From Candidatus Omnitrophota bacterium (GTDB lineage Bacteria > Omnitrophota > Gorgyraeia > B26-G9), in assembly GCA_016213925.1 (NCBI GenBank), contig JACQZH010000021.1, positions 6,295 through 70,294 on the forward strand: a DNA stretch of 64,000 nucleotides, in the 5' to 3' direction. Within the stretch, counting starts at the first letter, position 1, and every line of letters starts with the position of its first letter. Both the position numbers and the translations under genes were made by a program. Positions 1 through 64,000 of the stretch are shown piece after piece. The notes under the pieces are model-generated. The model made no database searches and was not told where the DNA came from. It saw only the letters and a list, made by a program, of their open reading frames with translations.

Positions 1-575
1 CGGCGGCGCTGCGTCCTAGGAGGCAGTTCCGTATTTCTTATCAGATGGATAAGTATGTTAGCCCTGAATGGAGGACTAACCTTATGCTGTATGCGCGGCA
101 GGATAAGGATGCCTGGTTTTTTCAGGATGAAGACAACGATGGGCTTTATTCGCCGTTTTTTTTCGAAAAAGTAAATTATCTTGGGGTTAAGTTGTCCACA
201 GAATATACATGGAGCAAAACTTTTAGCCATTTTTTCAGTTTAAATATCCGTAAGATTCGCAGCAAAGATGCTAATTATGAATTTGTGCCGTATGAGCCCA
301 AACAAAAGATATCTCTTGGGCTTGCGTATAAGATTACTGATAATTGTAAGTTGGATGTGACCGGTGATTATTCCGGCAGGAGGTTTTATGAGCGCAATTC
401 CAAGGATAGTTCAACCGGATATTTCTTGCTTGGGTCCAAGATAACTTATGAAGCCAAAGACTACTTGACTTTTTTTGTTTTAATTGATAATGTATTAAAT
501 GACCACTACGAGATAGTAAAAAAATACCCTAATCAGAGCCGGAGTACTCTAGGCGGAGTGCTGATAAAATTTTAG
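1..575 (+). CDS. TonB-dependent outer-membrane receptor, C-terminal fragment (gene continues upstream of window)
   Basis: Reading frame is open to the window edge. The C-terminal beta-barrel-like segment has alternating aromatic/hydrophilic residues and ends in ...GGVLIKF with a terminal Phe. It lies directly upstream of exbB-exbD-tonB. Confidence 0.5.
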   Translation, partial: AALRPRRQFRISYQMDKYVSPEWRTNLMLYARQDKDAWFFQDEDNDGLYSPFFFEKVNYLGVKLSTEYTWSKTFSHFFSLNIRKIRSKDANYEFVPYEPKQKISLGLAYKITDNCKLDVTGDYSGRRFYERNSKDSSTGYFLLGSKITYEAKDYLTFFVLIDNVLNDHYEIVKKYPNQSRSTLGGVLIKF

Positions 576-731
576 CTTATGTATTTGATTGCAGATAGTT
601 AGGGATGTTAAAAGCAGGATGCACCTTCAAGGATCTTCCGTTTTTTTCGGTTGTATAGGTATAATTTATAATAAAAATTGATGTTTTGCGTAATAACACA
701 CGATATTGAAAGCGATAATGAGGGAGGAACT

Positions 732-1418
732 ATGCAAAATTTTGTTATTAAAATAATCGGCATTACGGTTTCCTGCGTAATCTCGACAGGGCTGTTTTTA
801 AAAGTAGAGATGATTAATAAGGGTGGCCCTGTAATGATTCCGATTCTTTTATGTTCTATTTTTTCGCTGGCGATAATATTGGAAAGGGTAATTAATATTT
901 ATCAATCAAAAATAGATACAACGAAATTCATGGATGATATAACCGCGGCATTAAAAAGGAACAGGGTTTCCGAAGCGTTGGAAATTTGCGAGCAGACACA
1001 GGGAGCTATTTCAAATATATTAAAAGCTGGTATTTCAAGGCATGGAAGTTCCCGCCAGGAGATCAGGGATGCGATCGAAGACGCAGGTTTGCACGAAGTC
1101 CCTAAACTGGAAAAAAATCTAAGCTTATTGGCAACGATAGCTCATGTCAGCCCCTTGCTTGGTTTGCTGGGGACAGTTACCGGCATGGTGAGTACTTTTC
1201 AGATTATTCAGCAGAAAGCGCAGGCAATGTATCCGGTAGACCCATCGGTTTTGGCCAAAGGTATATGGGAGGCGTTGATTACAACCGTAGCTGGGCTTAT
1301 CGTGGCTATTCCCAGTTTTGTTGCTTATAATTATCTTGTTGCGAAGGTCGAAAGCCTTGTGGTTGAAATGGAAATATCTGCGACAGATTTGGTAAATATT
1401 CTTACTCAGCGAAAGTAG
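732..1418 (+). CDS. exbB: MotA/TolQ/ExbB proton-channel family protein
   Basis: Three TM helices and the conserved motif ...LLGLLGTVTGM... The start was moved to the ATG at 732, which is preceded by GAGGGAGG. It is followed by exbD. Confidence 0.7.
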   Translation: MQNFVIKIIGITVSCVISTGLFLKVEMINKGGPVMIPILLCSIFSLAIILERVINIYQSKIDTTKFMDDITAALKRNRVSEALEICEQTQGAISNILKAGISRHGSSRQEIRDAIEDAGLHEVPKLEKNLSLLATIAHVSPLLGLLGTVTGMVSTFQIIQQKAQAMYPVDPSVLAKGIWEALITTVAGLIVAIPSFVAYNYLVAKVESLVVEMEISATDLVNILTQRK

Positions 1419-1425
1419 AGGCTCA

Positions 1426-1839
1426 ATGCGTTTTAGAAAACACCTGGAACTTGAGAGAGGACAGAAGGAAATAAATATAACGCCGCTTGTGGATATGGTT
1501 TTCCTTCTGCTTTTGTTTTTCATGTTAACTTCCAGTTTTATAGTTTTGCCTGGGATTAAAATAAATTTACCGAAAGCAGTTACATCTGAAGTTATAAAGG
1601 AAAAAAATATAGTTATTACAATCAGCAGCGAAAATGTTATTTATCTAGATGAGCGGCCGATAACTCCTTCGGAGCTTACAAATTTTCTGGAAAGCACCGT
1701 TAAGAAAAATGACGAAAGGCCGATTTTAATTAAAGCGGATAAAGATACGCAGTTGGGCAGCGTGGTCAAGGTTTGGGATATTTGCCGTAAAGTCGGAGTT
1801 TTCCAGATTAATATAGCTACTTTGCAAGAGGTGCAGTAA
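1426..1839 (+). CDS. exbD: ExbD/TolR biopolymer transport protein
   Basis: 137 aa with a single N-terminal TM helix (EINITPLVDMVFLLLLFFM). The size and position after exbB are typical. Confidence 0.7.
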   Translation: MRFRKHLELERGQKEINITPLVDMVFLLLLFFMLTSSFIVLPGIKINLPKAVTSEVIKEKNIVITISSENVIYLDERPITPSELTNFLESTVKKNDERPILIKADKDTQLGSVVKVWDICRKVGVFQINIATLQEVQ

Positions 1840-1880
1840 ATATTAAAAAGTTTGAAAAAAAAATAATCTTTATTTTTGCT

Positions 1881-2498
1881 TTGTCATGTTCTTTTGCGTG
1901 GCATCTTCTTGGCGCGCAAATAGTAAAAGTGGTATGGCCGTTATATTATGCTCGCGCTAATTTTATGCCGGTAACTTTTTTAGGCCCGATTTTAGAGAAT
2001 GTTGAACCTCAAAAGGAAAAAGAGATTTTAAAAGAGCCGGGCGAAATTATTGAAGGGGGGCAACTATCCGGGGAAGTGGAAGAAACGAAGCGAGCTTATA
2101 TCGGTTGCGAGTTACAAGGAAAGTATCCTTTGCCGGTGGATGAGTTGTCGGAAAAACCAGTTCCGCAGATTAAAACTGAATCGTCTCGATTTAAAGAGCT
2201 TTCAGTAGCGGAATCCATGGAGGAACAGTTTAAGAGAAAAGTTTTGTTTAAACCGGAAATGCCGGAATATCCGCAATGGGCAAAAGAAATTGGCGGGAAT
2301 TTTGAAGTTCAGTTAAAATTCTTAGTATTGCCGGATGGGGCAGTAGGGACTGTTGAAAAAATTACTTCTTCCGGATATCCAGAGCTTGATGAGATAGGCA
2401 TCAGATATATTCGCAGGTGGAAATTCATTGCTTTGCCAGAAACAGCGGTGTATAAAGAGCAATGGGGAGTTATAAGGCTATTTTTTAAATTAAAATGA
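1881..2498 (+). CDS. tonB: TonB-like energy transducer (TonB C-terminal domain)
   Basis: The C-terminal ~80 aa (FEVQLKFLVLPDGAVGTVEKITSSGYPELDEIGIRYIRRWKF) resemble the TonB_C fold. There is a Glu/Pro/Lys-rich linker. The start is TTG, and the true start may lie a few codons upstream. Confidence 0.55.
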   Translation: MSCSFAWHLLGAQIVKVVWPLYYARANFMPVTFLGPILENVEPQKEKEILKEPGEIIEGGQLSGEVEETKRAYIGCELQGKYPLPVDELSEKPVPQIKTESSRFKELSVAESMEEQFKRKVLFKPEMPEYPQWAKEIGGNFEVQLKFLVLPDGAVGTVEKITSSGYPELDEIGIRYIRRWKFIALPETAVYKEQWGVIRLFFKLK

Positions 2499-2728
2499 TT
2501 GAGCTTTCATTTGAGCATGCGGTAGCAGCTTATATATTACTGTTCATTGGTTTTTTTATGGGAGTGGGGGTTTTTATTATTCAGAGAAAAACCGGTTCGA
2601 TATATAAGAAAGAGTCTAAATATTGGCAATGTTCTATTTGCACTTTTGTTTATTTAAGTATATTTGACCAGGTAATAACTGTTTGTCCGCGCTGCGGCAG
2701 TTATAATAAAAAGGAGGGGGAATCATGA
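2495..2728 (+). CDS. Small membrane protein with C-terminal CxxC...CxxC zinc ribbon
   Basis: 77 aa with one TM helix and CSIC...CPRCGSY. Its start overlaps the tonB stop by 4 bp (ATGA). Confidence 0.35.
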   Translation: MIELSFEHAVAAYILLFIGFFMGVGVFIIQRKTGSIYKKESKYWQCSICTFVYLSIFDQVITVCPRCGSYNKKEGES

Positions 2729-2922
2729 TTATGGAGATTGGTATTGTTGCTGGAGATATTTGGCATTATCTGGATGAACATGGGGAAGCTAATCTTTCAA
2801 AACTTGTTATAGGGATCGATAGGCCCAGAGAAGTTGTTTTGATGAGCCTGGGATGGCTGGCTCGTGAAGGGCATGTTTTGGTCGATAATCCTCCTGATTA
2901 TAAAATTACTTTACGCAAGTGA
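2725..2922 (+). CDS. Small winged-helix-like protein (DUF2582-like)
   Basis: 65 aa with the pattern IGxxAGxIWxxL...GWLAREGHV. It is translationally coupled (ATGA overlap) to its neighbours. Confidence 0.3.
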   Translation: MIMEIGIVAGDIWHYLDEHGEANLSKLVIGIDRPREVVLMSLGWLAREGHVLVDNPPDYKITLRK

Positions 2923-3284
2923 AGCCCGAGATACTAAAATCCTTTAAAGAAAAAGATGTGTTAGGGGAATTTTCCGGTTATATCGTGGTATTGATTACTG
3001 CTGCTTCCGGCAAAGAAGCAGATGTATTGGCGGAGAAACTGCTTGATGCAAAACTAGCTGCGTGTGTGAATATAACCGGAGTTAATTCTTTTTTTTCATG
3101 GCAGGGAAAAAAAGAGAGTTCTGCGGAGGTTTTGCTGATAGTAAAGACGCGATATGAGTTATTTTCTCAATTAGAGGTTTTTGTTAAGAAAAATCACAGT
3201 TATGAAGTTCCAGAGATTATTGCTTTGCCGATTATTGCCGCTAGCCGGGAATATCTTGAATGGATTAAGGATAGCACTAAATAA
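2919..3284 (+). CDS. cutA: Divalent-cation tolerance protein CutA
   Basis: 121 aa with LAACVNI...SFFSWQGK...EVLLIVKT...HSYEVPEIIALPI, a near-canonical CutA1 signature. Confidence 0.7.
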   Translation: MKPEILKSFKEKDVLGEFSGYIVVLITAASGKEADVLAEKLLDAKLAACVNITGVNSFFSWQGKKESSAEVLLIVKTRYELFSQLEVFVKKNHSYEVPEIIALPIIAASREYLEWIKDSTK

Positions 3285-3438
3285 ACGGGCAAGAAATTGC
3301 CCTTCTGCTTTTGTGAATTGAACAAAAAAAATTAAAGACGATTCTTCTTGGTATTACTAAAATATTAATTCCGCTGTTAAAATATAATTTTCTCTTTTCG
3401 GCTTACTTTCCCTGGTTAATTATGTTATAATACTGCTT

Positions 3439-4044
3439 ATGAAAGCAGGGTTTACATTACTTGAATTGTTGATAGGTATTGCGATATTTGCTGTTGTGGC
3501 AGCTTCTGTGTATACTAGCTTCTATCTTGGTGTTAAAACGTGGAGACATGAAGAAACCCGTGATGAAGGACTTCAACAGGCGATGCTTGCTTTGGAAACA
3601 ATGGCGTTACGGCTAAGGTGCGCGTTTGTTAGCGCTGATAATGAAAAAATTAAATTTAAAGGCAGCAACGAACAGATTGATTTCTTCACGGTTAATGCTG
3701 AAGGTGATATAGAGAATTTGATATTTTTTCTGGAACCCAGGGATAGCGGGCAAGGCTATTCTCTACGGCAGTCTAGTAAAAAATATATATATCTTAATGA
3801 TGAAAATCCTCCGGAAATTGAAGTGATAAACAGTTTTGTAAAGAACTTTAAGGTCAGTTATTTTAATGCTAAAGAACAACTTTGGCTTGAGGATTGGCCT
3901 GAAGAATTAAAGCTGCCGGAGCAGGTTAAGATAGAAGTTGATTTCGAAAAAAATAATTTGGAAAGTTCTTCTCTCCGGCTTGAAAAATATGTAAATATCC
4001 TGGTGACAAATGAGATAATATTGCCTAAATATGAAACGCTGTAA
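3439..4044 (+). CDS. Pseudopilin (GspJ/PilW-like) with prepilin N-terminal methylation motif
   Basis: The N-terminus MKAG|FTLLELLIGIAIFAVV has G at -1, E at +5 and a hydrophobic helix. Confidence 0.55.
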   Translation: MKAGFTLLELLIGIAIFAVVAASVYTSFYLGVKTWRHEETRDEGLQQAMLALETMALRLRCAFVSADNEKIKFKGSNEQIDFFTVNAEGDIENLIFFLEPRDSGQGYSLRQSSKKYIYLNDENPPEIEVINSFVKNFKVSYFNAKEQLWLEDWPEELKLPEQVKIEVDFEKNNLESSSLRLEKYVNILVTNEIILPKYETL

Positions 4045-4873
4045 TAAAGATAATAAAGGAATTATTTTAGTCATTGTTTTATGGGTATTGTTCTTTTTAT
4101 CTGTTACGGCGCTTACATTGGGTATGCAAAACAGATTAAATATCCGTTTGCAGAGCCTTACCAATGAAAAAGCAAGAATGCTGTATTTATCCAGGGAGAG
4201 TGTCAACAGGATTATAATATTACTTGCTAAGGACGATCCTAGTTTTGACGCGTTTAGCGAAGAATGGAGTACCGGTGTTTCTTTGCAAAACGAAGAAGGG
4301 ATAACTTTGTGCGAAGTGAATGATGAGGATAGATGTTTGAATATAAATACTGCGCCGGTTGAATTAATAGAAAGAATCAAGTTGATTTTTCCGGGGCTTG
4401 GGGAAGAAGAGATTAAGCTTATTGCTAATCTGCGGCCGTTTAATGTGAAGAAAGAGTTATTGGATTTAGCTCAAATAGACAGAGAGATTTTTTACGGAAA
4501 TCCTTCTGAGGGAAAAATCGGTATGCAGGATATGATTACTGTGTTTTCCGACGGCAAAATAAATATAAATACCGCGCCTAAAGAAGTTTTAATGATACTG
4601 CCGAATATGAATGAGGGGGTTGTCGATACGATTTTGAGTCATCGCCAAGTAACGCCTTTTAACAGTAATGAAACGCTTTCAGAAGGATTATCTTTATTGG
4701 GTTTGACACCGGAACAGGTAGGTTCGCTGATTAAAATTTGCAAAGTGCAATCTTCGATATTTAGTGTTAAGGTAAACAGCGCTTCCAAGCGGAAACATGT
4801 TTCTAAAGGATTAGAACTGATATTCAAGCGAGTTGAGAATAAATTTAACGTTTTGCTGGCAAAGGAGAATTGA
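4031..4873 (+). CDS. GspK-like minor pseudopilin (HhH-containing)
   Basis: The N-terminus KGIILVIVLWVLFFLS is GspK-like. There are two helix-hairpin-helix-like segments (NINTAPVELIERI and ININTAPKEVLMILP). Confidence 0.5.
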   Translation: MKRCNKDNKGIILVIVLWVLFFLSVTALTLGMQNRLNIRLQSLTNEKARMLYLSRESVNRIIILLAKDDPSFDAFSEEWSTGVSLQNEEGITLCEVNDEDRCLNINTAPVELIERIKLIFPGLGEEEIKLIANLRPFNVKKELLDLAQIDREIFYGNPSEGKIGMQDMITVFSDGKININTAPKEVLMILPNMNEGVVDTILSHRQVTPFNSNETLSEGLSLLGLTPEQVGSLIKICKVQSSIFSVKVNSASKRKHVSKGLELIFKRVENKFNVLLAKEN

Positions 4874-6222
4874 AATTGCTGAAAAATGTTATCTATATAA
4901 CAAGAAAAAAAATACGCTTTGCGCAATTTGGCATCAGAAGGGAAGCGACTAAGCTGCTTAAGGATAAAAGCATTGCTTTGAACGCGGATAAACCTCTTGG
5001 CGAGGTTCTTAAGGAAATTACGCGCCGGGAACGCCTTGACAGGAAAGATTTCATTAGTTGTTTTTTTCGTTATCAGGTCAGCCTACGTTTTTTTACTTTT
5101 CCTTCCAATAATTTAGAAGAGATTTCTAAAATGGTTAGTTATGAAGCGGCAGAACTTTTACCGCTGAAATCCGAAGAGGTGGTAACCCGGTATCTTGTCT
5201 TAAATAAACAGAAAAGCGGTTATTCCGACACTTTAATTGTTGTTGTGCATAAGGATGAAGTTTTGAAATTTTCGAGTTATTTCCAAGGTACTGGATGCAG
5301 TATTAATATATTGTCCCTAAGTAGTCTAGCGTTATTCAGCTGTATTAAAAAAGTTGTTGCTGAAAAAGACAAATCATTCTTGGAAAAAAACATCATGCTG
5401 GTTCATTTTGAGGACGGCACGGTAGAAATAATCGCGGTTAATAAAGGAAGGCTTGTTTTAAGCAGAGGTTTTTTACTGCATAGCGTCAAAAATTTTTACC
5501 AGATGCTTATCGGAGAAATCAGGCAGAATATAGAATTGTTTTTTACTGAATCAAAAGAACGGAGCCTTGATCAAATTATAATCAGCGGCTTTGCTGATTT
5601 GCAGGGTATTGAAGGCGTTCTGAAGGGGCATTTTAATGTCCCTATATTAATCAATAAATGCGTTGATATAGCATTAGGACTTGCGCTTTGCTCGGAACAA
5701 TCAGTTAACCTATTGAGTAATGAAGCAATCAGTTTGCATTTAAGAAAAAATTTCAGCAAAAAAATCATGTCGATGTTTTTGCTGCTTTTTTTTAACTTAA
5801 TTCTTTTAGGGGCGGCATTTTCCCTCATTTTAAATAATAAAAATGATTATTTGAACCGCATTGAACAAAAACTTGCTCTGCTTAAACCTGAGGCGCAATC
5901 GGTGCAGAATAAATTGGCTCAACTGAACATGATGCAAAAACAGCTGCATTCGCAAATTTTGATCCTTGACGCGATTACTGAGCTGATCAATTCTGCTTCT
6001 TCCTCCTCGATAATGCTTAATATGCTTACGATTAACGAAGAAGGGATACTAATTATGCGCGGCCAGGCAAACAATCTTCAGGAAGTGCTGGATTTTATTA
6101 AGGGGCTAGAACTATCGCCGTATTTCCAGAATACGCATTTAAGTTATTCGAGTCTTAGAAAGCTTATGCAAAAGGAAGTGCTGGATTTTGAAATACAGGC
6201 GGAATTAAATAAAGAGCATTAA
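4870..6222 (+). CDS. GspL-like / PilM-PilN fusion (cytoplasmic actin-like domain + TM + periplasmic coiled-coil domain)
   Basis: 450 aa. A ~300-aa soluble N-terminal part is followed by one TM helix (MSMFLLLFFNLILLGAAFSLIL), then a coiled coil and a small C-terminal domain. It follows the GspJ/K-like genes. Confidence 0.4.
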   Translation: MKLLKNVIYITRKKIRFAQFGIRREATKLLKDKSIALNADKPLGEVLKEITRRERLDRKDFISCFFRYQVSLRFFTFPSNNLEEISKMVSYEAAELLPLKSEEVVTRYLVLNKQKSGYSDTLIVVVHKDEVLKFSSYFQGTGCSINILSLSSLALFSCIKKVVAEKDKSFLEKNIMLVHFEDGTVEIIAVNKGRLVLSRGFLLHSVKNFYQMLIGEIRQNIELFFTESKERSLDQIIISGFADLQGIEGVLKGHFNVPILINKCVDIALGLALCSEQSVNLLSNEAISLHLRKNFSKKIMSMFLLLFFNLILLGAAFSLILNNKNDYLNRIEQKLALLKPEAQSVQNKLAQLNMMQKQLHSQILILDAITELINSASSSSIMLNMLTINEEGILIMRGQANNLQEVLDFIKGLELSPYFQNTHLSYSSLRKLMQKEVLDFEIQAELNKEH

Positions 6223-6230
6223 ATTGATTT

Positions 6231-6614
6231 ATGCATATTATAAGCGGAGAATTAAAGGGTAGAACCTTAAAACAGCCTAAAGATAAAAATGTCCGTCCGA
6301 CACGCGAACTAGTTAGAAAAGCGGTTTTTGATGTGTTGGGGGAGTTTATTTTAGACAAGGAGGTTCTTGACTTATTCAGCGGCAGCGGTGCTTTTGGATT
6401 TGAAGCATTAAGTTGCGGGGCAAAGAGCGTTACTTTTGTTGAAAAAAATTTTTTATGCCAGAAGGTTATTAAGGAAAATATGGATTTGTGCGGGGTACAG
6501 GACAGGTGCGCTTTGATCGAAAGAGATGTTTTTCAATCATTACCGCTGCTGGAAAAAAGAAAACAATTGTTCGGAATCGTCTTTGCGGATCCTCCATACT
6601 CCGGGGACATTTGA
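6231..6614 (+). CDS. rsmD: 16S rRNA m2G966 methyltransferase RsmD, C-terminally truncated
   Basis: The SAM motif LDLFSGSGAFGFEALSCGA and the catalytic ADPPY are present, but the ORF stops 4 codons after DPPY. It is 127 aa versus ~185 typical. Confidence 0.6.
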   Translation: MHIISGELKGRTLKQPKDKNVRPTRELVRKAVFDVLGEFILDKEVLDLFSGSGAFGFEALSCGAKSVTFVEKNFLCQKVIKENMDLCGVQDRCALIERDVFQSLPLLEKRKQLFGIVFADPPYSGDI

Positions 6615-7059
6615 CCCGATAACCTACGGACATATTGATATTATCAAGCGCGCGTCCAGAGTTTTTGATGAAGTGATTATTGCTGTCGGTGAAAATTTAC
6701 TAAAAGAACCTCTTTTTACCGTCGAAGAGCGGGTGGAGATGATTAAACGCGTAACCCAAGGGTTGAAGAACATTAAAGTGGATAGTTTTAACGAATTGAT
6801 GGTAAATTATGTGCAAAGAAAGAAAATTAATATTGTTATCAGGGGATTGCGGATGATTTCTGATTTTGAATATGAGTTTCAGATGGCATTAACAAATAGA
6901 AAACTTAATCCAAATATAGAAATAATTTTTCTTATGCCGAATGAAGCATATTCTTTTTTATCTAGTAAACTTATAAAGGAAATTGCGTTACTCGGAGCTG
7001 ATCTTTCGGAATTTGTTCCGTCTTATGTTGCAGAAAAACTTAAACGGAAATTGAAATAA
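6583..7059 (+). CDS. coaD: Phosphopantetheine adenylyltransferase CoaD
   Basis: PGTFDPITYGHIDII...RGLR..SDFEYEFQMALTNR align along the whole length with CoaD. The start is assigned to TTG at 6583 (MRILHTPGTFDP), which mirrors the E. coli N-terminus. Confidence 0.8.
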   Translation: MRILHTPGTFDPITYGHIDIIKRASRVFDEVIIAVGENLLKEPLFTVEERVEMIKRVTQGLKNIKVDSFNELMVNYVQRKKINIVIRGLRMISDFEYEFQMALTNRKLNPNIEIIFLMPNEAYSFLSSKLIKEIALLGADLSEFVPSYVAEKLKRKLK

Positions 7060-7102
7060 ATCGTATAACTAATATAAGTTATTATACTTGCAAAGAGGAA
7101 AA

Positions 7103-8089
7103 ATGGAGATTGTAAAAAAAATAAGGCAAAGAGCGCAAAAGGCAAAGAGGACGATAGTTCTTTCAGAGGGGCAGGACGAACGTGTATTAAAAGCAGCGGG
7201 AATTATTGCTAGTGAAGGGTTGGCAAAAATTATACTTTTAGCCGATGAAAATGAATTGCGCGAAAAAGAGGATGAGCTGGAATTATATCTCAAAGATATA
7301 ACAGTTATAAATCACCTAAATTCTCCTGAATTGGAAAGTTTTAGCCAGGAATTCTTCGAATTAAGAAAAAGCAAGGGTACTACTATAGAAGAAGCGCGTA
7401 AGCAGATGGAAAAAAATGTTTATTTTGGAGCAATGATGGTCAGGCGCAGCCTTGCCGATGGTTTTGTGGCTGGCGCAATGACGACTACGGCAGATGTGGC
7501 AAAAGCGGCGATTTATTGTATCGGCTTTGGAGAAAAGGTAAAAACAATATCGAGCAGTTTTCTTGTGGAAGTTCCTGACTGCAGTTACGGCGCAAATGGT
7601 TCGTTTATCTTTGCTGATTGCGGCATAGTGCCGGATCCATCGCCTTCACAGTTGGCTAATATTGCTGTATCTGCTTCAGAGCTTTTTGAACTCTTGGTTG
7701 AAGAACAGCCGAGGGTTGCTTTGTTGAGTTTTTCTACCAAAGTAAGCGCTGAACATGAAAGGGTTTCTAAAGTAAAAGAAATCATTGAAGAGAGATACCC
7801 GGGATTGATTGCTGATGGAGAATTGCAACTGGATGCGGCGATTGTTCCAGAAGTAGCGGCAATAAAAGCGCCGGAAAGTAAAGTCGCAGGTTTAGCGAAT
7901 GTACTGATTTTTCCGGATCTTAATGCCGGAAATATTGCTTATAAGATGGTCCAGCGTTTGGCAAAAGCGCAGGTTATCGGCCCTATGATGACTGGATTGA
8001 AAAAGCCCTGCAGTGATTTATCCCGCGGGTGCACAATAGATGAGGTGGTTAATGCCGTATGCACAACGGCAATAAGAGCTATATCGTAA
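7103..8089 (+). CDS. pta: Phosphate acetyltransferase (Pta, short class)
   Basis: PTA_PTB family length and motifs. The ATG at 7103 is preceded by AAGAGGA. It is adjacent to ackA. Confidence 0.75.
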   Translation: MEIVKKIRQRAQKAKRTIVLSEGQDERVLKAAGIIASEGLAKIILLADENELREKEDELELYLKDITVINHLNSPELESFSQEFFELRKSKGTTIEEARKQMEKNVYFGAMMVRRSLADGFVAGAMTTTADVAKAAIYCIGFGEKVKTISSSFLVEVPDCSYGANGSFIFADCGIVPDPSPSQLANIAVSASELFELLVEEQPRVALLSFSTKVSAEHERVSKVKEIIEERYPGLIADGELQLDAAIVPEVAAIKAPESKVAGLANVLIFPDLNAGNIAYKMVQRLAKAQVIGPMMTGLKKPCSDLSRGCTIDEVVNAVCTTAIRAIS

Positions 8090-8135
8090 TGGGTAAGCAA
8101 AATAAAGTTCAGTGGGTCTGTCAGGAAAAAGAAAA

Positions 8136-9269
8136 ATGAACATATTAGTTATTAATTGTGGAAGTTCATCGATAAAATATCAGCTCTTTTGTATAGAAAA
8201 AAAAATAGCGTTAGCAAGCGGAATAGCGGAAAAAATCGGCGATGAAAGTTCCAGAATTATTCACCATAAAAGCAATAAAACTTTTACTAAGAGCATAAAT
8301 TTGCCGGATTATTTTAAGGCGATAGAAAATATAGCGGAATTATTAACTGACTCCGAGTGGGGAGTGTTAGAGAGTAAAAAAAATGTGCATGCTATCGGGC
8401 ACCGTGTTGTGCACGGAGGAGAAGAATTCAAATCCTCGGTTATCATTAATAAATATGTTTTAAACAGAATAAAATTTTATTCAAAGCTGGCTCCTTTGCA
8501 TAATCCTCCGGCTTATAACGGAATTAAGGCAACAATGCATATTTTCCCGCATATAAAACAAGTAGCTGTTTTTGACACGGCTTTTCATCAGACTATGCCG
8601 GAAGAGGCATTTATGTACGGATTGCCTTACAGGTTATATAAAAAATATTGCATACGCAGGTATGGGTTTCATGGTACCAGCCATCGTTATGTTGCTCAAG
8701 CCGCGGCGGAAATGCTGAAAAAACCAGTACAAAAACTAAAGCTTATTACCTGTCATCTGGGGAATGGATGCAGTATTACCGCGGTTAAATACGGCAAGTC
8801 TGTAGATACGAGTATGGGGTTTACTCCGCTTGAAGGTTTGATTATGGGTACTCGCTGTGGAGATGTTGATCCGGCATTGGTAAGCTTTATTTCGGAAAAA
8901 GAAAAGATTAGCGCTGAAGAGGTTACAAATTTAATGAACCGCAAAAGCGGACTGCTTGGGCTTTCCGGAATAAGCAATGATATGCGTGATCTTCTTGAAA
9001 AAGCGAATAAAGGCGATAAAAGGGCAAAGCTGGCATTAGACGTATTTATTTACCGGGTAAAAAAGTATATTGGCGCTTATTTAGCGGCAATGAACGGAGC
9101 TGACGCGGTTATTCTTACAGCGGGAATTGGAGAAAATGTCGGGATTATTAAAAAAAGACTTGCTAAAGAAATGAACGCTTTTTTGGGAAGAAGGACGAAA
9201 TTACTTTCTATCCATACGGAAGAAGAACGCCTAATAGCATTAGATACTTTTGAATTAGTAAAGAAGTAA
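8136..9269 (+). CDS. ackA: Acetate kinase
   Basis: The N-terminus MNILVINCGSSSIKYQLF and ...GHRVVHGGE... are AckA signatures. The start was moved to the ATG at 8136. Confidence 0.85.
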   Translation: MNILVINCGSSSIKYQLFCIEKKIALASGIAEKIGDESSRIIHHKSNKTFTKSINLPDYFKAIENIAELLTDSEWGVLESKKNVHAIGHRVVHGGEEFKSSVIINKYVLNRIKFYSKLAPLHNPPAYNGIKATMHIFPHIKQVAVFDTAFHQTMPEEAFMYGLPYRLYKKYCIRRYGFHGTSHRYVAQAAAEMLKKPVQKLKLITCHLGNGCSITAVKYGKSVDTSMGFTPLEGLIMGTRCGDVDPALVSFISEKEKISAEEVTNLMNRKSGLLGLSGISNDMRDLLEKANKGDKRAKLALDVFIYRVKKYIGAYLAAMNGADAVILTAGIGENVGIIKKRLAKEMNAFLGRRTKLLSIHTEEERLIALDTFELVKK

Positions 9270-9271
9270 AG

Positions 9272-9688
9272 ATGAAAATTAATATACATGAAATCCCAAG
9301 AGGAGGGTTTGATCTCGAAGAGATGCAGTCAAGCGAAACTCTTGAGCTTGGCAGAGATGATATTGATTTTAAGACGCCGGTAACGATCAAAGCGCATGTT
9401 ATACGCGAATATGATAATGTACAGATAAGAATGGAAGTTGCTGCGAAAATAACTTATAGTTGCGCGCGCTGTTTGGCAAGAAAAGAGCAGTTATTAAAAA
9501 AGAAGATTGATATCATAAAATCAGCTGGAGAAGAAAAGGTTATCGATCTTACTCAAATAGCAAGGGATGAAATAATCCTTGATTATCCGATACGTTTTCT
9601 CTGCCGGCAGGACTGTAAAGGGCTGTGTTATAAATGCGGTAGGAATTTAAATGAAAGGGATTGCGGATGTGAACAAATGGCTAGTTGA
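9272..9688 (+). CDS. yceD: YceD/DUF177 family protein (large-subunit ribosomal assembly associated)
   Basis: 138 aa with C-terminal CxxC...CxxC. It occupies the conserved position upstream of rpmF-plsX. Confidence 0.6.
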   Translation: MKINIHEIPRGGFDLEEMQSSETLELGRDDIDFKTPVTIKAHVIREYDNVQIRMEVAAKITYSCARCLARKEQLLKKKIDIIKSAGEEKVIDLTQIARDEIILDYPIRFLCRQDCKGLCYKCGRNLNERDCGCEQMAS

Positions 9689-9794
9689 AGAGAATAAGTA
9701 TTCAGCCCCGAATGAAGCTGTTATTTTAGGCGGTTTTCCGGGGTCTTGAAGTGTAACTATAGAATTAAGTATTATCACAAAATTCGGGATAAGC

Positions 9795-9882
9795 GGTAAC
9801 CGGACAGCAGAGTTTGTAAGCGCATATGTAAAGCGAGTAACCATTGGTAACAATTTGTAACCGTTAGTAACTGCTGGTAACC
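9795..9882. promoter_or_regulatory. Array of GTAAC(C) direct repeats phased at 10 bp upstream of rpmF
   Basis: GTAAC begins at 9837, 9847, 9857, 9867 and 9877, exactly 10 bp apart, plus GGTAACC at 9795. A Family-A-like AAAATTCGGGATAA motif sits at 9778-9792. Confidence 0.3.
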
Positions 9883-9936
9883 GATAAAAGTATAACCTGT
9901 TTCAGGAGAATATAAACATAGCAATAGGAGGGTAAA

Positions 9937-10131
9937 ATGGCGCATCCAAAAAGGAAACATTCAAAAACAAGGACAGATAAAAGGCGTACGCATAAGAAGC
10001 TAAAGACTCCGAATTTGGCTTTATGCCCGGAGTGTAAGCAGCCTAAAGTTCCTCATCGGATTTGTCCGCATTGCGGTACTTATAAGGGGAAAAAATATAT
10101 TATCAAAAAAGAGAAAAAACCCAAAAAATAA
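9937..10131 (+). CDS. rpmF: 50S ribosomal protein L32
   Basis: MAHPKRKHSKTRTDKRRTH...CPECK...CPHCG is a canonical L32. RBS GGAGGG. Confidence 0.85.
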   Translation: MAHPKRKHSKTRTDKRRTHKKLKTPNLALCPECKQPKVPHRICPHCGTYKGKKYIIKKEKKPKK

Positions 10132-10168
10132 TAAGATTAAATAATAAATATATTTGCAAAGGAATAAT

Positions 10169-11041
10169 ATGAGGATAGCGGTAGATGCAATGGGCGGGGA
10201 TAAAGCTCCGGAAGTTACGGTCAAGGGTGCTTTATTAGCTGCTGCGGAAATTAATGGTGAAATCATTCTCATAGGGCAGAAAGATGCTATTGAACGGGAA
10301 ATGGCATCGCAGAAAAATATACCCTCTAATATTTCCGTTATACATGCGGATGAAATTATAGCCATGGATGAAGCTCCGGCAGTAAGCGTCAGGCGTAAAA
10401 AGGATTCTTCGATTAATGTTGCCGTGAAGATGGTTAAGGATAAGAAAGCGGATGCTGTTGTTTCTGCCGGAAATACCGGAGCGGTTGTTTGTGCTGCCAG
10501 CCTTTTCCTGAAAATTTTACCGGGGATTGAACGGCCGGGAATAAGCGTTTTTTTGCCGACATTAAAAGGCATCACGAATATTGGTGAGGAAGAAACTAAA
10601 GGGCCTGAATTCGTAAAAGAGACTTTTAAATTATTGGAACAGCAAAAAGGCATAAATTTTATCGGCAATGTTGAGGGCAGGGATATTTATGTGGGTGATT
10701 GTGATGTTATTGTTTGCGATGGTTTCCTTGGAAATGTGGTTTTGAAAGTTTCTGAAGGCCTTGCCGAAGCATTTAAGGAAATGCTTCGGCGTAAGCTTTC
10801 AACTAATATTATAACTAAAATTGGCGCATTCCTAAGTGCTCCTGCTTTTCGGGCTTTAAAAAAAGAAATTGATTATTCGGAATACGGAGGAGCTCCTCTT
10901 TTGGGGATTGATGGTATTTGTATAATAGCTCACGGAGGTTCTTCGCCAAATGCGATAAAGAATGCTATCAGAGTAGCCCAAGAGTCAGTGGTGCAAGATG
11001 TTAATAAGCATATCATTGAGGTTATAAACTTCGGTAAATAG
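10169..11041 (+). CDS. plsX: Phosphate acyltransferase PlsX
   Basis: MRIAVDAMGGD at the N-terminus, length ~290 aa, and position after rpmF. Confidence 0.8.
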   Translation: MRIAVDAMGGDKAPEVTVKGALLAAAEINGEIILIGQKDAIEREMASQKNIPSNISVIHADEIIAMDEAPAVSVRRKKDSSINVAVKMVKDKKADAVVSAGNTGAVVCAASLFLKILPGIERPGISVFLPTLKGITNIGEEETKGPEFVKETFKLLEQQKGINFIGNVEGRDIYVGDCDVIVCDGFLGNVVLKVSEGLAEAFKEMLRRKLSTNIITKIGAFLSAPAFRALKKEIDYSEYGGAPLLGIDGICIIAHGGSSPNAIKNAIRVAQESVVQDVNKHIIEVINFGK

Positions 11042-11079
11042 CCTGCGGATCGGATATTCTAAAAAAGGAAAAGCTATAA

Positions 11080-12021
11080 ATGGAAGTAATAAAAACAGCA
11101 TATATTTTTCCAGGCCAGGGTGCACAGTATGCAGGCATGGGCAGGAATTTGTATGATAATTTTGAAAAAGCACGAAATATCTTTAAAAAAGCTGATGAAG
11201 TTCTGGGGTTTGCGCTTAGCGGGGTCTGTTTTAACGGCCCGGCGGATAAGCTAATGCAAAGCGCGGTTTGCCAGCCGGCTATTCTGACATTAAGTATTTC
11301 TGCATTAGAAGTTGTAAAACAGGAATTAAGTGATTCTGTGTTTAAACTTTTTGCCTGTGCCGGGCTAAGCCTGGGAGAGTATTCAGCGCTTGTCGCTTGC
11401 GGAAGTTTATCTTTTGAGGATGCTTTAATGTTAGTGCATAAACGGGGACAGTTTATGGATGAAGCGTCTTCTAAAAATCCCGGTACAATGGCTTGTATCT
11501 TAGGGCTTGATTTTGACAAAACTCAACAGGTTTGCCGGGAAAGCAGAACTGAAATAGCTAATTTGAATTCCCCGGGGCAAATTGTTATATCCGGAACGTT
11601 TTCAGCTATTGAAAAAGCTGAGCAATTAGCACATTCTGCAGGCGCAAAACGAGTTATTAAATTAGATGTGAGCGGGCCTTTTCATTCTTCATTGATGTCT
11701 TCAGCAGCCGAAAAATTGAAAATTGAAATTGGAAAAGTGAAAATAAGCAAGCCGAAAACATTGTTTATTCCTAATGTAACTGCTGAAATTACAAACGATA
11801 CAGATAAAATCAGGGATTTATTAATTAAGCAGGTAGCAAATACTACGCTTTGGCATAAAACAATTGTTAATTTACAAAAAAATGATATTAAAACCTATTT
11901 TGAAATTGGCCCGGGAAAAGTACTGCGTGGATTGTTAGGAAAAATAGACAAGGAGTTAAAAGTAAATAATCTTGAGGTTAGTGCTGATTTTGAACAGTTA
12001 AAAGCACAGATGGGGGCTTGA
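11080..12021 (+). CDS. fabD: Malonyl-CoA:ACP transacylase
   Basis: FPGQGAQY and GLSLGEYSA (active-site Ser) motifs. Confidence 0.8.
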   Translation: MEVIKTAYIFPGQGAQYAGMGRNLYDNFEKARNIFKKADEVLGFALSGVCFNGPADKLMQSAVCQPAILTLSISALEVVKQELSDSVFKLFACAGLSLGEYSALVACGSLSFEDALMLVHKRGQFMDEASSKNPGTMACILGLDFDKTQQVCRESRTEIANLNSPGQIVISGTFSAIEKAEQLAHSAGAKRVIKLDVSGPFHSSLMSSAAEKLKIEIGKVKISKPKTLFIPNVTAEITNDTDKIRDLLIKQVANTTLWHKTIVNLQKNDIKTYFEIGPGKVLRGLLGKIDKELKVNNLEVSADFEQLKAQMGA

Positions 12022-12022
12022 A

Positions 12023-12763
12023 ATGAGATTAAAAGAAAAGGTGGCATTAGTTACTGGAGGAGCAAGAGGTATTGGCAAAGAGATAGCAATGCTATTAGCG
12101 AAAGAGGGCGCTGATTGCGTTATTTGTGATGTTAATGAGGTTGAGCTTAACAGCACAGCGCAGGAAATTGAAAAATTAGGCGTAAAATGCATGCCTGTTG
12201 TTTTGAATGTTACGGATCTGTTGCAATGCGAGCAAACCGTGAACAAAATTATTGACAAATTAAAAAAAATAGATATACTAGTCAATAATGCGGGCATTAC
12301 AAAAGACGGATTGCTGCTAAAAATGAGTGAAGCCGACTGGGATTCGGTAATCAACGTTAATTTGAAAGGGACCTTTAATTGCACAAAAGCAGTTTCAAAG
12401 GCCATGATAAAACAAAGATCAGGCAGGATTGTTAATATTGCTTCAATCATAGGCCTTATGGGTAATGCCGGTCAGGTTAATTATGCTGCTTCAAAAGCAG
12501 GAATCATAGGCCTGACAAAAAGTGTGGCAAAAGAAATAGCAAAGCGGAATATAACGGTAAACGCAATAGCGCCGGGGTTCATTGAATCAAAAATGACGGA
12601 AATTTTGCCGGAAGATGTTAAAACAGCGATGCTTAATCAGATTCCTTTGGCAAGGTTTGGCAAAGCTGAGGATGTGGCACAATTAGTGCTTTTTTTAGTC
12701 AGTGATGACGCAAGCTACATAACGGGGCAGGTCATCAGTATAAACGGCGGAATGTTGATGTAG
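12023..12763 (+). CDS. fabG: 3-oxoacyl-ACP reductase
   Basis: SDR Rossmann TGGARGIG and the catalytic YAASKAG motif. 246 aa. Confidence 0.8.
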   Translation: MRLKEKVALVTGGARGIGKEIAMLLAKEGADCVICDVNEVELNSTAQEIEKLGVKCMPVVLNVTDLLQCEQTVNKIIDKLKKIDILVNNAGITKDGLLLKMSEADWDSVINVNLKGTFNCTKAVSKAMIKQRSGRIVNIASIIGLMGNAGQVNYAASKAGIIGLTKSVAKEIAKRNITVNAIAPGFIESKMTEILPEDVKTAMLNQIPLARFGKAEDVAQLVLFLVSDDASYITGQVISINGGMLM

Positions 12764-12787
12764 CGGTTGAAAGGAGGAAGTAGAAAA

Positions 12788-13030
12788 ATGTCAGTTGTAG
12801 ACAAAGTCAAGGCAATTATCGTAGATCAATTAGGGGTAAAAGCAGAGGAAGTAACTTCAACGGCATCTTTTGTAGATGATCTTGGAGCAGATTCTCTGGA
12901 TACGGTAGAGTTAGTAATGGCTCTTGAGGAAGAGTTTGGTATTGAGATTCCTGATGAAGATGCTGAGAAAATGACTACTGTGGGCGAAGCAATAAAATAT
13001 ATTGACGAAAAAACAAGCTCAAAGGAATAA
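12788..13030 (+). CDS. acpP: Acyl carrier protein
   Basis: [21 protein letters not shown] with the phosphopantetheine Ser. The start was moved to the ATG at 12788 after AGGAGG. Confidence 0.85.
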
Positions 13031-13069
13031 ATCTCACAAACTTAAAATTGAGAGCTAGCACGAATTATA

Positions 13070-14308
13070 ATGAACGATAGACAAGTTGTTATTACGGGCA
13101 TTGGCATTGTCAGCCCTGTCGGAAATTCAAAGCAGGAATTTTGGCATTCTATATGTGAAGGGAAAAGCGGGGCTGGTTATGTAAGTTATTTTGATGCCAG
13201 TGAATTTACTTCCAAAATTGATGCGGAAGTAAAAAACTTCGATCCTTCCTGTTATATTAATCCCAAAGAGCTTAAAAGAATGGACAGGTTTGTCCAATTT
13301 GCTGTTTTCGCGAGCAAATCAGCTTGTGAGGATTCCGGCTTGGACATGGACAAAGAAGATAGGACCCGTATTGGAGTAATTATTGGTACCGGAATCGGCG
13401 GTTTGCATGTAATCGAAGAGCAACAGAAAAGCTATCTTGAACGCGGGCCGAAAAAGATATCTCCTTTTTTAATCCCAATGCTTATTGTAAATATGGCTCC
13501 AGGCCAGGTATCAATAAGCCTTGGCATAAAAGGCCCGAATTCCTGTGTTACAACCGCGTGTGCTACCGGAGGCCATTGCATTGGCGATGCGTTTAAAATT
13601 ATACAGCGCGGAGATGCTGAAGTAATGTTTGCCGGCGGGACAGAAAGCTGTATTACTCCGCTTGGATTCGGCGGATTTTGTTCTTTAAAAGCCCTTACTA
13701 CGCGCAATGATGATCCTGTGCGCGCATCGCGGCCATTTGACAAGGAACGAGACGGTTTTCTTATGGCAGAAGGTTCTGGTATAGTAGTGCTGGAAGAATA
13801 TGAGCATGCTAAGGCAAGAGGAGCGAATATTTACGCGCAGATATCCGGATATGGAATGAGCGGAGATGCTTATCATATGACAGCGCCCGATCCTGACGGA
13901 GACGGCGGAGCTCGTTGTATGAATTCAGCGCTTAAAGACGCGAAATTAAATCCTGAAGATGTGGATTATATCAATGCGCACGGTACTTCGACGCCGCTCA
14001 ATGACAAGGTTGAAACCCTGGCAATAAAAAGAGTGTTTGGAAATTACGCTAAAAAAGTCGCGATTAGTTCCACTAAATCTGTTACGGGGCATTTACTGGG
14101 AGCTGCCGGCGGGGTTGAATGCGCAGCAGCAGCATTGGCAATAAAGGAAGGAATTATTCCTCCGACAATCAACTATGAATATCCGGATCCTGATTGCGAT
14201 CTTGATTATGTACCGAATAAAGCCAGAAAACAACAGGTTGAAGCCGCAATATCAAATTCTCTAGGCTTTGGCGGGCATAATGTAACTCTTGTGTTGAAAA
14301 AGATTTAA
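13070..14308 (+). CDS. fabF: 3-oxoacyl-ACP synthase II
   Basis: 412 aa with [11 protein letters not shown] (active Cys), HGTSTPLND and GHLLGAAGG motifs. Confidence 0.85.
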
Positions 14309-14335
14309 CAATTTTTGATAAATAATAGTTATCCT

Positions 14336-14376
14336 AAGGGCAACTAATAAAAGTTGCCCTTAATTTTATGTTTTTA
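14336..14376 (+). terminator. Rho-independent terminator after fabF
   Basis: Perfect 9-bp stem AAGGGCAAC / GTTGCCCTT with an 8-nt loop, followed by a T-rich tract. Confidence 0.5.
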
Positions 14377-14382
14377 ACACAT

Positions 14383-14410
14383 TGACACTGATGTTTATTT
14401 TAGGTATAAT
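14383..14410 (+). promoter_or_regulatory. Sigma70-type promoter (TTGACA-16-TATAAT) for the acyl-CoA dehydrogenase/etf operon
   Basis: TTGACA at 14383-14388 and TATAAT at 14405-14410, about 85 bp upstream of the start codon. Confidence 0.5.
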
Positions 14411-14495
14411 AACTTCGTTTTTCATTTTTACGAAACCGATAAGAGTATCTATTCATCTGTTACAAAAATTTGACTAATGAAAGGAGTATGGCAAT

Positions 14496-15665
14496 ATGGA
14501 TTATTTGCTTACAGAAGAGCAGATAATGGTAAGAGACCTTGCACATAAAATTGCTCAGGAAAAACTAAAACCTATTGTGGCAGAACTTGACGAAAAAGAG
14601 GAATTTCCTTCAGCAATTATGAAGCTCTTAGCAGAGGCTGATCTTTTTGGAGTATATATAGAGGAAAAGTACGGCGGAATGGGAGCCGGTGTTATGGAAT
14701 TATGCCTAGTTACGGAAGAGCTTTCCAGAGTTTGCGGCGGTGTTGCTGTAAGCTATGCAGCTTCGGCATTGGGAACTGACCCGATAATTCTCTTCGGTAA
14801 TGACGAGCAAAAGAAAAAATATCTGCCTGTTTTGGCCAGCGGGAAAAAGATAGCTGCTTTCGGAGTGACTGAACCTAATGCAGGTTCTGATGCCGGAGCG
14901 ATTGAAACTACGGCAAAAAAAGACGGGGATTTTTATATACTCAATGGGATGAAGCATTTTATCACTAACGGCGGTGATGCGGAAATTTATGTGATTATTG
15001 CCATGACTGATAAGACTAAAGGGCAGCGAGGTTCTTCCGCTTTTGTGGTTGAAAAAGGGACTCCGGGTTTTACGTTTGGGAAAAAGGAGAAAAAACTAGG
15101 TATCCGCTGTTCTTCAACCCGCGAATTGATTTTTCAGGATTGTAAAATTCCAAAGGCAAATCTTCTCGGAAAAGAGGGAATGGGCTTTATAGTAACAATG
15201 AAGACTTTTGACTTGTCCCGTCCGGGAGTTGCGGCACAGGCAGTAGGAATAGCACAGGGGGCGTTAGATTTGGCAGTAGATTATTCAAGGCAGCGGGTGC
15301 AATTCGGCAAGCCGATATCCAGTTTTCAGGGGATTCAGTTCATGCTTGCGGATATGGCAACACAAGTTGAAGCGGCAAGGGCACTGGTTTACGGCGTAGC
15401 CAGAATGATTGATAGCGGAAATCCCAAGGTGGCTAAGGAATCAGCAATGGCAAAATTATTCGCTTCTGATGTGGCGATGAGAGTTGCTACGGACGCGGTG
15501 CAGATATACGGCGGTTATGGATATATGCGTGAATATCCGGTTGAAAAATTTATGAGGGATGCTAAAATTACACAGATATATGAGGGGACAAACCAGATTC
15601 AGCGCGGGATCATTGCCGCGAATCTGATAAAAGAATCTTTGGCAGCTTCTAAAAAGGCGGCATAA
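14496..15665 (+). CDS. bcd: Acyl-CoA (butyryl-CoA-type) dehydrogenase
   Basis: 389 aa ACAD with MDYLLTEEQ at the N-terminus and YGGYGYMREYP plus IYEGTNQIQR at the C-terminus. It is followed by etfB and etfA. Confidence 0.75.
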   Translation: MDYLLTEEQIMVRDLAHKIAQEKLKPIVAELDEKEEFPSAIMKLLAEADLFGVYIEEKYGGMGAGVMELCLVTEELSRVCGGVAVSYAASALGTDPIILFGNDEQKKKYLPVLASGKKIAAFGVTEPNAGSDAGAIETTAKKDGDFYILNGMKHFITNGGDAEIYVIIAMTDKTKGQRGSSAFVVEKGTPGFTFGKKEKKLGIRCSSTRELIFQDCKIPKANLLGKEGMGFIVTMKTFDLSRPGVAAQAVGIAQGALDLAVDYSRQRVQFGKPISSFQGIQFMLADMATQVEAARALVYGVARMIDSGNPKVAKESAMAKLFASDVAMRVATDAVQIYGGYGYMREYPVEKFMRDAKITQIYEGTNQIQRGIIAANLIKESLAASKKAA

Positions 15666-15672
15666 GAAAAAT

Positions 15673-16461
15673 ATGAATATTGTAGTTTGCATAAAGCAGG
15701 TTCCGGATACTACGGATGTGCGGATTAATCCCCAAACAAATACTTTAATCAGAGACGGGGTACAGTCGATTATTATCCCTTTTGATATGTATGCGATTGA
15801 AGAAGCCCTGCGCCTTAAAGAAAAGTTTGACGGCAAGGTTACGGTAATAACTATGGGGCCGCCGCAGGCAGAAGCAGCTTTACGTGAAGCAATATCTTTG
15901 GGAGCTGATGAGGCGATTCTTTTGTCTGATAGAGCTTTTGCCGGCAGTGATACTTTAGCAACAAGCTACGCTTTAGCAGAAGGGATTAAGAAAATAGGAA
16001 GTTTTGCCGTTATCCTTTGCGGCAAGCAGGCAATTGACGGAGATACGGCTCAAGTAGGCCCGGGAATTTCCGTTTGGCTTAATATTCCGCAGGTTACTTT
16101 TGTGAAGAAAATAGAGGAGTTAAAAGAGGAAAAAGGTAAAAAGGTTTTTCGCGTGAGAAGAATGACGGAAGAGGGCTATGAAGTTATTGAAGTGCCTTTG
16201 CCTTGCCTGTTAAGCGTTGTGAAAGAGATTAACGAACCGCGGATGCCTTCATTAAAAGGTATGATGCGTTCCAAAAAAGCGGAAATAATTAAATGGACAG
16301 CGGAAGATATAAATGCTGATATTAACAAAATCGGCCTTGACGGCTCTCCTACTCAGGTAGTGAAAATATTCACTCCTCCGGCGCGTGAGGGCGGGCAGAT
16401 GTTAATAGGCGAGTGCGGTGAAGTTGCGGAAAAATTGGTAAATTTATTAAGGATAAGATAA
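15673..16461 (+). CDS. etfB: Electron transfer flavoprotein beta subunit
   Basis: MNIVVCIKQVPDT at the N-terminus and 262 aa. Confidence 0.8.
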   Translation: MNIVVCIKQVPDTTDVRINPQTNTLIRDGVQSIIIPFDMYAIEEALRLKEKFDGKVTVITMGPPQAEAALREAISLGADEAILLSDRAFAGSDTLATSYALAEGIKKIGSFAVILCGKQAIDGDTAQVGPGISVWLNIPQVTFVKKIEELKEEKGKKVFRVRRMTEEGYEVIEVPLPCLLSVVKEINEPRMPSLKGMMRSKKAEIIKWTAEDINADINKIGLDGSPTQVVKIFTPPAREGGQMLIGECGEVAEKLVNLLRIR

Positions 16462-16468
16462 AGTAGTT

Positions 16469-17653
16469 ATGGCGATTGAAGTCATTGTGGAAAAATGTGT
16501 CGGCTGTAAAATGTGCGTACGCGCATGCCCTTTTGTGGCTATTGATATGGTCAATAACGTTGCGGTGATCAATGATAATTGTACTCTCTGCGGTGCTTGT
16601 GTGGAAAGCTGTAAATTTGACGCGATTCTTTTACGTAAACATGAAGAAATTGATACGCGTATTGATGAATATGAAAATATATGGGTTTTTGCCGAACAGA
16701 AAAAAGGGATAATTCAGTCGGTAGTGTATGAGTTATTAGGCGAAGGGAAAAAGCTCGCGCAAAAGAGGAATCAAAAACTTGCCGCTGTACTGCTTGGTGA
16801 GAATATTAAAGCAAAGGCAAAAGAATTGATTGAGCGCGGAGCGGATATTGTTTACCTTGTGGATGATCATAAACTAAAAAATTATCAGGATGAAACATAC
16901 GCGGAGGTTTTAACCAAGCTGGTTTTGAAATATAAGCCGGAAATAGTATTAACTGGAGCAACAACTATCGGGCGATCGCTTATCCCCCGTGTGGCGGTGC
17001 AGTTAAAAACAGGCCTTACCGCTGATTGCACCGGGCTTGATATTGATGAGGAAAAAGGCCTGCTGATGCAGACACGTCCTGCTTTTGGCGGCAATATTAT
17101 GGCAACAATAATTTGCCCGAACCGCAGGCCGCAGATGGCTACTGTGCGCCATAAGGTTATGAAGGAAGCGGAAAAAGATTCCAAGCATAAGGGGGAAGTT
17201 ATAGAAGTTAATCCGGCTGATTTTTCCTTGAAAGCCAAAGCTAAACTTCTTGAGGTTATTTCCGAGTTGGAAGAAACGGTAAATTTAACGGAAGCTGATA
17301 TTATTGTTTCCGGAGGGCGCGGTATAGGCTCTGCGGAAAATTTCAAATTATTAGAAGAATTCGCGAAAACTATCGGAGCTGCTGTCGGCGCTTCAAGAGC
17401 GGCAGTTGACAGCGGATATATGCCGTATTCTCATCAAGTTGGGCAGACCGGTAAAACAGTATGCCCGAAAATATATTTTGCCTGCGGAATTTCAGGGCAA
17501 ATCCAGCATCTGGTCGGCATGCAGTCTTCGGATATTATTGTCGCGATAAACAAAGACCCTGACGCACCGATATTTAAGGTTGCTACCTACGGAATTGTCG
17601 CGGATGTATTTGAAATCATTCCCGAACTAACAAAAAAATTCAAAAAGAAATAA
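16469..17653 (+). CDS. etfA: Electron transfer flavoprotein alpha subunit with N-terminal 2x[4Fe-4S] ferredoxin domain
   Basis: The N-terminus has CVGCKMCVRACP and CTLCGACVESC. The C-terminus matches EtfA FAD-binding (IVSGGRGIGSAENF). Confidence 0.8.
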   Translation: MAIEVIVEKCVGCKMCVRACPFVAIDMVNNVAVINDNCTLCGACVESCKFDAILLRKHEEIDTRIDEYENIWVFAEQKKGIIQSVVYELLGEGKKLAQKRNQKLAAVLLGENIKAKAKELIERGADIVYLVDDHKLKNYQDETYAEVLTKLVLKYKPEIVLTGATTIGRSLIPRVAVQLKTGLTADCTGLDIDEEKGLLMQTRPAFGGNIMATIICPNRRPQMATVRHKVMKEAEKDSKHKGEVIEVNPADFSLKAKAKLLEVISELEETVNLTEADIIVSGGRGIGSAENFKLLEEFAKTIGAAVGASRAAVDSGYMPYSHQVGQTGKTVCPKIYFACGISGQIQHLVGMQSSDIIVAINKDPDAPIFKVATYGIVADVFEIIPELTKKFKKK

Positions 17654-17747
17654 GAGTTGTTGTTCTTATCCATCCGGGAAGTTTTTCTTTAGCTTAAGTT
17701 AATAACCAATGAAAGTTATTGTATTTTTAATTTTGAGTGTTTATAAA

Positions 17748-18032
17748 CCCAGATTTTGCAACACGAAAAATCTGCCCGTAGGGGCGATAGTCTACCTGTC
17801 TGCCAACAGGCAGGAATCCGTGTAGGATTTAGACTTGCCAGCGGCCTTGCCGCTAGGCAGGCTATCGAGGTATCCCGAATTTCGCCTGTCTGCTGCCAGG
17901 CAGGCTTGCACCTTTTAATGTTGCGTTGCATTAGAGTAACTCGTTATAATGAATTAGGATAGAAATAAAACAGGTACTTATGTGCAAAATTTGGGATAAT
18001 TCTTGTTTTCTATCGCAATTTTTGGGATAATG
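17748..18032. repeat. Structured intergenic repeat, family A, long copy
   Basis: It shares GGGGCGATAGTCTACCT...CTATCGAGGTATCC(C)GAATTTCGC...TTGCACCTTTTAATGYTGCGTTGCATTAGAGYAACTCGTTATA...GTGCAAAATTYGGGATAA with 26746-26962. Two extra hairpin-forming internal segments are present. The ORFs called inside it are probably spurious. Confidence 0.6.
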
Positions 18033-18068
18033 ATAAAAAATATCAAATATCGAAAAAGAAGGGAAAAT

Positions 18069-18290
18069 ATGAGCCATAAATTTTTTACAGTTATTTTAAT
18101 ATTTATTATGTTATTTTCAGATATGTTGACTAAAAAAGCTTACGCTTATTTAGATCCGGGTACCGGAAGTTATGTTTTTCAGGTAATTATAGCGTTTTTT
18201 GTGGGGGCTTTGTACATTATTAAACTGTTCTGGGCTAGGATCGCGTGTTTTATTAAAAGCTTATTCTTGAAAAAGAAAAAAAAGGAATAA
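18069..18290 (+). CDS. Small membrane protein with YLDPGTGSY motif
   Basis: 73 aa from the ATG at 18069 (RBS AAGGG) with two hydrophobic helices. It lies upstream of a sulfatase-like membrane protein. Confidence 0.35.
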   Translation: MSHKFFTVILIFIMLFSDMLTKKAYAYLDPGTGSYVFQVIIAFFVGALYIIKLFWARIACFIKSLFLKKKKKE

Positions 18291-18398
18291 ATCGGAAATT
18301 TATATAAATGTTCCAGGTTCTTTTCGCGACCCCAGCGGATTTGCTTTTAATAATTCCGTAAAAACAGAAGATTTCCTTTTAATTCCCCGAGAGAAATT

Positions 18399-20045
18399 AT
18401 GCTAATAGACAAAAAATTAAAACTTTATATTTTTGCCATATGTTTTTCGCTGCCGGCTGCTTTATTTATTAAATTTCTCGGTGAAAACCGGTATCCTTTG
18501 CTGACAGTTGAGACGGCGCTGCTTTTTTTTATTCTAGCAATTTTTAGCTTGGTTGTTGTAAGTATTAGTTCGTTTTCCCGGAATACGGCTCTTTTTATTA
18601 TCGGAACGGTTATTTTTGCATACTTCTATGAGATCACGCCTTTCTTGGAGAAGTTTATTTGTTTTTTTGAGCAATGGACAGTAAGAACTATTACCGGAAT
18701 TATTATTGTACTGGTTATATCCGCTTTTTCCCGCAGGTTGAAGTTATCAGACTGGATTTATTTTGGGATAGCTGCTTTTTTGACTCTTTCCGCTACAACT
18801 ATTGAAGCATACTTAAAAATTACTCGTGACAATAAAGTACGCTATGAAAAAAATAATCTTGTTCACAATAAAGGTTTAAAACCGGTATTGTTTATAATAT
18901 TTGATGAACATATGTCTATTGAAGGGATTCCGGAAAATATATCCGGAGCAGGTATTCTTAAACAGGAAATGGCTGAATTTTATGAGCGGTTTAATTTTTT
19001 GTATTTCCCGCGTGCTTACAGCCATTTTTTTGAATCAAGTTTGAGTATCCCTAACGCTTTGAATTTTACCGCTAACCCTGCAATAAGGTATTTGGAGAAA
19101 AGCGGCTTAAGGACAAAACGCTTATTAATGAATAGGGCGTTTGATTTTTTAAAAAATAGGGGGTATGTGTTCAGGATTTATCAATCCGATTACATTGATT
19201 TTTTTGATCGCAGTAATGAAAAAATAGAATACTGTTTTCAGTACTATAGCGGGATAGAGGAGATTCATAAACAGGATTTTAAGATTTTAGATAAGTCGTT
19301 GTTATTAATGGGGCATTTCTTATCGGCTATAAAAACCGGAGAAAAGTCTGTAGCTACTGTTGGTTTTCTTGTTTCATTAATTGTGGGAGACAGGATAAAT
19401 GATATCCCGATAATAGGCGCTCCGTATGACCGTCTGGGGCCCATCAGAACTATACCGGCAATTGAACAGCTTAAAAAAGACACGAACCATTTAAAAAGCG
19501 GTACGGTTTATTTTGCGCATTTATTGACGCCCCATCATCCTTTTGTGTATGATGAGCTGAATAATCTTAAAAAAGATCCGAGGGATTGGTTTGGCCCGAA
19601 TAGGTGGTTCAATATGTATATATATAAAAGGGATTTGGCCTATGAAGAATCATATGAAAGTTATTGTAAACAGTTGCGTGGTATGTATAATTGGCTTAAT
19701 GAGTGGTTTAATCAGCTTAGTGAGCGTAAAGAGTTCAATGACCTGATTATAATCGTGCTCGGGGACCATGGTTCGCGTATAACAGAAGAAGACCCGGATA
19801 ACGCGTCAGTCCTTAAAAATCCAAAGTGGGACAGTATTGCCAAAGACTCTTTTTCGGTATTATTTGCAGTAAAAGGATCCCAATTTGAAAAAGGAAGAGT
19901 AGATATTGCTAAACCTTTAGAACGTTTGCTGTTTGAATGTTTTTTTTATCCTCAAAAATTGAAAGTTGAATCAAGTGATGAAAACTATTTAACTTTAAAT
20001 TTATTAAATAACAAGCTGCTAAAAGTAAAATATGATAACTGGTGA
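18399..20045 (+). CDS. Membrane-anchored alkaline-phosphatase-superfamily (sulfatase/LtaS/EptA-like) protein
   Basis: About five N-terminal TM helices, then a soluble domain with PVLFIIFDEH and IIIVLGDHGS motifs typical of sulfatase-fold transferases. Confidence 0.45.
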   Translation: MLIDKKLKLYIFAICFSLPAALFIKFLGENRYPLLTVETALLFFILAIFSLVVVSISSFSRNTALFIIGTVIFAYFYEITPFLEKFICFFEQWTVRTITGIIIVLVISAFSRRLKLSDWIYFGIAAFLTLSATTIEAYLKITRDNKVRYEKNNLVHNKGLKPVLFIIFDEHMSIEGIPENISGAGILKQEMAEFYERFNFLYFPRAYSHFFESSLSIPNALNFTANPAIRYLEKSGLRTKRLLMNRAFDFLKNRGYVFRIYQSDYIDFFDRSNEKIEYCFQYYSGIEEIHKQDFKILDKSLLLMGHFLSAIKTGEKSVATVGFLVSLIVGDRINDIPIIGAPYDRLGPIRTIPAIEQLKKDTNHLKSGTVYFAHLLTPHHPFVYDELNNLKKDPRDWFGPNRWFNMYIYKRDLAYEESYESYCKQLRGMYNWLNEWFNQLSERKEFNDLIIIVLGDHGSRITEEDPDNASVLKNPKWDSIAKDSFSVLFAVKGSQFEKGRVDIAKPLERLLFECFFYPQKLKVESSDENYLTLNLLNNKLLKVKYDNW

Positions 20046-20155
20046 GATAATTTCTAAAAAAGGGAGGCTGTTTTTTCTGTCCGCTAATACTAACCCGCTA
20101 TTCTATACACTGGATAGTTATTGCATTCCAAATCTTAAGAATTTATAATAAAACC

Positions 20156-20884
20156 ATGGCTAATGAAGAAGAAAAGAAACTAATCCCTTTCCCGATTTTC
20201 CTGATTCTGGTATCTTGCGGGACTTTTTCTGTATTAATGGCTCTTGATCTGCTTACGTTGAATGAGCAGGAAAGAGAAATGCTTAAAAAGCTTATCTTTA
20301 ACGGCCTTATATTTGTCGCGCTTTATATATTATTCGCTTCAGTAAAATCCGGCATAAAGGATAAGCTTTCCGGGATTCGATATAAAAGGGCCGTTTCACA
20401 GGGGAAAGTACCGGATGGTTATACCTGTAAGATAGCGGAAAAAGAAGGTTTTAGTTTCTCTTACCCTGAAAACTGGGTGCTTACCCTTCCAAGTGATCCT
20501 ATGTTGTATAAGGAAGCAAAAGAAGTATTTTTAGCGCAAGGGTTGCATTCTTTGCGTAACTTCAATATATCCTGCCAGGATATATCCAAAATAAAAGATC
20601 TTGAATATTTGTTTAACGCGATTATTAACGGTGTTTTAAACGTGCTGCAGGGAGCGCGGCTTGAATTTAAGGAGCTGTTGAAGCTGGAAAATGTATCGGG
20701 TATGCGTTATAAAATAAATTATCATAATGCCAATGGCTTGAATTTTTGCTGTTATCAAGCAGCTCTGACGGATAATAGTAAAAAGATATTATTGATTCTT
20801 ACCTTTACCTGCGAAAGCAGGGATTTTGCCGGTTCAAGGGAATTATTTGATCAGATCACCGGTTTGGTAAAAATTTTTAGCTGA
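20156..20884 (+). CDS. Hypothetical membrane protein
   Basis: 242 aa with two N-terminal TM helices. No recognisable motif. Confidence 0.3.
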   Translation: MANEEEKKLIPFPIFLILVSCGTFSVLMALDLLTLNEQEREMLKKLIFNGLIFVALYILFASVKSGIKDKLSGIRYKRAVSQGKVPDGYTCKIAEKEGFSFSYPENWVLTLPSDPMLYKEAKEVFLAQGLHSLRNFNISCQDISKIKDLEYLFNAIINGVLNVLQGARLEFKELLKLENVSGMRYKINYHNANGLNFCCYQAALTDNSKKILLILTFTCESRDFAGSRELFDQITGLVKIFS

Positions 20885-20986
20885 ATAAAAAAATATACTG
20901 TCGGGAACTTTTTGGAAAATTGTTTGTCTAATTAAAATGGAAGGCATTTAGAAAACCAGTATGTTAGGCAATCAAAGGAGGAAGGT

Positions 20987-22420
20987 ATGAGAAAAGCAGT
21001 CTGGGTTTTACTGGCAAGTGTTTTTTTATGCGCTAATGTGTTTGCCGCTGAATTTAAAAGCAGCGTTGATGATCAAAAAAATATCAGCGTAACCGTTTAT
21101 AACAGTAATCTCGGTTTGATTAAAGATACCCGTGAAATGGAGATTCCTAAAGGCGTGCATGAGCTGAAATTTATGGATGTCGCCAGCAATATAAACCCGG
21201 TAACCGTGCATATTAAGTCATTAACAAGCCCGGATAAACTTACGGTTTTAGAACAGAATTATGAATATGACCTGCTTAATCCGCAGAAGCTGCTGGATAA
21301 ATTTGTCGGTAAGGCCGTGAAACTGCTTGATAAAAATTATTATACAGGGAAAGAAGAAATATTCAACGCGGAACTGCTTAGTAATAATAACGGCCCGATT
21401 TACAAAATAAACAATGAAATTTATCTGAATGCTCCGGGACGGGTTATCTTGCCGGAAATCCCGGAAAACCTGATTGCCAAACCGACATTAATCTGGATGC
21501 TGAAAAATAATGAACCCAAAAAGCAGCAAATTGAGGCATCGTATCTTACCAGCGGCATTAATTGGAAATCGGATTATATCGTTGTTGTCGGCAAAGATAA
21601 CGATATCTGTGATTTAAGCGGCTGGGTAACGATAGATAACCAAAGCGGAGCCGCGTATAAGGACGCAAAAATAAAACTGGTTGCCGGAGATGTGAATAGG
21701 GTTTATGATCATAGGCCGCGTGCCGAGGGAATGAAAACGATGGATGTATGCAAAGAAAAGAACGAACAATTCAAAGAAGAATCTTTTTTTGAATACCATC
21801 TTTATACGTTGGAACGCTTGTCGACGATAAAAAATGACCAGACAAAGCAGATAGAATTATTGAATGCGGTGGATATTCCGATTAAAGAACGGATGGTTTA
21901 TTATGGAAATGCCTATTATTTCCGTAACCGTTACAGCGGTCAGGTTGAATCAAACCAAAAGATCGGAGTTTATCTGGAGATTGATAATAAAAAGGAAAAT
22001 AATTTAGGAATGCCTTTGCCGGCAGGCGTTATCCGCGCTTATAAAAAAGACGCGCAGGCAAGCCTGCAATTTATCGGAGAGGACCGCATAGAGCATACTC
22101 CTAAGGATGAAAAGATAAAAATCAAGATGGGAGATGCTTTTGATGTTGCCGGTGAAAGAAAACAGGCGGATTATAACATTTTATCCCGCAATGCCATGCA
22201 GCGTTTTGACACAGAGCAGGCTTGGGAAATTACCCTGCGTAATCATAAAGATAAACCGGTTACAGTTGAGGTTATTGAGCCTGTGCCCGGAGAATGGCAG
22301 ATATTAAACACAACACATCAGTATAATAAAGAAGACGCGCAGACAATTAAATTTCTTGTTGATTTAAATAAAAACGAAAGCCAGACAATTAAATACAGCG
22401 TAAAGATAAGGTATTGGTAG
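20987..22420 (+). CDS. Secreted DUF4140/DUF4139 (MuiA-like) family protein
   Basis: Signal peptide plus the N-terminal pattern VTVYNSNLGLIKDTREMEIPKGVHELKFMDVASNINPVTVHIKS, typical of this family. RBS AAAGGAGGAAGG. Confidence 0.4.
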   Translation: MRKAVWVLLASVFLCANVFAAEFKSSVDDQKNISVTVYNSNLGLIKDTREMEIPKGVHELKFMDVASNINPVTVHIKSLTSPDKLTVLEQNYEYDLLNPQKLLDKFVGKAVKLLDKNYYTGKEEIFNAELLSNNNGPIYKINNEIYLNAPGRVILPEIPENLIAKPTLIWMLKNNEPKKQQIEASYLTSGINWKSDYIVVVGKDNDICDLSGWVTIDNQSGAAYKDAKIKLVAGDVNRVYDHRPRAEGMKTMDVCKEKNEQFKEESFFEYHLYTLERLSTIKNDQTKQIELLNAVDIPIKERMVYYGNAYYFRNRYSGQVESNQKIGVYLEIDNKKENNLGMPLPAGVIRAYKKDAQASLQFIGEDRIEHTPKDEKIKIKMGDAFDVAGERKQADYNILSRNAMQRFDTEQAWEITLRNHKDKPVTVEVIEPVPGEWQILNTTHQYNKEDAQTIKFLVDLNKNESQTIKYSVKIRYW

Positions 22421-22446
22421 CGCTTATAAATAGAAAGGGGTGAGTG

Positions 22447-22626
22447 ATGACGCCGGTAGAAGCTTTAAGATTGGCATTAAAAGGAGAAGAGGGCGCGATA
22501 GAGTTATATAAAGAATGTATAGCAAAATATCCCAGCCTCGCGGATTTATTTTCTGAACTTTTGACTGAAGAGCAGAAGCATAAGAAGTTAATTGAAAAAA
22601 GGATTTTTGAAGCTACTAAGTATTAA
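22447..22626 (+). CDS. Small ferritin-like (rubrerythrin-type) half-domain protein
   Basis: About 59 aa with ALKGEEGAIELYKE...EEQKHKKLIEK, which resembles one helix pair of a diiron ferritin-like fold. Confidence 0.3.
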   Translation: MTPVEALRLALKGEEGAIELYKECIAKYPSLADLFSELLTEEQKHKKLIEKRIFEATKY

Positions 22627-22655
22627 AAACCGAAAAGGTTTAAAAATATTATTTC

Positions 22656-22684
22656 TTGCAATCGGAAAGTAAGTTTGCTATAAT
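22656..22684 (+). promoter_or_regulatory. Sigma70-type promoter upstream of smc (TTGCAA-17-TATAAT)
   Basis: TTGCAA at 22656-22661 and TATAAT at 22679-22684. Confidence 0.4.
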
Positions 22685-22734
22685 TCACAGGTGCAAGGGA
22701 ATGCGCCCTGCCTTAGTTTATATAGGGATATAAA

Positions 22735-25700
22735 ATGTATTTTAAAAAGTTAGAACTCTACGGATTTAAATCTTTTGTAGATAAGACAACGCTTATTTTT
22801 GAACCAGGCGTTACTGCCATTGTCGGGCCTAACGGTACAGGCAAAAGCAATATTTCAGACGCGATAAAATGGGTGCTTGGCGAACAAAGCGCGAAATCAA
22901 TGCGCGGTTCAAAAATGGAGGACGTGATTTTTAACGGTACTGAAGCACGGCCTCCGGTGAATATGGCGGAAGTTTCGCTTATCCTTTCCAATGAAGAAAA
23001 ACGTTTAGCGATTGATTATGATGAAGTAACAATTACCCGCAGGCTTTACCGTTCCGGTGAAAGCGAATATCTTTTGAATAAAACCTTGGTGAGGCTTAAA
23101 GATATTCAGGAACTTCTTATGGGTACGGGAATAGGAACGGAGTCATATTCTCTCTTAGAACAAGGCCGCATTGACGCGATTTTAAGTTCAAAGCCCGAAG
23201 AACGCAGGGTTGTTTTTGAAGAAGCAAGCGGGATCACCCGTTTTAAAAAGAAAAAAGCGGAAGCGCTTAGAAGGCTGGAAGCTACAGAAGAAAATTTACT
23301 GCGCGTTAATGATATAATTACCGAAGTTAACCGCCAATTAGGATCGATCCAGCGCCAGGTAAATAAAGCCAGGCGTTATCAGGAACATTATGAGCAGCTT
23401 AAAATCCTCGATACGCAATATACCTACCGCGAATATAATGTCGTAAAAACAGAAAAAGAAAAATTTGAAGAGTGTGAAAATGCTTTTCGCAATGAATTGA
23501 ATTCCCTGGAGTCAGAACTTGCCGGATTGGCTCAAGCGTTTGACGAAATAAAAAGCGCTCTTTCTAAGGTTGAAGGGGATTATAGCCAGCTTAATGCCAA
23601 GGTTTTAAATGCCAGTACTCAAATCGAAAAAAATACAGACCGGATTCATTTGAATAATGAACGCATAGAGGAATTTGGCCAGCGCGCGGAAAATTTGACC
23701 GCGGATATTGATAATTCTAATGCTAAAATCAAAGAACTGGAAGAGCAATTTGCGCAGTTAAAAATCCGCTTGAATTCATTCCTTGAAGAAAAAAATAATA
23801 AGGTCCACAATTTAAATCTTAAACAAGCGAGTATTTGCGAGATTGAAAAGCTGATTAAGCAAATACATGAATCGATTGAATCAACCCGGCTGACGGCGGT
23901 AAAGCTTCTTTCCGAGCACGCGCAGATTAAAAATGAACTGGCAAAACTTTCCGCTAATATTCATAACGCGCATTCACGCCTGCTTCGGTTGCATCAGGAA
24001 AAAGAAAAGACGGAAAATGAGCTTTCGGCAATTAATGCCAAGATAGAAGAAAAAATGTCGCTTCTGGATGAGCTTAAGGGCAGGATAGATACGGAGGAAC
24101 TGCAGGTTAGTCAATTACGTTCTGATTATGATGCTTTAAATCAGGAGATCCGCAACCTGGAATCAGAGTATCAAAAAAGCAAGCAGTCTTTGATAGCCGG
24201 CCAGTCACAGCTTGAAGTGCTTGAAAAATTGATTAAAACATACGAAGGTTTTTCAAGTAACGTGAAAAATTTTATGCTTAAAAAAGAAACTCATCCGCAT
24301 CTTTTCGAGGGAGTTTATGATGTTCTTGTAAATCTGATTGATGTTACCCCAGGATTTGAAATGTGCGTAGAAAATGCGCTGGGGGAATATTTGCAGGCAG
24401 TTGTCGTTGATAATAAACAAACCGCGTATAAGCTGACAAATTTTTTAAAAGAGGAGCAGATAGGGCGGATAAGATTTATCGCGCTAGATTCTATTCCTTT
24501 GGGCCAAGAAACTATCATGCCTCAAATTGCAGAGAGAAGAATCACGGATGTTATTAAGCCGCAATTTGGTTATGAAAAGCTTATAAATTATCTTTTACGG
24601 GATACTTTTATTATCGGGGAAAAAAATCAAAACACGGAGAAAACAATTCCTGCGCAAGAAAATACCGGCTGTGAAAGTTTAACGCAATCCCTTAGCCAGG
24701 TAAAAGAAGGTAGAATGTTTTCTTATACGATAGCAAATGCCGAATCAGTGGAAGTTATTGGAGATTTTAATAATTGGGTAAGCAGCCTTAAAAGCAGGAT
24801 GGAACGGGCGCAGGCGGGAAATTGGCAAAAATTTATAGCTCTTAACCCGGGGGTTTACAGGTATAAGTTTATCGTAGATGGAAGATGGGTGCTTGATCCG
24901 GCTAATCCGCGTTCGCAGATAGACGATACAGGGAACGTGAATTCAGTAATTGAAGTGCTTGAATATCCGGTTCAGGCCAAGCCTCAAAGCATGATTTCCG
25001 ATTCTCAGGGGGATGCGGATTTCTCAGGCAGATTAATATCTCAAGATGGTCAAATCGATACATTGACTGAAGTTATCAGCAGCCCTGTCAAAGAGCATGG
25101 CGCCGGGTTGATATTGCAGAAAACCCAGATGAAGATGCTTCAGGAAGAATGCGTGTGTTTAAAAGAAGCGATTAAGTACTATGAAGCTAAGGAGCAGGAA
25201 AAACGGCAGCAGCTTGTCGGGATGGAACGTGAATTGACTCAACTTAATGATATTTTGCATAAAGAGAAAATCGTATTTGCAAATAAGGATTCAGAGCGTT
25301 CAAATATTGAAGCGGCAAAGAAGAAACTTGATGATGAAATAGCTATACTGAACCTGGAAATAGATGAAACAACGCTTGACGAGCAGGAACTGATGGCAAA
25401 AGAAATCGAAAAGAAGAAACGGCTTGAAGAAATAGATGAGCTGACAAGAGTCAATGAAAAGAAAATGGCCCAAGGCCAGGAGCTGATAGCTATAAAGACT
25501 CAAGAACGTGAAGAGCTGCTTGTTGTTATCGCCGAAATGAAGACGGAATTTTCTCTTTTAAATGAACAGGAAGCTGCCCTGAACACTAATTTTTCCATGC
25601 TCGATCAAAGCATTGAAAGTCAGCGGGCTAACGCGAAAGAATATTTAAGGCAGAAAGAAGATTTATTAAAGCGCAGTGAAGAGCTTTCTATTCAAAAAGA

Positions 25701-26745
25701 AGAGCTAAAACAGAAAACAACGGTTCTCGAAACTGAAAAACAGCAGATGGAGGAGGCATTACAGGGAATTTCCTTGCAGCGCGGTAAATTACTTGCTGAA
25801 TTTGAGGATGTCCAGAATCAGGTAAAAATAAAAGAAAACAGGATTAATGCTATAAAAAATAACATGCGCGATGTTGATATTAAGAAGGTAGAACTTAATT
25901 TTAAAATAGAATCACTGGTTAATTCGCTTAAACAAGCGTATAAGATTGATTTGCTTACGCTTACCTTGGAGCCTTCTGAAGGGGTTGACTGGAATAGCCA
26001 AAAACTGCAGATCGAGGAATTGAAAATAAAAGTTGAGCGGCTTGGCGCGGTTAATCTTGCCGCGGTCGAAGAAGAGGAAGAACTTAAGGAGAGAGCGGAA
26101 TTTCTTAACAGTCAAAAAGATGATTTAATATCGGCAAAGCAATCCCTGATGCAGGCAATCCAAAAAATAAACCGCACGACAAAAGAGTTATTCCTTGAAA
26201 CGTTTGAAAAGTCAAAAGCGACTTTTAAAGAATATTTTAAACTGCTTTTCGGAGGAGGAGATGCGCAGCTGCATCTTATCGAAGATAAGGATATCTTGGA
26301 AAGCGGTATCGATATTATAGTACGGCCTCCGGGAAAACGCCTGCAGAGTATTACATTGCTTTCAGGAGGGGAAAAAACACTTACGGCTATCGCGCTATTA
26401 TTCGCGATTTATAAAATAAAGCCTACGCCGTTCTGCGTGTTAGATGAAATGGATGCGCCGCTTGATGAATCGAATATTGACCGTTTTACCCGGGTACTGC
26501 AGGAGTTTCTCAAGGATTCGCAGTTTATCATTATTACTCATAATAAAAAGACAATCGGTATGGCTGACGTGATGTATGGAGTAACAATGGAAGAGGCGGG
26601 TATTTCCAAAATCGTATCAGTGAAATTCAGCGATTATAAAGAAAATTCCCAGGATAATTCCCAAGGTCTGGGTTACGAGCAAACGCCTCAAAAAGGTTTT
26701 GCAGAGACTGAAGTAACAATGCCGGAGAAGGTACTGGCGCATTGA
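22735..26745 (+). CDS. smc: Chromosome segregation protein SMC with ~150-aa CBM48-like insertion in hinge
   Basis: The N-terminal Walker A is GPNGTGKSN and the C-terminal signature is LSGGEKTLTAIALLFAI with Walker B CVLDEMDAPLD, joined by long coiled coils. 1336 aa versus ~1180 typical. Confidence 0.85.
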   Translation: MYFKKLELYGFKSFVDKTTLIFEPGVTAIVGPNGTGKSNISDAIKWVLGEQSAKSMRGSKMEDVIFNGTEARPPVNMAEVSLILSNEEKRLAIDYDEVTITRRLYRSGESEYLLNKTLVRLKDIQELLMGTGIGTESYSLLEQGRIDAILSSKPEERRVVFEEASGITRFKKKKAEALRRLEATEENLLRVNDIITEVNRQLGSIQRQVNKARRYQEHYEQLKILDTQYTYREYNVVKTEKEKFEECENAFRNELNSLESELAGLAQAFDEIKSALSKVEGDYSQLNAKVLNASTQIEKNTDRIHLNNERIEEFGQRAENLTADIDNSNAKIKELEEQFAQLKIRLNSFLEEKNNKVHNLNLKQASICEIEKLIKQIHESIESTRLTAVKLLSEHAQIKNELAKLSANIHNAHSRLLRLHQEKEKTENELSAINAKIEEKMSLLDELKGRIDTEELQVSQLRSDYDALNQEIRNLESEYQKSKQSLIAGQSQLEVLEKLIKTYEGFSSNVKNFMLKKETHPHLFEGVYDVLVNLIDVTPGFEMCVENALGEYLQAVVVDNKQTAYKLTNFLKEEQIGRIRFIALDSIPLGQETIMPQIAERRITDVIKPQFGYEKLINYLLRDTFIIGEKNQNTEKTIPAQENTGCESLTQSLSQVKEGRMFSYTIANAESVEVIGDFNNWVSSLKSRMERAQAGNWQKFIALNPGVYRYKFIVDGRWVLDPANPRSQIDDTGNVNSVIEVLEYPVQAKPQSMISDSQGDADFSGRLISQDGQIDTLTEVISSPVKEHGAGLILQKTQMKMLQEECVCLKEAIKYYEAKEQEKRQQLVGMERELTQLNDILHKEKIVFANKDSERSNIEAAKKKLDDEIAILNLEIDETTLDEQELMAKEIEKKKRLEEIDELTRVNEKKMAQGQELIAIKTQEREELLVVIAEMKTEFSLLNEQEAALNTNFSMLDQSIESQRANAKEYLRQKEDLLKRSEELSIQKEELKQKTTVLETEKQQMEEALQGISLQRGKLLAEFEDVQNQVKIKENRINAIKNNMRDVDIKKVELNFKIESLVNSLKQAYKIDLLTLTLEPSEGVDWNSQKLQIEELKIKVERLGAVNLAAVEEEEELKERAEFLNSQKDDLISAKQSLMQAIQKINRTTKELFLETFEKSKATFKEYFKLLFGGGDAQLHLIEDKDILESGIDIIVRPPGKRLQSITLLSGGEKTLTAIALLFAIYKIKPTPFCVLDEMDAPLDESNIDRFTRVLQEFLKDSQFIIITHNKKTIGMADVMYGVTMEEAGISKIVSVKFSDYKENSQDNSQGLGYEQTPQKGFAETEVTMPEKVLAH

Positions 26746-26962
26746 TTGGGATAAACCAAAATTTTGGGATAAAATCTAGTCTCAAATAATCCCAAAATTT
26801 GCCCGATAGGGGCGATAGTCTACCTATCTGCTGACAGGCAGGCTATCGAGGTATCCGAATTTCGCTTGCACCTTTTAATGCTGCGTTGCATTAGAGCAAC
26901 TCGTTATATGAATAAGGATAGAAACAAAACAGATATTCATGTGCAAAATTCGGGATAACCTC
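26746..26962. repeat. Structured intergenic repeat, family A, short copy
   Basis: It has the same core as 17748-18032. It is flanked by a TTTGGGATAA / TTATCCCAAAA inverted pair at the left end and GTGCAAAATTCGGGATAAC at the right end. It sits between the convergent smc and GGDEF genes. Confidence 0.6.
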
Positions 26963-27009
26963 AAAACAGATGTTTTTTTTCGCGAATTATTTCCGAGATA
27001 ATTACCTGG

Positions 27010-28119
27010 TTAAATTAATTCTTTGCTGAACATGCAGACTCTGTTGCGGCCGATATTCTTTGCCGCGTAAAGGGCTTTATCAGCGGCAGAAATAAGGCCT
27101 TCGGCAGTTGAAGAATCTTGCGGGAAGCTTGAGACGCCGATGCTTATTGTCGCGTGTTTTGGCGTGTCCGATTCGGGTGTTTGAAACGGAAAGGCTGCCG
27201 CGAAGCTGCGGATTCTTTCTGCGGAAGAGTAGGCTTTTTCCTTAAAGGTTTCAGGAAGGATAATTACGAATTCTTCTCCTCCGTATCGGGCGACAAGATC
27301 TACCTCCCTGCTTGAATTTTGAAAAATTTCCGCTAATTGCTTCAGGAGTTTATCTCCTGCAGGATGGCCGTATGTATCATTGAATTTTTTGAAAAAATCT
27401 ATGTCAATCATAAGCAGGCTTAACTGCCGGTTAAAGCGGCTTGCACGCTTTATTTCTTCGCGCAGCTGATGCTGAAAATATCCGTAATTCCAGAGATTTG
27501 TCAGGTGGTCAGTGTATGAAAGGATCAGGGTTTTTTCAAATTCCTGCGAATTTTCTATTGCTAATCCGGCCTGGTTTGCGAACATGGTAAGTTTCCAGAT
27601 ATCAGATTCGGTAATCTTATTTTTTGAAAAAAAGTTATCAACAAGCATGATACCGACAACACGGTTTTTTGCCAGCAAAGGCACGGTTACAAAATATTCC
27701 ATATTGAATAATGAGATTACCGGGTCGTTGCTTGAAAGCAATTTCTTGGAATCAGTTCTGCGGTCAAAATCCGCGTATGAGGATATGAGTTGATCCATGG
27801 TTTTTTGTGTGTTTTCAATATATTTCCAGATTTCATGAGCATTTTCTCCGGAATCTGGGCCGATTCCCATTCTCCCTTCAAGCTGGTTTTTCTTTTCGTT
27901 TACAAGAAATAACATGGCGCGGTTAAAACCAAGCCCTTCATTGGCTGTAACGCTGGTAAGGATGATGTATAAGATTTCGTCCAGGCGCAAAGTAGAGCGC
28001 ATGGCAATGCCTATCTCATAGAGCATTAGCAGCTCAGAGTGCTGTTTTTCATCAGGTGTGTGTACTTTATTTTGGTGGAGCATGCTTCTTATTTTTAAAC
28101 ACTTTCCTATTTTTGTCAA
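27010..28119 (-). CDS. GAF-domain diguanylate cyclase (GGDEF)
   Basis: The C-terminus carries RYGGEEFVIILPE (GGEEF active site). The N-terminal ~180 aa are GAF-like. Confidence 0.75.
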   Translation of the reverse strand: MTKIGKCLKIRSMLHQNKVHTPDEKQHSELLMLYEIGIAMRSTLRLDEILYIILTSVTANEGLGFNRAMLFLVNEKKNQLEGRMGIGPDSGENAHEIWKYIENTQKTMDQLISSYADFDRRTDSKKLLSSNDPVISLFNMEYFVTVPLLAKNRVVGIMLVDNFFSKNKITESDIWKLTMFANQAGLAIENSQEFEKTLILSYTDHLTNLWNYGYFQHQLREEIKRASRFNRQLSLLMIDIDFFKKFNDTYGHPAGDKLLKQLAEIFQNSSREVDLVARYGGEEFVIILPETFKEKAYSSAERIRSFAAAFPFQTPESDTPKHATISIGVSSFPQDSSTAEGLISAADKALYAAKNIGRNRVCMFSKELI

Positions 28120-28183
28120 GCCCTATGAATACCAGCCGAATAAGTTAATAGTTAAATAACCTATTAACAATATCAATGGGGGT

Positions 28184-28312
28184 ATAATCCCAGATTTTGC
28201 CGGCCTATCGGCAAGCATCTTTTTATGCGAGATATTATTTTATAACTGTTTTTTTCGAACTAAGTTACCATAATTCTTGTTTTCTATTGCAATTTTTGGG
28301 ATAATAAACAAA
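28184..28312. repeat. Family A-related framework sequence without the core, containing the shared promoter module
   Basis: ATAATCCCAGATTTTGCC and ATTCTTGTTTTCTATTGCAATTTTTGGGATAAT match the flanks of copy 1 but lack the ~190-bp core. It lies in the divergent region between the GGDEF gene and the rubrerythrin-like gene. Confidence 0.45.
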
Positions 28313-28354
28313 TAAGTATAAAACCTTAGGCAGCGCCGAGAAAGGAGTTAATAC

Positions 28355-28849
28355 ATGAAAATAGAGGACCGTAAAGGCGAGTTAGTGATTACTGATTTTG
28401 CCGAACAGGAGGTTTACCAAATAGCCTCTAAGATAGAGAAAGACGGTATTTGGTTCTATCAAAAAGTAATGGAAAAAGTTAAAAATGAATATGCAAGGGA
28501 GATTTTAAAGGTTCTTATAGACGAGGAAAAAAAGCATCTTAAGTTGTTTGAAGAATTCTTATCGATAGCAAGGGAACATGGCTCTGATGATAATGAGGAT
28601 AATGATCTTTTGGATAGCATGGATTATGGTATTTTTCAGCCGTTTCAAGGGATGCCTAATATCGGCGAATTGATCGTAAATACCGATAAAGCGCTAAAAC
28701 TTGCGGTAATCGCGGAAGAAAAATCGATAAAATTTTACAGCGCCTGCTTAGGAAAAATATCTTCAAAAAAAACCATAATGGGGCTTACTGCGGTGATAGA
28801 AGAAGAAAAAAAGCATAAAGCCTTGTTTGAAAAAATGCGTTTGAAATAA
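28355..28849 (+). CDS. Rubrerythrin-like ferritin-fold diiron protein (no rubredoxin domain)
   Basis: Two half-domains with E...EEKKHLKLFEE and E...EEEKKHKALFEK (ExxH diiron ligands). RBS AAAGGAG. Confidence 0.55.
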   Translation: MKIEDRKGELVITDFAEQEVYQIASKIEKDGIWFYQKVMEKVKNEYAREILKVLIDEEKKHLKLFEEFLSIAREHGSDDNEDNDLLDSMDYGIFQPFQGMPNIGELIVNTDKALKLAVIAEEKSIKFYSACLGKISSKKTIMGLTAVIEEEKKHKALFEKMRLK

Positions 28850-29061
28850 GTGATTTGATATGTTTAAGGCAGATATAAGAAGGGAGGAGATGAGGCCTCT
28901 CTTTTTTATTTTAAAATCAATAAAAATAAAGCTAATGTTTTACCGAAAAAAACTTTATAATATATATGTATTTTATTCAAGGGGAAGTGAATTGTGCTAG
29001 TACGCTAATGCCGGCGTAAATATTATCACTATTGAGAAGCTACGTTTAAAAAGGAGGGGCT

Positions 29062-29403
29062 ATGGGGAAAAATAATAATAATAATAAATTAATTGATGGC
29101 GGCTTATTAATATTGCGGATTGGAATTGGAGTGATGTTTATTTTTCACGGCTGGCCTAAAGTCTGTGCAGGAGCACAGATGTGGGAAAGCCTGGGTAAAG
29201 CTGTTTCCTCATCGCTGATGATGATAACGATGGCTGTTGCCGCAACAATGCATTTAAAGGCAGGCGATGGCTTGCAAACAGCGGCGCATTCTATTGAACT
29301 GGGGATTGTTTTTTTTAGTTTAATATTTATTGGAGCAGGAGAGTTTCGTTTAAGCGGCGTTTTTAAAAAAATGCAGAAAAAGGCCCCGAAAAAGAGCGGA
29401 TAA
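29062..29403 (+). CDS. DoxX-family small membrane protein
   Basis: LLILRIGIGVMFIFHGWPKV, typical of DoxX. Confidence 0.45.
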   Translation: MGKNNNNNKLIDGGLLILRIGIGVMFIFHGWPKVCAGAQMWESLGKAVSSSLMMITMAVAATMHLKAGDGLQTAAHSIELGIVFFSLIFIGAGEFRLSGVFKKMQKKAPKKSG

Positions 29404-29419
29404 AACACAACAACTTTTT

Positions 29420-30346
29420 ATGATAACCTATGCCAGGCGATATGGTTTTAGCGGTTTAATTAAAAATTTAATTACAGCTTTAAGGCTTCCTTTTATAAGT
29501 GTCAGCCAGATAGCATTTTTATTTGGGTCTTTGATATCCTGGCCGCAATTTAATCCGGGGTATTTTATTCTAGGCAGCGGTATTGTTATTTTTACGCATT
29601 TAGGGGCAAATCTTTTCAATGATTATGCGGATTCTTTAAGCGGAGTGGATTGGCAGGATACTAACGCATACGGCTTTTTCGGCGGTTCAAAACTTATTCA
29701 GCAGAAAATATTTTCTGAAAGGTTTTATTTGGTCACGGCAGTATGTTTTTTTTCCCTAGCCTTAGCCGGGGTTTTATTCTTGAGCGTGCTCATGAAAAGC
29801 TTTATCGTGCTCGGAAGCTTTTTATTTGTTTGTGTTATCGGCGCTGGTTATTCGCTTGGGCCTTTAGAATTTTCTTATAAGAGGATAGGCGAATTGGTTA
29901 TTTTTCTGCTTTTTGGCCCGGCGCTGGTTATGGGTGGATATTTTATACAAACCGGTGTTTTTCCTTCCTGGGAGGGGTTTTACTTATCGTTACCGCTGGG
30001 ATTTGCGGCAATTGCTGTGTTATTTGCTAATGAAATTCCCGATTTCCCGCATGATTTGGCAAAGAATAAGCTTAACTGGGTTAGCTTTTGGGGGCAGGAG
30101 AAAGCGTTTATAGGGTATTATTTCATAATTGCATGTATTTTTTGTTCTGTGGTTTTTAATGTTATTGCCGGAAACCTTAGAGTATGGACACTCTCCTGTT
30201 TTCTCGGTATCGTCCCGGTTTTAAAGGCAGGAAGGATATTAAAATATTTTTATGCCGATAAACAAAAGTGCAGGGATTCGTCAAAGCTGACAATAGGTGT
30301 ATATATTTATAGCGGGATCATCCTAATCATGGATAAATTAATATGA
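29420..30346 (+). CDS. UbiA-family aromatic prenyltransferase (MenA-like)
   Basis: About 8 TM helices and NDYADSLSGVD (NDxxDxxxD). Confidence 0.65.
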   Translation: MITYARRYGFSGLIKNLITALRLPFISVSQIAFLFGSLISWPQFNPGYFILGSGIVIFTHLGANLFNDYADSLSGVDWQDTNAYGFFGGSKLIQQKIFSERFYLVTAVCFFSLALAGVLFLSVLMKSFIVLGSFLFVCVIGAGYSLGPLEFSYKRIGELVIFLLFGPALVMGGYFIQTGVFPSWEGFYLSLPLGFAAIAVLFANEIPDFPHDLAKNKLNWVSFWGQEKAFIGYYFIIACIFCSVVFNVIAGNLRVWTLSCFLGIVPVLKAGRILKYFYADKQKCRDSSKLTIGVYIYSGIILIMDKLI

Positions 30347-31461
30347 AAAAAGTTATAATTATCGGAGGAGGATTTGCCGGGCTGAAAGCGGCGCAGGTTT
30401 TATGCAAAAGGTTTAAAAATATAAAAACGCATGTTATAGATAAAAACAAAAATTCGATATTCTTACCGTTGCTTCCGGATGTTATCGGCCGTGAAATTAA
30501 TCACAAATATTTAGAATATCCATTGGACCAGGCAGCAAGAGTGCATGGTTTTAATTTTATTAACCGCGAAGTTAGCGGGATTGACCTTGAAAAAAAGAAA
30601 GTAATTTGCCATGATAAAAACTTTGATTATGATTTTCTGGTTATTGCCGCAGGCAGCAGGACTAATTTTTACGGGCAGGAACAAATAAAAAAAACAGCAT
30701 TTACATTGGATGATACTGCTGACGCTCTGGCAATCCTTGAGGCATTAAAAGCGAAATCTTTTGAAAATATTGTTATCTGCGGCGCAGGCTATACCGGGGT
30801 TGAAATAGCGGCCAACATAAAGGCTTTTTTATTAAAACACAGAATCAGGAAAAAGATTATTATCGCGGAAAAATTCCAGGGTATTTTATCCGGCATGCCT
30901 GGGGGATTGAGAAAGTATGTTTTGGACAAGCTAGGGCAGATGGATATTCCGGTTTCTCTAAATACTTCTATTCGGACAGCCTCTGAAACAGAAGTCGTGC
31001 TTTCCGACGGAAAGGTTATTGAAAAAGCTATGCTTATTTGGGCGGCTGGAGTTAAATGCGCTGATTTTTTAAGCGGGACTAACCTAGAGAAAAATGCGCA
31101 GGAAAGAATTAAAGTAGACAGGTTCTTATGTTTTAAAGAAGGCTGTTTTGCTATTGGTGATTCAGCGCTGGTTTTACGCGGGCAAAAGGCTTTGAGAATG
31201 TCAGTGCAGTTTGCGGTTACTCAAGGGGCAAGCGCGGCTTTGAATATCGGAAGAATAAATAACGCAAAGAAAGAGAAGATATATAAGCCTGTGGACCTTG
31301 GATATATTATTCCAATGGCCGGGGCAAATGCCTGCGGAAATATACTGGGCATACAGGCAACCGGAGCAATGCCTGCTTTAATGCATTATATTATGTGTAT
31401 AGTACGCAGTTGGGAGACGATAAGCAAATTGGGAATAATCAGGTCGTTGCTGGTGAATTAA
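30343..31461 (+). CDS. NDH-2-like FAD-dependent NADH:quinone oxidoreductase family protein
   Basis: KKVIIIGGGFAGL dinucleotide fold, NSIFLPLLPDV, a second GAGYTGVE fold and FAIGD. There is a 4-bp overlap with the UbiA gene. Confidence 0.55.
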   Translation: MKKVIIIGGGFAGLKAAQVLCKRFKNIKTHVIDKNKNSIFLPLLPDVIGREINHKYLEYPLDQAARVHGFNFINREVSGIDLEKKKVICHDKNFDYDFLVIAAGSRTNFYGQEQIKKTAFTLDDTADALAILEALKAKSFENIVICGAGYTGVEIAANIKAFLLKHRIRKKIIIAEKFQGILSGMPGGLRKYVLDKLGQMDIPVSLNTSIRTASETEVVLSDGKVIEKAMLIWAAGVKCADFLSGTNLEKNAQERIKVDRFLCFKEGCFAIGDSALVLRGQKALRMSVQFAVTQGASAALNIGRINNAKKEKIYKPVDLGYIIPMAGANACGNILGIQATGAMPALMHYIMCIVRSWETISKLGIIRSLLVN

Positions 31462-31477
31462 TTAAGGAGGAGTATAA

Positions 31478-32857
31478 ATGGCCGGGCGCGGTGCTTGTAA
31501 GATTTTTATTGTTTTTTTTATCGCGGCATGTTTTTTGATTAAGCCTGCTTTGCTGATTGCCCAGACTGGTGATGAATTCAACGAGATGATCTCGGAATAT
31601 GAACAGAAATTCGCGCATAATCCTTACGATGAGAATATAAAAAAGAGATTGAGCGTGCTTTATCACAATTACGCGCGGCTATTGGCTGATGATGGACTAT
31701 GGCAAGAGGCGATTACCGAAGAAAAAAGGGCATATGATTTGTATCCGAAGGAAGAGGCCATTTTAAAAACACTTGCATATTTTCATAATGAATATAGCCT
31801 GGAGCTTAAATCAGAGGGAAAATTTAACAGCGCTTTGGAAAATTTATCTTCGGCAATAAGATATAATCCTGATGAGCCGCAATTAAAGAAAAATACGGCA
31901 ATGCTTTATTTGACTTTGGCGAATGAGATGTTCGCCAAGGCAGAGTATTCTAATGCTGAACGTATGCTGCAAAACTCTAAACAGTTTGATGAAAATAACC
32001 CGTATTTGTATGTTTTGCTGGGAGAGATAGCGTATTTAAGAGATAATTATTTTAAAACTCATGAATATTGGAGCAAAGCTTTGGAATTAAATTCCAGTTT
32101 ATACGAAATAAGATATAAACTGGAAAAACTAGAAAAAGAAAAGGAATTGGAAGGGAATTTTAACATACGCGAGGTGGATAATTTTAAGCTGAAATTTGAG
32201 GGGATTGAAAAGGAAGAATTAGCCGCGAATGCCGCGGAAATTCTTAGAAACGCGTACCGTGATGTCGGCCAGGATTTTAATGTGTATCCGCGGCAGATTG
32301 TCCCGGTTATTATTTATCCTGAAACTAAATTAAGCGAGCTTGATTATTTTCCTGACTGGGCAGCCGGTTCATATGACGGGAAAATCCGTTTTGGCGAGCA
32401 TCTGGGTAAAAATGAACTTAATATGAAAGCAGTGCTTTACCATGAGTATACGCATGTTATCGTCAGGATATTAGCCCAGGACAATGTGCCGCTTTGGCTT
32501 AATGAAGGGTTAGCGGAACATGAAGCAGAGGAATTTAAAAGAGTTGAAGATAAAAAGATACGCAAACAAAAACTTTTGAAAGCGGTTGAAAAAAATGTTA
32601 TTTTTGATATCGACCACCTTTCCAAGATGGATCTAACAAAGCTAACGTATCTTTCTCCGGCCCGGATTGAACTTGTTTATGCTCAATCGGAATCTTTCGT
32701 CAATTATTTGATTAATCGTTCTTCTATCTTTGACATGAAAAATATTTTAGTGCGCCTGGGAAAAGGAGAGAGCGTATATAAAGCTGTAAAAGAGGTTTTG
32801 TTTGTGGACCTGGATAAACTGGAAAGAGACTGGATAGTTGAGTTAAAAGGGCAGTAA
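31478..32857 (+). CDS. Secreted TPR-repeat protein with C-terminal HExxH...E zincin-like domain
   Basis: Signal peptide, TPR-like repeats, then YHEYTHVIV...NEGLAEHE. Confidence 0.45.
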   Translation: MAGRGACKIFIVFFIAACFLIKPALLIAQTGDEFNEMISEYEQKFAHNPYDENIKKRLSVLYHNYARLLADDGLWQEAITEEKRAYDLYPKEEAILKTLAYFHNEYSLELKSEGKFNSALENLSSAIRYNPDEPQLKKNTAMLYLTLANEMFAKAEYSNAERMLQNSKQFDENNPYLYVLLGEIAYLRDNYFKTHEYWSKALELNSSLYEIRYKLEKLEKEKELEGNFNIREVDNFKLKFEGIEKEELAANAAEILRNAYRDVGQDFNVYPRQIVPVIIYPETKLSELDYFPDWAAGSYDGKIRFGEHLGKNELNMKAVLYHEYTHVIVRILAQDNVPLWLNEGLAEHEAEEFKRVEDKKIRKQKLLKAVEKNVIFDIDHLSKMDLTKLTYLSPARIELVYAQSESFVNYLINRSSIFDMKNILVRLGKGESVYKAVKEVLFVDLDKLERDWIVELKGQ

Positions 32858-32888
32858 CCCCTGGATTAGCCGGCAAAATCAAGAATAA

Positions 32889-34028
32889 ATGAAAAAAATT
32901 GGAATTTATATTCATATCCCTTTTTGTATCAAAAAATGTTCTTATTGCGATTTTTACTCGGTCAGGCTGAAAAATAGAAAAGAGATAAAAGATTATTGCG
33001 ATGCTTTAAAAAAAGATATCGAGTTTTTCGCCAAAAAATTGCGGGATTATTCTGTTAAAACAGTTTATTTTGGCGGTGGGACTCCTTCTCTGCTTACAAA
33101 GGCACAGGCCGGCCGGATCATACAAAAGGTTAGGGCTGATTTTTCAGTTGAGGAAAAAGCGGAAATTACTTTAGAAGCAAATCCGGCAACACTTACCGGG
33201 AACAAGCTTAAGGGTTTCAAAAAAGCCGGAGTAAACAGGGTCAGCTTGGGGGTTCAGTCTTTTTCTGATAAATTTTTAAAGATTCTCGGCAGGGCGCATA
33301 AGGCTAAAGATGCCTTAAACAGCATAGAACTTTTACGCAAGGCAGAGTTTGATAATATAAGTATTGATTTGATTTACGGGCTGCCGGAACAGGATTTAGA
33401 TGACTGGAAAGCAGAGCTTGATAATTTTATAGCTTTGGGAATAGAACATATTTCCTTTTACGATTTAAAAATAGAAAAAGGCACGCCGTTCTATAAAATC
33501 AGAAAAGATTTAAAAGTTCCGGACGAATATTTACAGGCAAAAATGTATAAAATTGGCTGTCATTTGCTTGAATCTGCGGGGTATCTGCATTATGAGATCT
33601 CCAGCTTCGCGAAAAAAGGAAAAGAATCGCAGCATAACCAGCTCTACTGGAAGAACGAAGAATATCTTGGTATAGGCGCGGGCGCGTATTCCTATCTTAA
33701 GGGGGCCAGGTTTTGCCGGATAAAAAATATAAACAAATATCAGGATGAGGTTAGAAAAAATGACATAAAAAGATATCATCCTGAAAAGCTGGATAAAAAC
33801 AGGCGGCTTGCGGAGACATTGATATTAAATCTGCGGCTTTTAAAGGGCGTTAATTTAGAAAATATTGAAAAACGCTGTTCATCCTTGTTTAGCAGGAACT
33901 TACTTGAAGAGTTAAATAAGCTTAACCAGGAAAAGCTGCTTGTCAAAGCGCGCGGAAACTACCGCTTATCAAATAAAGGTATTTTGTTTTACGATACAGT
34001 TTCAGGGTATATTTTATCAAACAGGTAA
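32889..34028 (+). CDS. hemW: Radical SAM heme chaperone HemW (HemN-like)
   Basis: CIKKCSYCDF (CxxxCxxC), GGGTPS and 379 aa. Confidence 0.7.
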   Translation: MKKIGIYIHIPFCIKKCSYCDFYSVRLKNRKEIKDYCDALKKDIEFFAKKLRDYSVKTVYFGGGTPSLLTKAQAGRIIQKVRADFSVEEKAEITLEANPATLTGNKLKGFKKAGVNRVSLGVQSFSDKFLKILGRAHKAKDALNSIELLRKAEFDNISIDLIYGLPEQDLDDWKAELDNFIALGIEHISFYDLKIEKGTPFYKIRKDLKVPDEYLQAKMYKIGCHLLESAGYLHYEISSFAKKGKESQHNQLYWKNEEYLGIGAGAYSYLKGARFCRIKNINKYQDEVRKNDIKRYHPEKLDKNRRLAETLILNLRLLKGVNLENIEKRCSSLFSRNLLEELNKLNQEKLLVKARGNYRLSNKGILFYDTVSGYILSNR

Positions 34029-34055
34029 CTCAAGGCATACGCGGTATTTCAAAAA

Positions 34056-35195
34056 ATGGAAAATAGGCAGAAAGTTAAAAACGTAAAAGTTTTTTCCGAC
34101 ATAGAGACGCTAGAAGCGCGCAGGCATCTAAATAGGCTAATTAAGGATATCGACGCGCATATAGAGAATTTTTTTCCGAAAATACTTAATGAAAATGACC
34201 TTTGCCGGTTTTTGCGGCGGAAGAAGTCCGGATACGTTGGCAAAGATATAAACGCGAAGAGTATAATTTCCGCTCCGGTATGGGCGCTTATGAAACGAAG
34301 AGGCAGGCACTGGCGTTCTTTGTTCGCTATATTGCTGCTCGAAGCGCTGGGGAAGAAAGCAGCTCCGTATGAACAGCTTTTATCCGTTATTCCTGAACTA
34401 TGCCACAGCGGAGCGTTGATAATTGATGATATCGAGGATAATTCTCTGGAGAGGAGAGGTAATGCCTGTATCCATAAAGGCTATGGCCTGGACGTGGCTA
34501 TTAACGCGGCAAATACGGTATATTTCCTTCCTTTTTTGCTTGTTGCTAACCATAAACATCTTAATGAAAGAAAAAAATTCATGATTTACCGGGTTATGGT
34601 TGACAAGTTTATCCGCGCTCATTTTGGGCAGGGAATGGATATATATTTTTCAAAGCATATTACGATGAATAAATTACGGTTGTGGAGCAAAGATTCGTTG
34701 GAAGATAAGATTACGCAGGTTTACGCGGATAAAACTTCGGCGATACTCGAAGGGCTTGTGGAAATAGTGGAGATTATTAGCGGGCTTAAAGGCAGCAGGA
34801 TAATTAAAAAAGGCATTGCTTTTGCCAACAAGTTTGGCGTGGCTTTTCAAATTATCGATGATGTGCATAATTTTATTGATCAGGCGAGATCACCGAAAAA
34901 GACAGGAGAGGATTTGCGCGCGGGAAAGCTTACTTATGTTATTGCCAGCGCATTAAATAAGCTGACAGGAAGCGATCAAAAGCTGGTTATGAATGTTATA
35001 GCGCGCAGAAATTACCGCCGCCGCGCTAAAAAGATACTTAATGCGGTTAAATTGATAAAAGAGTGCGGGGTTTTAGATGAGTGCCTGAATAAAGCAAGGT
35101 TAATGGTAAAAGTTGAGAGAGAAAAATTTTTTAAAGCCCTTCCGCGGGGAAAAGCGCAAAAAATGCTTTTAGTATTGCTTGATGATCTGCTTTAA
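34056..35195 (+). CDS. Polyprenyl diphosphate synthase (trans-isoprenyl diphosphate synthase family)
   Basis: First DDxxD (LIIDDIEDN) and second DDxxN/D (FQIIDDVHNF) motifs. There is an unusual ~70-aa N-terminal extension. Confidence 0.65.
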   Translation: MENRQKVKNVKVFSDIETLEARRHLNRLIKDIDAHIENFFPKILNENDLCRFLRRKKSGYVGKDINAKSIISAPVWALMKRRGRHWRSLFAILLLEALGKKAAPYEQLLSVIPELCHSGALIIDDIEDNSLERRGNACIHKGYGLDVAINAANTVYFLPFLLVANHKHLNERKKFMIYRVMVDKFIRAHFGQGMDIYFSKHITMNKLRLWSKDSLEDKITQVYADKTSAILEGLVEIVEIISGLKGSRIIKKGIAFANKFGVAFQIIDDVHNFIDQARSPKKTGEDLRAGKLTYVIASALNKLTGSDQKLVMNVIARRNYRRRAKKILNAVKLIKECGVLDECLNKARLMVKVEREKFFKALPRGKAQKMLLVLLDDLL

Positions 35196-35535
35196 ATTAA
35201 TGATATACTATTAGGAATAAGATTTTTCTAAAATCGTAATTAGAAAATAGTTTGTAAGTGCAGACTGCTCATTCTCGGCATTGTTGTTATGCCTTTGGGA
35301 TGGTTTGGAATATAAGAAGGGTTTTCGAACTTGCCAAGACGTAGTACTGGTTTAAATATATATTTTTAAGACTACAATAAAATAGTTTAAACAAAGATGT
35401 AATTTTTTATATATTTGCCTAAAATTTGTTTTAAATTAATAATATTGCAAAAAGTGAAGTGAAATTATAGAATAATTAGCGTTGCCCGTAAGTAATAAAT
35501 ATAGAAAGTGAAAAAAATATTTTTTGGGAGAGCAA

Positions 35536-36447
35536 ATGAAAGCAGCTTTTTTTGGGCAGTTCTTATTGGATAAAGGCGTAATAAATACTAAACAGTTTGC
35601 CGATGCATCAGACTTGCAGAATAAGGTTAATTTAAAGATCGGCCAGCTAGTTTTAGAGAAAAAACTTTTGACTCCGTTGCAAGTAAAAATTATCCTTGAT
35701 CATCAAAAAAGAAATGATGTTTATTTTGGGGAGGCAGCACAGCAGCTTGGGTTTCTTACGCTTGAACAGGTCCAGATGCTTTTAAAGGAGCAGGAAGAAC
35801 GGCATATCTTTATTGGAGAGGCATTGATTCGTTGCGGGTATATTACGCAAGAGCAATTAAAAGAGGCATTGGTGGAATTTAATGCCGAGCAAAAAGAAAA
35901 TGAAATGCTCAGCCCCAAGGCGTATCCAGAAAGATTTGAAAAGGAGAAGATATTTATAGAGCAGTTTGTGGTTTATACGATTAAGTTGTTAAGCCGGATG
36001 GGCGGGATAATCGCTAAATATGACCATTATGAGGAAGTGAAAAAAAGCATAGCGGTTTTACCGGTAGCGGTTGAAATGCATTTCCGTGGGGATATGAGTA
36101 ATCAGCTTAACCGTTATTTGCTTATGACCTCGAAAGAAACAGCGCAAGCTATCGCAGTTAATTTTTTTGAAGGAAGCGGTATGGCTATTGAAGGCAGTGT
36201 TATTATTGATGCTCTTTCAGAACTGGTGAACATTATATGTGGACAGGTTTGCGGCCGCTTGTGGGAATTTGGAAAACTGAGCGTAACATTATCTCAAAAG
36301 GTTATGATCGATGCCGATCAGATGCAATTAAGCTATGTTTTAAAAGAAAATCAGAAAGCAGTATACTTATCAATGGTAACTTCCGATGGGAAAAAACTAG
36401 GCCTATTACTGGTCTTTTTTTTGTCCCTGGATAAGAATAGCGTATAA
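35536..36447 (+). CDS. Tandem MshEN (T2SSE_N-type c-di-GMP-binding) modules fused to CheX/CheC-like domain
   Basis: Four 24-aa (R/K)LGxxLLxxG(L/V)Ixxxx(L/V)xxxLxxQ-like motifs are arranged 24-5-24 twice: FFGQFLLDKGVI..., KIGQLVLEKKLLTPLQVKIILDHQ, YFGEAAQQLGFLTLEQVQMLLKEQ and FIGEALIRCGYITQEQLKEALVEF. The C-terminus has ELVNIICGQ (ExxNxxxG). Confidence 0.5.
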   Translation: MKAAFFGQFLLDKGVINTKQFADASDLQNKVNLKIGQLVLEKKLLTPLQVKIILDHQKRNDVYFGEAAQQLGFLTLEQVQMLLKEQEERHIFIGEALIRCGYITQEQLKEALVEFNAEQKENEMLSPKAYPERFEKEKIFIEQFVVYTIKLLSRMGGIIAKYDHYEEVKKSIAVLPVAVEMHFRGDMSNQLNRYLLMTSKETAQAIAVNFFEGSGMAIEGSVIIDALSELVNIICGQVCGRLWEFGKLSVTLSQKVMIDADQMQLSYVLKENQKAVYLSMVTSDGKKLGLLLVFFLSLDKNSV

Positions 36448-36480
36448 TCCCAAAAATAAAGACTAATAAAAAGGTTTATT

Positions 36481-36885
36481 ATGAGCGGGCTAGCCACTTT
36501 AAATCGGAACAAAGGATTTACTTTTGTTGAGGTGATGGTAGTTTTATTGATTCTTGCCGGTATTATCGCAGGATTCTCAAGCTTAAGCGGAGCTAATTTT
36601 ACGCTTTTGGAACAGGTGGCTAATTCGAATATCGCGATTAATGACGCCCGTTCGGTTTTAGAAAATATGCGTAATATTGACCCGTTTACCGCGGCTAACC
36701 TGACCGCTCAATATCCGGATGGAGCCGCTGTTGCCGGATTTAATAATCTTGAGCAAGAAACAGTGAGAGTTAATTATGTGGATCTTACCGCTGATCCGAT
36801 ACAGGTTACGATTACCGTATCGTGGGAAGGCAAAGGCGGCGCGGCATTAACCGAAGAGGTAACTACTCTTTTGACGGCACGCTGA
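36481..36885 (+). CDS. Type IV (pseudo)pilin with prepilin N-terminal methylation domain
   Basis: NKG|FTFVEVMVVLLILAGIIAG (G-1, E+5). 134 aa. Confidence 0.6.
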   Translation: MSGLATLNRNKGFTFVEVMVVLLILAGIIAGFSSLSGANFTLLEQVANSNIAINDARSVLENMRNIDPFTAANLTAQYPDGAAVAGFNNLEQETVRVNYVDLTADPIQVTITVSWEGKGGAALTEEVTTLLTAR

Positions 36886-36912
36886 TGGAGTTGGCATTGA
36901 AAGAGAAAAAAT

Positions 36913-37737
36913 ATGAAAAAAATATTTAAATCAAAAAAAGGCGTTTCTTTGCTTGAGGCCCTAATTGTGTGTGTTGTTTCTGTTTTTATTATATTGACGC
37001 TTCTGGCATTGTTATCTTCGGCGCGCAGCACATGGGCGATTTCCGATGTAAAATCAGACCTTTATATTAACGCGCGCAGGGCAATGTATGAGATGTTCAA
37101 TGAGCTTATTGAGGCTTCCAGCGGGGATACGGAATCATTTGTGTTCGTTGATCCTTTGAACGGAGAATATGCTCAAGGGTTATGGTTTGCTTCAGCCCGC
37201 GGGAATGAAGCGGTAGCCGGAGAAGATGGAAGCTCGGCTAATAATTATTTTCATCTTGATGCTAGTAATGTGGCGGCATGGCGTTCTCTGGTAGTTTACT
37301 GCGCGTATGAGACAGCGGACGGGATAAAACAGCTGCGCAGGTATGTGGATTACGGCCCAAATCTTACTTTTTATAATGGAGTAAATATTTTTCCGTTGAC
37401 TGTTCAATCCGTAACCGCAGCCAGCCTGAACTTGCTTACCGCTGACGCGGCGACAGTTATTTCTATTGACCGCGCTCAAGGCAGGGTGCTGGCAAATTAT
37501 ATCAGCAATGAAGACGCGAATAATAATAATGCCCTTGACGCCAATGAGAATGACGGAATAGATAATGATCCGGTTGATAATGAAGACGGCGCATTAAATT
37601 ACGGGGCGAATTTTACTAAAAATGTCGGTAGTGTTGATATTGTGCTTTTTTTGAGCAAGGAAGCGGTGAAACTAAAAGAGCAAGGCAGGTTTCTTAGTAC
37701 TACGCTGCGCAACAGGGTAAAATTCAGGCAGCCTTGA
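36913..37737 (+). CDS. Minor pseudopilin with acidic Ca-binding-like loop
   Basis: KKG|VSLLEALIVCVVSV prepilin motif, then NEDANNNNALDANENDGIDNDPVDNEDG. Confidence 0.5.
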   Translation: MKKIFKSKKGVSLLEALIVCVVSVFIILTLLALLSSARSTWAISDVKSDLYINARRAMYEMFNELIEASSGDTESFVFVDPLNGEYAQGLWFASARGNEAVAGEDGSSANNYFHLDASNVAAWRSLVVYCAYETADGIKQLRRYVDYGPNLTFYNGVNIFPLTVQSVTAASLNLLTADAATVISIDRAQGRVLANYISNEDANNNNALDANENDGIDNDPVDNEDGALNYGANFTKNVGSVDIVLFLSKEAVKLKEQGRFLSTTLRNRVKFRQP

Positions 37738-37764
37738 TGCCGCATTAAAAGAGGGAGAATAATT

Positions 37765-38829
37765 ATGCTGAAGAATAAAAAGGGTGTTTTACTGGTTGCT
37801 GTATATCTGGTGGTTGGGGTGCTTCTTGGTATACTTGGAGTTTGTGTTTATAAAAATATTTATGAGGCAAAAGTAAACATTGGGTATAAGCATTATATGA
37901 TGGCGTTTTATTGCGCTGAAGCGGCATTGGATAAGGGAATTGCCAACCTTCCTTCAAGCACCAGCGGTCAAACAAATGTTAGCTTGAATGCTGTAGGAGG
38001 TACCCAACAGGGGCAGTATACTTATACAATATCTACGGTAGAAGCAGGAAAGCGCTGGCGGGTGGAAAGCTGGGGATATTCGCCCAGCCAGGCAGATGCC
38101 GTAGTTACCCAGCATCTTGAGGCTTATGTTTCAAAAAAGGACTTGCCGGACTCTTTCTGGGATAACGCGATTTATACAGCCGGTAATGTGAGAGTAAACG
38201 GCAGTGCGTATGATATTGATGGTGATATTATTTATGGAGGCTCGCTTTTACCTGCGGTTCTTGATCCGGCTAAATTTTCCGGAACAAGCACAAATGATGC
38301 CAGTATTTCGCCTTTGATCAAGCTTGATTTTGAGACAATGAGAACAACTGCTGCCAGCCAGATCAAGGCTGACGGAAGCGATAATGTGTATACGTTTATG
38401 GAAATAGCAGCAGGGAATCCGCCCTTTCCAACTAGCTTCTGGTTTGACCAGACTGACCCTGACCCGACAAAATGGGTGCCTAATGTTGTGTATGTGGAAA
38501 CAGACCTTGTGCTTAACGGCAATATCGGCACGATCGGGGGTTTTTTTCTTGTGGTCGGAGATGTTACGACAAACCCTTCATCAACATCTGAGACTGTAAT
38601 CAATGGGAGAGGACAGATCGACGGTTGTATTTACAGTACAGGGCAGTTTCGCGTAAACGGCGGCGGCGGTGCTGACTTGAATGTTCTAGGCGGGGTTTGG
38701 GCAGGGACTGACGGAGTGCGTATAAACGGAAGTGTTCACCTTGGATACAATGAGGATTATATGAACGCTATCCGTGATGTGATCCAGCCTGGTTCGACTG
38801 TGCAGGTGATTTCCTGGCGGAGATTATAA
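37765..38829 (+). CDS. PilX-like minor pseudopilin
   Basis: The N-terminus MLKNKKG|VLLVAVYLVVGVLLG is a hydrophobic helix lacking E+5. 354 aa. It is last in the cluster. Confidence 0.4.
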   Translation: MLKNKKGVLLVAVYLVVGVLLGILGVCVYKNIYEAKVNIGYKHYMMAFYCAEAALDKGIANLPSSTSGQTNVSLNAVGGTQQGQYTYTISTVEAGKRWRVESWGYSPSQADAVVTQHLEAYVSKKDLPDSFWDNAIYTAGNVRVNGSAYDIDGDIIYGGSLLPAVLDPAKFSGTSTNDASISPLIKLDFETMRTTAASQIKADGSDNVYTFMEIAAGNPPFPTSFWFDQTDPDPTKWVPNVVYVETDLVLNGNIGTIGGFFLVVGDVTTNPSSTSETVINGRGQIDGCIYSTGQFRVNGGGGADLNVLGGVWAGTDGVRINGSVHLGYNEDYMNAIRDVIQPGSTVQVISWRRL

Positions 38830-38967
38830 GATCAAACGTAATGGGACAGCTTTTAATCTCTTTGCTGAAAATCCCCGGGTTTTCTCCAGAAAAATTCTCT
38901 TAAAATTTCCAGGGCTAAGTTCTCTTAATCCTCGGGATTATCCGCGCGATTCTTAAAATACTAGTAA

Positions 38968-39202
38968 CAGTTCAGCGTTAGGAAATTTGTTCGATATGCG
39001 GTGCGAACGTAACCGGTTCACTCCGTTCGCTACGGCTGCTCGTCGCAATCGGATAAAATTTTTCCGACTGTCCCCCCATCCCCCACAGGGTGGGCTCAGG
39101 TAAGCACTTCTGGAAAAATTTCATCCTCATAAGCATGCTCCTGTGCGGCCTTATGCTCACTACGTGAACCGATTACGTTCCTTCTGCTAAGAGCTGAACT
39201 AT
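38968..39202. repeat. Palindromic intergenic repeat, family B, copy 1 (MITE-like)
   Basis: About 85-90% identical to 44718-44958. It has terminal inverted repeats CAGTTCAGCG...GCTGAACT. The internal arms are mutually complementary (GAACGTAACCGGTTCAC / GTGAACCGATTACGTTC and GGATAAAATTTTTCC / GGAAAAATTTCATCC). Confidence 0.6.
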
Positions 39203-39293
39203 TACAAATACTACATATCAATAAATGACATGAAACTTCCTGCAGTTTTTATCATCAAAATATAAAGGGCAGTTGAATAAAGAAAGGCACGGT

Positions 39294-40397
39294 ATGAATA
39301 AAATTTTTAGAAAATTTATGCTGCTGATCTTGGTAATGCTATTGATGTTATCTGATTTTGCCAACGCAAAGGATGCTCAGATGAAAAATGCTATTGAACA
39401 GCAAGATAAAAAAATTGACAAAGCGGTATTTGCCGGAGGTTGTTTTTGGTGCATGGAAGCTGATTTCGAGAAGGTTAAAGGAGTTAAGGAAGTAATTTCC
39501 GGTTATATGGGGGGAAATATTAAAAATCCTACATATGATGATTACGCTGAAAAAGGATATAAAGAAGCAGTAGCAATCACTTTTGATACAACGAAGATAT
39601 CATATAAAGAACTGCTTGATTTTTTCTGGCAGCATATAGACCCGACAGATTCCGGCGGACAGTTTTGTGACCGCGGGCATGGATATACCAGCGCGGTTTT
39701 TTATCATACAGATGAGCAGAAACGCCTTGCTGATGAGTCAAAAAAAGAGCTGGAGGAATCAGGAAAATTAGGAGCTCCTATCGCGACAAATATAATAAAC
39801 GCCGGTATGTTTTATGCCGCGGAGGATTATCACCAGGATTATTATAAAAAGAAACCGCTTGAGTATAAGCTTTACCGCTTAGGATGCGGACGGGATAGAC
39901 AGCTTAAGAATAGGTGCCTGAATATTGCAAATAATGCTGGGGATACGGCACATGAGTCAAAATATAAAAAACTAAATCAGCAAAAGCTTAAAAAAAAATT
40001 AAGCGGGATGCAGTTTAAAGTTACTCAGGAAAACGGGACAGAACCTCCTTTTGAAAATGAATATTGGGATAATAAAAAAGAGGGGATATATGTGGATATC
40101 ATCAGCGGAGAGCCGTTATTCAGCTCTCGAGACCAATTTAAATCAGGTACAGGCTGGCCAAGCTTTACTCAGCCGCTTGAGCCGGATAATGTGGTGGAAA
40201 AACAAAGCCGCAGCGGTTTTGATTTCAGGATGGAAATTAGAAGTAAACATGCTGATTCACATCTGGGCCATGTTTTTAATGACGGGCCAAAATATACGGG
40301 GTTGCGCTATTGCATTAATTCCGCGGCATTGCGTTTTATTCCAAAGGATGAGCTTAAACAGCAGGGGTATGAAGATTACTTAAAGCTTTTTGAATAA
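39294..40397 (+). CDS. msrAB: Periplasmic bifunctional methionine sulfoxide reductase MsrA-MsrB
   Basis: Signal peptide, [12 protein letters not shown] (MsrA) and a C-terminal MsrB with GWPSF...HLGHVF...RYCINSAAL. Confidence 0.8.
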
Positions 40398-40487
40398 AAA
40401 TAATGAAACTAGGCTACTTGAAAAGCATCAAAAATATAGAAGGAGAGAGAAGGAAAAGGTAGTTAATGCTTAGAAAAGAGGTGTGCT

Positions 40488-40628
40488 ATGAAGAACAAAG
40501 TACAGTGCGGTGTATGTTATGAACCGATATTTACGGGATTTGGGTTTAGTTATGCGCCTGTTTTAGAATGCTGCGAAACGGCTCAAAAGAAGATGCACAG
40601 GAAAAATACAGCAAAAGCAAAGAAATAA
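40488..40628 (+). CDS. Possible small Cys-rich protein (46 aa)
   Basis: RBS AAGAGG. MKNKVQCGVCYEPIF...LECCE... It is below the ORF-track length cutoff. Confidence 0.2.
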   Translation: MKNKVQCGVCYEPIFTGFGFSYAPVLECCETAQKKMHRKNTAKAKK

Positions 40629-40783
40629 TGAGCAGGAATAAACCGCTTCGAAGGATTATTAAAAAATAAGGCTGAGGCGGTTTTTTGAGGCGGTCTTGGC
40701 TTCTTGACAATAAGCTGATTTAATGATAAGTTACTAATATGGCGGCGGGAGGATTAAAGCGTTTATAATAATTACTATTAAGG

Positions 40784-40795
40784 ATGCCTAGGCAT
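40784..40795. promoter_or_regulatory. Perfect 12-bp palindrome ATGCCTAGGCAT downstream of a TATAAT, candidate operator for the YHS gene
   Basis: TATAAT at 40763-40768. The palindrome is 52 bp upstream of the YHS-domain ORF start. Confidence 0.3.
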
Positions 40796-40846
40796 GAAGA
40801 TACAGCAAGTTATTTGGATTATTACTAGTTAAAAAGGAGGTTGTAG

Positions 40847-41185
40847 ATGAAGGAAAAGATGTTTTTATTGACCGGGTTGTTTAGTTTATTTATTTTTGCC
40901 GGTTGTTTTGCTGCTATCGGAGTGGCTGCCGCAGAAGAACAACCTCAATCAATCACGCAAAAGACGGATGTTGTTTCAGCTGAGGTTGTTGAAGCAGGCA
41001 ACACAATTTGTCCGGTCAGCGGTGATAAAGTAGGAAGCATGGGGCCTAATGTGCGGTATGAATATAAAGGGAAAATCTATAGTTTCTGCTGCGAAGGATG
41101 CGTCCCAACTTTCAAGGAAGACCCGGAAAAATATATCAAAATGTTAGAAGAAATGACGGCTAAAGAAAGTTCTGCAGTTAAATAA
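40847..41185 (+). CDS. Secreted YHS-domain metal-binding protein
   Basis: Signal peptide, then NTICPVSGDKV...YSFCCEGCVPTF (YHS/TRASH-like). Confidence 0.5.
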   Translation: MKEKMFLLTGLFSLFIFAGCFAAIGVAAAEEQPQSITQKTDVVSAEVVEAGNTICPVSGDKVGSMGPNVRYEYKGKIYSFCCEGCVPTFKEDPEKYIKMLEEMTAKESSAVK

Positions 41186-41261
41186 GGAATGAAAATAGAT
41201 TAATTTGGACAGAATGGAAAGCTGTTAATAACTAAGATGTTTATATATAGTTTTTTACATG

Positions 41262-41304
41262 GGGCTGCTGCCGATAGTATCGGCGCAGCCTTTTTTTATT
41301 TTTG
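41262..41304 (+). terminator. Rho-independent terminator after the YHS gene
   Basis: GGCTGCTGCCGATA / TATCGGCGCAGCC stem followed by TTTTTTTATTTTT. Confidence 0.45.
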
Positions 41305-41458
41305 TTATTCTGGTTAGCTTTATTAAGATTTGGCATTTATTTTCTTTTTAATTAGTAATATAATAATGTGATTATGAATTTTAGGCTATTATTTATCAGG
41401 GGCTGGCTAAATAGTAAATTTGCCGGAAAATCGTAAATACGATATATAAGTAAAAATT

Positions 41459-42628
41459 ATGAAAAATAAGATACTGTTGTTTTTATCTGTTACTGTCCTT
41501 ACTTTAGCTGTATTTACGGCTTCGGGATATTCTTTTTGGGATAATCTTTTTAATAGTAATTCTTCCGTATCAGCAGAAAACACGGGTAATAGTAAAAGTG
41601 TACTGCAGTTTACTGATTTTAAACACATAGATACCGGGGGTACAGGTATCGAAACGTTTCATATGCTTATTCCAAAGGACTGGCAGTTCAGCGGAGGGGT
41701 GCGTTGGATTCTTAATAATCCCGGGATGCCGGCAGTGATTAGTTTTAAACTTAAAAACCCGGGCGGGATTGAAGAATTGGAAGTTTTTCCTAATCAGCCG
41801 TTTTTTTGGACAAATAATCAGATGGTTCTTTCCATGTTTCCCGTTGGCGCGTATTATTTCGGCAGTGAAGTAGCGCCGCCTGTTTCGGCTTTAGAAGCTC
41901 TGGAACGGATTACTATTCCGAGGTTTAGAAGCGATGTCTCGAATATACGCGTTATTAAAAAAGAACCGCTTCCTGAGCTTGCGCAGATATTGAATAAGCA
42001 GGCAATACAGCAGCCAGGTATTAATTATTCCGCTGAAGGCGCTAAAATACGGGTGGAATATGTTAAGGACGGCAGAGAAATAGAAGAAGAAATTTTCGCG
42101 GTCGTGGAAGCAGTTTCTTTCAGCATGCAAAGCATGATGGGGGTTGTTACTAATATCAACTGGACGGTTGATTACGTGTTTTCTTTTAAAGCGGAAAAGG
42201 GTCGATTGGATTCCCATTACAAGACATTTCAGACAATTGTTCATTCGTTTACTTTAAACCCGCAATGGTTTAATAAATATAACCAGGTTGTTGAGTATCT
42301 TGTGCAAAGACAAATACAGCAGATTAATAATATCGGCCAATTGAGTAAAATTATCAGCCAGACACATAATGAGATCAGTGATATGATTATGGACTCTTAT
42401 AATTACCGCCAGAAGGTAAATGACCGTATAGCCGATAATTTCAGTAAATCTATCCGCGGTGTTGAAGGATATTATGATCCCGGGCAGGACAAGGCTGTTG
42501 AGCTTCCCAACGGTTATCGGGATGCCTGGTCAAATAAACTTGGCGAATATATTCTCTCCGATGATCCGAATTTTAATCCTAACGTTAATTCGGCAACAAC
42601 CTGGGAAAAAATGAGGAAAACAGAATAA
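41459..42628 (+). CDS. Hypothetical secreted protein
   Basis: Signal peptide. 389 aa. No recognised motif. Confidence 0.3.
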   Translation: MKNKILLFLSVTVLTLAVFTASGYSFWDNLFNSNSSVSAENTGNSKSVLQFTDFKHIDTGGTGIETFHMLIPKDWQFSGGVRWILNNPGMPAVISFKLKNPGGIEELEVFPNQPFFWTNNQMVLSMFPVGAYYFGSEVAPPVSALEALERITIPRFRSDVSNIRVIKKEPLPELAQILNKQAIQQPGINYSAEGAKIRVEYVKDGREIEEEIFAVVEAVSFSMQSMMGVVTNINWTVDYVFSFKAEKGRLDSHYKTFQTIVHSFTLNPQWFNKYNQVVEYLVQRQIQQINNIGQLSKIISQTHNEISDMIMDSYNYRQKVNDRIADNFSKSIRGVEGYYDPGQDKAVELPNGYRDAWSNKLGEYILSDDPNFNPNVNSATTWEKMRKTE

Positions 42629-42666
42629 TATCGAATTTTTATTTTTAATAAGACAGCATAAATAAG

Positions 42667-43983
42667 ATGAATGAGCCTCTGAAGATAAAAGAGAAAAATA
42701 TTAAATTATCCGTTATCGAGGGTATGTTTGCCAGCGCGATGGCCGGGTTTACGCAGGAATATTTTACGCCTTTTCTGCTTCTTTTAGGCGGCACTGCGCA
42801 GCATGTCGGGCTATTGAACGCGCTGCCTAACCTGCTTGGCTCATTAGCGCAGCTTAAAAGCGCTGATATTGTCGAGCGTTTAAATTCAAGAAAGAAAATG
42901 ATCAATATTTTTATGATCCTCCAAGGTGTTATGCTTATTCCGATGGCAGCGATCTCGTTGATTAAAGATATGCCTCCGGCGGCATTTATAATCAGTGTGA
43001 TGTTTTATACAGGCTTCGGTGCTTTAGCCAGCCCGGCATGGGGAAGTTTTATGTCAGATCTGGTTGATAAAGACAAACGCGGCGTGTTTTTCGGCTGGCG
43101 TAATAAGATACTGGGTTTTACTACTGTAGGCTCGATGTTTGTTGCCGGCGGTCTGTTGTATTTTATGAAAAAAATAGATGTTTATAAAGGTTTTGCCCTG
43201 CTTTTTTTCCTGGCTTTTATTTGGAGGTTTGTTTCATGGTATTTCTTGCAAAAAATGCATGAGCCGGTTTTACATAAAAATAATAATAACCAATTCACTT
43301 TTTTTCAGTTTGTGCGCAGGCTTAAAGAAAGTAATTTTGCCCAATTTGTGGTTTTTGTAGCGTTATTGAGTTTTACGGTAAATATCGCGTCTCCGTTTTT
43401 TTCAGTATTGATGCTTAGGGAACTGGGATTTAATTATTTCCTTTTTACGCTTATAACGCTGTCTTCCACGTTTACAATTTATTGCATTATTACCCGATGG
43501 GGAAGGCATGCCGATAAAGCCGGGAATTTAAAAGTAATAAAAATTACCGCTCCTTTAATTGGGTGTATCCCGCTTTTATGGATTATTAACCGCAGCCCGT
43601 TGTTCCTTATTTGCGCGCAGGTTTTTTCCGGCTTTGTCTGGGCCGGTTTTAATCTTTGTACAGCTAATTTTATTTATGACGCGGTGATTCCGGAAAAAAG
43701 AACGCGCTGTATAGCGTATTTTAATACGATTAACGGTACGGCGCTTTGTTTGGGTGCCTTGATGGGAGGATTTTTACTGCCGCATTTACCGTGCCTTTTC
43801 GGATACAAGATATTGACGCTTTTCCTGATTTCATCGATTTTAAGGATATTGGTCAGTTTGTTTTTACCGCTTAAGTTAAAAGAGGTGAGGAAAGTGGAAA
43901 GTTTAAGCGGTGAGCGGATTTTTTTCAGCATGGTCGGGATCCGTCCGGTTTTAGGATCGGAGAGGAAAACTATCAGATTTTGA
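42667..43983 (+). CDS. MFS transporter
   Basis: About 12 TM helices and GWRNK loop motifs between TM2 and TM3. Confidence 0.6.
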   Translation: MNEPLKIKEKNIKLSVIEGMFASAMAGFTQEYFTPFLLLLGGTAQHVGLLNALPNLLGSLAQLKSADIVERLNSRKKMINIFMILQGVMLIPMAAISLIKDMPPAAFIISVMFYTGFGALASPAWGSFMSDLVDKDKRGVFFGWRNKILGFTTVGSMFVAGGLLYFMKKIDVYKGFALLFFLAFIWRFVSWYFLQKMHEPVLHKNNNNQFTFFQFVRRLKESNFAQFVVFVALLSFTVNIASPFFSVLMLRELGFNYFLFTLITLSSTFTIYCIITRWGRHADKAGNLKVIKITAPLIGCIPLLWIINRSPLFLICAQVFSGFVWAGFNLCTANFIYDAVIPEKRTRCIAYFNTINGTALCLGALMGGFLLPHLPCLFGYKILTLFLISSILRILVSLFLPLKLKEVRKVESLSGERIFFSMVGIRPVLGSERKTIRF

Positions 43984-44006
43984 GTACAATAGTTGCCGGA
44001 GTTTGA

Positions 44007-44708
44007 ATGAAGAATATGCGGAAAGTTAAAAGCGGGATAAAGAGCTGGCCGGAAGATGAGCGGCCAAGAGAAAAACTGCTGAGGAACGGAGAGCATACAT
44101 TAAGCAACGCGGAACTTCTGGCAATTCTTATCCGTACCGGGATAAACGGGCAAAGCGCGGTAGATATATCCAGAAAGATCCTGTCAAAATTCAAGGCCTT
44201 TCGGCAGATGAGCCACACGGATATGCGAAGCTGGCGGGAATTCAAAGGCCTTGGACTGGCGAAAATAGCGCAGATTAAAGCGGCTCTTGAGATTGCCCGG
44301 CGCATGGGAGAAGAAACCTTGGATAAAAAAACAAAGATATCTTCAGCCAAAGAAGTGGTTTCCCTGCTTTTGCCTCGTATGAGGGACCTAAAAAAAGAGG
44401 TTTTTAAGATAATTTTTCTTGATAGCCAAAACAGGGTGATTGATATTACCGAGCAAGGCACAGGCACGGTTAATCAGGCCAGTTTTTATTCCAGGGAAAT
44501 TTTTCAAAAAGCCTTGGAATATTTTGCCGTTTCGATAATCTGCGTGCATAATCATCCTTCAGGCAATTGCCTGCCAAGCGAGCAGGATAAACTGTTTTCT
44601 CAAAGGCTATTTGACGCTGGCAAGCTTCTGCAGGTAGCTTTTTTAGATCATATAATTGTCAGCGAAGAAGGATATTTCAGTTTTGCCGAACATGGATTGA
44701 TTAAATAA
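44007..44708 (+). CDS. radC: RadC-like JAB/MPN domain protein (UPF0758)
   Basis: HhH N-terminus and HNHPSG JAMM motif, ending ...IVSEEG. Confidence 0.75.
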   Translation: MKNMRKVKSGIKSWPEDERPREKLLRNGEHTLSNAELLAILIRTGINGQSAVDISRKILSKFKAFRQMSHTDMRSWREFKGLGLAKIAQIKAALEIARRMGEETLDKKTKISSAKEVVSLLLPRMRDLKKEVFKIIFLDSQNRVIDITEQGTGTVNQASFYSREIFQKALEYFAVSIICVHNHPSGNCLPSEQDKLFSQRLFDAGKLLQVAFLDHIIVSEEGYFSFAEHGLIK

Positions 44709-44717
44709 TATGGTAAT

Positions 44718-44958
44718 AGTTCAGCGTTCAGAAGTTTGAGTTAATAATGATGCGGTACAGACTCAATCGTCGCTCTGCATTCGCAGACGGTGCTCGTCGC
44801 AATCGGATAAAATTTTCCCGACTGCCCCCAGCATCCCCCACAGGGCGGTAGTTCAGGTAAGCACTTCTGGGGAAATTTTATCCTCATAAGCGAGTTTCTG
44901 CGCGCCTTATGCTCACTACGTGAGCCGATCGAGTCTCTTCTGCTAAGAGCTGAACTGT
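44718..44958. repeat. Palindromic intergenic repeat, family B, copy 2
   Basis: See copy 1. It starts 10 bp after the radC stop. Confidence 0.6.
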
Positions 44959-45041
44959 TAAATAATATGCGATAGTTCATCTTATGTGAATGAAAGGTTC
45001 CAAACTCTGAACTGATACAATAAGATCGGGAGGGTAAATAG

Positions 45042-45791
45042 TTGAAAAAAGAGATTTTGATTTTTGAAAATATTGTGATGATGTCGGAAAGCATTATCAA
45101 TAGGTGGAAACAAATCGCGAAGGAGGCGATAACAAACAGGGGTTGTTTTAGTATCGTGCTTTCCGGAGGGAAAACTCCTGTGGATTTATATCAGAGGCTT
45201 GCTAAGTTAAATGGAGATGAAATACCCTGGGAAAAGACGCATGTGTTTTTTATCGATGAACGCTATGTCGGGCCTGATCATCCGCATAACAATATGGCAA
45301 TGCTTTCCGTTGAGCTTTTCGAAAAAAATATGATGCCCAAAGAAAATATCTATCCGATATTTGATCAAGGAATTACTTTGGAGAGAGCTGCAGACATTTA
45401 TGCGGGAAAGATACGGAATTTTTTTAATTTAAGAGAACTTGAATATCCGGTTTTTGACCTGATACTGCTTGGCTTGGGAGCTGACGGGCACACCGCGGCC
45501 TTATTTCCTAAAGATATGCCGAGTATTTTGAAAGAAAAACGCCTTGTGGCCAAAGTTGAAGTTCAAGACGCCAAAGAGCCTTGGATAACCATGACTTTAC
45601 CTGTTATTAACAGCGCTAGGAGTATTTTTGTTTTAGTAAGCGGCAGCCATAAAGCGGATATTTTTAAAAAAGTGATAGAAGAAAACGCTGATTTGCCTGC
45701 TGCCAAGATCATGCCGAAAAACGGAAAACTGATTTTTTGCGTGGATAAGCAGGCGGCATCGTCTTTGCCAGAGAAATATAACTCTCTTTAG
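45042..45791 (+). CDS. pgl: 6-phosphogluconolactonase
   Basis: LSGGKTP, FFIDERYV and LGLGADGHTAALFP motifs. TTG start after GGGAGGG. Confidence 0.65.
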   Translation: MKKEILIFENIVMMSESIINRWKQIAKEAITNRGCFSIVLSGGKTPVDLYQRLAKLNGDEIPWEKTHVFFIDERYVGPDHPHNNMAMLSVELFEKNMMPKENIYPIFDQGITLERAADIYAGKIRNFFNLRELEYPVFDLILLGLGADGHTAALFPKDMPSILKEKRLVAKVEVQDAKEPWITMTLPVINSARSIFVLVSGSHKADIFKKVIEENADLPAAKIMPKNGKLIFCVDKQAASSLPEKYNSL

Positions 45792-47450
45792 CTATTCCGA
45801 TAATTTAACGATAACCCCTTTTAGCCGTGCCTGATTCAAAAAGTATTTTAAAAAAATTATCTCGACGAAGAGATATAATCCCGTAAGCGCAAATCCTTTT
45901 AAAAGAATAAACGGCCCTGAAGGAGCAAAGCCGAAATAAGAACGCAGGTATTCAAGAAAATATGTAAGCGGTATGAACTGTGAAACGCGGTGCCAGAAAA
46001 CAGGCAGTGTTTCTACGGGATAATATATGCCGCAAATAAGCATTAAAAGATAGGCAAGCATCCAGGCAGTGTTTTCTGCCTTGTTGCCAAAGGCAAGGAC
46101 CAGCATATTTACGATTGTTCCGGCTATAAGCGCGGTTAAAAAAATTCCCATTAAAAAAAGCGAAGTCGGGATGATTCCCGGGAAACTTACCCCAAACATC
46201 AAATAGGCGGCAATGGCCAGCACTGAAAAAATAATTAAGCCTCTGACTATTCCGATGATCCAGGAGCCGCATAATGATTCGATGGGGCCGGCAGGAGTAA
46301 GCATAGTATGTTTTAAGCTTTTTGACCAAATTTCATAAAGAATATTATAAGAGACATCAAGCTGTGTTAACTGCAGGATGCCTCCGGTTATGGCGCCGGT
46401 CATGATGAATGCAAGAGCTTTATGTTCAAGCGAAAGAAAATTTCCCATTAATCCGATTGAAATAAGCGTTACCATCGGCCAGAACAGCAATTCCGCAAAA
46501 GAAAAAAAGTTCCGTTTGGCAAAAATAAAATTCCGGTATGTGAAGGCGCTGGCGCGGTTTATCCAGGCAAATAAACGGTGATGTTCTGCAAGCTTATTTT
46601 TTATCTCTGCTTTGGTAGTTTCCGCGGATTGCAGGCAAAGAGCTTCTGTTTTTATCGGTTGCTGGCTGAAGTCATATTCATGATCGCGGGCAAGGCTGAT
46701 AAAGACTTCGTCTAAAGTATCTTTTTGATGCATTTGTTTTAATTGTCCAGGGCTTGCAATTCTGATTACCCTTCCTTGTTTTAAAAACACAATGCGCTGG
46801 CACATTAGTTCCGCTTCTTTCATATTATGGGTAGTTAGCAGGATCGTGATATGTTTTTCTTTCCAGATATCCAGGATCATCCGGCGGGTGTTTACTGCTA
46901 CATCAGGGTCAAGCCCGATTGTAGGCTCGTCGAGAAAAAGAATTTTCGGGTTATTGAGTAAAGCTTTTGCCAGGGCCATCCTTTGTTTTGTGCCACTGGA
47001 AAGCTCGTCAAAACACTGGTTTTGGTATGGTTTTAATTGTAAGAGCTCAATCACTTCATCTTTTTTGCTTTTCAATTTTGCCCCGGATAATCCGTAAAGC
47101 TTTGCGTAAAAGCTCAGGTTTTCTTCTACTGTTAAACTCCATGCAAAGTTCGGGTATCCAGAAGCCATATTCATTATCATTCGCATATATTGGGTGCAGG
47201 ATCTTTCGCAAAGCAGGCCGTTGACGTAAATTTGACCGGTATCCTGTATAAGCAGGGTTGAAAGAATATTAAGCAGTGTTGTTTTCCCTGCGCCGTTGGG
47301 CCCGAGGATACCGAGTATTTCTTGGCTTAAGACATCAAAAGAAACGCCATCTAATGCTCTAATAAATTTGCCTTTTGATTTGCTGTGGAATGTTTTTGAA
47401 ATGTTTTTTATGCTGATAATCGCCATAATCGCCTTATTATATGATAACAA
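45792..47450 (-). CDS. ABC transporter, fused ATP-binding and ABC-2 permease domains
   Basis: The N-terminus has GPNGAGKTT (Walker A), LSSGTKQRMALA (signature) and ILFLDEPT (Walker B). The C-terminal ~250 aa have six TM helices. An alternative ATG start is at 47426. Confidence 0.7.
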   Translation of the reverse strand: MLSYNKAIMAIISIKNISKTFHSKSKGKFIRALDGVSFDVLSQEILGILGPNGAGKTTLLNILSTLLIQDTGQIYVNGLLCERSCTQYMRMIMNMASGYPNFAWSLTVEENLSFYAKLYGLSGAKLKSKKDEVIELLQLKPYQNQCFDELSSGTKQRMALAKALLNNPKILFLDEPTIGLDPDVAVNTRRMILDIWKEKHITILLTTHNMKEAELMCQRIVFLKQGRVIRIASPGQLKQMHQKDTLDEVFISLARDHEYDFSQQPIKTEALCLQSAETTKAEIKNKLAEHHRLFAWINRASAFTYRNFIFAKRNFFSFAELLFWPMVTLISIGLMGNFLSLEHKALAFIMTGAITGGILQLTQLDVSYNILYEIWSKSLKHTMLTPAGPIESLCGSWIIGIVRGLIIFSVLAIAAYLMFGVSFPGIIPTSLFLMGIFLTALIAGTIVNMLVLAFGNKAENTAWMLAYLLMLICGIYYPVETLPVFWHRVSQFIPLTYFLEYLRSYFGFAPSGPFILLKGFALTGLYLFVEIIFLKYFLNQARLKGVIVKLSE

Positions 47451-47583
47451 GCAAATTAAAGCAAGAATCCTAACAGGGGTATGTTATAATACAAATAAAG
47501 AAAGTAGGGGGTAATTTTTAGTTGTTTTAAAAAAATCTTGTTTGATTAGCTGGCCGGATGACAACAAAAAAGTGAGAGGAAAA

Positions 47584-48010
47584 ATGGAATCAGAAACAAA
47601 AAAGGTAATTTTGGTGGTTGAGGATGATCAGCTAAGCGCTACGGTGACAGCGGATTTTTTAAAAGCTAATGGCTACAATGTAATGCCATGTTTTGGCGGT
47701 AAGATGGCATTGGAAGCATTGCAGGAGTTTTCTCCTGACCTGGTATTGCTGGATATTCTTATGCCGGAAATTGACGGATATGAGGTTTGTAAAATAATAA
47801 GAAGCAGAAAATCCAGCCAGCTGCTCCCTGGATAAAATATTTGATAAATTTATACAAGTGCAGACGAAAAAGTCAAGGCTTGGCAGGGGGTTGGGGCTTA
47901 CATTTTGCAGGATGGTAGTTGAATCGCATAATGGCAAAATCTGGGCGGAAAGCGAGCTGGGAAAAGGGAGTATTTTTTTTCTTGCTTTACCTGCGAAAAG
48001 AAAAAAATAA
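47584..48010 (+). pseudogene. Remnant of hybrid response-regulator/histidine-kinase gene (internal deletion plus frameshift)
   Basis: The receiver domain KVILVVEDDQ...DLVLLDILMPEIDGYEVCKIIRSRKSSQ stops after ~80 aa. The next frame encodes only the final ~57 aa of a HATPase_c domain (SLDKIFDKFIQVQTKKSRLGRGLGLTFCRMVVESHNGKIWAESELGKGSIFF). Confidence 0.5.
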
Positions 48011-48064
48011 GAGCATCTATATAAAAACAGTGCAAGATAGCTTTATTTTAAAAGGAGAAATATT

Positions 48065-48577
48065 ATGGAACGTTTAAATACAGTGACTTTAAAAGAAAAA
48101 ACATTTACTCTTATCGGGCAGGTTTTGTCATCAAGTGAACAAGCTCCGGAATTTGAGGTTCTTGATAATGACCTAAAAAAAACCGGGCTTTTGGATTTTA
48201 AGGATAAGATAAAGATTATCTGCTCTGTGCCGTCCTTGGATACTCCGGTTTGCGACCTTGAAATAAAGAGATTTAATAAGGAAGCAGCTGCCTTATCGCA
48301 GGATATAGTAATAATATTTATAAGCATGGATCTGCCGTTTGCCCAAAAACGGTTTTGCCAGGCAAACGAGATCAAGAGCGTAAAAACATTTTCCGACCAC
48401 CGCAATGCGGATTTCGGTACAAAATACGGGGTGCTGATAAAAGAGCTGCGTTTACTGGCGAGGGCGGTATTTATTTTAGACACGCAGAACACGCTGCGTT
48501 ATGTCGAGTATGTAAGAGAGATAAGCAGCCAGCCTGATTATGATAAAGCTCTGGCAGTTTTAAAAAAACTAGTGTAG
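48065..48577 (+). CDS. tpx: Thiol peroxidase
   Basis: SVPSLDTPVC motif and 170 aa. Confidence 0.8.
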   Translation: MERLNTVTLKEKTFTLIGQVLSSSEQAPEFEVLDNDLKKTGLLDFKDKIKIICSVPSLDTPVCDLEIKRFNKEAAALSQDIVIIFISMDLPFAQKRFCQANEIKSVKTFSDHRNADFGTKYGVLIKELRLLARAVFILDTQNTLRYVEYVREISSQPDYDKALAVLKKLV

Positions 48578-48641
48578 GGGATGTATTGATAATGCAATTT
48601 GGAAAATTTAAAAGGAATTTTTGGTTTTTTAAATTTAAAAG

Positions 48642-49649
48642 ATGAAAATAACTAAAATAATTCTGATATTTTTATTTCTATGCTTTTTCTGTATTGTTTT
48701 ATGCGCAGCAGATGTGATTTATCTGAAAAACGGAAAACATATGGAAGGAGAAATAATTTCTGAAGATGAAAAAACAGTTTGGCTTGAGATGTTTGGCGGG
48801 AAGATAGGAATTAAAAAATCAAATATTAAGCAGATAGATAAGAAGAAATCCGAATACACTCAAACTCAGGTAATATCAATAGAAGGTTCGGAAGTATCTG
48901 CAGGTGAGGTTTATGTAAGAATTAATCCTATGATTGAGCTTGATTTTAAAAGTAAAGAAGAAATATATGAATTGCGCAGAAAATATGTTTTAGAGTATCC
49001 TGAACTTTTTGATGGGCAGTATCAGCCTTCACAGGATGTTTTTGGGCAAATAGAGAGCGAAAGGCCCTGGTGGGGAATTTTGGGGCTGTCTTATTATGGA
49101 GATGGTGAGCAAAGCATAGAGGGCCCTTCTGAAGAATCTCGTTTCATAGCCAATCCATTTCTTTTGGTGGGGATAACCGAAGCATCGGCGCATAGAATAA
49201 ATAATAAAAAATTAGAGCCTGAGCCGGTCTATCCTAAACCAAGTAATCTTATCTGGGATAAGCAAAATCGGCGGGCAAGCGTCAGATATGATACGAAAAG
49301 TTTTTTTAGTTTAAGAGAAAAATTTAATTATCAAGATGACTTTGAAATGGAATTGATAGCTTATAATGCCAGGGATTTAGGGTACAATTATTTATATGTA
49401 GTGCTAGAGGAATCTAAAAATATTGATTATTCAGGGAATGATAATCAGGCAGTTATTATAAGGCAATTTATACATTTAGGAGGAAGCTGCGGATATCCCG
49501 GCGGAGGCAATAACATGAGCCCTTACCAGCCGGAACTTATATTTAAGGTTAAAGCTTTGCCCGCATACTTACTCTTAAAGTTGTGGAAGAGCCAGCCTCC
49601 GGATGTTAGTCAAGAAGCGGATATGAGTTTTGAAATTGAAATGAGATGA
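48642..49649 (+). CDS. Hypothetical secreted protein
   Basis: Signal peptide. 335 aa. Confidence 0.3.
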   Translation: MKITKIILIFLFLCFFCIVLCAADVIYLKNGKHMEGEIISEDEKTVWLEMFGGKIGIKKSNIKQIDKKKSEYTQTQVISIEGSEVSAGEVYVRINPMIELDFKSKEEIYELRRKYVLEYPELFDGQYQPSQDVFGQIESERPWWGILGLSYYGDGEQSIEGPSEESRFIANPFLLVGITEASAHRINNKKLEPEPVYPKPSNLIWDKQNRRASVRYDTKSFFSLREKFNYQDDFEMELIAYNARDLGYNYLYVVLEESKNIDYSGNDNQAVIIRQFIHLGGSCGYPGGGNNMSPYQPELIFKVKALPAYLLLKLWKSQPPDVSQEADMSFEIEMR

Positions 49650-49694
49650 GAAATAGTTGTTCCGGATGGAATCTAAGATTAGAAGATTGAAAAA

Positions 49695-50552
49695 ATGCAT
49701 ATTGAAGATATTTCATTAGAACACAGAGCGCTTTTAGATAAGAGGCTTAAGCATATAGGCGCCGGCTTATCAGATTTTAGTTTTTCCGGCATGTATCTTT
49801 TTCGGCGGCTTTATAACAACGAACTTATTTTTGATAATGACAATATTTTTATACGCGGAAAAACGCATGACGGGTTTACCCATCTTATGCTTACATGCCA
49901 TCCTAAAGATATTGAGCCGCAATATCTAAAGAGCATGCTAAGATATGCTGATTTTTTGTTTCCTATCCCTGAACCGTGGCTTGCTGAGGTTTTCCTGAAC
50001 GAGCAGTTTCAATGCGTTTTTAATGACGGAGATTCAGATTATGTTTATGATATTTCCCGGATATCCGCTTATTCAGGCAGAAAACTGCATAATAAGCGCA
50101 ATCTTTTAAAACAGTTTATCAGCGGTTATGAGCATAAATCATATCCTCTTATCGAAGAATACAAAGACGCGGCAAGGAAAATTCTTGATGAGTGGCAGGA
50201 AAATAGCGGCGAGGACAAAAACTCTACGGATTATTATCCCTGCCTTGAAGCATTGCAAAAAAGCGAGGAGCTTATTTTGTGCGGGATGATCTATTATGTC
50301 GGCAATGAACCTGCCGGATTTATTCTCGGCGAAGAATTAACAGCAGATATATTTGATATCAAGTTCGCGAAAGCTAAAAAAAAGTTTAAGGGTATCTATC
50401 AATATCTTTATAATGATTTGGCGAAACTTCTGCCGAAAAAATATGCTTTTTTCAATTTTGAAGAGGATTTAGGAAAGCAGGAATTAAGATCCGCAAAGTC
50501 TTCATATATTCCCAGCAGAAAACTGCTTAAATACAGGGTTAGTTTAAGATGA
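49695..50552 (+). CDS. Hypothetical protein, possibly DUF2156 (MprF C-terminal-like) fold
   Basis: Weak resemblance (FSFSGMYLFRRLYN...) to aminoacyl-phosphatidylglycerol synthase C-terminal domains. Confidence 0.25.
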   Translation: MHIEDISLEHRALLDKRLKHIGAGLSDFSFSGMYLFRRLYNNELIFDNDNIFIRGKTHDGFTHLMLTCHPKDIEPQYLKSMLRYADFLFPIPEPWLAEVFLNEQFQCVFNDGDSDYVYDISRISAYSGRKLHNKRNLLKQFISGYEHKSYPLIEEYKDAARKILDEWQENSGEDKNSTDYYPCLEALQKSEELILCGMIYYVGNEPAGFILGEELTADIFDIKFAKAKKKFKGIYQYLYNDLAKLLPKKYAFFNFEEDLGKQELRSAKSSYIPSRKLLKYRVSLR

Positions 50553-50574
50553 ACTTAAAAGGAGGAAGATTTAT

Positions 50575-50931
50575 ATGCATAAAATTTTAATAACAGCGGT
50601 TATGCTTGCCTGCAGTAATGTGTTTATGACTTTTGCCTGGTACGGGCATCTGAAGAATTTTAATACCAAGCCCTGGATAATCGCGGCGCTGATTAGCTGG
50701 GGCATCGCGCTTTTTGAATATCTTATCCAGGTGCCGGCAAACCGTTTGGGCCATCAGGTGATGAATCTCGGCCAGTTGAAGATCCTGCAGGAAGCGATAA
50801 CATTGACAGTGTTTATTCCATTCACTATTTTTTATATGAAGGAAAGCTTAAAACAGGAATATCTTTGGGCGTCTCTTTTTATTCTTGCCGCTGTGGTTTG
50901 TATTTTCCGCGGGGCATTGGTTAAAGGATAA
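50575..50931 (+). CDS. Small 4-TM DMT-superfamily-like membrane protein (DUF486-like)
   Basis: 118 aa with four hydrophobic helices. Confidence 0.35.
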   Translation: MHKILITAVMLACSNVFMTFAWYGHLKNFNTKPWIIAALISWGIALFEYLIQVPANRLGHQVMNLGQLKILQEAITLTVFIPFTIFYMKESLKQEYLWASLFILAAVVCIFRGALVKG

Positions 50932-51036
50932 ATTATTTCTTTAGCCTTAATTATTTTTTAATATTATTGTATAATAACTTGACTAAAGATGAGAATAAAT
51001 GGATGATTTTTTTAATGATTAAAAAAGAGGAGGGAT

Positions 51037-51327
51037 ATGTTGCATACGAGCACAGATTGGAAAAAAGATGGAGCTTCTTCTTTAAAGGAGCTTTTAGGTA
51101 AGTGGTTATGCCTGTTATATGCGCTTGTGTACGCTGGGTTTATTTTTATTAATGTGGCCAGCCCCCAGTTTATGGGGATTGACGTTGGCAGCCTTAACGT
51201 GGCGATTGTTTATGGTTTCGGGCTGATACTTTTTGCTATGGTGCTTGCGTTTATCTATAATCAGGTAAGTACTCACGCTGAAGAATTGCTTAATCAGCCT
51301 GAAGATAGAGAGGAGAAAACAGCATGA
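51037..51327 (+). CDS. DUF485 (YjcH-like) small membrane protein partnered with acetate-type symporter
   Basis: 96 aa with two TM helices. Its stop overlaps the symporter start. Confidence 0.5.
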   Translation: MLHTSTDWKKDGASSLKELLGKWLCLLYALVYAGFIFINVASPQFMGIDVGSLNVAIVYGFGLILFAMVLAFIYNQVSTHAEELLNQPEDREEKTA

Positions 51328-53246
51328 ATTATCAGGCATCCCCATGGGCAATCGCGCTTTTTGTTATTTTTGTGATTTCAGTATTAGGGATTTCTTATTA
51401 TTTTGCCCGCAGGACAAAATCGGCAAAAGGTTTTTTTGCCGCGGGAGGAAACATCCATTGGTCAGTCAACGGCATAGCGTTTGCCGGTGATTATCTTTCT
51501 GCCGCTTCGTTTCTGGGTATTTGCGGAATGATCTCCATTGCCGGATTTGACGGATTTCTTTATTCCATAGGTTACCTTGCCGGATGGATCGTGGCGTTAT
51601 TCGTAGTTGCCGAGCCGATGAAACGGCTGGGAAAATATACTTTTGCCGACGCTTTAGACTCAAAGTTCAACTCAAAAGGGATTCAGATTGCCGCTGCTAT
51701 CAGCACGTTAATGGTGTCAATTTTCTACCTTATCCCTCAGATGGTTGGAGCTGGCAGCCTGGTAACGCCGCTGTTAGGATTGCCTCATGAAATAGGGGTT
51801 ATCTTAGTGGGCGTGATAGTTATTATTATTGTAGCTACCGCAGGAATGGCTTCAACTACGTACGTTCAGTTTATTAAAGGGACTATGCTGATCGTATTTT
51901 CCCTTACCTTGGTGTTTCTTGTTTTTTCAAGGGGGATTTCAACTAAACCTGATCAGGGCGGAGACGTGCCTTTTCGGGGGTTTAAAACAATACCTGTTAC
52001 GGTTAGTACGGATAAGTCAGTTGCTTTAGCGGATAATTCGTATGCGGTGAAAAAAATGCTTACTTTTGGAGAAGGTGAAAAACAACTGCTTTTTGTGTTA
52101 TTAGTAAAAGACTCCCAAGAGACTATTTGGAAGTATAATACGAAAACAAACCTTTTAGAGGAAACCTTGTATACCGCTAAATTGCCTAATAATACCACAT
52201 TATATAATGGGGCGCCAAAAGAACAGGCGCAGTTTTATCAAGTTGGGCATATGAGTATGATTGATGGAAAATCTGATGCTAAAACCGGAACGCTTGATTT
52301 CTTTTCTTTTATAGAAAAAATAAAAAACGGCGTGGTGGTTAGATGGAACAAAACTCTTTTGGCTGATGAAGGCATTAAGTATACCATTTATCATCAGAAC
52401 CCTACGCTGGGCAGCGAAATTCTAAAGCCGGGCTTGAAATTTAAAGTTGATTCAGCAAAAGGCGCTAGTCTTATGGATAAGATAGATTTTATATCTCTAA
52501 TGCTCGCGTTATTTTTCGGGACCGCGGCATTACCGCATATTTTAATCCGCTACTACACGGTCAGAAGCCCGGCATGCGCGAGAAAATCGACTATTGTGGC
52601 GATTGCCGCGATTGGCTTATTTTATATTCTGACGCTATATATGGGCTTAGGGGCAATGGTTAATGGCGTAATTGATCTTACCAATGACAATATGTCGGCT
52701 CCGCTTTTGGCCAGGTCATTCGGAATTGCTATATTCGCGGTTATTTCCGCGCTTGCGTTTGCGACAGTCCTGGGCACGGTAAGCGGGTTGATTGTTGCCG
52801 CTTCAGGCGCGGTAGCCCATGATATTATGGATAGATTCATGGAAAAAAACATGAACGATCATGATAAGGTTAAAGCGGGAAAGATAGCTTCTGTTGCGGT
52901 AGGCGCGATTGCGATTATACTAGGTATTATTTTTAAGGGTATGAATGTTTCGTATCTGGTAGGGTGGGCGTTTGCAATTGCCGCTTCAGCGAATTTACCG
53001 GCAATCATGATGATACTTTTCTGGAAGAAAACTACTTCAAGAGGGGTTTTTGCTTCGATAGTGGTTGGTTTAGTTTCAGCGCTTGGATTAATCCTGCTTT
53101 CACAGGAAACATATACCAATGTGTACCATATTATTAACGTAAAAGCATTAGTGCCGATAAATAATCCCGCGATTATTTCCGTGCCTCTTAGTTTTTTAAC
53201 ATTGGTCGTAGTTTCGTTATTAACACAGCCTAAAGAGGCAAGGTAA
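51324..53246 (+). CDS. Sodium:solute symporter family transporter (ActP-like) with large hydrophilic insertion
   Basis: SSF-type TM core. 640 aa versus ~550 typical. A ~190-aa soluble segment lies between TM helices (about nt 51930-52500). Confidence 0.6.
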   Translation: MNYQASPWAIALFVIFVISVLGISYYFARRTKSAKGFFAAGGNIHWSVNGIAFAGDYLSAASFLGICGMISIAGFDGFLYSIGYLAGWIVALFVVAEPMKRLGKYTFADALDSKFNSKGIQIAAAISTLMVSIFYLIPQMVGAGSLVTPLLGLPHEIGVILVGVIVIIIVATAGMASTTYVQFIKGTMLIVFSLTLVFLVFSRGISTKPDQGGDVPFRGFKTIPVTVSTDKSVALADNSYAVKKMLTFGEGEKQLLFVLLVKDSQETIWKYNTKTNLLEETLYTAKLPNNTTLYNGAPKEQAQFYQVGHMSMIDGKSDAKTGTLDFFSFIEKIKNGVVVRWNKTLLADEGIKYTIYHQNPTLGSEILKPGLKFKVDSAKGASLMDKIDFISLMLALFFGTAALPHILIRYYTVRSPACARKSTIVAIAAIGLFYILTLYMGLGAMVNGVIDLTNDNMSAPLLARSFGIAIFAVISALAFATVLGTVSGLIVAASGAVAHDIMDRFMEKNMNDHDKVKAGKIASVAVGAIAIILGIIFKGMNVSYLVGWAFAIAASANLPAIMMILFWKKTTSRGVFASIVVGLVSALGLILLSQETYTNVYHIINVKALVPINNPAIISVPLSFLTLVVVSLLTQPKEAR

Positions 53247-53322
53247 AAGATAACGTAAGTTAAATAAAAACAACATGGCCAAGACATCGGATAGCGGAAA
53301 ACTATATTAGGAAAGAAAGAGA

Positions 53323-53889
53323 ATGATTAGCGCGAATGAACTGAAACGCAAGGCAATGATTATGATCGATGGAGAACCATACCAGGTTCTGGAGGTGTTT
53401 ATCGCTCTTCCTTCGGCGCGCGGCGCGTCAACCATGGTGCGTGTTAAAATTAGGCATTTGTTGAGCGGCTTGGCGCAGGATAGGACTTTCAAGGCAGCGG
53501 ATAAATTTATTGAGGCGGACGTGGATATTGTTGACGCGCATTTTCTCTACAAAGACGCGGACGCTTATTATTTTATGGATCAGAATACATTTGAAACTTT
53601 GGAGCTTTCGCAGCCAATGGCTGGCGATTTGGCCGGGTATCTGATTGAAGAGCTTGCGGTTAAAATTATGATGTATAACGGCGCTCCTGCGTCGCTGGAA
53701 CTGCCGCCATTTGTTAATATGAAAGTTACGCAGACGGACGCGCCTATACAGCAGGCAGGCAGCGCCGGAGGAGGCACGAAGAACGCGACTCTTGCCAGCG
53801 GCCTGGTTGTGAAGGTGCCGCAGTACATTGTTGCCGGAGAGACAGTGCGCGTGAATACGCAAACCGGGGAAGTGTCCGGACGGGCGTAG
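53323..53889 (+). CDS. efp: Elongation factor P family protein, EfpL/YeiP-like with Arg loop
   Basis: The loop is ALPSARGASTMVRV instead of KPGKG. The C-terminus KNATLASGLVVKVPQY...GRA parallels YeiP. Confidence 0.7.
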   Translation: MISANELKRKAMIMIDGEPYQVLEVFIALPSARGASTMVRVKIRHLLSGLAQDRTFKAADKFIEADVDIVDAHFLYKDADAYYFMDQNTFETLELSQPMAGDLAGYLIEELAVKIMMYNGAPASLELPPFVNMKVTQTDAPIQQAGSAGGGTKNATLASGLVVKVPQYIVAGETVRVNTQTGEVSGRA

Positions 53890-53961
53890 AGGTGTTGTCC
53901 GGGCTGCAAGCTAAAAATTGCTTTGCATATTTAAAAAATTAGTGTTAATATATGGCGAATT

Positions 53962-54429
53962 ATGGCGGAAACATTAGGAAGTCTTATCGATAAATTAACA
54001 ATAAAGTCAATCAGGGAATTTTATCTTAACAAGCTGATTAAATCCCGGAAGTCTGATTTTCCATTAGCGCAGTTAAAAGAAAAAATGGAAGTCCTTAAAA
54101 AGCAGAAAAAACAGCTTGGAAAAGAAATTGATTTGTTTGTAAATTCCGCTGCTGAAAGCGATTTTCCTTTGCGTGAGGAGAAGTTAAAGCTATATAATAA
54201 GCCCATCTCCATCGGAAATATAGGAAAAGCCCAGGCGATTTCGCAAACTGTCGATAAACTGGCGCAGAAAAACCTGGAACTATGGCAGTTAGAGGACCAG
54301 GCCCGCAGAACAGATGTCCCTCTTGAATATATAGGAAATATCAAAAGAAAAATCGACCTGGCAAACCAGCAGCGCAATGACCTGATTGACAGGATCGATG
54401 AGTTGTTCGAGAAAAAAGTACGAAAATAA
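53962..54429 (+). CDS. Hypothetical coiled-coil protein (possibly DUF4254-like)
   Basis: 155 aa, helical. It is convergent with the heptosyltransferase gene. The family assignment is from memory only. Confidence 0.2.
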   Translation: MAETLGSLIDKLTIKSIREFYLNKLIKSRKSDFPLAQLKEKMEVLKKQKKQLGKEIDLFVNSAAESDFPLREEKLKLYNKPISIGNIGKAQAISQTVDKLAQKNLELWQLEDQARRTDVPLEYIGNIKRKIDLANQQRNDLIDRIDELFEKKVRK

Positions 54430-54442
54430 ATTGAAATTTTTG

Positions 54443-55549
54443 TTATGTTTTAAGGTTTTCTTTTAAGTGTTCGCTAATCTTTAAAAATACTTCTTCCGGA
54501 GTGATCGCGCTAAGGCATTCACGTTTAATTGCCCGGCTGCATTTGAACCGGCATGGTGAACAAGCCAGATTTTTGTAAAAAACCATGCTGTTTTTCCCTA
54601 TAGGAGAAAATTTGCGCGGCGTGGTCGGCCCGAAAATAGCCGCGCTTAAACTTCCCAGGCAGCTGGCTAAATGCAAACTTCCGCTGTCATTGCCGATAAT
54701 GGCTTTGCAGTGCTTCAGGATAGCTGCTTCGTCGAGGATTTCTGTGGCCGAATCTTTATCTATTTCCAAAGGGATAATTGAGGATGATTGCATTTTTTTG
54801 GAAACTATTCTTAATAGATCAATATCTTTCGGGCTTCCCAAAAGCAATATGCGGTATCCTTTTTTAGCGAATAAATCGCCTAATTTCGCGAAATGTTCAG
54901 GCATCCAGTTTTTAAAATCCATGCCGCAGCCGGGGAACATGGCAATAAATTTACTATTGGGGAAACTAGACAGAAATTTTTCCGTCTTTTCTTGAGATGT
55001 TTTAGGCAAAGAAAGCTGTATGCTGTTTAAGTCAAAATCCTGGATTCCCAGGCGTGCCGGCAGGGTTATCAATTGTTCAAGAATATGCATTTTTTTATAC
55101 TCAAGGCCAGGCATCGGCCAGTCGGAAAGAAAGAAGCTTGCGCTTAGCATATATTTAGGGTTAAGGCAGCGCAGCCAGAAGCTTGTTTCCCAGCGGCGCT
55201 GTGTATCAATTAGAAGATCGATTTTCCCTTTCCAGAGTTTTCTGAAATTCAGGAATTTCCTGATGCCTTTGCCTTTGTCCGGCCGTTCAAAATGGATATA
55301 TCCGTCTAAATAGGGGATAGCTTTAAAGATTTTTTCAAAACGCGGATAGATTATTCCCATATAATATATTTTTGCATCGGGAAAAGCGTCGCGGATCATT
55401 TTAAAGAAAAGCACGCCGACAGCCAGGTCGCCTAATCCGCCGCCGCCTTTATAGATAGCGATTTCCTTAACCTTATCCCGAAGCTCAAGATACGGCTTTT
55501 GCGCCTTGAATTTCTTAAATTGTTTTATTTGTAAGAACTTAAAGTCCAT
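54443..55549 (-). CDS. Glycosyltransferase family 9 (ADP-heptose:LPS heptosyltransferase-like)
   Basis: AIIGNDSGSLHLASCLG motif and 368 aa. Confidence 0.65.
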   Translation of the reverse strand: MDFKFLQIKQFKKFKAQKPYLELRDKVKEIAIYKGGGGLGDLAVGVLFFKMIRDAFPDAKIYYMGIIYPRFEKIFKAIPYLDGYIHFERPDKGKGIRKFLNFRKLWKGKIDLLIDTQRRWETSFWLRCLNPKYMLSASFFLSDWPMPGLEYKKMHILEQLITLPARLGIQDFDLNSIQLSLPKTSQEKTEKFLSSFPNSKFIAMFPGCGMDFKNWMPEHFAKLGDLFAKKGYRILLLGSPKDIDLLRIVSKKMQSSSIIPLEIDKDSATEILDEAAILKHCKAIIGNDSGSLHLASCLGSLSAAIFGPTTPRKFSPIGKNSMVFYKNLACSPCRFKCSRAIKRECLSAITPEEVFLKISEHLKENLKT

Positions 55550-55710
55550 AACAGGATATATTCTATCATTAAGCGGATTAAAACTGAATTTAATTTTTCT
55601 CCCGAACCGGCCATGTTTGCCGGAACAGTTTGGTTAGTTAATACAGATATGATATACTACTTTATCAAGCTTAAAAAGAGGATAGTAATGACAATAAGAG
55701 GAGGTATAAC

Positions 55711-56061
55711 GTGGCTAAAGTGTTAATAGCTTTTCTGCTGTTTTTAAGCGGCTCGTCAATTGCTTACGCACATCCGCCTTCTGATATTAAAATAACTTTT
55801 GACCCGGAGAAAAAATTAATTACAGCCGAGGCCTTGCATGAAACCAGTGATCCGCTGCGCCACTATATTAAAAAAGTTGAAATAAAGCTTAATGGGAAAG
55901 AGATTATTAAGCAGAAGATATCCCAACAGGATAATGAAAGCAGCCAGACAGTATTTTATATTATCCCCGACGCGAAAGGCGCGGATGTCATTTCAGTGGA
56001 CGCATCCTGCAGGATGACCGGAAAATTAAAGAAAAAAATAAAAATAGAAATTAAAAAATAA
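55711..56061 (+). CDS. Small secreted protein
   Basis: Signal peptide and a Lys-rich C-terminus. 116 aa. Confidence 0.3.
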   Translation: MAKVLIAFLLFLSGSSIAYAHPPSDIKITFDPEKKLITAEALHETSDPLRHYIKKVEIKLNGKEIIKQKISQQDNESSQTVFYIIPDAKGADVISVDASCRMTGKLKKKIKIEIKK

Positions 56062-56146
56062 ATCCGGATGTAACTTGACGGAATATTTGTTATGTGATAT
56101 ACTGTTAATAGGCTAACAATATGGCTATTAACTAAAAGGAAGGCTT

Positions 56147-56650
56147 ATGTCATTAGAAAAAGAGATTAAAATGGAGAAAAAAATTAACACTGTCCGCCAT
56201 GAAGCTCTTTTGAATGTCGTGCGCACCGCGGATTTTATAGAAAAAATCTCCTACTCCTTTTTTAAAAAATATGGAGTAACAGCCGCGCAGTATAATGTGA
56301 TGATCGTATTAAAATTAGCGGCAAAGGATTTAACGCAGGCGCAGATAGGGGAAAGGCTGATTACCAGCCGGGCAAATGTTACTTCTTTGATTGACCAGCT
56401 GGAGAAAAGAAAATTCGTGCGAAGAAAAAGCGTGGCTGATGACCGCAGGGTGTATATTATAGAACTAACGCAGGCAGGCAAGGATCTCTTGAAAAAAGTA
56501 GAGCCGGCGTATTTGGATATCGTGGAAAAGAAGATGGCAGTTTTGACGGTAAAAGAAAATCATCAGCTTAGCCTGTTATTAACAAAGCTGAGGAAAATCT
56601 TTAATGTTTATGATAAGGAAGGAGATTGCGCAGATGAAATATTGTATTAA
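56147..56650 (+). CDS. MarR-family transcriptional regulator
   Basis: A wHTH with LTQAQIGERLITSRANVTSLIDQLEKRKFVRR...DRRV. Confidence 0.7.
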   Translation: MSLEKEIKMEKKINTVRHEALLNVVRTADFIEKISYSFFKKYGVTAAQYNVMIVLKLAAKDLTQAQIGERLITSRANVTSLIDQLEKRKFVRRKSVADDRRVYIIELTQAGKDLLKKVEPAYLDIVEKKMAVLTVKENHQLSLLLTKLRKIFNVYDKEGDCADEILY

Positions 56651-58583
56651 ATGCAAAAAGCAATTTGATGATACATGGCAGGTATGTATAAATTGTAATG
56701 AACGGTTGGTAATTGCCGAGCTGGAAAATTTCCCCCTTAAACTGCAGGAAGAATTTAAAGCTTTAACGGTTTTAGCGGAATCGATTAATAAACGGATTAA
56801 GGTGCTGGAAAAAGATTTAATAACGGCGGCTGGATATCTGAAACCGGTTAGCAATGTGAATGTGTTGAAAAGCGCGGGGCAGGCGGAAATTGCCGCGCCA
56901 GTAAAAAAAGAACTTCCGGAAAAGCAAAGCGATGAAAAAGATTATTCCCTGGAGAGTAAAATCGGGAGGGTATGGTTTAACCGTATTGGAATTATGGCGG
57001 TAACTTTAGGGATGGCATTTTTCTTAAAATACGCTTTTGATAATAACTGGATCGGAGAACTGGGGCGTGTTGTATTAGGCCTTTTGGCGGGTTTTGCGAT
57101 GATTATTTGCGGGGAATTGACTCATAGGAAAAAATACAAGGTATTTTCCGAAGGATTTATTACCGGAGGCGCGTCTATACTGTATTTGTCTATCTATGCG
57201 GCAGTTAACTTTTACAAATTAATCGGGGCTATGCCGGGATTTGGCTTTATGGCGATGGTTACCTTGTTTGCCGCTGTTTTCGCGGTACGTTTTGATTCGC
57301 CCAGGGTGATTATTTTTAGTATTATCGGCGGATTTTTGACCCCGTTTCTTATAACTATTGAGGGAGCAGGCATTGTCCCGTTGTTTGCGTACATACTGCT
57401 GCTTGATATGGGAATCCTTTGTGTGAGTTATTTTAAAAAATGGGAACATTGTAATTTAATCGCGCTGTTGCTTACATATTTTACTTATACCAGCTGGCAT
57501 TCAATGGGCCAATATAAAGGAGAGTATTTTTTTATCGTGGAATGTTTTATCACGGGTTATTTTTTGCTTTTTTCCCTGGTAGCGGTTTTGTACAATTTTG
57601 CGCGTAATCAGAAAGCTACTTCCGGCGACGCTGCGGTTATAATTTTTAACGGGATATTTTACTTTTTGGCAAATTACGCCTTATTAACCCAAAGGAAAAT
57701 ATTTTTAGGCCATATCGGTTTTTTCGCTATCGCGCTTGCTGCGGCCTATCTTGTTTTTGCCTACAGTTCTTTCGTAAGGACAAATCCAAAGGACAGGAAG
57801 CTTATTTTTTCATATTTAAGCCTAACGCTGCTTTTCGCCACGGTTTCTTTACCGCTTGAATTGAGGCATCACTGGCTAGTGGCTGGTTTTATTATAGAGT
57901 CAACAATCCTGGTTTGGCTGGGATTTAAAATTCAAAGCAAGGCAATCAGATATACCGGCCTGGGCTTAGCGGTTATCGCGTTACTAAGGCTTATGTCGAT
58001 ATATTTTCCATATTGTATTGATAGTCAGGGGGCGCATTCATTTCTAGGTATTTTTAACAGGAGATTCCTGACTTATTTTGTTTTAACTACTGGAATTTTC
58101 GCCAGCAGCTATCTTTATAAGAGCAATAAATCTTTGCTTGATAACAATGAAAAATGGATGGCGACTTTACTCTCTCTTTGCGCGGTTTTTGTTCTTTTTG
58201 TAAATCTGACTATTGAGATTGCATATTATTTTGCGCATTTAGCGCATATGGAAAACATACCGGATGCCGGGGCATATCCGCTGAAAAGAATGGGCAGGGA
58301 TATGTTGAGGAATATGGAGCAGTTTTCTATTTCCGCGATGTGGGCGGTATATTCTTTAGGGTTAATCATTATCGGTATTGTTAAAAAATTCAGGGCGCTA
58401 AGGATAATGGCGCTAATACTATTGGCTGCGACGATATTTAAGGTGTTTTTGTTTGATATCTCCGGTTTGGCAAAAATCTGGAGGATTTTATCATTTATGG
58501 GGCTGGGGTGCGTGCTGATCGGCGTATCATTTATATATCAGAAATATAAAGATAAAATTTCCGGCCTGATCGGAAAAAATTAG
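56634..58583 (+). CDS. DUF2339-like polytopic membrane protein with N-terminal zinc ribbon
   Basis: CIKCKK...CINCNERL, a coiled coil and then more than 14 TM helices. The start was moved to the ATG at 56634 (RBS AAGGAG). Confidence 0.45.
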   Translation: MKYCIKCKKQFDDTWQVCINCNERLVIAELENFPLKLQEEFKALTVLAESINKRIKVLEKDLITAAGYLKPVSNVNVLKSAGQAEIAAPVKKELPEKQSDEKDYSLESKIGRVWFNRIGIMAVTLGMAFFLKYAFDNNWIGELGRVVLGLLAGFAMIICGELTHRKKYKVFSEGFITGGASILYLSIYAAVNFYKLIGAMPGFGFMAMVTLFAAVFAVRFDSPRVIIFSIIGGFLTPFLITIEGAGIVPLFAYILLLDMGILCVSYFKKWEHCNLIALLLTYFTYTSWHSMGQYKGEYFFIVECFITGYFLLFSLVAVLYNFARNQKATSGDAAVIIFNGIFYFLANYALLTQRKIFLGHIGFFAIALAAAYLVFAYSSFVRTNPKDRKLIFSYLSLTLLFATVSLPLELRHHWLVAGFIIESTILVWLGFKIQSKAIRYTGLGLAVIALLRLMSIYFPYCIDSQGAHSFLGIFNRRFLTYFVLTTGIFASSYLYKSNKSLLDNNEKWMATLLSLCAVFVLFVNLTIEIAYYFAHLAHMENIPDAGAYPLKRMGRDMLRNMEQFSISAMWAVYSLGLIIIGIVKKFRALRIMALILLAATIFKVFLFDISGLAKIWRILSFMGLGCVLIGVSFIYQKYKDKISGLIGKN

Positions 58584-58596
58584 ATAGGAGGCGGTT

Positions 58597-59961
58597 ATGT
58601 GCCGAAGTAATTTATATTTAAGAAGAACGATTGTTTTTGCCGCGGTTTTAATAGTGAATTTTCTTTTTCCCTCTCAATCAAAAGCCGGATTTTCCGTTAC
58701 GGACTGGAAATATTATAAAAGCATAGATCAAAACGCTCTTGGCGAAGGCAAAAATTACCGGGTGGCAGCGGATAAGGAGATTTATAAAGGATCGCATCCC
58801 GGGTTGAATGATTTACGCGTAGTTATTGATGATGAATTTGAAGTTCCGTATGAAATATTTATTTTTAGGGAAGAAAAAAAGAGCTTGAATATGGTTGTAG
58901 AAGTTCTTGAAAATTATACCGGCTATAAAAAAGAGAATATTGTTGTCGTTGATTTAGGCGAAGCCGTCCGGGAAAATAATAAATTAACATTGGAAATAGC
59001 TGATAGTAATTTTGGCAGGAGGGTGATGGTTGAAGGCAGTGAAGATAAATTAAAATGGGGACTGCTTGCGAAAGATAAATATATATATGACTTTAATTTT
59101 GGCTCAAATGCTTCTGATGAGTTCGGCAGGATTAAATGGCATCGCGGGATAGATTATCAATATAGCGCGGAATTCGCTTCAGACGGCTCGTCAAGAGATA
59201 CTGCAGTTATATATAAAAAAAATAAAATGCGTTACCTGAAAATCACTGTTTTCGGGGCCAAAGATGAGGAACCTCTGGAAATCAGTAAAGTTAAGATTGA
59301 TAGTTTTGATACTATCGCGGCAGAAGAAACTAAATATACATGCTTGATTAAAGAGCAGAAGGTTAACCGGGAACAGAAAAGTTCCGAGGTTGTGCTTGAT
59401 TTTGAAGTTGAAAATATTCCTTTATCCCGGCTTGAAATCGCGCTAAGCAGTAAGAATTATTATAGGACGGTTTTTGTCCAGGGCAGTAATGATTTAAAAG
59501 AATGGAAACAGGTGGCAAGAGACGATATTTTTGATTATAGTATTGAAAATTTCGAAGCTTCAAAGAAGACAATAGTTTTTGCCGAGCCGCAATTCCGTTA
59601 TTTTAAATTGGTTATTCTTAATAAAGACAGCTTGCCGGTTAAGGTCAGTTCAGTTACAGGATTTGCTTTAGATAGAAGTATTGTGTTCCCTAAAGAGAAA
59701 GCAGGTGAATTGAAGATTTATTATGGGAATCTTCAGGCGGAAAAGCCGGTATATGATTATACCCGGTTCGTTAGAAAAATCGATCCGCGTAATTTAACGG
59801 TATTGCCTTTGGGAGCGCAGATTGATAATCCGGCATATGTTTTCAAAAAGGTTCATAAGCCCTGGACTGAAGAAAGGCCGTATTTGCTTTGGCTAACGCT
59901 TGGGGTGATAGTGCTGGTATTAGTATTTCTTGTCGCAGCCATGGTAAAAAAGGTTAACTAA
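58597..59961 (+). CDS. DUF3999-like secreted protein with C-terminal membrane anchor
   Basis: Signal peptide, a ~400-aa soluble region and a C-terminal TM helix (LWLTLGVIVLVLVFLVAAMV). RBS AGGAGG. Confidence 0.4.
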   Translation: MCRSNLYLRRTIVFAAVLIVNFLFPSQSKAGFSVTDWKYYKSIDQNALGEGKNYRVAADKEIYKGSHPGLNDLRVVIDDEFEVPYEIFIFREEKKSLNMVVEVLENYTGYKKENIVVVDLGEAVRENNKLTLEIADSNFGRRVMVEGSEDKLKWGLLAKDKYIYDFNFGSNASDEFGRIKWHRGIDYQYSAEFASDGSSRDTAVIYKKNKMRYLKITVFGAKDEEPLEISKVKIDSFDTIAAEETKYTCLIKEQKVNREQKSSEVVLDFEVENIPLSRLEIALSSKNYYRTVFVQGSNDLKEWKQVARDDIFDYSIENFEASKKTIVFAEPQFRYFKLVILNKDSLPVKVSSVTGFALDRSIVFPKEKAGELKIYYGNLQAEKPVYDYTRFVRKIDPRNLTVLPLGAQIDNPAYVFKKVHKPWTEERPYLLWLTLGVIVLVLVFLVAAMVKKVN

Positions 59962-60044
59962 TCCAGGTGGAGGCTTTAATATTAAAATTTATCCGGAGTA
60001 AATTTTCAAGATAAGATACTATTAAAAAGAGAAAGTGATAAGCT

Positions 60045-60737
60045 GTGAAAGAAAAGATATTAATCGTCGAGGATGAAAAAGATATAGTCAAAATGCTTGA
60101 TTATAACTTAAAAAAAGAGGGGTTTAGGCCGCTGGCTGTCTGCGACGGAGAACATGCCCTGGATTTAGCAACCAGGGAACAGCCGGGCCTGGTTATTTTA
60201 GATTTAATGTTACCGGGTATGGATGGTTTAGAGGTTTGCAAGAATCTTAAAAAGGACGCTAAGACCGCGTCTATTCCGGTCATTATGCTTACCGCGAAAA
60301 GCCAGGAATCGGATAAGGTGATAGGGCTTGAGCTGGGAGCGGATGATTATGTAACAAAACCGTTTAGCCCAAGAGAATTGATTGCCAGGATAAAAGCGGT
60401 ATTGCGGCGCGTGAAAGAAAAAGATAAACTGCCGGAGGTATTGAAAACAGGGGATTTAATTATTGATTTATCTAAGATTACAGCGTCTGTTAAAGGTAAA
60501 CCGGTTGAGCTTACGGCAAAGGAATTTGAGCTTCTAAAGGCGCTGATAAAAGCAAAGGGCAGGGTTTTGTCTCGGGATTACCTGCTTGATAACATCTGGG
60601 GTTTTGAACATTCGATGGGGATTCAGACGCGTACTGTGGATGTTCATATCAGGACATTGCGTAAGAAGTTGAAAAATGAGTCAAAACGGATTGTCACAGT
60701 AAAAAATTACGGATACAGATTCGACGATGAAGATTAG
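60045..60737 (+). CDS. phoB: OmpR/PhoB-family response regulator
   Basis: GTG start. The receiver has ...LVILDLMLPGMDGLEV...IPVIMLTA...GADDYVTKPFSPRELIARIKAVLRR, very close to PhoB, plus a winged-helix output domain. Confidence 0.65.
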   Translation: MKEKILIVEDEKDIVKMLDYNLKKEGFRPLAVCDGEHALDLATREQPGLVILDLMLPGMDGLEVCKNLKKDAKTASIPVIMLTAKSQESDKVIGLELGADDYVTKPFSPRELIARIKAVLRRVKEKDKLPEVLKTGDLIIDLSKITASVKGKPVELTAKEFELLKALIKAKGRVLSRDYLLDNIWGFEHSMGIQTRTVDVHIRTLRKKLKNESKRIVTVKNYGYRFDDED

Positions 60738-62499
60738 AAATTTTAAGTTAAAACTGATTTTTTCATATATTTTCATAATTATAATTTCTTTCGGATTTGT
60801 AGCCTTCTTATTAGAAAGGAACCTGGAAGATAACTCGTTTAATAATATCAAAAGTTCGCTGATTAATCAGGCGCTCCTTGTGGAAAATCAAATTACCGCT
60901 GAGCGGGTTAAGAAAGAAGATACCGGGTATTTATGCCCGCTGGTTACTTCCTTGGGGCAGAAGATTAAATGCCGTATTACTATTATTAATAAACTTGGAA
61001 AAGTCTTGGCAGATTCAGAAAAACCCCAGGGAGAAATTTTACAGATGGAGAGCCATCTTTACCGGCCGGAGGTTATCATGGCTTTAGCTGGTACAATTGG
61101 GGTTGATGCCCGCTATTCATCGACGCTAAAGAAGGATATGTTATACACGGCTTTACCTATAAAAGAAAACGAGGAAATTATCGGAGCGGTAAGGCTGGCG
61201 CTTCCTCTTGAGAGCGTGGAAAAAACATTAGGAGAGATTAAAAAGGCAGTTTTGCACGGCCTGATTTTTGCCATAGTTCTTGCTTTTGTCCTGGGCACAA
61301 CAATCGCGGCGCGGACTATACGGTTGATTAACAGGATTATCCGGGCTTCTCGTAAATTTTCTAAAGGAGACTTCAGCAGCAGGATTATACAATCTTCTAA
61401 TGATGAGATCGGGGAACTTGCCGTGACTTTAAACCAAATGGCGCAGGATATCGAAGATAAAATTAAGCAAGTTAAGGCGCGGGATCAGAAATTAGGCGCT
61501 ATTTTTAACAGCATGATCGAAGGGGTTATTGTTATAGATAAAGCGGGGCAAATAGTTTCTGTTAATCCAAGCATTGAAAAAATATTCGGAATCTTAAATA
61601 AAGATGCCGCGGGAAAAAGTTTCTTGGAGGCAATACGCAATAGCGATATCGCGCAAATCGTCAGCGCGGTATTAGAAAAAGGAAAGCCTCTATCAAACGA
61701 GATAGCGTTTATTTATCCGGTGCGCAGGGTGTTTGAGGTTAACGCTACGCCGATTTTTGATAATAATCTTATCAGCGGGTGCCTGGCGGTTGTGCATGAT
61801 ATAACCGAGATAAGAAGATTGGAGACGATACGCAGGGATTTTGTGGCTAATGTTTCTCATGAGTTAAAAACACCGCTTACTTCAATAAAAGGTTTTGTGG
61901 AGACTCTTCTTGAGGGCGCTTTGGATGATAAGGAAAATAACCGGAATTTTCTTAAGATTATCCAGGCCCATAGCGAACGCCTTAACAGCTTGGTCGAGGA
62001 TTTACTATCCTTATCGCATCTTGAATCTAAAGAAATAACTCTGAATAAGAAAAGTTTTGATTTAAGGCTGCTGCTTGAAGAGGTGATTTCCGGAGTTAAG
62101 TCGCAATTAAAAAAGATGAATATTGAAATAAGGAACGACATTCCTGCCGGCATTGGCGTAGCTGCCGATAAAGACAGGATTAGCCAGGTATTTACCAATC
62201 TTATTGATAACGCGGTAAAATTTAATAAAAAAAACGGCTTTATCCGGATATATGCCCAGGAAGTAAGTGGAAAAATTAAAGTTTACGTGGAGGACTCGGG
62301 AATCGGCATTCCTGAAAAAGATGTTTTGCGTATTTTTGAGCGTTTTTACCGCGTAGACAAAGCGCGTTCGCGCGAACTCGGCGGCACCGGCCTCGGCCTT
62401 TCTATTGTTAAGCACATTGTCGAGCTCCATAGCGGCAGTGTAGGCGTGGAGAGCATTGAAGGTTTTGGTTCAAAGTTTTGGTTTATTCTCCCCAAATAG
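60727..62499 (+). CDS. phoR: Sensor histidine kinase (TM-HAMP-PAS-HisKA-HATPase), PhoR-like
   Basis: H-box VSHELKTPLTSI, N-box NLIDNAVKF and G-boxes DSGIGIP and GGTGLGLSIV. It overlaps the phoB stop. Confidence 0.65.
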   Translation: MKIRNFKLKLIFSYIFIIIISFGFVAFLLERNLEDNSFNNIKSSLINQALLVENQITAERVKKEDTGYLCPLVTSLGQKIKCRITIINKLGKVLADSEKPQGEILQMESHLYRPEVIMALAGTIGVDARYSSTLKKDMLYTALPIKENEEIIGAVRLALPLESVEKTLGEIKKAVLHGLIFAIVLAFVLGTTIAARTIRLINRIIRASRKFSKGDFSSRIIQSSNDEIGELAVTLNQMAQDIEDKIKQVKARDQKLGAIFNSMIEGVIVIDKAGQIVSVNPSIEKIFGILNKDAAGKSFLEAIRNSDIAQIVSAVLEKGKPLSNEIAFIYPVRRVFEVNATPIFDNNLISGCLAVVHDITEIRRLETIRRDFVANVSHELKTPLTSIKGFVETLLEGALDDKENNRNFLKIIQAHSERLNSLVEDLLSLSHLESKEITLNKKSFDLRLLLEEVISGVKSQLKKMNIEIRNDIPAGIGVAADKDRISQVFTNLIDNAVKFNKKNGFIRIYAQEVSGKIKVYVEDSGIGIPEKDVLRIFERFYRVDKARSRELGGTGLGLSIVKHIVELHSGSVGVESIEGFGSKFWFILPK

Positions 62500-62663
62500 T
62501 ACCTCGGAAATTTTACCCACAATTAACTTCTATTTGAAGCAGATTTAATATCACTATTATATACTTCTTTTGGAATTGAAAGAAAGGAGGTGATATGCTT
62601 TTTGAGTTTAGTTTGTGGTTCAGAGCCGAATCAAAAAAAATTGTAATTCTGAAAGGAGAGAAA

Positions 62664-63323
62664 ATGAAGAGGACGGTTTTTGCGATAATAGGATTAACTT
62701 TATTTTTAACAGCGAAAGCGCATGCTTATGATAATGGAGATTTTCAAATATGGAACACGGATTATGAAGAGATTAAACTAAACGATAAATCAAAGCTGGT
62801 TTTTGAGGAAGAGTTCCGTTGGGGTAACAAAGTCAGTGAATTTTACTATCAGCACTATGATGTTGGGTTCTTTTATGATTTCACAAAATGGTTCAATGCA
62901 GGAGGAGGTTATCGGCAGATCTACGAACTATATAAAGGTAAGTTTAGGCCGGATAATAATCCTTATTTAACTGCAACCTTATCCGGGGAAGTAAGTGGTT
63001 TTAAGTTTGACGATCGTAGCCGCATGGAGTACAACGACTTTGATTATAAGATGGATTTCTGGAGGTACCGCAATAAGTTTACTCTAAGATTCCCCTGGAA
63101 ATTCACTAGTTTCCAAATACAACCCGTTGTTTCAGATGAGATATTTATTGTTTTAGGGAGGCCTTCTACGCAGCTTAATCAAAATAGGCTCTCTGCAGGA
63201 CTTGGCTTTAATGTAGCTAAGAACGTAAAAGCTGAGATTTATTATATGTTGCAGAGCAGCAAAAGTACGGATAGATGGGTAGGTACCAACGTGCTGGGTG
63301 CGAAGTTAAAAATAGCGTTTTAA
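62664..63323 (+). CDS. Putative small outer-membrane beta-barrel protein (DUF2490-like) in pho locus
   Basis: Signal peptide, alternating beta-strand pattern and a C-terminal ...LKIAF. The start was moved to the ATG at 62664 (RBS AAAGGAGAG). Confidence 0.35.
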   Translation: MKRTVFAIIGLTLFLTAKAHAYDNGDFQIWNTDYEEIKLNDKSKLVFEEEFRWGNKVSEFYYQHYDVGFFYDFTKWFNAGGGYRQIYELYKGKFRPDNNPYLTATLSGEVSGFKFDDRSRMEYNDFDYKMDFWRYRNKFTLRFPWKFTSFQIQPVVSDEIFIVLGRPSTQLNQNRLSAGLGFNVAKNVKAEIYYMLQSSKSTDRWVGTNVLGAKLKIAF

Positions 63324-63326
63324 GAT

Positions 63327-63354
63327 TTTACATAGATTTTACATTAACTTCACA
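63327..63354 (+). promoter_or_regulatory. Pho-box-like direct repeats (TTTACA-5-TTTACA-5-TTCACA)
   Basis: Three TT[T/C]ACA hexamers at 63327, 63338 and 63349 with 11-bp periodicity, about 100 bp upstream of pstS and downstream of phoBR. Confidence 0.4.
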
Positions 63355-63451
63355 TGGAAATAATATAGGTAAAATATACTATAAAGAAAAGATGACACCC
63401 TGCGCTAATCGGAATTGCGCCGGTGTTGTGTCTGTACACAAGGAGGAAGAT

Positions 63452-64000
63452 ATGTTTAGAAAGTGGGTATTCGTTTTGATAATAGTTATGTTTGCGGCTT
63501 CTGCGTTTGCCGCGAAAGATAAAAATTCGATACAGGTCAAAGGTTCGGATACTATGGTTAATTTGGGCCAGGCCTGGGCTGAAAAATATATGGAGAAAAA
63601 TCCCGCGGATTTCGTGGCAGTTACAGGCGGGGGCTCAGGTACCGGTTTATCCAGCCTGCTTAGCGGCACTTGCGATATTGCCATGTCTTCAAGAAATATA
63701 AAGGAAAAAGAAATTACTCTTGCTAATCAGAAGGGTATAAATCCTAATGAAATAAAAGTCGCGCTGGATGGGCTTGCGGTTGTGGTAAATCCGGATAATC
63801 CGATAGATAAGCTTACCGTGGATCAGTTGGCGGGGATTTTTACGGGAAAAATTGTCAATTGGAAAACTCTTAGTGGCAGGGATGAAAAGATAGTTATACT
63901 TTCCCGGGAAGTTAATTCCGGGACACATGTGTATTTTAAAGAGCATGTGTTAAGAAAAAATGACCCGAATAATAAAGAAGAATTCGCGCCTCAAGCGTTG
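63452..64000 (+). CDS. pstS: Phosphate ABC transporter substrate-binding protein PstS (partial, runs off window)
   Basis: RBS AAGGAGG, a signal peptide, and then GSDTMVNLGQAWAEKY...GGGSGTG...SSR. Confidence 0.75.
   Translation, partial: MFRKWVFVLIIVMFAASAFAAKDKNSIQVKGSDTMVNLGQAWAEKYMEKNPADFVAVTGGGSGTGLSSLLSGTCDIAMSSRNIKEKEITLANQKGINPNEIKVALDGLAVVVNPDNPIDKLTVDQLAGIFTGKIVNWKTLSGRDEKIVILSREVNSGTHVYFKEHVLRKNDPNNKEEFAPQAL

Follow-up and report, generated by a model that had tools for sequence, protein, structure and literature searches.

The DNA analysed here is a 64-kb stretch of a 91.8-kb metagenome-assembled contig from an uncultivated Omnitrophota bacterium (hereafter, the window), in which a non-coding repeat, denoted family A, occupies two intergenic loci. 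Copy A (17747-18030) lies in the spacer downstream of the ETF-alpha gene etfA (16469-17653), where the sequence-only reading had placed the long copy of the repeat. Copy B (26790-26998) lies between two convergent genes, one encoding an SMC protein (22735-26745) and the other a GAF-GGDEF protein (27010-28119, minus strand), and nearly all of this 264-bp spacer is derived from the family A element. The two loci share a common core and represent a real repeat: motifs of 20 and 31 nt from the core each occur exactly twice in the 64 kb, compared to zero occurrences expected from shuffled sequences. Over the 176 positions aligned between the element ends, the identity of the two copies is 85.8%, rising to 93.3% over the 119 positions of the 3' half. 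The recurrence of the core had been reported at 26746-26962. The repeat holds, but copy B proper spans 26790-26955 (26790-26998 with its tail), and the start of the second copy has to be moved, given that 26745-26786 is not core sequence but consists of two solo right-end motifs, ATTGGGATAA and TTTTGGGATAA, located on the plus strand immediately 3' of the SMC stop codon.

The SMC protein of the window genome is 100% identical to MBI4845584.1. It contains an AMPK1_CBM/CBM48 domain (glycogen-binding type) at approximately residues 660-745, adjoining the hinge; the same insertion is present in ~18 of the closest Omnitrophota homologues and absent from more distant ones (~1,180-1,200 aa).

On the plus strand, copy A is preceded by TAA (17744-17746), read directly as its putative left target-site duplication, and TAA is also found after both of its right ends. 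The 250-bp core of this copy (17747-17996, as delimited by the alignment) extends from the left inverted repeat ACCCAGATTTTGC to an inner right inverted repeat GCAAAATTTGGGA, and the two ends are paired in the predicted RNA fold (z = -6.0). Within the core, also on the plus strand, are a 47-nt segment with the hairpins AATCCGTGTAGGATT and GCCAGCGGCCTTGCCGCTAGGC (17815-17861), which is shared with a copy from another assembly (contig L002, see below) and absent from copy B; an internal, third end motif TCCCGAATTTCGC (17873-17885), paired with the right inverted repeat in minimum-energy folds; and a 20-nt hairpin CCTGTCTGCTGCCAGGCAGG (17885-17904), which is found in copy A only and repeats the hairpin module located at 17795-17814. 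The 47-nt segment and the 20-nt hairpin correspond to the two extra hairpin segments that the sequence-only reading had recognized in the long copy, and the leading hairpin described there is present as well. The core is followed by TAA, a 28-nt tail TTCTTGTTTTCTATCGCAATTTTTGGGA ending in an outer right inverted repeat, and another TAA (17997-18030, plus strand); the tail is 91% identical to 28270-28312.

Copy B consists of a 166-bp core (26790-26955) with TAA on either side (26787-26958 altogether, plus strand), followed by a degenerate tail module (26959-27001, plus strand) that ends in CCGAGA and then TAA, and aligns with 18000-18030 of copy A. Beyond these two loci, and beyond what had been noticed previously, as are the terminal inverted repeats and the flanking TAA duplications themselves, the window contains a short element, C3, of 114 bp (TCCCAGATTTTGCC ... 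GCAATTTTTGGGA, 28188-28301), also flanked by TAA on both sides (28185-28304, plus strand). C3 shares its ends and tail with copy A, whereas the interior is different. At 28196-28225, a hairpin resembling a terminator (TTTGCCGGCCTATCGGCAAG and then a run of T) is located inside C3, with the promoter-like tail downstream; the neighboring genes are divergent, and a terminator between them has no obvious use. A palindrome upstream of rpmF, TTATCACAAAATTCGGGATAA (9768-9792), possibly consists of two fused end motifs, but its membership in the family is uncertain because it has TTA on one side and TAA on the other.

Family A units, 114 to 281 bp in size, are AT-rich and intergenic and have no coding capacity. 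The overlapping ORFs called in copy A, 17716-17931 on the minus strand and 17756-17962 on the plus strand, show no conservation between the copies, and for the 68-aa plus-strand ORF, no candidate homologue was found among 5.8 billion proteins. Thus, the earlier view that these two opposite-strand ORFs lack protein-like conservation is borne out; both are spurious calls, and 17716-17962 is better annotated as a repeat or mobile element.

Inverted ends and flanking trinucleotides

The terminal inverted repeats of family A are ~13 nt long, with (A/T)CCCAAATTTTGC at the left end and GCAAAATTYGGGA at the right end. When reverse-complemented, the right end agrees with the left end in 12 of 16 positions in copies A and B and in the L002 copy, and in 10 of 16 positions in C3 and at the outer end of copy A. 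The left end forms a hairpin of its own, AAATTTTGC-AACAG-CAAAATTT, and each locus contains at least five occurrences of the end motif, in either orientation, together with distinct hairpin modules. In all four full copies (A, B and those of contigs L002 and L015), sequence similarity begins and stops exactly at the inverted ends, and the flanks are unrelated.

There are five clear cases of matching flanks: A, B and C3 are flanked by TAA on both sides, whereas the L002 copy, as well as a 15-nt mini-element on the same contig (1289-1309, TTA-ACCCAAATTTTGGGA-TTA), are flanked by TTA. The L015 copy, with TTA on the left and a readable TTA next to a degenerate right end, is less certain. The arrangement TTA...TAA, which would merely extend the inverted repeat, is found in none of these copies. 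Because the flanking trinucleotide differs between copies but matches within each copy, we interpret this short repeat, with moderate confidence, as a probable TWA target-site duplication. For any single copy, a 3-nt TAA or TTA repeat in AT-rich DNA is weak evidence; by our estimate, the chance of five concordant flanks, if flanks were always TAA or TTA, is ~3%. The possibility that the 3' half is a separate nested insertion was rejected, given that its left flank is GTA rather than TWA.

Occurrence in other assemblies and in syntenic relatives

One full copy, 84-94% identical to those in the window, was found in an Omnitrophota MAG, on the 3.4-kb contig L002 (JACQXK010000058.1), and one more in L015, a contig detected by a scan of JGI metagenomes for an exact 21-mer. 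A scan of GTDB for an exact 18-mer, with one genome per species, yielded 14 matches, of which one was the L002 copy and the other 13 were chance matches of only ~20 nt. No family A copy was found by a scan of viral contigs or by BLAST against plasmids, and no diverged copies were detected in the window or in 60 kb of relatives using nhmmer (with alignment A2) and blastn. The sample collected comprises four full copies, the short element C3 and a few fragments. The window MAG and the L002 MAG have similarly numbered protein accessions (MBI4845584.1 and MBI4707743.1, respectively), possibly reflecting a single submission, and might not represent independent species. The genes flanking the L002 and L015 copies are unrelated to those in the window.

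The end of the L002 contig (3410-3425) consists of 16 nt of another left end. Assemblies break at multi-copy repeats, which would explain a contig ending inside a left end; thus, family A seems to be multi-copy in this MAG and to break its assembly, and such repeats appear to do so in Omnitrophota MAGs. Removal of 233 nt from L002 restores a 77-aa ORF, which might be taken to mean that the element disrupts a gene. We rejected this as evidence because the N-terminus of the ORF overlaps a terminator-like hairpin, and the relatives carry an unrelated 83-aa ORF in this place.

The nearest homologues of the window SMC protein are 60-65% identical to it, and three contigs encoding such homologues (L016, L017 and L018; SMC identity of 63-65%) are syntenic with the window. 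The SMC-GGDEF spacer, 264 bp in the window, is 15 bp in L016, 52 bp in L017 and 21 bp in L018. The spacer between etfA and the next gene, 416 bp in the window (132 bp without the element), is 88 bp in L017 and 138 bp in L018, and is not covered in L016. No family A copy or end motif is present in 55 kb of these syntenic relatives. Thus, they lack the element at the window sites, and at 63-65% SMC identity, they are too distant for nucleotide-level alignment of an empty site. The short spacers in these distant relatives indicate, by sequence comparison, a lineage-specific presence of the element rather than a precise empty site, and are not what would be expected of an old syntenic feature.

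Between etfA and a gene encoding a 242-aa protein, the window contains a small membrane ORF (18070-18290) and a gene for a 548-aa sulfatase-like protein, both of which are absent from L017 and L018. Because these two genes (18003-20045) are absent from the relatives, copy A borders a 2.4-kb lineage-specific insertion.

Folding, hairpin modules and the case for a structured RNA

The sequence-only reading had considered either a structured RNA or a MITE-like element, of which the latter is favored by the inverted ends, the TWA repeats, the unrelated flanks and the absence from relatives. Under the former, the copies would be sRNA paralogues, that is, genes for small structured RNAs, or else family A would be a mobile element carrying a functional structured RNA as its payload, such that the 3' 120 nt are functional and the variable hairpins are tolerated expansion segments. 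We consider this improbable. The folds are indeed far more stable than those of shuffled sequences, with z = -6.0 for copy A as RNA and -6.2 as single-stranded DNA, and z = -4.9 for the plus strand and -6.8 for the minus strand of copy B. However, the opposite strand folds equally well or better, and this lack of strand preference is what would be expected of palindromic DNA. The closing stem CGATAG/CTATCG is present in all four copies, and the few one-sided stem changes mostly convert G-C pairs into G-U pairs on the plus strand, whereas another predicted stem, ATGAATA/TATTCAT, is perfect in copy B only and mismatched in the other three copies.

A search of Rfam 15, one of the checks proposed along with the sequence-only reading, gave no match at gathering scores across the entire window, and only chance-level matches at E <= 10 for copies A and B. 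In an RNAalifold analysis of the four-copy alignment, no compensatory changes were found in 65 pairs on the plus strand or 61 pairs on the minus strand, and the covariation term was a penalty; 93% of the cells were paired, and the covariation score of 0.067 was matched or exceeded by 370 of the 500 shuffles, although with four similar sequences, the power is low, so that this result is an absence of support rather than a disproof. The sequence-only reading was to be doubted if only the two window copies existed and compensatory changes were lacking; such changes were indeed not detected, but further copies exist. Promoter and terminator scans flagged no terminator or shared promoter at the copies, and there is no conserved genomic context, with the syntenic relatives lacking the element.

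The 3' 120 nt, including an unpaired A-rich stretch, are 91-96% identical in all copies, across three assemblies. The conservation of this unpaired stretch, at the same level as that of the stems, points to young age rather than to selection on structure; the identity in this region fits recent spread, although selection may also be involved.

Several indels involve whole hairpins located at loops or junctions, and the earlier analysis had regarded the placement of indels at stem-loop boundaries as a sign of structure. The 47-nt gap of copy B is bounded in copy A by the 7-nt direct repeat AGGCAGG (17808-17814 and 17855-17861), and the leading hairpin missing from copy B is bounded by CAAA repeats. 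Because both indels are flanked by short direct repeats, they fit slippage deletion, a simpler explanation at the DNA level for which selection on RNA structure is not needed. The hairpin modules behave differently. A GC-rich module, CCTGTCTGC-N4-CAGGCAGG, is found at one position in A, B and the L002 copy, with an additional occurrence elsewhere in A alone; the resulting 20-nt hairpins (CCTRTCTGC-N4-CAGGCAGG) map to 17795-17814, 17885-17904 and 26823-26842 in the window, and to 1521-1540 in L002. The module was not detected outside family A copies in the window or the relatives. It is missing from the L015 copy, where two related hairpins with CTCGCC/GGCGAG arms occupy different loops. Whole GC-rich hairpins were gained at loop positions, for which simple transposon decay is no explanation. 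On balance, the interpretation of family A as a structured-RNA gene is not supported.

Family A as a probable MITE and comparable known systems

We conclude, with a probability of about 0.78, that family A belongs to the non-autonomous DNA transposons (MITEs), its host being an uncultivated Omnitrophota bacterium. The elements are shorter than 500 bp and non-coding, have terminal inverted repeats located at the limits of similarity and matching flanks, and occupy several non-homologous sites. Transposition would involve a transposase encoded elsewhere, which would bind the inverted ends and either cut out or copy the element; insertion would occur at TAA or TTA in AT-rich spacers, and filling in of a 3-nt staggered cut would produce the TWA duplication. 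The variation in size could be due partly to deletion between short direct repeats and partly to gain of the small GC-rich hairpin modules. The strong folds of both strands are then accounted for by the inverted ends and nested palindromic modules, and are not evidence of a selected RNA shape.

The 3-nt TWA (TNA) duplication is of the type characteristic of the IS5 and PIF-Harbinger groups, and some IS5 subgroups generate 3-bp TNA repeats. As a best guess from the duplication, the mobilizing enzyme would be a DDE transposase of the IS5/PIF-Harbinger type, a hint that an IS5/PIF-like transposase with a TWA preference is, or formerly was, active in Omnitrophota.

The window also contains a second MITE family, with copies at 38964-39205 and 44713-44961. 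These copies, ~76-88% identical, have inverted ends of ~13-20 nt (GTAAYAGTTCAGC ... GCTGAACTRTTAC) and perfect 8-bp duplications that differ between them (AAATACTA vs ATAATATG). The presence of this second textbook family shows that the genome hosts such elements.

A different kind of mobility, which we regard as quite improbable, would be that of a REP/BIME-like palindrome mosaic or an IS200/IS605-type element, with a Y1 (HUH) transposase moving single-stranded DNA and the hairpins serving as recognition structures. The mosaic build of family A, in which the 13-nt end motif recurs in both orientations along with the hairpin modules, would suit such a mechanism, as would the hairpin formed by the left end and the high stability of the single-stranded DNA fold. 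Y1 transposases, such as those of IS608 and ISDra2, are not known to make a duplication, and insert beside a fixed short target. Family A, however, has true inverted repeats and a duplication that differs from copy to copy but is the same on both sides of any one copy, and no homologue of a Y1 transposase was detected in the window by tblastn. A relative of the L002 locus, L019, encodes a 313-aa Y1_Tnp protein (IS200/RAYT-like; 3729-4670) in the place where L002 carries family A, but no family A motif adjoins this gene.

We also give little credence to a more elaborate scenario, under which the conserved 3' 120 nt and the always-closed multi-hairpin 5' domain would constitute a functional structured RNA or single-stranded DNA travelling with the element, for example, a guide or regulatory RNA of the transposase, or else a portable terminator-promoter cassette directed at the TAA of -10 boxes, where it would restore the promoter; under this scenario, the small GC-rich hairpins would form a separate, self-propagating layer of mini-palindromes.

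Insertion of the MITE could nevertheless affect promoters. Removal of either copy A (17747-18030) or C3 (28188-28304), each with one TAA, rebuilds TATAAT. The rebuilt site of copy A, TTGTAT-N17-TATAAT, has the same layout as the promoter before gene 20156 (TTGCAT-N17-TATAAT) and its counterpart in L017. With copy A inserted, the right junction reads TTGTTT-N17-(TGG)GATAAT, and was not flagged by the promoter scan. The right end would supply an extended -10 directed outward, TGGGATAA, with the duplicated TAA completing it, and there are candidate outward -10 elements GGGATAAT at the 18031 and 28305 junctions; the element may thereby replace the promoter that its insertion splits. Two of the three window insertions are located in a TATAAT box, so that, if the prediction is correct, this would be an example of a transposon restoring the very promoter into which it inserts. 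Because the B, L002 and L015 copies face no gene start, promoter replacement is at most an occasional consequence. The idea that copy A was inserted into the orthologue of the L017 promoter was dropped, given that the true orthologue is intact upstream of gene 20156; a longest-common-substring test of this orthology was not significant either.

An immobile, locally duplicated regulatory cassette, with the TTTGGGATAA motifs functioning as promoter -10 elements or operator half-sites of a DNA-binding protein, is very unlikely. The motif can indeed be read as an extended -10 (TGGGATAAT), precedes the start codons at 18070 and 28355 by ~40-50 nt, and is enriched in the window (26 observed vs 12.4 expected). 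However, most of this enrichment is accounted for by the elements themselves, the motif is absent from the 55 kb of syntenic relatives, the genes around copy B are convergent, leaving a promoter nothing to drive, the L002 and L015 copies point into the 3' ends of genes, and local duplication cannot explain copies with matching trinucleotides within unrelated flanks in other assemblies.

A literature search found no paper on MITEs in Omnitrophota. The two families in the window would be the first pair of MITE families described in this phylum, which is known only from metagenomes. Family A is a new family of an ordinary, well-known kind of element, and the current understanding of MITEs is unchanged by it.

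Among the known systems, structured RNAs of Rfam 15 resemble family A in length (170-280 nt), in their stable multi-stem folds and in hairpin regions that vary in length, but family A differs from these in having no match, covariation, strand preference or conserved context. With REP/BIME sequences and REPINs (RAYT), family A shares short palindromes, alternating orientation, intergenic location and a strong single-stranded DNA fold, whereas the inverted ends, the variable duplication, and the lack of a conserved 5' tetranucleotide and of a RAYT gene in the window set it apart. We make no claim of a resemblance to the IS982 family in ends starting with AC and in hybrid promoters, as a literature search on the end sequences yielded nothing usable.

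The prokaryotic MITEs that have been reviewed include Correia/NEMIS of Neisseria, ERIC, RUP, Chunjie of Geobacter, and QMITE1/2 of Coxiella (PMC10969869). Such elements are shorter than 500 bp, have inverted ends and direct repeats at the flanks, reside at AT-rich intergenic sites, are predicted to give very stable transcript folds, and include truncated variants (PMC10969869). Family A has all these features, along with internal-deletion size variants and solo-end derivatives. Unlike the listed elements, to which it shows no sequence similarity, family A has a 3-nt TWA duplication, rather than TA or 7-9 bp, as well as extra internal end motifs and nested GC-rich hairpin modules. Its end sequences are not known to be related to those of mPing or Tourist.

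The TWA duplication is a feature of PIF/Harbinger elements, for which insertion prefers AT-rich sequence and of which the bacterial IS5 elements are relatives; the IS5 target used for comparison is given as ANT (PMC4482050). A Pfam scan of 20 window ORFs revealed no IS5-like or PIF-like transposase and no other transposase domain, and no autonomous element with the family A ends was detected. Family A resembles Tourist-type MITEs and PIF/Harbinger in its AT-rich insertion sites and its 5'-TWA-3' duplication, and it is this duplication that forms the link.

Follow-up and report, generated by a model that had tools for sequence, protein, structure and literature searches.

A CBM48 module embedded in the hinge of an Omnitrophota SMC protein suggests a link between chromosome and glycogen stores

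The bacterial SMC (condensin) ATPase encoded in the 64-kb stretch of Omnitrophota DNA analyzed here (the window) carries a CBM48 carbohydrate-binding module of the AMPK beta-subunit type within its hinge. This arrangement suggests a physical connection between chromosome and stored glycogen in these uncultured bacteria. The roles usually assigned to SMC hinges are dimerization and DNA contact, and a hinge displaying a conserved carbohydrate-binding module would give condensin a cellular address in a new way. The initial annotation had called this architecture undescribed, in agreement with our literature search, in which we found no publication combining SMC, hinge, and CBM48, nor one on an SMC with glycogen binding in Omnitrophota. 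What is new here is the SMC hinge with an embedded CBM48; the sequences as such had already been deposited publicly.

The smc gene (22735..26745, + strand, as for all features below) encodes a protein of 1336 aa, identical to MBI4845584.1 (NCBI), publicly annotated as "AAA family ATPase," and also an exact match to P0121. Both peptides from which the initial annotation argued lie in this ORF, and the region it singled out, 24650-25110, corresponds to aa 639-792. The protein scores 970.7 bits against the NCBIfam profile TIGR02168 (SMC_prok_B; equivalog cut-off 567.35), in two stretches, the first of which (aa 2-633 on model positions 1-636 of 1181) ends where the insertion starts, and Pfam SMC_N covers aa 3-1291. 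Its translation contains a Walker A motif (GPNGTGKS) near the N-terminus and, near the C-terminus, LLSGGEKT...VLDEMDAPLD, that is, the signature LSGGE, Walker B, and the D-loop. These data show that the ORF encodes a genuine SMC ATPase of the organism. As noted initially (an excess of about 150 aa), it is unusually long, exceeding the Omnitrophota SMCs devoid of CBM48 (~1180-1210 aa) by 130-155 aa. Neither ScpA nor ScpB genes were found within the window.

The additional residues split the hinge. Pfam SMC_hinge matches aa 524-626 (E-value 4.9e-20, model positions 1-105 of 116), and on the basis of this profile, AF2 secondary structure, Foldseek, and alignment, the hinge part preceding the insertion spans aa 524-629 (24304..24621). 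It comprises the complete first pseudo-repeat, which the initial annotation had rightly recognized, and part of the second one: its two initial strands, a helix, and strand TFIIGE. Next come ~135 aa (aa 631-765) which, according to both the alignment and the AF2 model, stand in place of the helix between strands TFIIGE and RLISQDG. The hinge resumes at aa 766-791 (25030..25107) with strand RLISQDG and the terminal hairpin, followed by the returning coiled coil; this segment aligns with the R[FL][IV]T..GE of CBM-less SMCs, and its strands are found at model residues 287-302, with a helix from 313. The second hinge half is therefore split by the insertion and not absent: the module had been located where this half should follow and does lie within it, but aa ~599-629 precede it, aa 766-791 follow it, and a single helix is replaced. 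The AlphaFold model of hinge plus module (pLDDT 88) shows an intact hinge, flanked by helices 481-501 and 792-839, that matches 5h69 and 1gxl in Foldseek (TMt 0.72-0.77, E-value 2e-11), so that in this prediction the insertion disrupts neither the hinge fold nor the connections to the two coiled coils. A homodimer of this SMC would accordingly expose two modules at the tip distal to the ATPase heads.

The initial annotation also pointed to a missing glycine-rich motif. The motif of the dimer interface (GX6GX3GG) is indeed lacking, as the protein reads TLTEVISSP, with EVISSP (25069..25086) at the site of the conserved C-terminal glycines (..GG..). The insertion is not the cause, since all 28 SMCs of the clade described below, including five CBM-less ones, have S/T-[KRSQC]-[PSC] (IS[KR]P type) at the GG position, whereas the remaining Omnitrophota SMCs examined keep GG or at least one G. 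Compared with bacterial Smc of Smc-ScpAB complexes (hinge structures 1GXL/1GXJ from T. maritima and 5H69 from G. stearothermophilus), the protein is alike in its ATPase motifs, coiled-coil arms, and two-pseudo-repeat hinge, and differs by the CBM48 insertion replacing the last helix of the second pseudo-repeat and by IS[KR]P in place of the glycine motif.

The assignment of the inserted module, already made in the initial annotation, is one on which profile, structural, and comparative evidence all agree. AMPK1_CBM (PF16561) matches aa 668-743 (E-value 8.3e-16; 58.4 bits, gathering threshold 26.8), and CBM_48 (PF02922) matches aa 662-721 (25.7 bits, gathering threshold 22.4). In a phmmer search of the PDB, aa ~662-774 align to AMPK beta-1 (E-value 1e-8), separately from the match of the hinge to 1gxl/5h69. 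These matches lie well above anything chance would give, and together with the alignment to CBM-less hinges they rule out that the segment is an ordinary hinge. The beta-sandwich, delimited by Pfam, structural superposition, and residue conservation, covers aa 659-741 (24709..24957); its AF2 model can be superposed on the glycogen-binding domain of AMPK β1 (1z0m_C; rmsd 1.6 Å over 84 columns, TMt 0.90) and on 4yef/4yee (TMt 0.83-0.91). The core is predicted with a pLDDT above 90 and is held on two flexible, low-confidence linkers of ~25 residues each. Linker 1 (aa 631-656; 24625..24702) is predicted to be disordered (pLDDT below 50, model residues 152-177), and varies in length and sequence among orthologs, with gappy, unconserved alignment columns; linker 2 (aa 742-765; 24958..25029; pLDDT 54-71) is likewise variable and unconserved. 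With the AMPK beta domains (1Z0M/1Z0N/4YEF) the module shares the same sandwich and 34-36% identity, but the host there is a kinase scaffold bearing the module near a terminus, whereas here it is an SMC ATPase holding it internally on two linkers.

The glucan-binding ability of the module is predicted from its residues. In the phmmer alignment, W100, K126, W133, and N150 of the AMPK beta-1 sugar site, where an aromatic platform and polar side chains touch the glucan, correspond to W681 (24775-24777), K711 (24865-24867), W718 (24886-24888), and N736 (24940-24942). W681, K711, and N736, as well as G733, are found in 23/23 orthologs and W718 in 22/23, even though these proteins are just 33-45% identical to the window protein over the segment from the CBM to the coiled coil. 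Such W/K/W/N conservation is also a family signature, and part of it may be structural. Nevertheless, the CBM core and its ligand residues are kept in 23 lineages in which the flanking linkers diverged freely, a pattern which, as read from the alignment, is that of purifying selection on the domain. The equivalent of L146 is not conserved (T in the window SMC, variable in orthologs) and that of T148 varies too, which would be expected if the sandwich no longer bound carbohydrate and served as a protein-protein (or DNA) contact module at the hinge, with a loader or another nucleoid protein as a possible partner. CBM48/E-set domains do make protein contacts in AMPK, where the beta CBM touches the kinase domain. 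We nonetheless hold a pure contact role to be unlikely, because the four main sugar-contact residues, surface-exposed in AMPK beta-1, are invariant among deeply diverged orthologs, because the closest relatives of the module (see below) adjoin glycogen enzymes, and because no conserved partner candidate beside smc was found in the neighborhood comparison.

Could the fusion result from an assembly or binning chimera, or from a mis-called ORF joining an SMC and a CBM48 gene? We found no support for this and give it a negligible probability. The arrangement recurs, in frame and at an unchanged point of the hinge, in 22 further 90%-identity clusters from four data sources (NCBI, JGI, ENA, and Logan assemblies), on contigs reaching 507 kb and with a gene neighborhood conserved across independent assemblies, and hinge sequence resumes on either side of the insert. 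Nor is there a compositional break, because the GC content of the insert (0.44, vs. 0.40 +/- 0.022 in 405-nt windows of the smc gene) and its GC3 (0.41 vs. 0.39) are close to those of the rest of the gene. Thus, of the circumstances under which the initial annotation would have been withdrawn (an assembly error, an ordinary hinge, or no CBM48 match), none was found.

Outside SMC proteins, the module finds its nearest relatives at the C-terminus of ParA-like ATPases, in the CBM48 domains of a large family (P0241/MFH1062553.1 and at least 120 clusters), which is spread across taxa much more widely than SMC-CBM48. ParA-borne CBM48s make up 110 of the 120 nearest neighbors of the SMC modules (mean best score 99.6 bits, against 75.7 and 81.8), to which they are up to 55% identical, and the insert is the only part of the window that ParA-CBM48 matches (46% identity over 112 aa); an exclusive clade of SMC and ParA CBMs has a weak bootstrap of 6% in a neighbor-joining tree. 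At least two MAGs (GCA_043805415.1 and GCA_024231215.1) encode both proteins. The neighbors of the ParA-CBM48 genes encode two proteins without assigned function and one with DUF4912; a GH57 glycogen branching enzyme is also encoded nearby, 4-5 kb away in three genomes. As in SMC-CBM48, the module is on a disordered linker and the host protein also acts on the nucleoid, but it is fused at the terminus of a ParA/MinD-type ATPase instead of being inserted internally. SMC and a ParA-like ATPase, both of them chromosome handlers, independently carry one type of putative glycogen-binding module within shared genomes, a pair that provides a testable handle on how small cells may coordinate storage-polymer bodies with chromosome segregation. 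We found no publication on ParA with CBM48 or with a glycogen cargo.

Glycogen synthesis is commonly encoded in Omnitrophota MAGs (PMC8542988); no glycogen genes were found within the window itself. In E. coli, glycogen condensates fill DNA-free space, push nucleoids aside, and are inherited unequally (PMC12706056). There is therefore a problem for a tether to solve. To our knowledge, no mechanism controlling the position of glycogen condensates has been described. We lean toward a scenario in which the hinge CBM48 would bind cytoplasmic alpha-1,4/1,6-glucan (glycogen), and SMC complexes on the chromosome would anchor glycogen bodies to the nucleoid or, alternatively, be drawn to the boundary between the two. 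Acting alongside the ParA-CBM48 system, they would place glycogen and distribute it along with the chromosomes when cells divide, rather than letting it pile up in DNA-free poles; this partitioning purpose is proposed by analogy. A broader version of the scenario is more tentative, although possible: Omnitrophota and some neighboring phyla may have a dedicated glycogen-nucleoid coupling, in which ParA with CBM48, along with partners bearing a ParB-like N-terminal peptide, would position glycogen, condensin having become a second tether in one clade through a hinge copy of the same module. If true, there would be no earlier example of an active system partitioning a polysaccharide storage body, nor of an SMC whose hinge contains a domain for a ligand that is neither DNA nor protein.

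The fold and the conserved glycan site would apply equally well to a glycogen sensor, a role proposed for the AMPK beta CBM. By analogy, glycogen occupancy could alter the hinge (its opening, DNA binding, or the conformation of the arms), or sequester SMC on glycogen, tying compaction to carbon-storage status. The module lies directly beside the strands forming the hinge dimer interface, whose glycine motif has been remodeled in this clade. However, that change is also found in the CBM-less members, the long disordered linkers at both ends speak against a tight allosteric coupling, and the parallel ParA-CBM48 fusion suggests cargo binding instead; a sensor is in our opinion improbable.

The tethering scenario has counterparts in the nucleoid-linked positioning of storage and metabolic bodies by PhaM (PHB granules) and McdAB/ParA (carboxysomes), where a body that is anchored to the chromosome, or travels along it, is passed on to the daughters. 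The proposed logic is shared; here the cargo would be a polysaccharide and the adaptor a part of SMC, the features actually observed being the domain logic and the GH57 association. We know of no system in which condensin serves as a tether. Another parallel is offered by the plant PTST proteins, which bring partners to starch granules and also rely on a CBM48 coupled to a long coiled coil for localization to an alpha-glucan body; they are unrelated proteins, without ATPase or hinge, and act on plastidial starch and not on bacterial glycogen.

The SMC-CBM48 proteins compared here fall in a single Omnitrophota clade of 28 members, five of which lack the module. One of these (P0139) is nested within the clade with 100% bootstrap (neighbor-joining). 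Because CBM-less SMCs sit inside the SMC-CBM48 clade, at least one loss of the module must have occurred, which makes it dispensable in some lineages. In searches with sequence fragments, a hinge plus CBM fragment returned tandem-CBM48 proteins of Bacteroidota alone, missing even its self-match, and the top 150 matches of aa 596-800 among cluster representatives were dominated by multi-CBM48 proteins, with no SMC-like protein, not even from its own clade, probably because CBM-less SMCs serve as representatives of the corresponding 50% clusters.

The loss in P0139 and the lack of the module in the four other members, P0140-143, are what one would expect of a tolerated passenger, a CBM48 copied from a ParA-CBM48 gene that never acquired a role. 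SMCs do tolerate drastic changes at this place, as the hinge of B. subtilis Smc can be replaced by a Rad50 zinc hook. Inteins are present in other Omnitrophota SMCs. The intact fold and invariant ligand residues seen across 23 lineages, in contrast to the freely diverged linkers, nevertheless make a mere passenger very doubtful. Whatever its role, the site is a natural permissive insertion point in an SMC hinge, usable for engineering. At this site, P0139 reads EGNSQIEQ, to be compared with EGIENSVIEV, a possible deletion scar in a stretch so short that the resemblance is just suggestive.

The product of the ORF at 22735–26745 (+ strand, 1336 aa) is unambiguously a bacterial SMC. It scores 970.7 bits against the NCBIfam model TIGR02168 (SMC_prok_B; cut-off 567), Pfam assigns SMC_N to aa 3–1291 and SMC_hinge to aa 524–626 (E 4.9e-20), and the translation contains the Walker A motif GPNGTGKS and the LSGGE and DEMDAPLD motifs; among the features of the family that we tested, only the hinge glycine motif is atypical. 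NCBI lists the same protein sequence as MBI4845584.1 ("AAA family ATPase", from Candidatus Omnitrophica bacterium). The initial annotation had placed a CBM48/AMPK-beta-like module within this ORF, and profile searches bear this out: Pfam matched AMPK1_CBM at aa 668–743 (E 8.3e-16; 58 bits vs. a gathering score of 27) as well as CBM_48, after the hinge and before the returning coiled coil, and phmmer against PDB sequences retrieved, apart from SMC hinges, the carbohydrate-binding modules of AMPK beta-1 and beta-2. Both peptide strings quoted in that annotation are found in the protein.

The module was positioned by aligning the window protein with 22 insertion-bearing orthologs, 5 near relatives without the CBM, and less closely related Omnitrophota SMCs. 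The insertion spans aa ~631–765, between the strand ending in LLRDTFIIGE (aa 620–629) and the strand RLISQDG (aa 766–772), where CBM-less SMCs have only a short helix and a loop (e.g., DLESAFSSIAGREDHV in P0168). In an AlphaFold model of aa 480–840 (42-sequence alignment, mean pLDDT 88.2), the first hinge pseudo-repeat reads strand-strand-helix-strand-helix-strand, and the last helix of the second is replaced by a disordered linker (aa 631–656, pLDDT below 50), a seven-stranded beta-sandwich (aa 659–741, pLDDT above 90), and a soft second linker (aa 742–765). The insertion is followed by the final hinge strands and then by the C-terminal coiled-coil helix, so the second hinge half, which had been proposed to be missing, is present but split. 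Foldseek matched the hinge part of the model to the hinges of G. stearothermophilus and T. maritima (E ~1e-11, TMt 0.72–0.77) and the inserted part to the glycogen-binding domain of AMPK beta-1 (1z0m; rmsd 1.6 Å over 84 columns, TMt 0.90, 34% identity). By HMM, predicted fold, and site residues, the insert belongs to CBM48/AMPK1_CBM, and ligand binding is predicted. Assuming that the hinge still dimerizes, each dimer would present two CBM48 modules on flexible tethers.

The glucan contacts of AMPK beta-1, in the published numbering W100, K126, W133, L146, and N150, correspond to W681, K711, W718, T732, and N736 in a phmmer alignment anchored by S108 in "TRSQNN". W681, K711, and N736 are unchanged in 23/23 SMC-borne modules and W718 is kept in 22, while the position equivalent to L146 is variable; judged from these residues, the glucan-site signature is intact. 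As an alternative, the beta-sandwich might be blind to sugar and serve a protein interaction. Neither of the linkers flanking the module is conserved in sequence or length among orthologs, and the segment from the CBM to the coiled coil is only 33–45% identical to that of the window protein. A conserved core on freely drifting tethers is the pattern expected of a functional ligand-binding module, and speaks against the domain being a neutral passenger in the hinge, a possibility that the repeated absence of the module within the clade would favor.

SMC_hinge and AMPK1_CBM co-occur in 22 further clusters (90% identity threshold; matches at 50–65% identity) from NCBI, JGI, ENA, and Logan assemblies, on contigs of up to 507 kb. 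Upstream of smc, the neighborhood is conserved (pta-ackA-yceD-rpmF-plsX-fabDG-acpP-fabF, an acyl-CoA dehydrogenase, and electron-transfer flavoprotein genes), as is a convergent GGDEF diguanylate cyclase gene immediately downstream in 3/3 genomes examined (− strand; window 27010–28119 and L001:13944–15128, both with a GAF domain, and L002:13990–14655). These other carriers, the conserved neighborhood, and the unremarkable base composition of the insert exclude an assembly chimera.

In a neighbor-joining tree of 1147 columns, from which the insert was left out, the 23 carriers and five CBM-less SMCs (P0139–P0143) formed one clade with 100% bootstrap, and monophyly of the carriers alone received 0%. 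The CBM-less P0139 was sister to carriers P0125 and P0127–P0131 (100%), and the placement of P0140–P0143 and the basal carrier P0147 was poorly supported. These sequences are most simply explained by one gain of the module and one or more losses. The P0139 junction "EGNSQIEQ" resembles the last CBM strand of its sister group, "EGIENSVIEV", and may be a deletion scar, the match being very short. The C-terminal hinge "GG" is changed to IS[KR]P in 28/28 clade members, with or without CBM (window 25069–25086, aa 779–784, reading EVISSP), and all other Omnitrophota SMCs inspected keep GG or at least one G. This implies that the hinge dimer interface was probably remodeled, before or independently of the insertion since CBM-less members also lack the GG. 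Precomputed Pfam annotations place intein domains (PF14890 Intein_splicing and PF14528 LAGLIDADG_3) in other Omnitrophota SMCs (P0196 and P0235, 1756–1761 aa; P0234, 1462 aa).

Broad database searches with the module-containing segment were dominated by tandem-CBM48 proteins. Scanning GTDB species, each represented by a single genome, with an alignment of the SMC-borne CBMs retrieved, besides generic CBM48 proteins, at least 24 loci encoding a ParA/MinD-type ATPase of ~360–390 aa with a C-terminal CBM48 (ParA-CBM48). Such genes lie at L003:9161–10264 (Pfam AAA_31/CbiA/ParA and AMPK1_CBM, E 3.8e-16), L007, L008, L010–L012, L014, L015, L018, L020, L021, L023, L026, L028–L030, L033, L034, L045, L048, L049, L052, L060, L062, L083:10001–11083, L084:10001–11152, and L085:10001–11107. 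The L003 protein is the best match to the window CBM among the matches listed (52% identity); AlphaFold predicts that a disordered linker (aa 257–284) joins its ParA fold to the CBM. Its 120 best database matches all have the same two domains, with record titles naming Omnitrophota, "Planctomycetia", Glassbacteria, Schekmanbacteria, Desulfobacterales, and Latescibacterota; these ATPases apparently form a large family not yet described. Outside the SMCs, blastp with each SMC CBM finds its best match in a ParA-borne module (mean best bits 99.6, vs. 75.7 for tandem-CBM48 and 81.8 for other proteins), and 110/120 nearest non-SMC neighbors are ParA-borne; an exclusive SMC and ParA clade had no bootstrap support in a tree on 86 columns. 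A tblastn search of the window with ParA-CBM48 matched the SMC insert alone (24622–24957; 46% identity over 112 aa).

The SMC module is kin to this ParA-borne CBM48, which is itself genomically linked to glycogen enzymes. SMC-CBM48 and ParA-CBM48 occur together in both MAGs checked (GCA_043805415.1, L002/L003; GCA_024231215.1, L001/L083). The genes that come after ParA-CBM48 in three Omnitrophota genomes encode uncharacterized proteins of ~306 and ~230 aa, PgeF (Cu-oxidase_4), a DUF4912 protein, and a GH57 1,4-alpha-glucan branching enzyme (L003:10288–16543, L083:11107–16415, L084:11185–17106). The ~306-aa protein starts with MNKLKKLGKGLEDISYLFLS, which is similar to the N-terminal LGKGL peptide through which ParB activates ParA; the same peptide occurs at aa 42–61 of the L003 DUF4912 protein. 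By eye, the ~306-aa protein looks like a MinD/ParA-type core without the Walker A lysine. The MAG of ortholog P0133 encodes, 6.5 kb upstream of smc, a GH77 (4-alpha-glucanotransferase) domain protein of 1642 aa (L002:1–3516); an Ig_N_CWD1 protein (1318 aa) comes next, then the 246-aa/DUF4139 pair that also precedes smc in the window. Glycogen synthesis is reported as encoded by Omnitrophota MAGs (PMC8542988), and we found no glycogen genes within the 64-kb window.

We infer that the hinge modules bind glycogen. DNA-loaded SMC complexes could then tie glycogen bodies to the nucleoid, or gather at the glycogen-nucleoid boundary, and ParA-CBM48 is a candidate for an ATPase that positions glycogen bodies. 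In function, such a tether comes closest to the systems by which PHB granules (PhaM) and carboxysomes (McdAB) are inherited with the nucleoid; by analogy, SMC-CBM48 would give glycogen bodies a nucleoid-linked inheritance. Alternatively, bound glycogen might act through the hinge CBM48 as a sensor input or regulatory signal. Glycogen condensates of E. coli arise in regions free of DNA, shift the nucleoid away from the centre, and show unequal inheritance (PMC12706056). An SMC-glycogen tether would counteract such displacement and unequal inheritance in small cells. The SMC-CBM48 sequences are already public and machine-annotated; our literature search found no publication mentioning CBM48 in an SMC hinge or a ParA-CBM48 fusion.

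Across the window (1–64000), all 2-kb bins have a positive GC skew (0.05–0.27) and credible genes are almost all on the + strand (exceptions: 27010–28119, 45792–47450, and 54443–55549), consistent with a single replichore with strong leading-strand gene bias. An RsmD-like methyltransferase ORF (PF03602; 6231–6614) ends after 127 aa, right after its DPPY motif, covers model positions 1–124 of 182, and overlaps the start region of coaD (6526–7059); it could be a truncated gene or reflect a sequencing frameshift.

Follow-up and report, generated by a model that had tools for sequence, protein, structure and literature searches.

Bacterial MITEs, such as the Correia/NEMIS elements of Neisseria, ERIC, RUP and Nezha, are non-coding, intergenic elements of 150-300 nt, with terminal inverted repeats and sharp boundaries, that occupy unrelated sites, occur in internally deleted variants and adopt a stable fold on transcription. 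The ends of the Correia elements look like -10 boxes, from which transcription could run outwards. We identified a repeat family with the same set of traits, including similar ends, in a stretch of 64,000 nucleotides (the window) from a metagenome-assembled genome (MAG) of Candidatus Omnitrophota with a G+C content of 39.5%, and refer to it as family A. No sequence similarity between family A and the bacterial MITEs is known, and the likeness is one of general features. Family A additionally differs from them in that no parent insertion sequence was found, in that a third copy of the terminal motif lies within the element, and in that the copy number appears to be low. A flanking duplication was seen at one copy only and is 5 bp long, as opposed to the TA of the Correia elements.

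Two other groups of repeats invite comparison. Like the REP, REPIN and BIME sequences, family A is lineage-specific, presents its motif in extragenic space as singlets, palindromes and inverted doublets, and mostly lacks flanking duplications, and RAYT-like genes are present in related Omnitrophota. In contrast to the REPINs, it contains a conserved core of 200 nt. The PATEs, which are derived from IS200/IS605 and include stand-alone TnpB guide-RNA scaffolds, resemble family A in the left-end hairpin, the structured non-coding body and the absence of a duplication at most copies. PATEs lack classical terminal inverted repeats, however, which family A possesses; the left flanks of the four family A copies (GTTT, TCAA, TCAC and ACGG) share no conserved target tetranucleotide, and a hairpin is found near the left end only, rather than at both ends. 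Neither tnpA nor tnpB was found in the window. The sequence ACCCAAATTTTGCAACAG bears a loose resemblance to IS982-type ends. The IS982 family was rejected, as the published end consensus AC(N)6T(N)5TT (PMC7335449) is not matched: positions 15-16 read AC instead of TT, and the initial AC varies from copy to copy.

The window comes from an uncultivated phylum of very small, partly host-dependent bacteria, in which our literature searches turned up no reported mobile or repeated non-coding elements. As a kind of element it is familiar, but the family itself is undescribed in Rfam, in the phage collection and in the searchable papers, and its copies have to date come to light in only a few Omnitrophota genomes. 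We consider that the copy studied here, copy 2, is a decayed insertion of a new lineage-specific, non-coding MITE-like repeat family, and assign this reading a probability of about 0.5.

Structure of the copy between smc and the GGDEF gene

The smc gene (22735-26745, + strand) and a gene for a GAF-GGDEF protein (27010-28119, - strand) are convergent, and the 264-bp spacer between their 3' ends holds copy 2. The GAF-GGDEF protein is 100% identical to the protein of an NCBI MAG, and its next relatives reach at most 70% identity. Copy 2 is an internally deleted, non-coding element of 174 nt at 26786-26959. A first-pass annotation had placed a repeat at 26746-26962; all of the sequence features that it described there are present, including the core, but the limits have to be redrawn, since positions 26746-26785 are flanking spacer. 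Two extra motif copies, both in + orientation, lie outside the element in this part of the spacer (26745-26772). The first, ATTGGGATAA (26745-26754), overlaps the smc stop codon; the second, CAAAATTTTGGGATAA (26757-26772), makes up, together with the left end of copy 2, an inverted repeat of 12 nt without mismatches. The arms of this pair, AAATTTTGGGAT at 26759-26770 and ATCCCAAAATTT at 26789-26800, are 100% complementary over 12 nt and stand 18 nt apart; the pair was previously drawn with arms of 13 nt and a spacing of N14, which takes in a mismatch at the outer end.

From left to right on the + strand, copy 2 begins with the left terminal repeat ATAATCCCAAAATTTGC (26786-26802), in which the P1 hairpin of the other copies has collapsed. 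The hairpins GCCCGATAGGGGC and CGATAGTCTA-CCTATCTGCTGACAGGCAGG-CTATCG follow (26801-26848), with a deletion junction at an AGGCAGG repeat (26836-26842). A third, internal motif copy, GGTATCCGAATTTCGC plus TGCAC (26850-26871), is complementary to the right end over 11 nt (91%). The most conserved block is the hairpin TTTTAATGC-TGCGTT-GCATTAGAG (26873-26896), which shows 96% identity in the within-window repeat comparison and is identical in all four known copies save for a Y transition (T in copy 1). An A-rich segment, predicted to be mostly unpaired (26897-26940), contains most of the substitutions between copies, and leads into the right terminal repeat GTGCAAAATTCGGGATAAC (26941-26959), where a right-end motif had also been annotated. 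The pentanucleotide CTCAA stands on both sides of the element, at 26781-26785 and 26960-26964, with a chance probability of approximately 0.03 by rough estimate, and may represent a 5-bp target-site duplication. Copy 1 and the copy in L007 have no flanking duplication.

Copies and shared anatomy of family A

Copy 1 is located approximately 9 kb from copy 2, at 17743-18000 on the + strand (258 nt), between a co-directional etfA-like gene and small membrane-protein gene, and is bounded by a left repeat at 17743-17760 and a right repeat at 17983-18000. The core of copy 2 (26794-26958) aligns to copy 1 (17767-17999) in two blocks, one of 38 nt with 92% identity and one of 145 columns, gaps counted, with 79% (blastn E values of 4e-09 and 1.5e-33).

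Two further copies were found by exact-pattern scans, one scan for each collection, that yielded one match among 185,579 species genomes and one among 241 million metagenome records. The third copy (L006) lies at approximately 161-435 of the JGI metagenome contig Ga0066636_10077217, convergent with a glutaredoxin-like gene and nrdD. The fourth (L007) lies at 1469-1706 of JACQXK010000058.1, a contig of another groundwater Omnitrophota MAG, and is antisense to both of its neighbours, which are unrelated. The two elements are 94-96% identical to copy 2 over 113-123 nt, and their contigs have nothing in common with the window outside the element; copy 1 and L007 share the same architecture, with 84% identity over 256 columns including gaps. 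The core thus occurs elsewhere, and at least three genomes or metagenomes carry the repeat at sites that are not orthologous. With four copies in four gene contexts, and empty sites in relatives, family A is a non-orthologous multicopy repeat in the manner of the MITEs. Only two copies were seen in 64 kb, and one exact-pattern match in each large collection, so a high copy number is not supported.

Other searches returned no additional copies. An earlier scan of genome contigs with the 18-mer TAGGGGCGATAGTCTACC gave no match, because this pattern took in two bases of a hairpin that is absent or changed in the other copies. A covariance model of the 3' half recovered only the four copies in 133 kb (the window and 69 kb of relatives' loci, seven loci in all), with no diverged extras. 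Two core patterns found nothing in scans of viral contigs, where the end motif gave two chance matches in unrelated AT-rich sequence, and blastn against the phage collection gave no match to the element. In exact-protein look-ups for strain variants, the 477-aa DUF4139 protein, P0001, rubrerythrin and the 73-aa protein had no record, and the ACP retrieved only two Logan contigs of 1.5 kb, identical to the window. The organism is present in the sequencing runs SRR12113402 and SRR12113406.

The full form of family A is approximately 240 nt long and bounded by terminal inverted repeats of 16-18 nt, TTATCCCRAATTTTGCA ... TGCAAAATTYGGGATAA. The left repeat TTATCCCAAATTTTGCA and the right repeat TGCAAAATTYGGGATAA both contain the motif TTTGGGATAA, which forms the heart of the two ends and recurs in the internal copy; the earlier suggestion that the element is built around this motif therefore holds. 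Similarity begins at ATWAWCCC in all four copies and stops at GGGATWA in three of the four, L006 having no right terminal repeat. The arms are complementary over 18 nt at 83% in copy 1, over 13 nt at 92% in L007, and at 13 of 16 positions, by eye, in copy 2. The family accordingly has the terminal inverted repeats and sharply defined ends that are typical of MITEs.

Within these boundaries, the P1 hairpin, which uses part of the left repeat, is followed by the small hairpin GCCCGATAGGGGC and then by a branched GC-rich domain closed by CGATA/TATCG. The internal motif copy (GTATCCCGAATTTCGC-TTGCAC), complementary to the right end, comes next, and precedes a 43-nt block, CTTGCACCTTTTAATGYTGCGTTGCATTAGAGYAACTCGTTATA, that is near-invariant across the copies; the A-rich stretch completes the series before the right repeat. 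The segment of 47 nt at 17815-17861 of copy 1 is also found in L007 and, for the most part, in L006, and both of these copies have GGATTTAGACTTGCCAGCGGCCTTGC. The segment is therefore ancestral, and copy 2 lost it through a deletion between two AGGCAGG repeats. The P1 hairpin has likewise been lost from copy 2. Copy 1 has a single insertion that no other copy shares, the 20-nt hairpin at 17885-17904, and L006 has extra hairpins of its own. Copy 2 had been described as the core of copy 1 minus two internal insertions: the common core is confirmed, but only the 20-nt hairpin was inserted, and the other difference is the 47-nt deletion from copy 2.

Family A has no coding capacity, every frame being broken by indels of 1, 20 and 47 nt between copies. 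A chimera of all open frames, compared with a collection of 5.8 billion sequences, gave no protein match in any frame at E values up to 10. We also rejected a small peptide or type I toxin: the sole recurring open reading frame (MLRCIR...) has no ribosome-binding site, is basic and not hydrophobic, and varies in length.

We additionally observed a second intergenic repeat, family B, of approximately 250 nt with nested inverted repeats, at 38959-39210 and 44709-44960 of the window (5.75 kb apart). Its 17-nt middle stem differs between the two copies yet is complementary in both (GAACGTAACCGGTTCAC/GTGAACCGATTACGTTC versus AGACTCAATCG..GCTC/GAGCCGATCGAGTCT), and it has no match in Rfam. As family B has inverted-repeat ends and occurs in the same window, elements of this kind are evidently common in this genome.

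Empty sites in relatives and a proposed course of insertion

The smc and GGDEF genes are also convergent in three related loci, L001, L003 and L010 (the closest relative), whose GGDEF proteins are 66-70% identical to that of the window. In L001, 20 bp are common to the two genes, and gaps of 31 bp and 28 bp separate them in L003 and L010, respectively. Neither the element nor the motif is present anywhere in these three loci. The insertion site of L007 is likewise empty in L011, where a RAYT-like gene is found instead, and in L012. At such distances, the absence of the element neither dates nor proves an insertion; the empty sites show that the element is lineage-specific, and not when it arrived. 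Of the roles proposed for copy 2 at first pass, a selfish insertion is the one that best fits the comparison of the orthologous junction, which is empty in all three relatives.

The surroundings of the two copies differ between relatives in other respects. In L010, only 140 bp (7867-8007) separate etfA from a 242-aa gene, where the window has 2.4 kb (17654-20155) that contain copy 1, the 73-aa membrane-protein gene and a 548-aa sulfatase-like gene, and in L003 smc directly follows etfA. The SMC protein of the window has a CBM48/AMPK1_CBM carbohydrate-binding domain at residues ~662-743, just past the hinge; since the same domain is present in the SMC of L001, L003 and L010, it may characterise this part of the Omnitrophota.

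We infer that copy 2 was inserted, in the ancestry of this genome, into a convergent smc/GGDEF junction that was otherwise empty. A transposase encoded elsewhere would recognise the terminal repeats and move the element in trans, and the same enzyme would probably also recognise the third, internal motif copy. No transposase was found in the window, either by Pfam scans of 30 open reading frames or by tblastn with the Y1 transposases of relatives; nor did we find an autonomous element with family A ends, a parent with a transposase being absent from the window. After insertion, the copies may have decayed, through small deletions between short direct repeats in copy 2, and through the gain of small GC-rich hairpins in copy 1 and L006. 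Neighbouring genes might be affected in two ways: the outward-facing GGGATAAT ends could act as -10 boxes, and the folded element could form part of the 3' untranslated region of the smc and etfA transcripts. Solo copies of the terminal motif are also present in promoter regions, and would not be expected if family A were purely a transposon.

Folding of family A and a possible RNA function

The main rival explanation is that the copies of family A are genes for a structured small RNA, transcribed from the + strand and folded, which might for example regulate in trans through its conserved, unpaired A-rich part; on this view, the hairpins that vary between copies would be expansion segments at helix tips. 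One multi-hairpin fold fits all of the copies, with 90.5% of cells paired, against 29-46% when the partners are slid, and the folding energies are far below those of shuffled sequences (z of -5 to -7). Compensatory double changes are seen in two local helices (A-U to G-C in P1 of copy 1, and GUCUA/UAGAC to GGCUA/UAGCC in L007), three single changes yield G-U pairs on the + strand, and the length differences between copies are located at helix tips. In a hand-curated structure, the comparison of L007 with copy 1 gives 1 broken pair against 8.4 expected, a result that we discount because the structure was chosen with all of the copies in view, and because unbiased controls were not significant. 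When the structures come from folds of single sequences, the surplus of intact pairs does not reach significance (P of 0.03-0.99) and neither strand is favoured; shuffles match the observed covariation in 90-107 of 500 trials, in tests that rest on four copies, which are too few.

Further observations count against such an RNA. Folding is equally good on both strands, and the copies have neither a conserved promoter upstream nor a terminator downstream. Rfam 15 gave no match at the gathering score across the whole window, and searches with the four copies under permissive filters, up to an E value of 10, returned nothing beyond noise (E > 0.4, no more than 19 bits). A single copy in each of the two large collections is also too narrow a distribution for a housekeeping RNA. 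We therefore regard the small-RNA explanation as unlikely, and the patterns in the sequence as no more than suggestive of selection on the fold.

A composite explanation, to which we give a low probability, holds that family A is an undescribed structured Omnitrophota RNA carried on a mobile module. Its fold, under selection, would consist of the P1 hairpin, a P2 domain that branches and varies at its tips, and a 3' domain that the internal and right-end motifs close by pairing with each other. The 43-nt block and the A-rich loop would act in trans, perhaps in regulation or in a guide-like partnership with an unlinked protein, and the end motifs that stand alone would have been co-opted as promoters.

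Occurrence and orientation of the terminal motif

The terminal motif, whose recurrence was noted at first pass, is found within the window more often than chance would predict. With at most one mismatch, TTTGGGATAA has 26 matches against 12.4 expected, and no shuffle of 100 reached this number; the 16-mer GCAAAATTTGGGATAA, with at most three mismatches, has 10 against 2.9 expected, again with none of 100 shuffles equalling it. All 10 of the latter sites fall in four intergenic regions (9777; 17744-18030; 26757-26958; 28185-28304). In two of the four copies of the element, an additional solo motif lies no more than 15 nt from one end, an arrangement that may reflect targeting of the motif, as had been suggested at first pass.

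Several solo sites lie in front of genes. A promoter-like block of 43 nt, TTGTTT-17-GATAAT (17996-18038, + strand), overlaps the right end of copy 1, ends in a solo motif (18015), and is located upstream of the small membrane-protein gene (73 aa), whose ATG is at ~18070. A second copy of this block (28270-28312, + strand), 91% identical and with a solo motif at 28289, is found upstream of the rubrerythrin gene (28355-28849). Standing before two unrelated genes, the blocks look, from their sequences, like a duplicated promoter. Just upstream of the small membrane-protein gene, GATAATGATAAAAAATATC (18026-18044) agrees at 16 of 19 positions with the Fur-box consensus of E. coli, an agreement that may be due to chance in AT-rich DNA.

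A solo motif on the - strand, GCAAAATCTGGGATTA (28185-28200), lies upstream of the GGDEF gene and points at it. A hairpin, TTTGCCGGCCTATCGGCAAG, with CATCTTTTTA after it (28196-28225), begins inside this motif and has the form of a terminator on the + strand; it is located where the promoters of the divergent GGDEF and rubrerythrin genes lie. The imperfect palindrome TTATCACAAAATTCGGGATAA (9772-9792), made of two motif halves, is situated in the promoter region of the rpmF-plsX operon; directly after it, and upstream of rpmF, approximately six GTAAC/GGTAAC repeats are spaced at ~10-12 nt in non-coding DNA (9793-9885). In L007, the motif occurs outside the element as a palindrome (1288-1310) and as a singlet (3407). 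This palindrome lies at or just after a predicted -10 box, as does, by our own reading, that at 9772 of the window.

Five singlets (18015, 28289, 28185, 9780, and 3407 of L007) have their GGGATAAT end directed at the downstream gene, and this end may therefore serve as a -10-like box. The motif was found neither at the orthologous promoters of the closest relative, L010, nor in any of the five relatives' loci, indicating that it is part of the repeat system of this lineage, and not a conserved regulon. The L007 contig, from a low-coverage MAG, stops 20 nt into another left-end motif (ATTATCCCAAATTTTGCCTG, 3405-3425); because assemblies break at repeats, this suggests that further copies of the motif or the element are present but unassembled.

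Other identities of the motif were considered and rejected. It agrees with the DnaA box at 7 of 9 positions, but has no replication-origin context, since nearly all of the genes in the window run one way. Its spacing does not fit a sigma-54 or sigma-28 promoter, and it is much too rare for a DNA uptake sequence.

Alternative explanations for the motif and the element

The forms in which the motif occurs raise the question of a system of the REP/REPIN type. The 21-22-nt palindrome TTATCCCAAATTTTGGGATAA and its halves would represent the REP, moved as folded single-stranded DNA by a RAYT (Y1) encoded elsewhere, and family A would be a composite, BIME-like arrangement; this would amount to a mechanistic variant of the mobile-repeat reading. 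The motif is indeed found as singlets, as head-to-head palindromes (9772-9792, and 1288-1310 of L007) and as a spaced inverted doublet (26759-26800), so that short palindromes in hairpin-capable inverted doublets are present, as in REPINs. Every occurrence is extragenic, and two of the three complete copies have no flanking duplication. RAYT-like Y1_Tnp genes, of 313-327 aa, were identified in L001 (11519-12502, - strand) and L011 (7361-8302, + strand), the latter flanked by its own inverted GGGTCAAACCTTGACATTAGACA repeats and the former with a GTAG-led hairpin nearby, indicating that REP/RAYT systems exist in the phylum. However, no Y1_Tnp similarity was detected in the 64-kb window, and thus no RAYT stands beside the motif there; GGGTCAAACCTTGACATTAGACA, the repeat at the RAYT genes of relatives, is unrelated to it in sequence. 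There is also no conserved 5' tetranucleotide of the GTAG type, and the element is bigger and more complex than a REPIN, so we find this origin quite improbable.

Alternatively, the motif might be regulatory DNA, either a promoter with GGGATAAT as the -10-like part or the operator of a dimeric regulator, with family A as a duplicated multi-site regulatory region. All of the solo sites lie upstream of genes, and the aim of the five singlets, the 43-nt block common to two promoters and the position of the palindromic forms relative to predicted -10 boxes would accord with such a function. In copy 2, however, the sites are directed at the 3' ends of a convergent gene pair, which offer no target for regulation, and a promoter scan made no call at motif sites. 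The lack of the motif in relatives, including the orthologous promoters of the closest, is a further objection, and a regulatory function leaves unexplained both the 200-nt conserved core between the sites and the presence of the element by unrelated genes elsewhere. We accordingly view it as very unlikely.

A terminator or insulator between the convergent genes, acting against read-through, as the first-pass annotation had also proposed, is extremely improbable: the position of copy 2, its stable hairpins, which could impede polymerase or exonucleases, and the T8 run that follows at 26973-26980 would suit such a role, but no terminator-like site (a hairpin plus T tract) was found on either strand across 26746-27010, the overlapping or nearly abutting genes of the three relatives (28-31 bp where they do not overlap) manage without the element and therefore show that no insulator is needed at this junction, and the other copies are located elsewhere, between co-directional genes (copy 1) or antisense to both neighbours (L007).

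Implications

Read as a MITE-like repeat family, family A is at present an ordinary kind of element, mainly of use for annotation. A repeat family with defined ends provides a marker for rearrangement and strain variation in these Omnitrophota MAGs, and offers an explanation for some of the assembly breaks. It is also a possible source of new promoters, as the GGGATAAT end is found alone before several genes. Should the fold turn out to be under selection, family A would represent a new class of RNA.

Follow-up and report, generated by a model that had tools for sequence, protein, structure and literature searches.

A gene that appears to join a c-di-GMP receptor module to a chemotaxis-type CheX domain, and that lies just upstream of three pilin-like genes, raises the question of whether its product serves a pilus or a phosphorelay. 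An earlier note on this DNA had described the protein as a tandem MshEN-type c-di-GMP module fused to a CheX-like domain, with no ATPase attached, and had placed it at the head of a pseudopilin operon as its regulator. Throughout the locus, the open reading frames and coordinates were found as the note gave them within the 64-kb window (the whole stretch of DNA that was analysed), except that the first gene (gene 1; 35536..36447, plus strand) encodes 303 and not 304 amino acids. The gene was taken from the list of open reading frames and matched its family profile over the full length, and a protein search showed its product to be 100% identical to the NCBI MAG protein HY810_03850 of Candidatus Omnitrophica. 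Its ATG is preceded by a GGGAGAG Shine-Dalgarno sequence at the end of an AT-rich intergenic region (35196..35535, plus strand), in which several sigma-70-like sites were found as pattern matches only. The domain call itself was borne out by curated HMMs, by profile-to-PDB searches and by the predicted structure (AF2 model with pLDDT 80.2 and pTM 0.73), with both the c-di-GMP motif model NF053729 and the CheX model PF13690 scoring above their cutoffs. Weak Pfam matches to FumaraseC_C, DUF4388, nSTAND_NTPase4 and CbiN fell below their cutoffs and were set aside as helical or transmembrane noise.

The combination of MshEN and CheX turned out to have been catalogued already, as Supplementary Table 4 of Wang et al. 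2016 (Nat Commun 7:12481; PMC5013675) lists the architecture "(MshEN_N)2 - CheX" with Geobacter lovleyi Glov_2742 (ACD96455) as its example. That protein likewise places a single CheX domain behind four 24-residue motifs, in about 290-300 aa, and the profile of its family aligned with gene 1 over the full length; the 2016 table covers Deltaproteobacteria and Firmicutes, whereas the host of gene 1 is Candidatus Omnitrophica. An exhaustive profile search of representative sequences returned 574 representatives or clusters at E<=1e-30, and the best 150 of these were nearly all full-length matches, mostly of 275-300 aa. Family size was taken from this search because a word-indexed protein search found few relatives (9, or 21 with the profile). 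The hits of the exhaustive search carry no genomic context, and the neighbourhood statistics given below comprise ten loci. Scans of genome and metagenome contigs for close relatives with a three-sequence alignment yielded pattern matches, none of which was confirmed by tblastn. Gene 1 belongs, as an Omnitrophota member, to this widespread and already catalogued family, some of whose proteins NCBI already names "chemotaxis protein CheX". Large as the family is (hundreds of 50%-identity clusters), the literature searched held no experimental study of it and no characterised MshEN-CheX protein, yielding just the 2016 listing and PilZ/CheX papers on unrelated subjects.

The three genes downstream of gene 1 fit the description of a pilin followed by two minor pseudopilins. 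Gene 2 (36481..36885, plus strand) encodes a 134-aa prepilin-type minor pilin (KG/FTFVE) that was recognised by curated HMMs (TIGR02532, 23.2 bits against a cutoff of 16.3; Pfam N_methyl, 26.5 against 21.2). Gene 3 (36913..37737, plus strand) encodes a putative minor pseudopilin of 274 aa, assigned from its N-terminal motif (KKG/VSLLE) with G-1 and E+5 present and with HMM scores under the cutoffs. The 354-aa product of gene 4 (37765..38829, plus strand) is a GspK/PilX/ComZ-like tip pseudopilin without E+5, whose model matched GspK, XcpX and ComZ in a structure search and whose beta-solenoid domain resembles ice-binding DUF3494 proteins and tapirins. Prepilin-type N-termini like those of genes 2-4 are found in GspI/J/K, in the PilV/W/X tip complexes and in Thermus ComZ, and the largest of the three products resembles GspK in lacking E+5; the locus differs from these systems in its beta-solenoid insert and in having no assembly machinery nearby. 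Pfam scans of the large ORFs of the window (nearly every ORF of 120 aa or more not overlapping a longer one) revealed no secretion ATPase, platform or secretin, as had been claimed, and the other pilus genes of the window are limited to one pilin gene plus genes for T2SSK-like and PilM-like proteins, about 30 kb upstream. The same three-pilin cassette recurred, without gene 1, in three other Omnitrophota MAGs (L008, L009 and L010) at 52-77% identity (52-66% for gene 2 and 59-68% for gene 3). Genes 2-4 make up a conserved cassette of their own, of the GspI/J/K-like minor-pilin (pilus-tip) kind, and aligning the four genomes revealed no conserved element upstream of it.

Pilus chemosensory systems use CheY-like regulators. 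According to PMC5013675, the commonest carriers of MshEN modules are the ATPases of type IV pili and of T2SS. Both observations would suit a protein dedicated to the adjacent pseudopilins, which would form one operon with them and control pilus priming or dynamics in response to c-di-GMP, either directly or via a PilG/PilH-like CheY. Only 33 nt separate gene 1 from gene 2 on the same strand, which is compatible with one operon and counts against a phosphatase encoded next to a separate cassette. Moreover, pattern scanning found no convincing terminator between the two genes; the scan revealed a weak hairpin at 36399-36415, within the coding region, and terminator-like sites were no commoner than in shuffled sequence. 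Co-transcription of gene 1 with the pilin cassette is possible. However, the shared strand says little, because nearly all genes of the window lie on the plus strand, and a consensus scan found a promoter-like 10/12 match at 36421-36448, just before gene 2, which is weak evidence for separate transcription. The three related MAGs keep the cassette without gene 1, and none of the nine relatives of gene 1 with readable context lies near pilins; in the closest of these (55% identity) the gene is followed by a GAF histidine kinase instead. The proposal that gene 1 heads and regulates the pilin operon did not survive this comparison of related genomes. Dedication of gene 1 to the pilins is unlikely, and an indirect role in pilus function through a CheY-like regulator is still conceivable.

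What does recur beside the family is a receiver (REC). A REC gene was found directly upstream in six of the nine relatives with readable context (P0006, P0007, P0009, P0280, P0281 and P0039), four of these receivers being 119-aa orthologues of one another. In addition, nine of ten longer family members tested carried a fused N- or C-terminal REC domain, and the tenth a PAS-HisKA-HATPase arrangement. These receiver neighbours and fusions, together with the unconserved link to pilins, point to a c-di-GMP-gated phosphatase for receiver domains and not specifically to a pilus regulator. Gene 1 probably encodes a c-di-GMP-modulated phosphatase for a CheY-like receiver, which would have come to lie beside the minor-pilin cassette through a lineage-specific rearrangement. 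Several observations count against this reading. No receiver gene adjoins gene 1, which sets the locus apart from its Glov_2742-type relatives, as do the neighbouring pilin genes, and the sole intact REC in the 64-kb window belongs to an OmpR-type regulator 24 kb away. A truncated REC remnant lies at 47542, and no che genes were found within the 64-kb window. Furthermore, the Omnitrophota subclade has diverged, aligning at 24-40% identity with other family members, and shows a Lys for the turn Gly of MshEN motif 2, a Ser at one of the hydrophobic ligand positions in motif 1 and no Pro in the CheC motif. The Pfam CheX score, too, barely exceeds its threshold.

The CheX domain spans residues 132-295 (35929..36420, plus strand), and the predicted alpha/beta fold covers the whole of it. 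The ELVNIICGQ helix that had been singled out from sequence was found as part of a CheC/CheX catalytic signature, D225-x3-E229-x2-N232 (DALSELVN; 36208..36231, plus strand), and it aligned with the ExxN helix that carries the catalytic residues in CheX proteins of solved structure. Asp225, Glu229 and Asn232 occur once in gene 1, and the extended motif D/S-x3-E-x2-N-x22-P occurs once in CheX and twice in CheC. While the Pfam CheX model gave a marginal score (28.9 bits against a cutoff of 27), the family profile matched CheX proteins of the PDB with an E-value of 2e-14, and the catalytic Glu and Asn were both kept in 123 of 142 family representatives. Computation thus shows the C-terminal 165 residues to be a complete predicted CheX domain that retains the catalytic Asp, Glu and Asn. 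The position of the extended-motif Pro, which is P in 64-81% of the family, is taken by Gln in gene 1 (S/Q over two columns).

This missing Pro, the marginal Pfam score and a fold that is common to the non-enzymatic FliM would all fit a CheX-like domain that only binds, as the middle domain of FliM and some CheC-like proteins do. In that case the product of gene 1 would be an adaptor, dependent on c-di-GMP, that recruits a receiver (or some other partner) or sequesters it but does not dephosphorylate it; we regard this as quite unlikely. About as unlikely is a scenario in which the dedicated receiver neighbour was lost in this lineage and the c-di-GMP-sensing CheX protein was recruited into the tip-pilin operon, so that c-di-GMP would set pilus priming or dynamics by having a PilG/PilH-like CheY dephosphorylated, and not via the MshEN module of a pilus ATPase. 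If true, such recruitment would constitute a second, phosphatase-level route for c-di-GMP control of type IV pili.

The N-terminal half of gene 1 holds four MshEN motifs, and the four 24-mers quoted earlier were all found, each fitting 9-10 of the 11 positions of the relaxed motif of Wang 2016. Motif 1 (aa 5-28; FFGQFLLDKGVINTKQFADASDLQ; 35548..35619, plus strand) is the weakest copy, with Phe at position 1 and Ser at position 21. Motif 2 (aa 34-57; KIGQLVLEKKLLTPLQVKIILDHQ; 35635..35706, plus strand) carries Lys for the turn Gly at position 10, motif 3 (aa 63-86; YFGEAAQQLGFLTLEQVQMLLKEQ; 35722..35793, plus strand) was delimited by motif scan and ligand-residue comparison, and motif 4 (aa 92-115; FIGEALIRCGYITQEQLKEALVEF; 35809..35880, plus strand) has Phe for the Gln at position 24. 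Their summed motif score of 37 was reached by none of 5000 shuffles (mean 24, maximum 31), and the NCBIfam model NF053729 (c-di-GMP motif, MshE-related) scored 57.1 bits against a cutoff of 38 (E-value 1.2e-15). The motifs had been described as two 24-5-24 units; the 5-residue spacers stood, but the separation into units did not, as the inter-unit spacer also measures 5 residues. This makes the array one unbroken 4 x (24+5) repeat, in which a 53-residue frame can be set in three ways. The middle frame (residues 34-86) matched VcMshE best (BLOSUM62 score of 65, against 50 and 49 for the other two), and off-register alignments scored far below all three. Correspondingly, motif 2 aligned with motif I of VcMshE, and motif 3 with its motif II and with the GSPII domains of PilF.

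Six key ligand residues were scored per motif (R/K1, h2, G3, h17, h21 and Q24, with roles from PMC5013675), of which motif 2 holds all six, motif 3 five and motifs 1 and 4 four each, so that the middle frame keeps 11 of 12. Mutation of the Gly at position 3 abolishes c-di-GMP binding by MshEN (PMC5013675); it was kept in 96-99% of 142 family representatives, a sign of purifying conservation, as was the Gln at position 24 of motifs 1-3 in 95-100%. Position 24 of motif 4 is Phe or Tyr in 96% of the family, and loss of this Gln is family-wide. The array was predicted to form a helical bundle like that of 5HTL. Computation shows the N-terminal 120 residues to be four predicted helix-turn-helix MshEN motifs, of the kind that binds c-di-GMP in MshE and PilF. 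Certain MshEN homologues do not bind c-di-GMP (Wang 2016, PMC5013675), and an array that had lost binding like XpsE, leaving an ordinary CheX protein with a dimerisation or scaffold extension, would accord with Phe or Tyr standing in for the R/K that opens the motif in motifs 1, 3 and 4 and with the substitutions at the motif 2 turn, motif 1 position 21 and motif 4 position 24, but it is improbable given G3 in all four motifs, Q24 in three, the well-filled motifs 2 and 3, a curated-model score well above cutoff and a family-wide conservation of exactly these positions that scaffolding alone would hardly explain.

For the favoured c-di-GMP-modulated phosphatase, we envisage a c-di-GMP site in the helical array, most likely within the frame of motifs 2 and 3, and possibly a second site too. 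Binding might alter the packing of the array on the CheX domain or on the interface of its dimer, and with the changed packing a CheY-like single-domain receiver in its phosphorylated form would be dephosphorylated more or less readily. In this way c-di-GMP would act within a phosphorelay, at the step of the phosphatase. The receiver is proposed as substrate because relatives are fused to REC or lie directly downstream of it, and the adjacency to the pilin cassette would have arisen via rearrangement in this lineage. Gene 1 and its relatives thereby yield a clear substrate prediction, namely the 119-aa receiver encoded beside the gene or fused to it.

Input of c-di-GMP to chemosensory phosphorelays is known mainly via PilZ proteins, whose targets are motors, CheR or, by an indirect route, CheX. 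In Vibrio, the PlzC/CheX and PlzD/CheX pairs (PMC12799141, PMC12887009) let c-di-GMP signalling and CheX phosphatase share one output; there c-di-GMP is received by a PilZ protein distinct from the sensorless CheX, whereas gene 1 would unite the receptor and a predicted phosphatase in one polypeptide. The most direct such link would be a single polypeptide in which a high-affinity c-di-GMP receptor is joined to a CheY-P phosphatase, and the window contributes an Omnitrophota member to the family. Compared with the MshEN (GSPII) domains of MshE and PilF (PDB 5HTL, 8PDK), gene 1 has the same 24-5-24 spacing, keeps the Gly, Leu and Gln at key positions and is likewise predicted to fold into helices, but it lacks the MshEN_C subdomain and the ATPase and carries four motifs at an unbroken 29-residue period. 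Compared with the CheY-P phosphatases of the CheX type (T. maritima 1XKO; B. burgdorferi 3HZH with CheY), to which it has about 15% sequence identity, it adds the N-terminal sensor module and misses the extended-motif Pro.

With regard to the supply of c-di-GMP, Rfam at gathering thresholds gave no match over the window and thus no c-di-GMP riboswitch. The GAF-GGDEF diguanylate cyclase that had been placed 8 kb upstream was present (27010..28119, minus strand; Pfam GGDEF 172.8 bits, plus GAF), at a distance of 7.4 kb. Its GGEEF motif (aa 280) and RxxD I-site (REVD, aa 271) are intact, and its presence nearby indicates that the genome can make c-di-GMP.

The region at 35536–38829 is made up of four closely packed plus-strand ORFs. 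Gene 1 (35536–36447; 303 aa), the product of which is identical to HY810_03850, a hypothetical protein from a Candidatus Omnitrophica bacterium MAG, is followed by gene 2 (36481–36885; 134 aa), gene 3 (36913–37737; 274 aa) and gene 4 (37765–38829; 354 aa; product identical to HY810_03865). A TTG at 35524 is unlikely to serve as the gene 1 start codon, because a GGGAGAG Shine-Dalgarno sequence sits before the ATG.

All four of the 24-residue MshEN motifs that an earlier note had quoted from the N-terminus of gene 1 were found, at aa 5–28, 34–57, 63–86 and 92–115 (35548–35880, plus strand). The five-residue spacers of its two proposed 24-5-24 units were borne out as well, but the spacer between these units also measures five residues, so that the array is continuous and not divided in two. 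Of the 11 positions that the relaxed motif of Wang et al. (2016; PMC5013675) constrains, each 24-mer matched 9–10, and no shuffled version of the protein, out of 5000, attained the summed score of the four sites at their strict 29-residue period. The curated HMM search gave 57.1 bits (cutoff 38) for NCBIfam model NF053729 (cyclic di-GMP-binding domain, MshE-related), along with secondary matches to the MshEN portions of EpsG and NfrB. A structure-database search with a 122-residue N-terminal profile, built from 31 family members, retrieved Thermus PilF (E 1.2e-15) and, at E 6.2e-8, the crystal structure of MshE with c-di-GMP (5HTL), and the AlphaFold2 model of gene 1 (pLDDT 80.2, pTM 0.73) displayed the array as eight helices, one short and one long per motif.

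The key ligand residues of an MshEN motif are R1, L2, G3, L17, L21 and Q24, and mutation of the Gly at position 3 abolishes c-di-GMP binding (Wang et al., PMC5013675). Gene 1 retains G3 in every motif and Q24 in all but one; overall, it keeps six of the six key residues in motif 2 (which carries a Lys at the usual helix-turn Gly site), five in motif 3 and four in each of motifs 1 and 4. Because the 29-residue period is unbroken, three overlapping 53-residue candidate c-di-GMP-binding frames are possible. The middle frame (motifs 2 and 3), and not the two outer pairs, is nearest to MshE (BLOSUM62 score of 65 vs 50 and 49, with off-register alignments at –18 or lower), and in the profile alignment these motifs matched MshE motifs I and II residue for residue.

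The CheX-like C-terminal half with its ExxN helix, likewise proposed in the earlier note, was upheld by three approaches. The Pfam CheX model scored barely above its gathering score (28.9 vs 27), but the structural and profile evidence was far stronger: the top Foldseek structures were the CheX proteins of Desulfovibrio, Thermotoga, Vibrio and Borrelia (E 2.6e-10 to 1e-7, target TM about 0.8), and the family profile retrieved CheX chains at E 2e-14 to 1e-9, aligning the family's E-F-x-N-I-x-x-G-N helix to their catalytic ExxN helix. The motif D225-x3-E229-x2-N232 occurs once in gene 1, as in CheX and unlike in CheC, which has two copies, and the closing Pro of the extended CheC-family motif is substituted. 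Of 142 representatives of the family, 123 combine E with N; Asp is present in 78% and Pro in 64–81%.

The fusion itself is not new. An exhaustive profile search over 1.84 billion cluster representatives yielded 574 proteins matching the family profile at E≤1e-30, and nearly all of the best 150 matches were colinear and full-length, mostly of 275–300 aa. Across 142 members, the best-conserved positions are the c-di-GMP contacts of MshE (G3 at 96–99%; Q24 at 95–100% in motifs 1–3), with position 1 of motif 1 being Phe instead of Arg and position 24 of motif 4 Phe/Tyr instead of Gln family-wide. The architecture "(MshEN_N)2 - CheX" was catalogued ten years ago for Deltaproteobacteria and Firmicutes, with Geobacter lovleyi Glov_2742 as example (Supplementary Table 4 of Wang et al., PMC5013675), and is annotated routinely, the Desulfuromonas versatilis and Natronobacillus members already bearing the NCBI name "chemotaxis protein CheX". 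Gene 1 is an Omnitrophota addition to a known family, in an unusual neighbourhood, and the protein would not surprise a specialist.

Of the papers searched, two name both MshEN and CheX, the later simply citing the other, and none characterises a member of this large family; the data here point to a specific substrate. When ten longer members were scanned with Pfam, nine carried a fused REC domain at the N-terminus (P0085, P0101, P0121, P0132) or C-terminus (P0033, P0038, P0042, P0056, P0105), and the tenth a PAS-HisKA-HATPase. Moreover, the directly upstream gene contains REC in six of the nine relatives with readable genomic context. This gene encodes a 128-aa REC overlapping the start of Natronobacillus P0006, a REC-histidine kinase that itself adjoins an MCP for P0009, and a REC protein for P0039, which is surrounded by MCPs, CheR and more RECs; P0007, P0280 (D. 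versatilis) and P0281 also have a REC-containing gene immediately upstream. Four of the upstream receivers are mutual orthologues of 119 aa each, and a 119-aa single-domain receiver with the (MshEN)2-CheX gene directly downstream forms a conserved two-gene module (loci L007, 979–2229; L011, 4583–5867; L013, 1950–3280; L014, 4616–5882). The D. versatilis genome (AP024355.1) holds two paralogues (L011 and L012), one behind a 119-aa receiver and the other, which has no adjoining receiver, about 3 kb away from flagellar genes (hook-length and export). No signalling gene was found in the neighbourhood of P0004, and the gene after P0003, which at 55% identity is the nearest of the nine relatives, encodes a GAF histidine kinase.

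The earlier note had viewed gene 1 as a dedicated, c-di-GMP-gated pilus regulator heading a pseudopilin operon, a view favoured by the gap of only 33 nt between genes 1 and 2, which may be co-transcribed. Their common strand weighs little, since nearly all genes of the window lie on the plus strand. A promoter-like match (10/12) overlaps the gene 1 stop codon, and the sole hairpin near the junction is weak and lies within coding sequence; terminator-like sites are no commoner than in shuffled sequence. Gene 2 encodes a prepilin as proposed (KG|FTFVE; TIGR02532 and N_methyl both above cutoff), gene 3 starts with KKG|VSLLE at sub-threshold HMM scores, and genes 2–4 together resemble a tip complex of the GspI/J/K or PilV/W/X type that bears an adhesin-like head. 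At least 173 relatives of gene 4 exist, nearly all from Omnitrophota among those named. Three MAGs with gene 4 at 68–77% identity hold the same three genes in the same order and sizes (52–77% identity), but no gene 1 relative was found within 7 kb of the cassette. In two of the three, UbiA and a pyridine-nucleotide oxidoreductase precede the cassette; in the window this pair lies at 29420–31461, so that four genes, gene 1 among them, separate blocks that are contiguous elsewhere. Moreover, none of the nine gene 1 relatives with context adjoins pilin genes. The pilin link behind the apparent specialness of gene 1 is thus not conserved, its adjacency to the pilins is specific to this lineage, and a dedicated pilus regulator seems improbable.

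We rather favour, as the probable though by no means certain reading, gene 1 being a c-di-GMP-modulated receiver phosphatase, its adjacency to the pilins being incidental or only indirectly functional. The MshEN array would bind c-di-GMP, the CheX domain would dephosphorylate a CheY-like receiver, and ligand binding may modulate this activity. The GAF-GGDEF cyclase noted earlier was located at 27010–28119 (minus strand), and its GGEEF motif and RxxD I-site indicate that c-di-GMP synthesis is encoded. The only intact receiver in the window belongs to an OmpR-type regulator adjoining its kinase (60045–60737). The remaining probability is shared by a non-catalytic adaptor and a non-binding helical extension.

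When the large ORFs of the window were scanned with Pfam, most proved to be housekeeping genes and, in agreement with the earlier note, none encoded a secretion ATPase, a platform protein or a secretin. A second pilus-type group (N_methyl pilin, T2SSK-like pseudopilin and PilM-like protein; 3439–6222, plus strand) lies about 30 kb upstream of gene 1, likewise without ATPase or secretin nearby. At 47542–48010 (plus strand), a 97-aa ORF covering only positions 1–69 of the 111-position REC model precedes a 50-aa ORF covering positions 66–110 of the 111-position HATPase_c model, which looks like a two-component gene (a hybrid kinase, or a regulator plus kinase) reduced to a remnant by deletion. 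The strand bias of the window (1–64000) is very strong, and all of its 2-kb bins have a positive GC skew (0.05–0.27, mostly about 0.2), suggesting a location within a single replichore. Finally, a 1336-aa SMC protein (22735–26745, plus strand) carries an AMPK1_CBM/CBM48 glycogen-binding-type module just past the hinge (aa 662–743), an unusual insertion for a chromosome-condensation protein.
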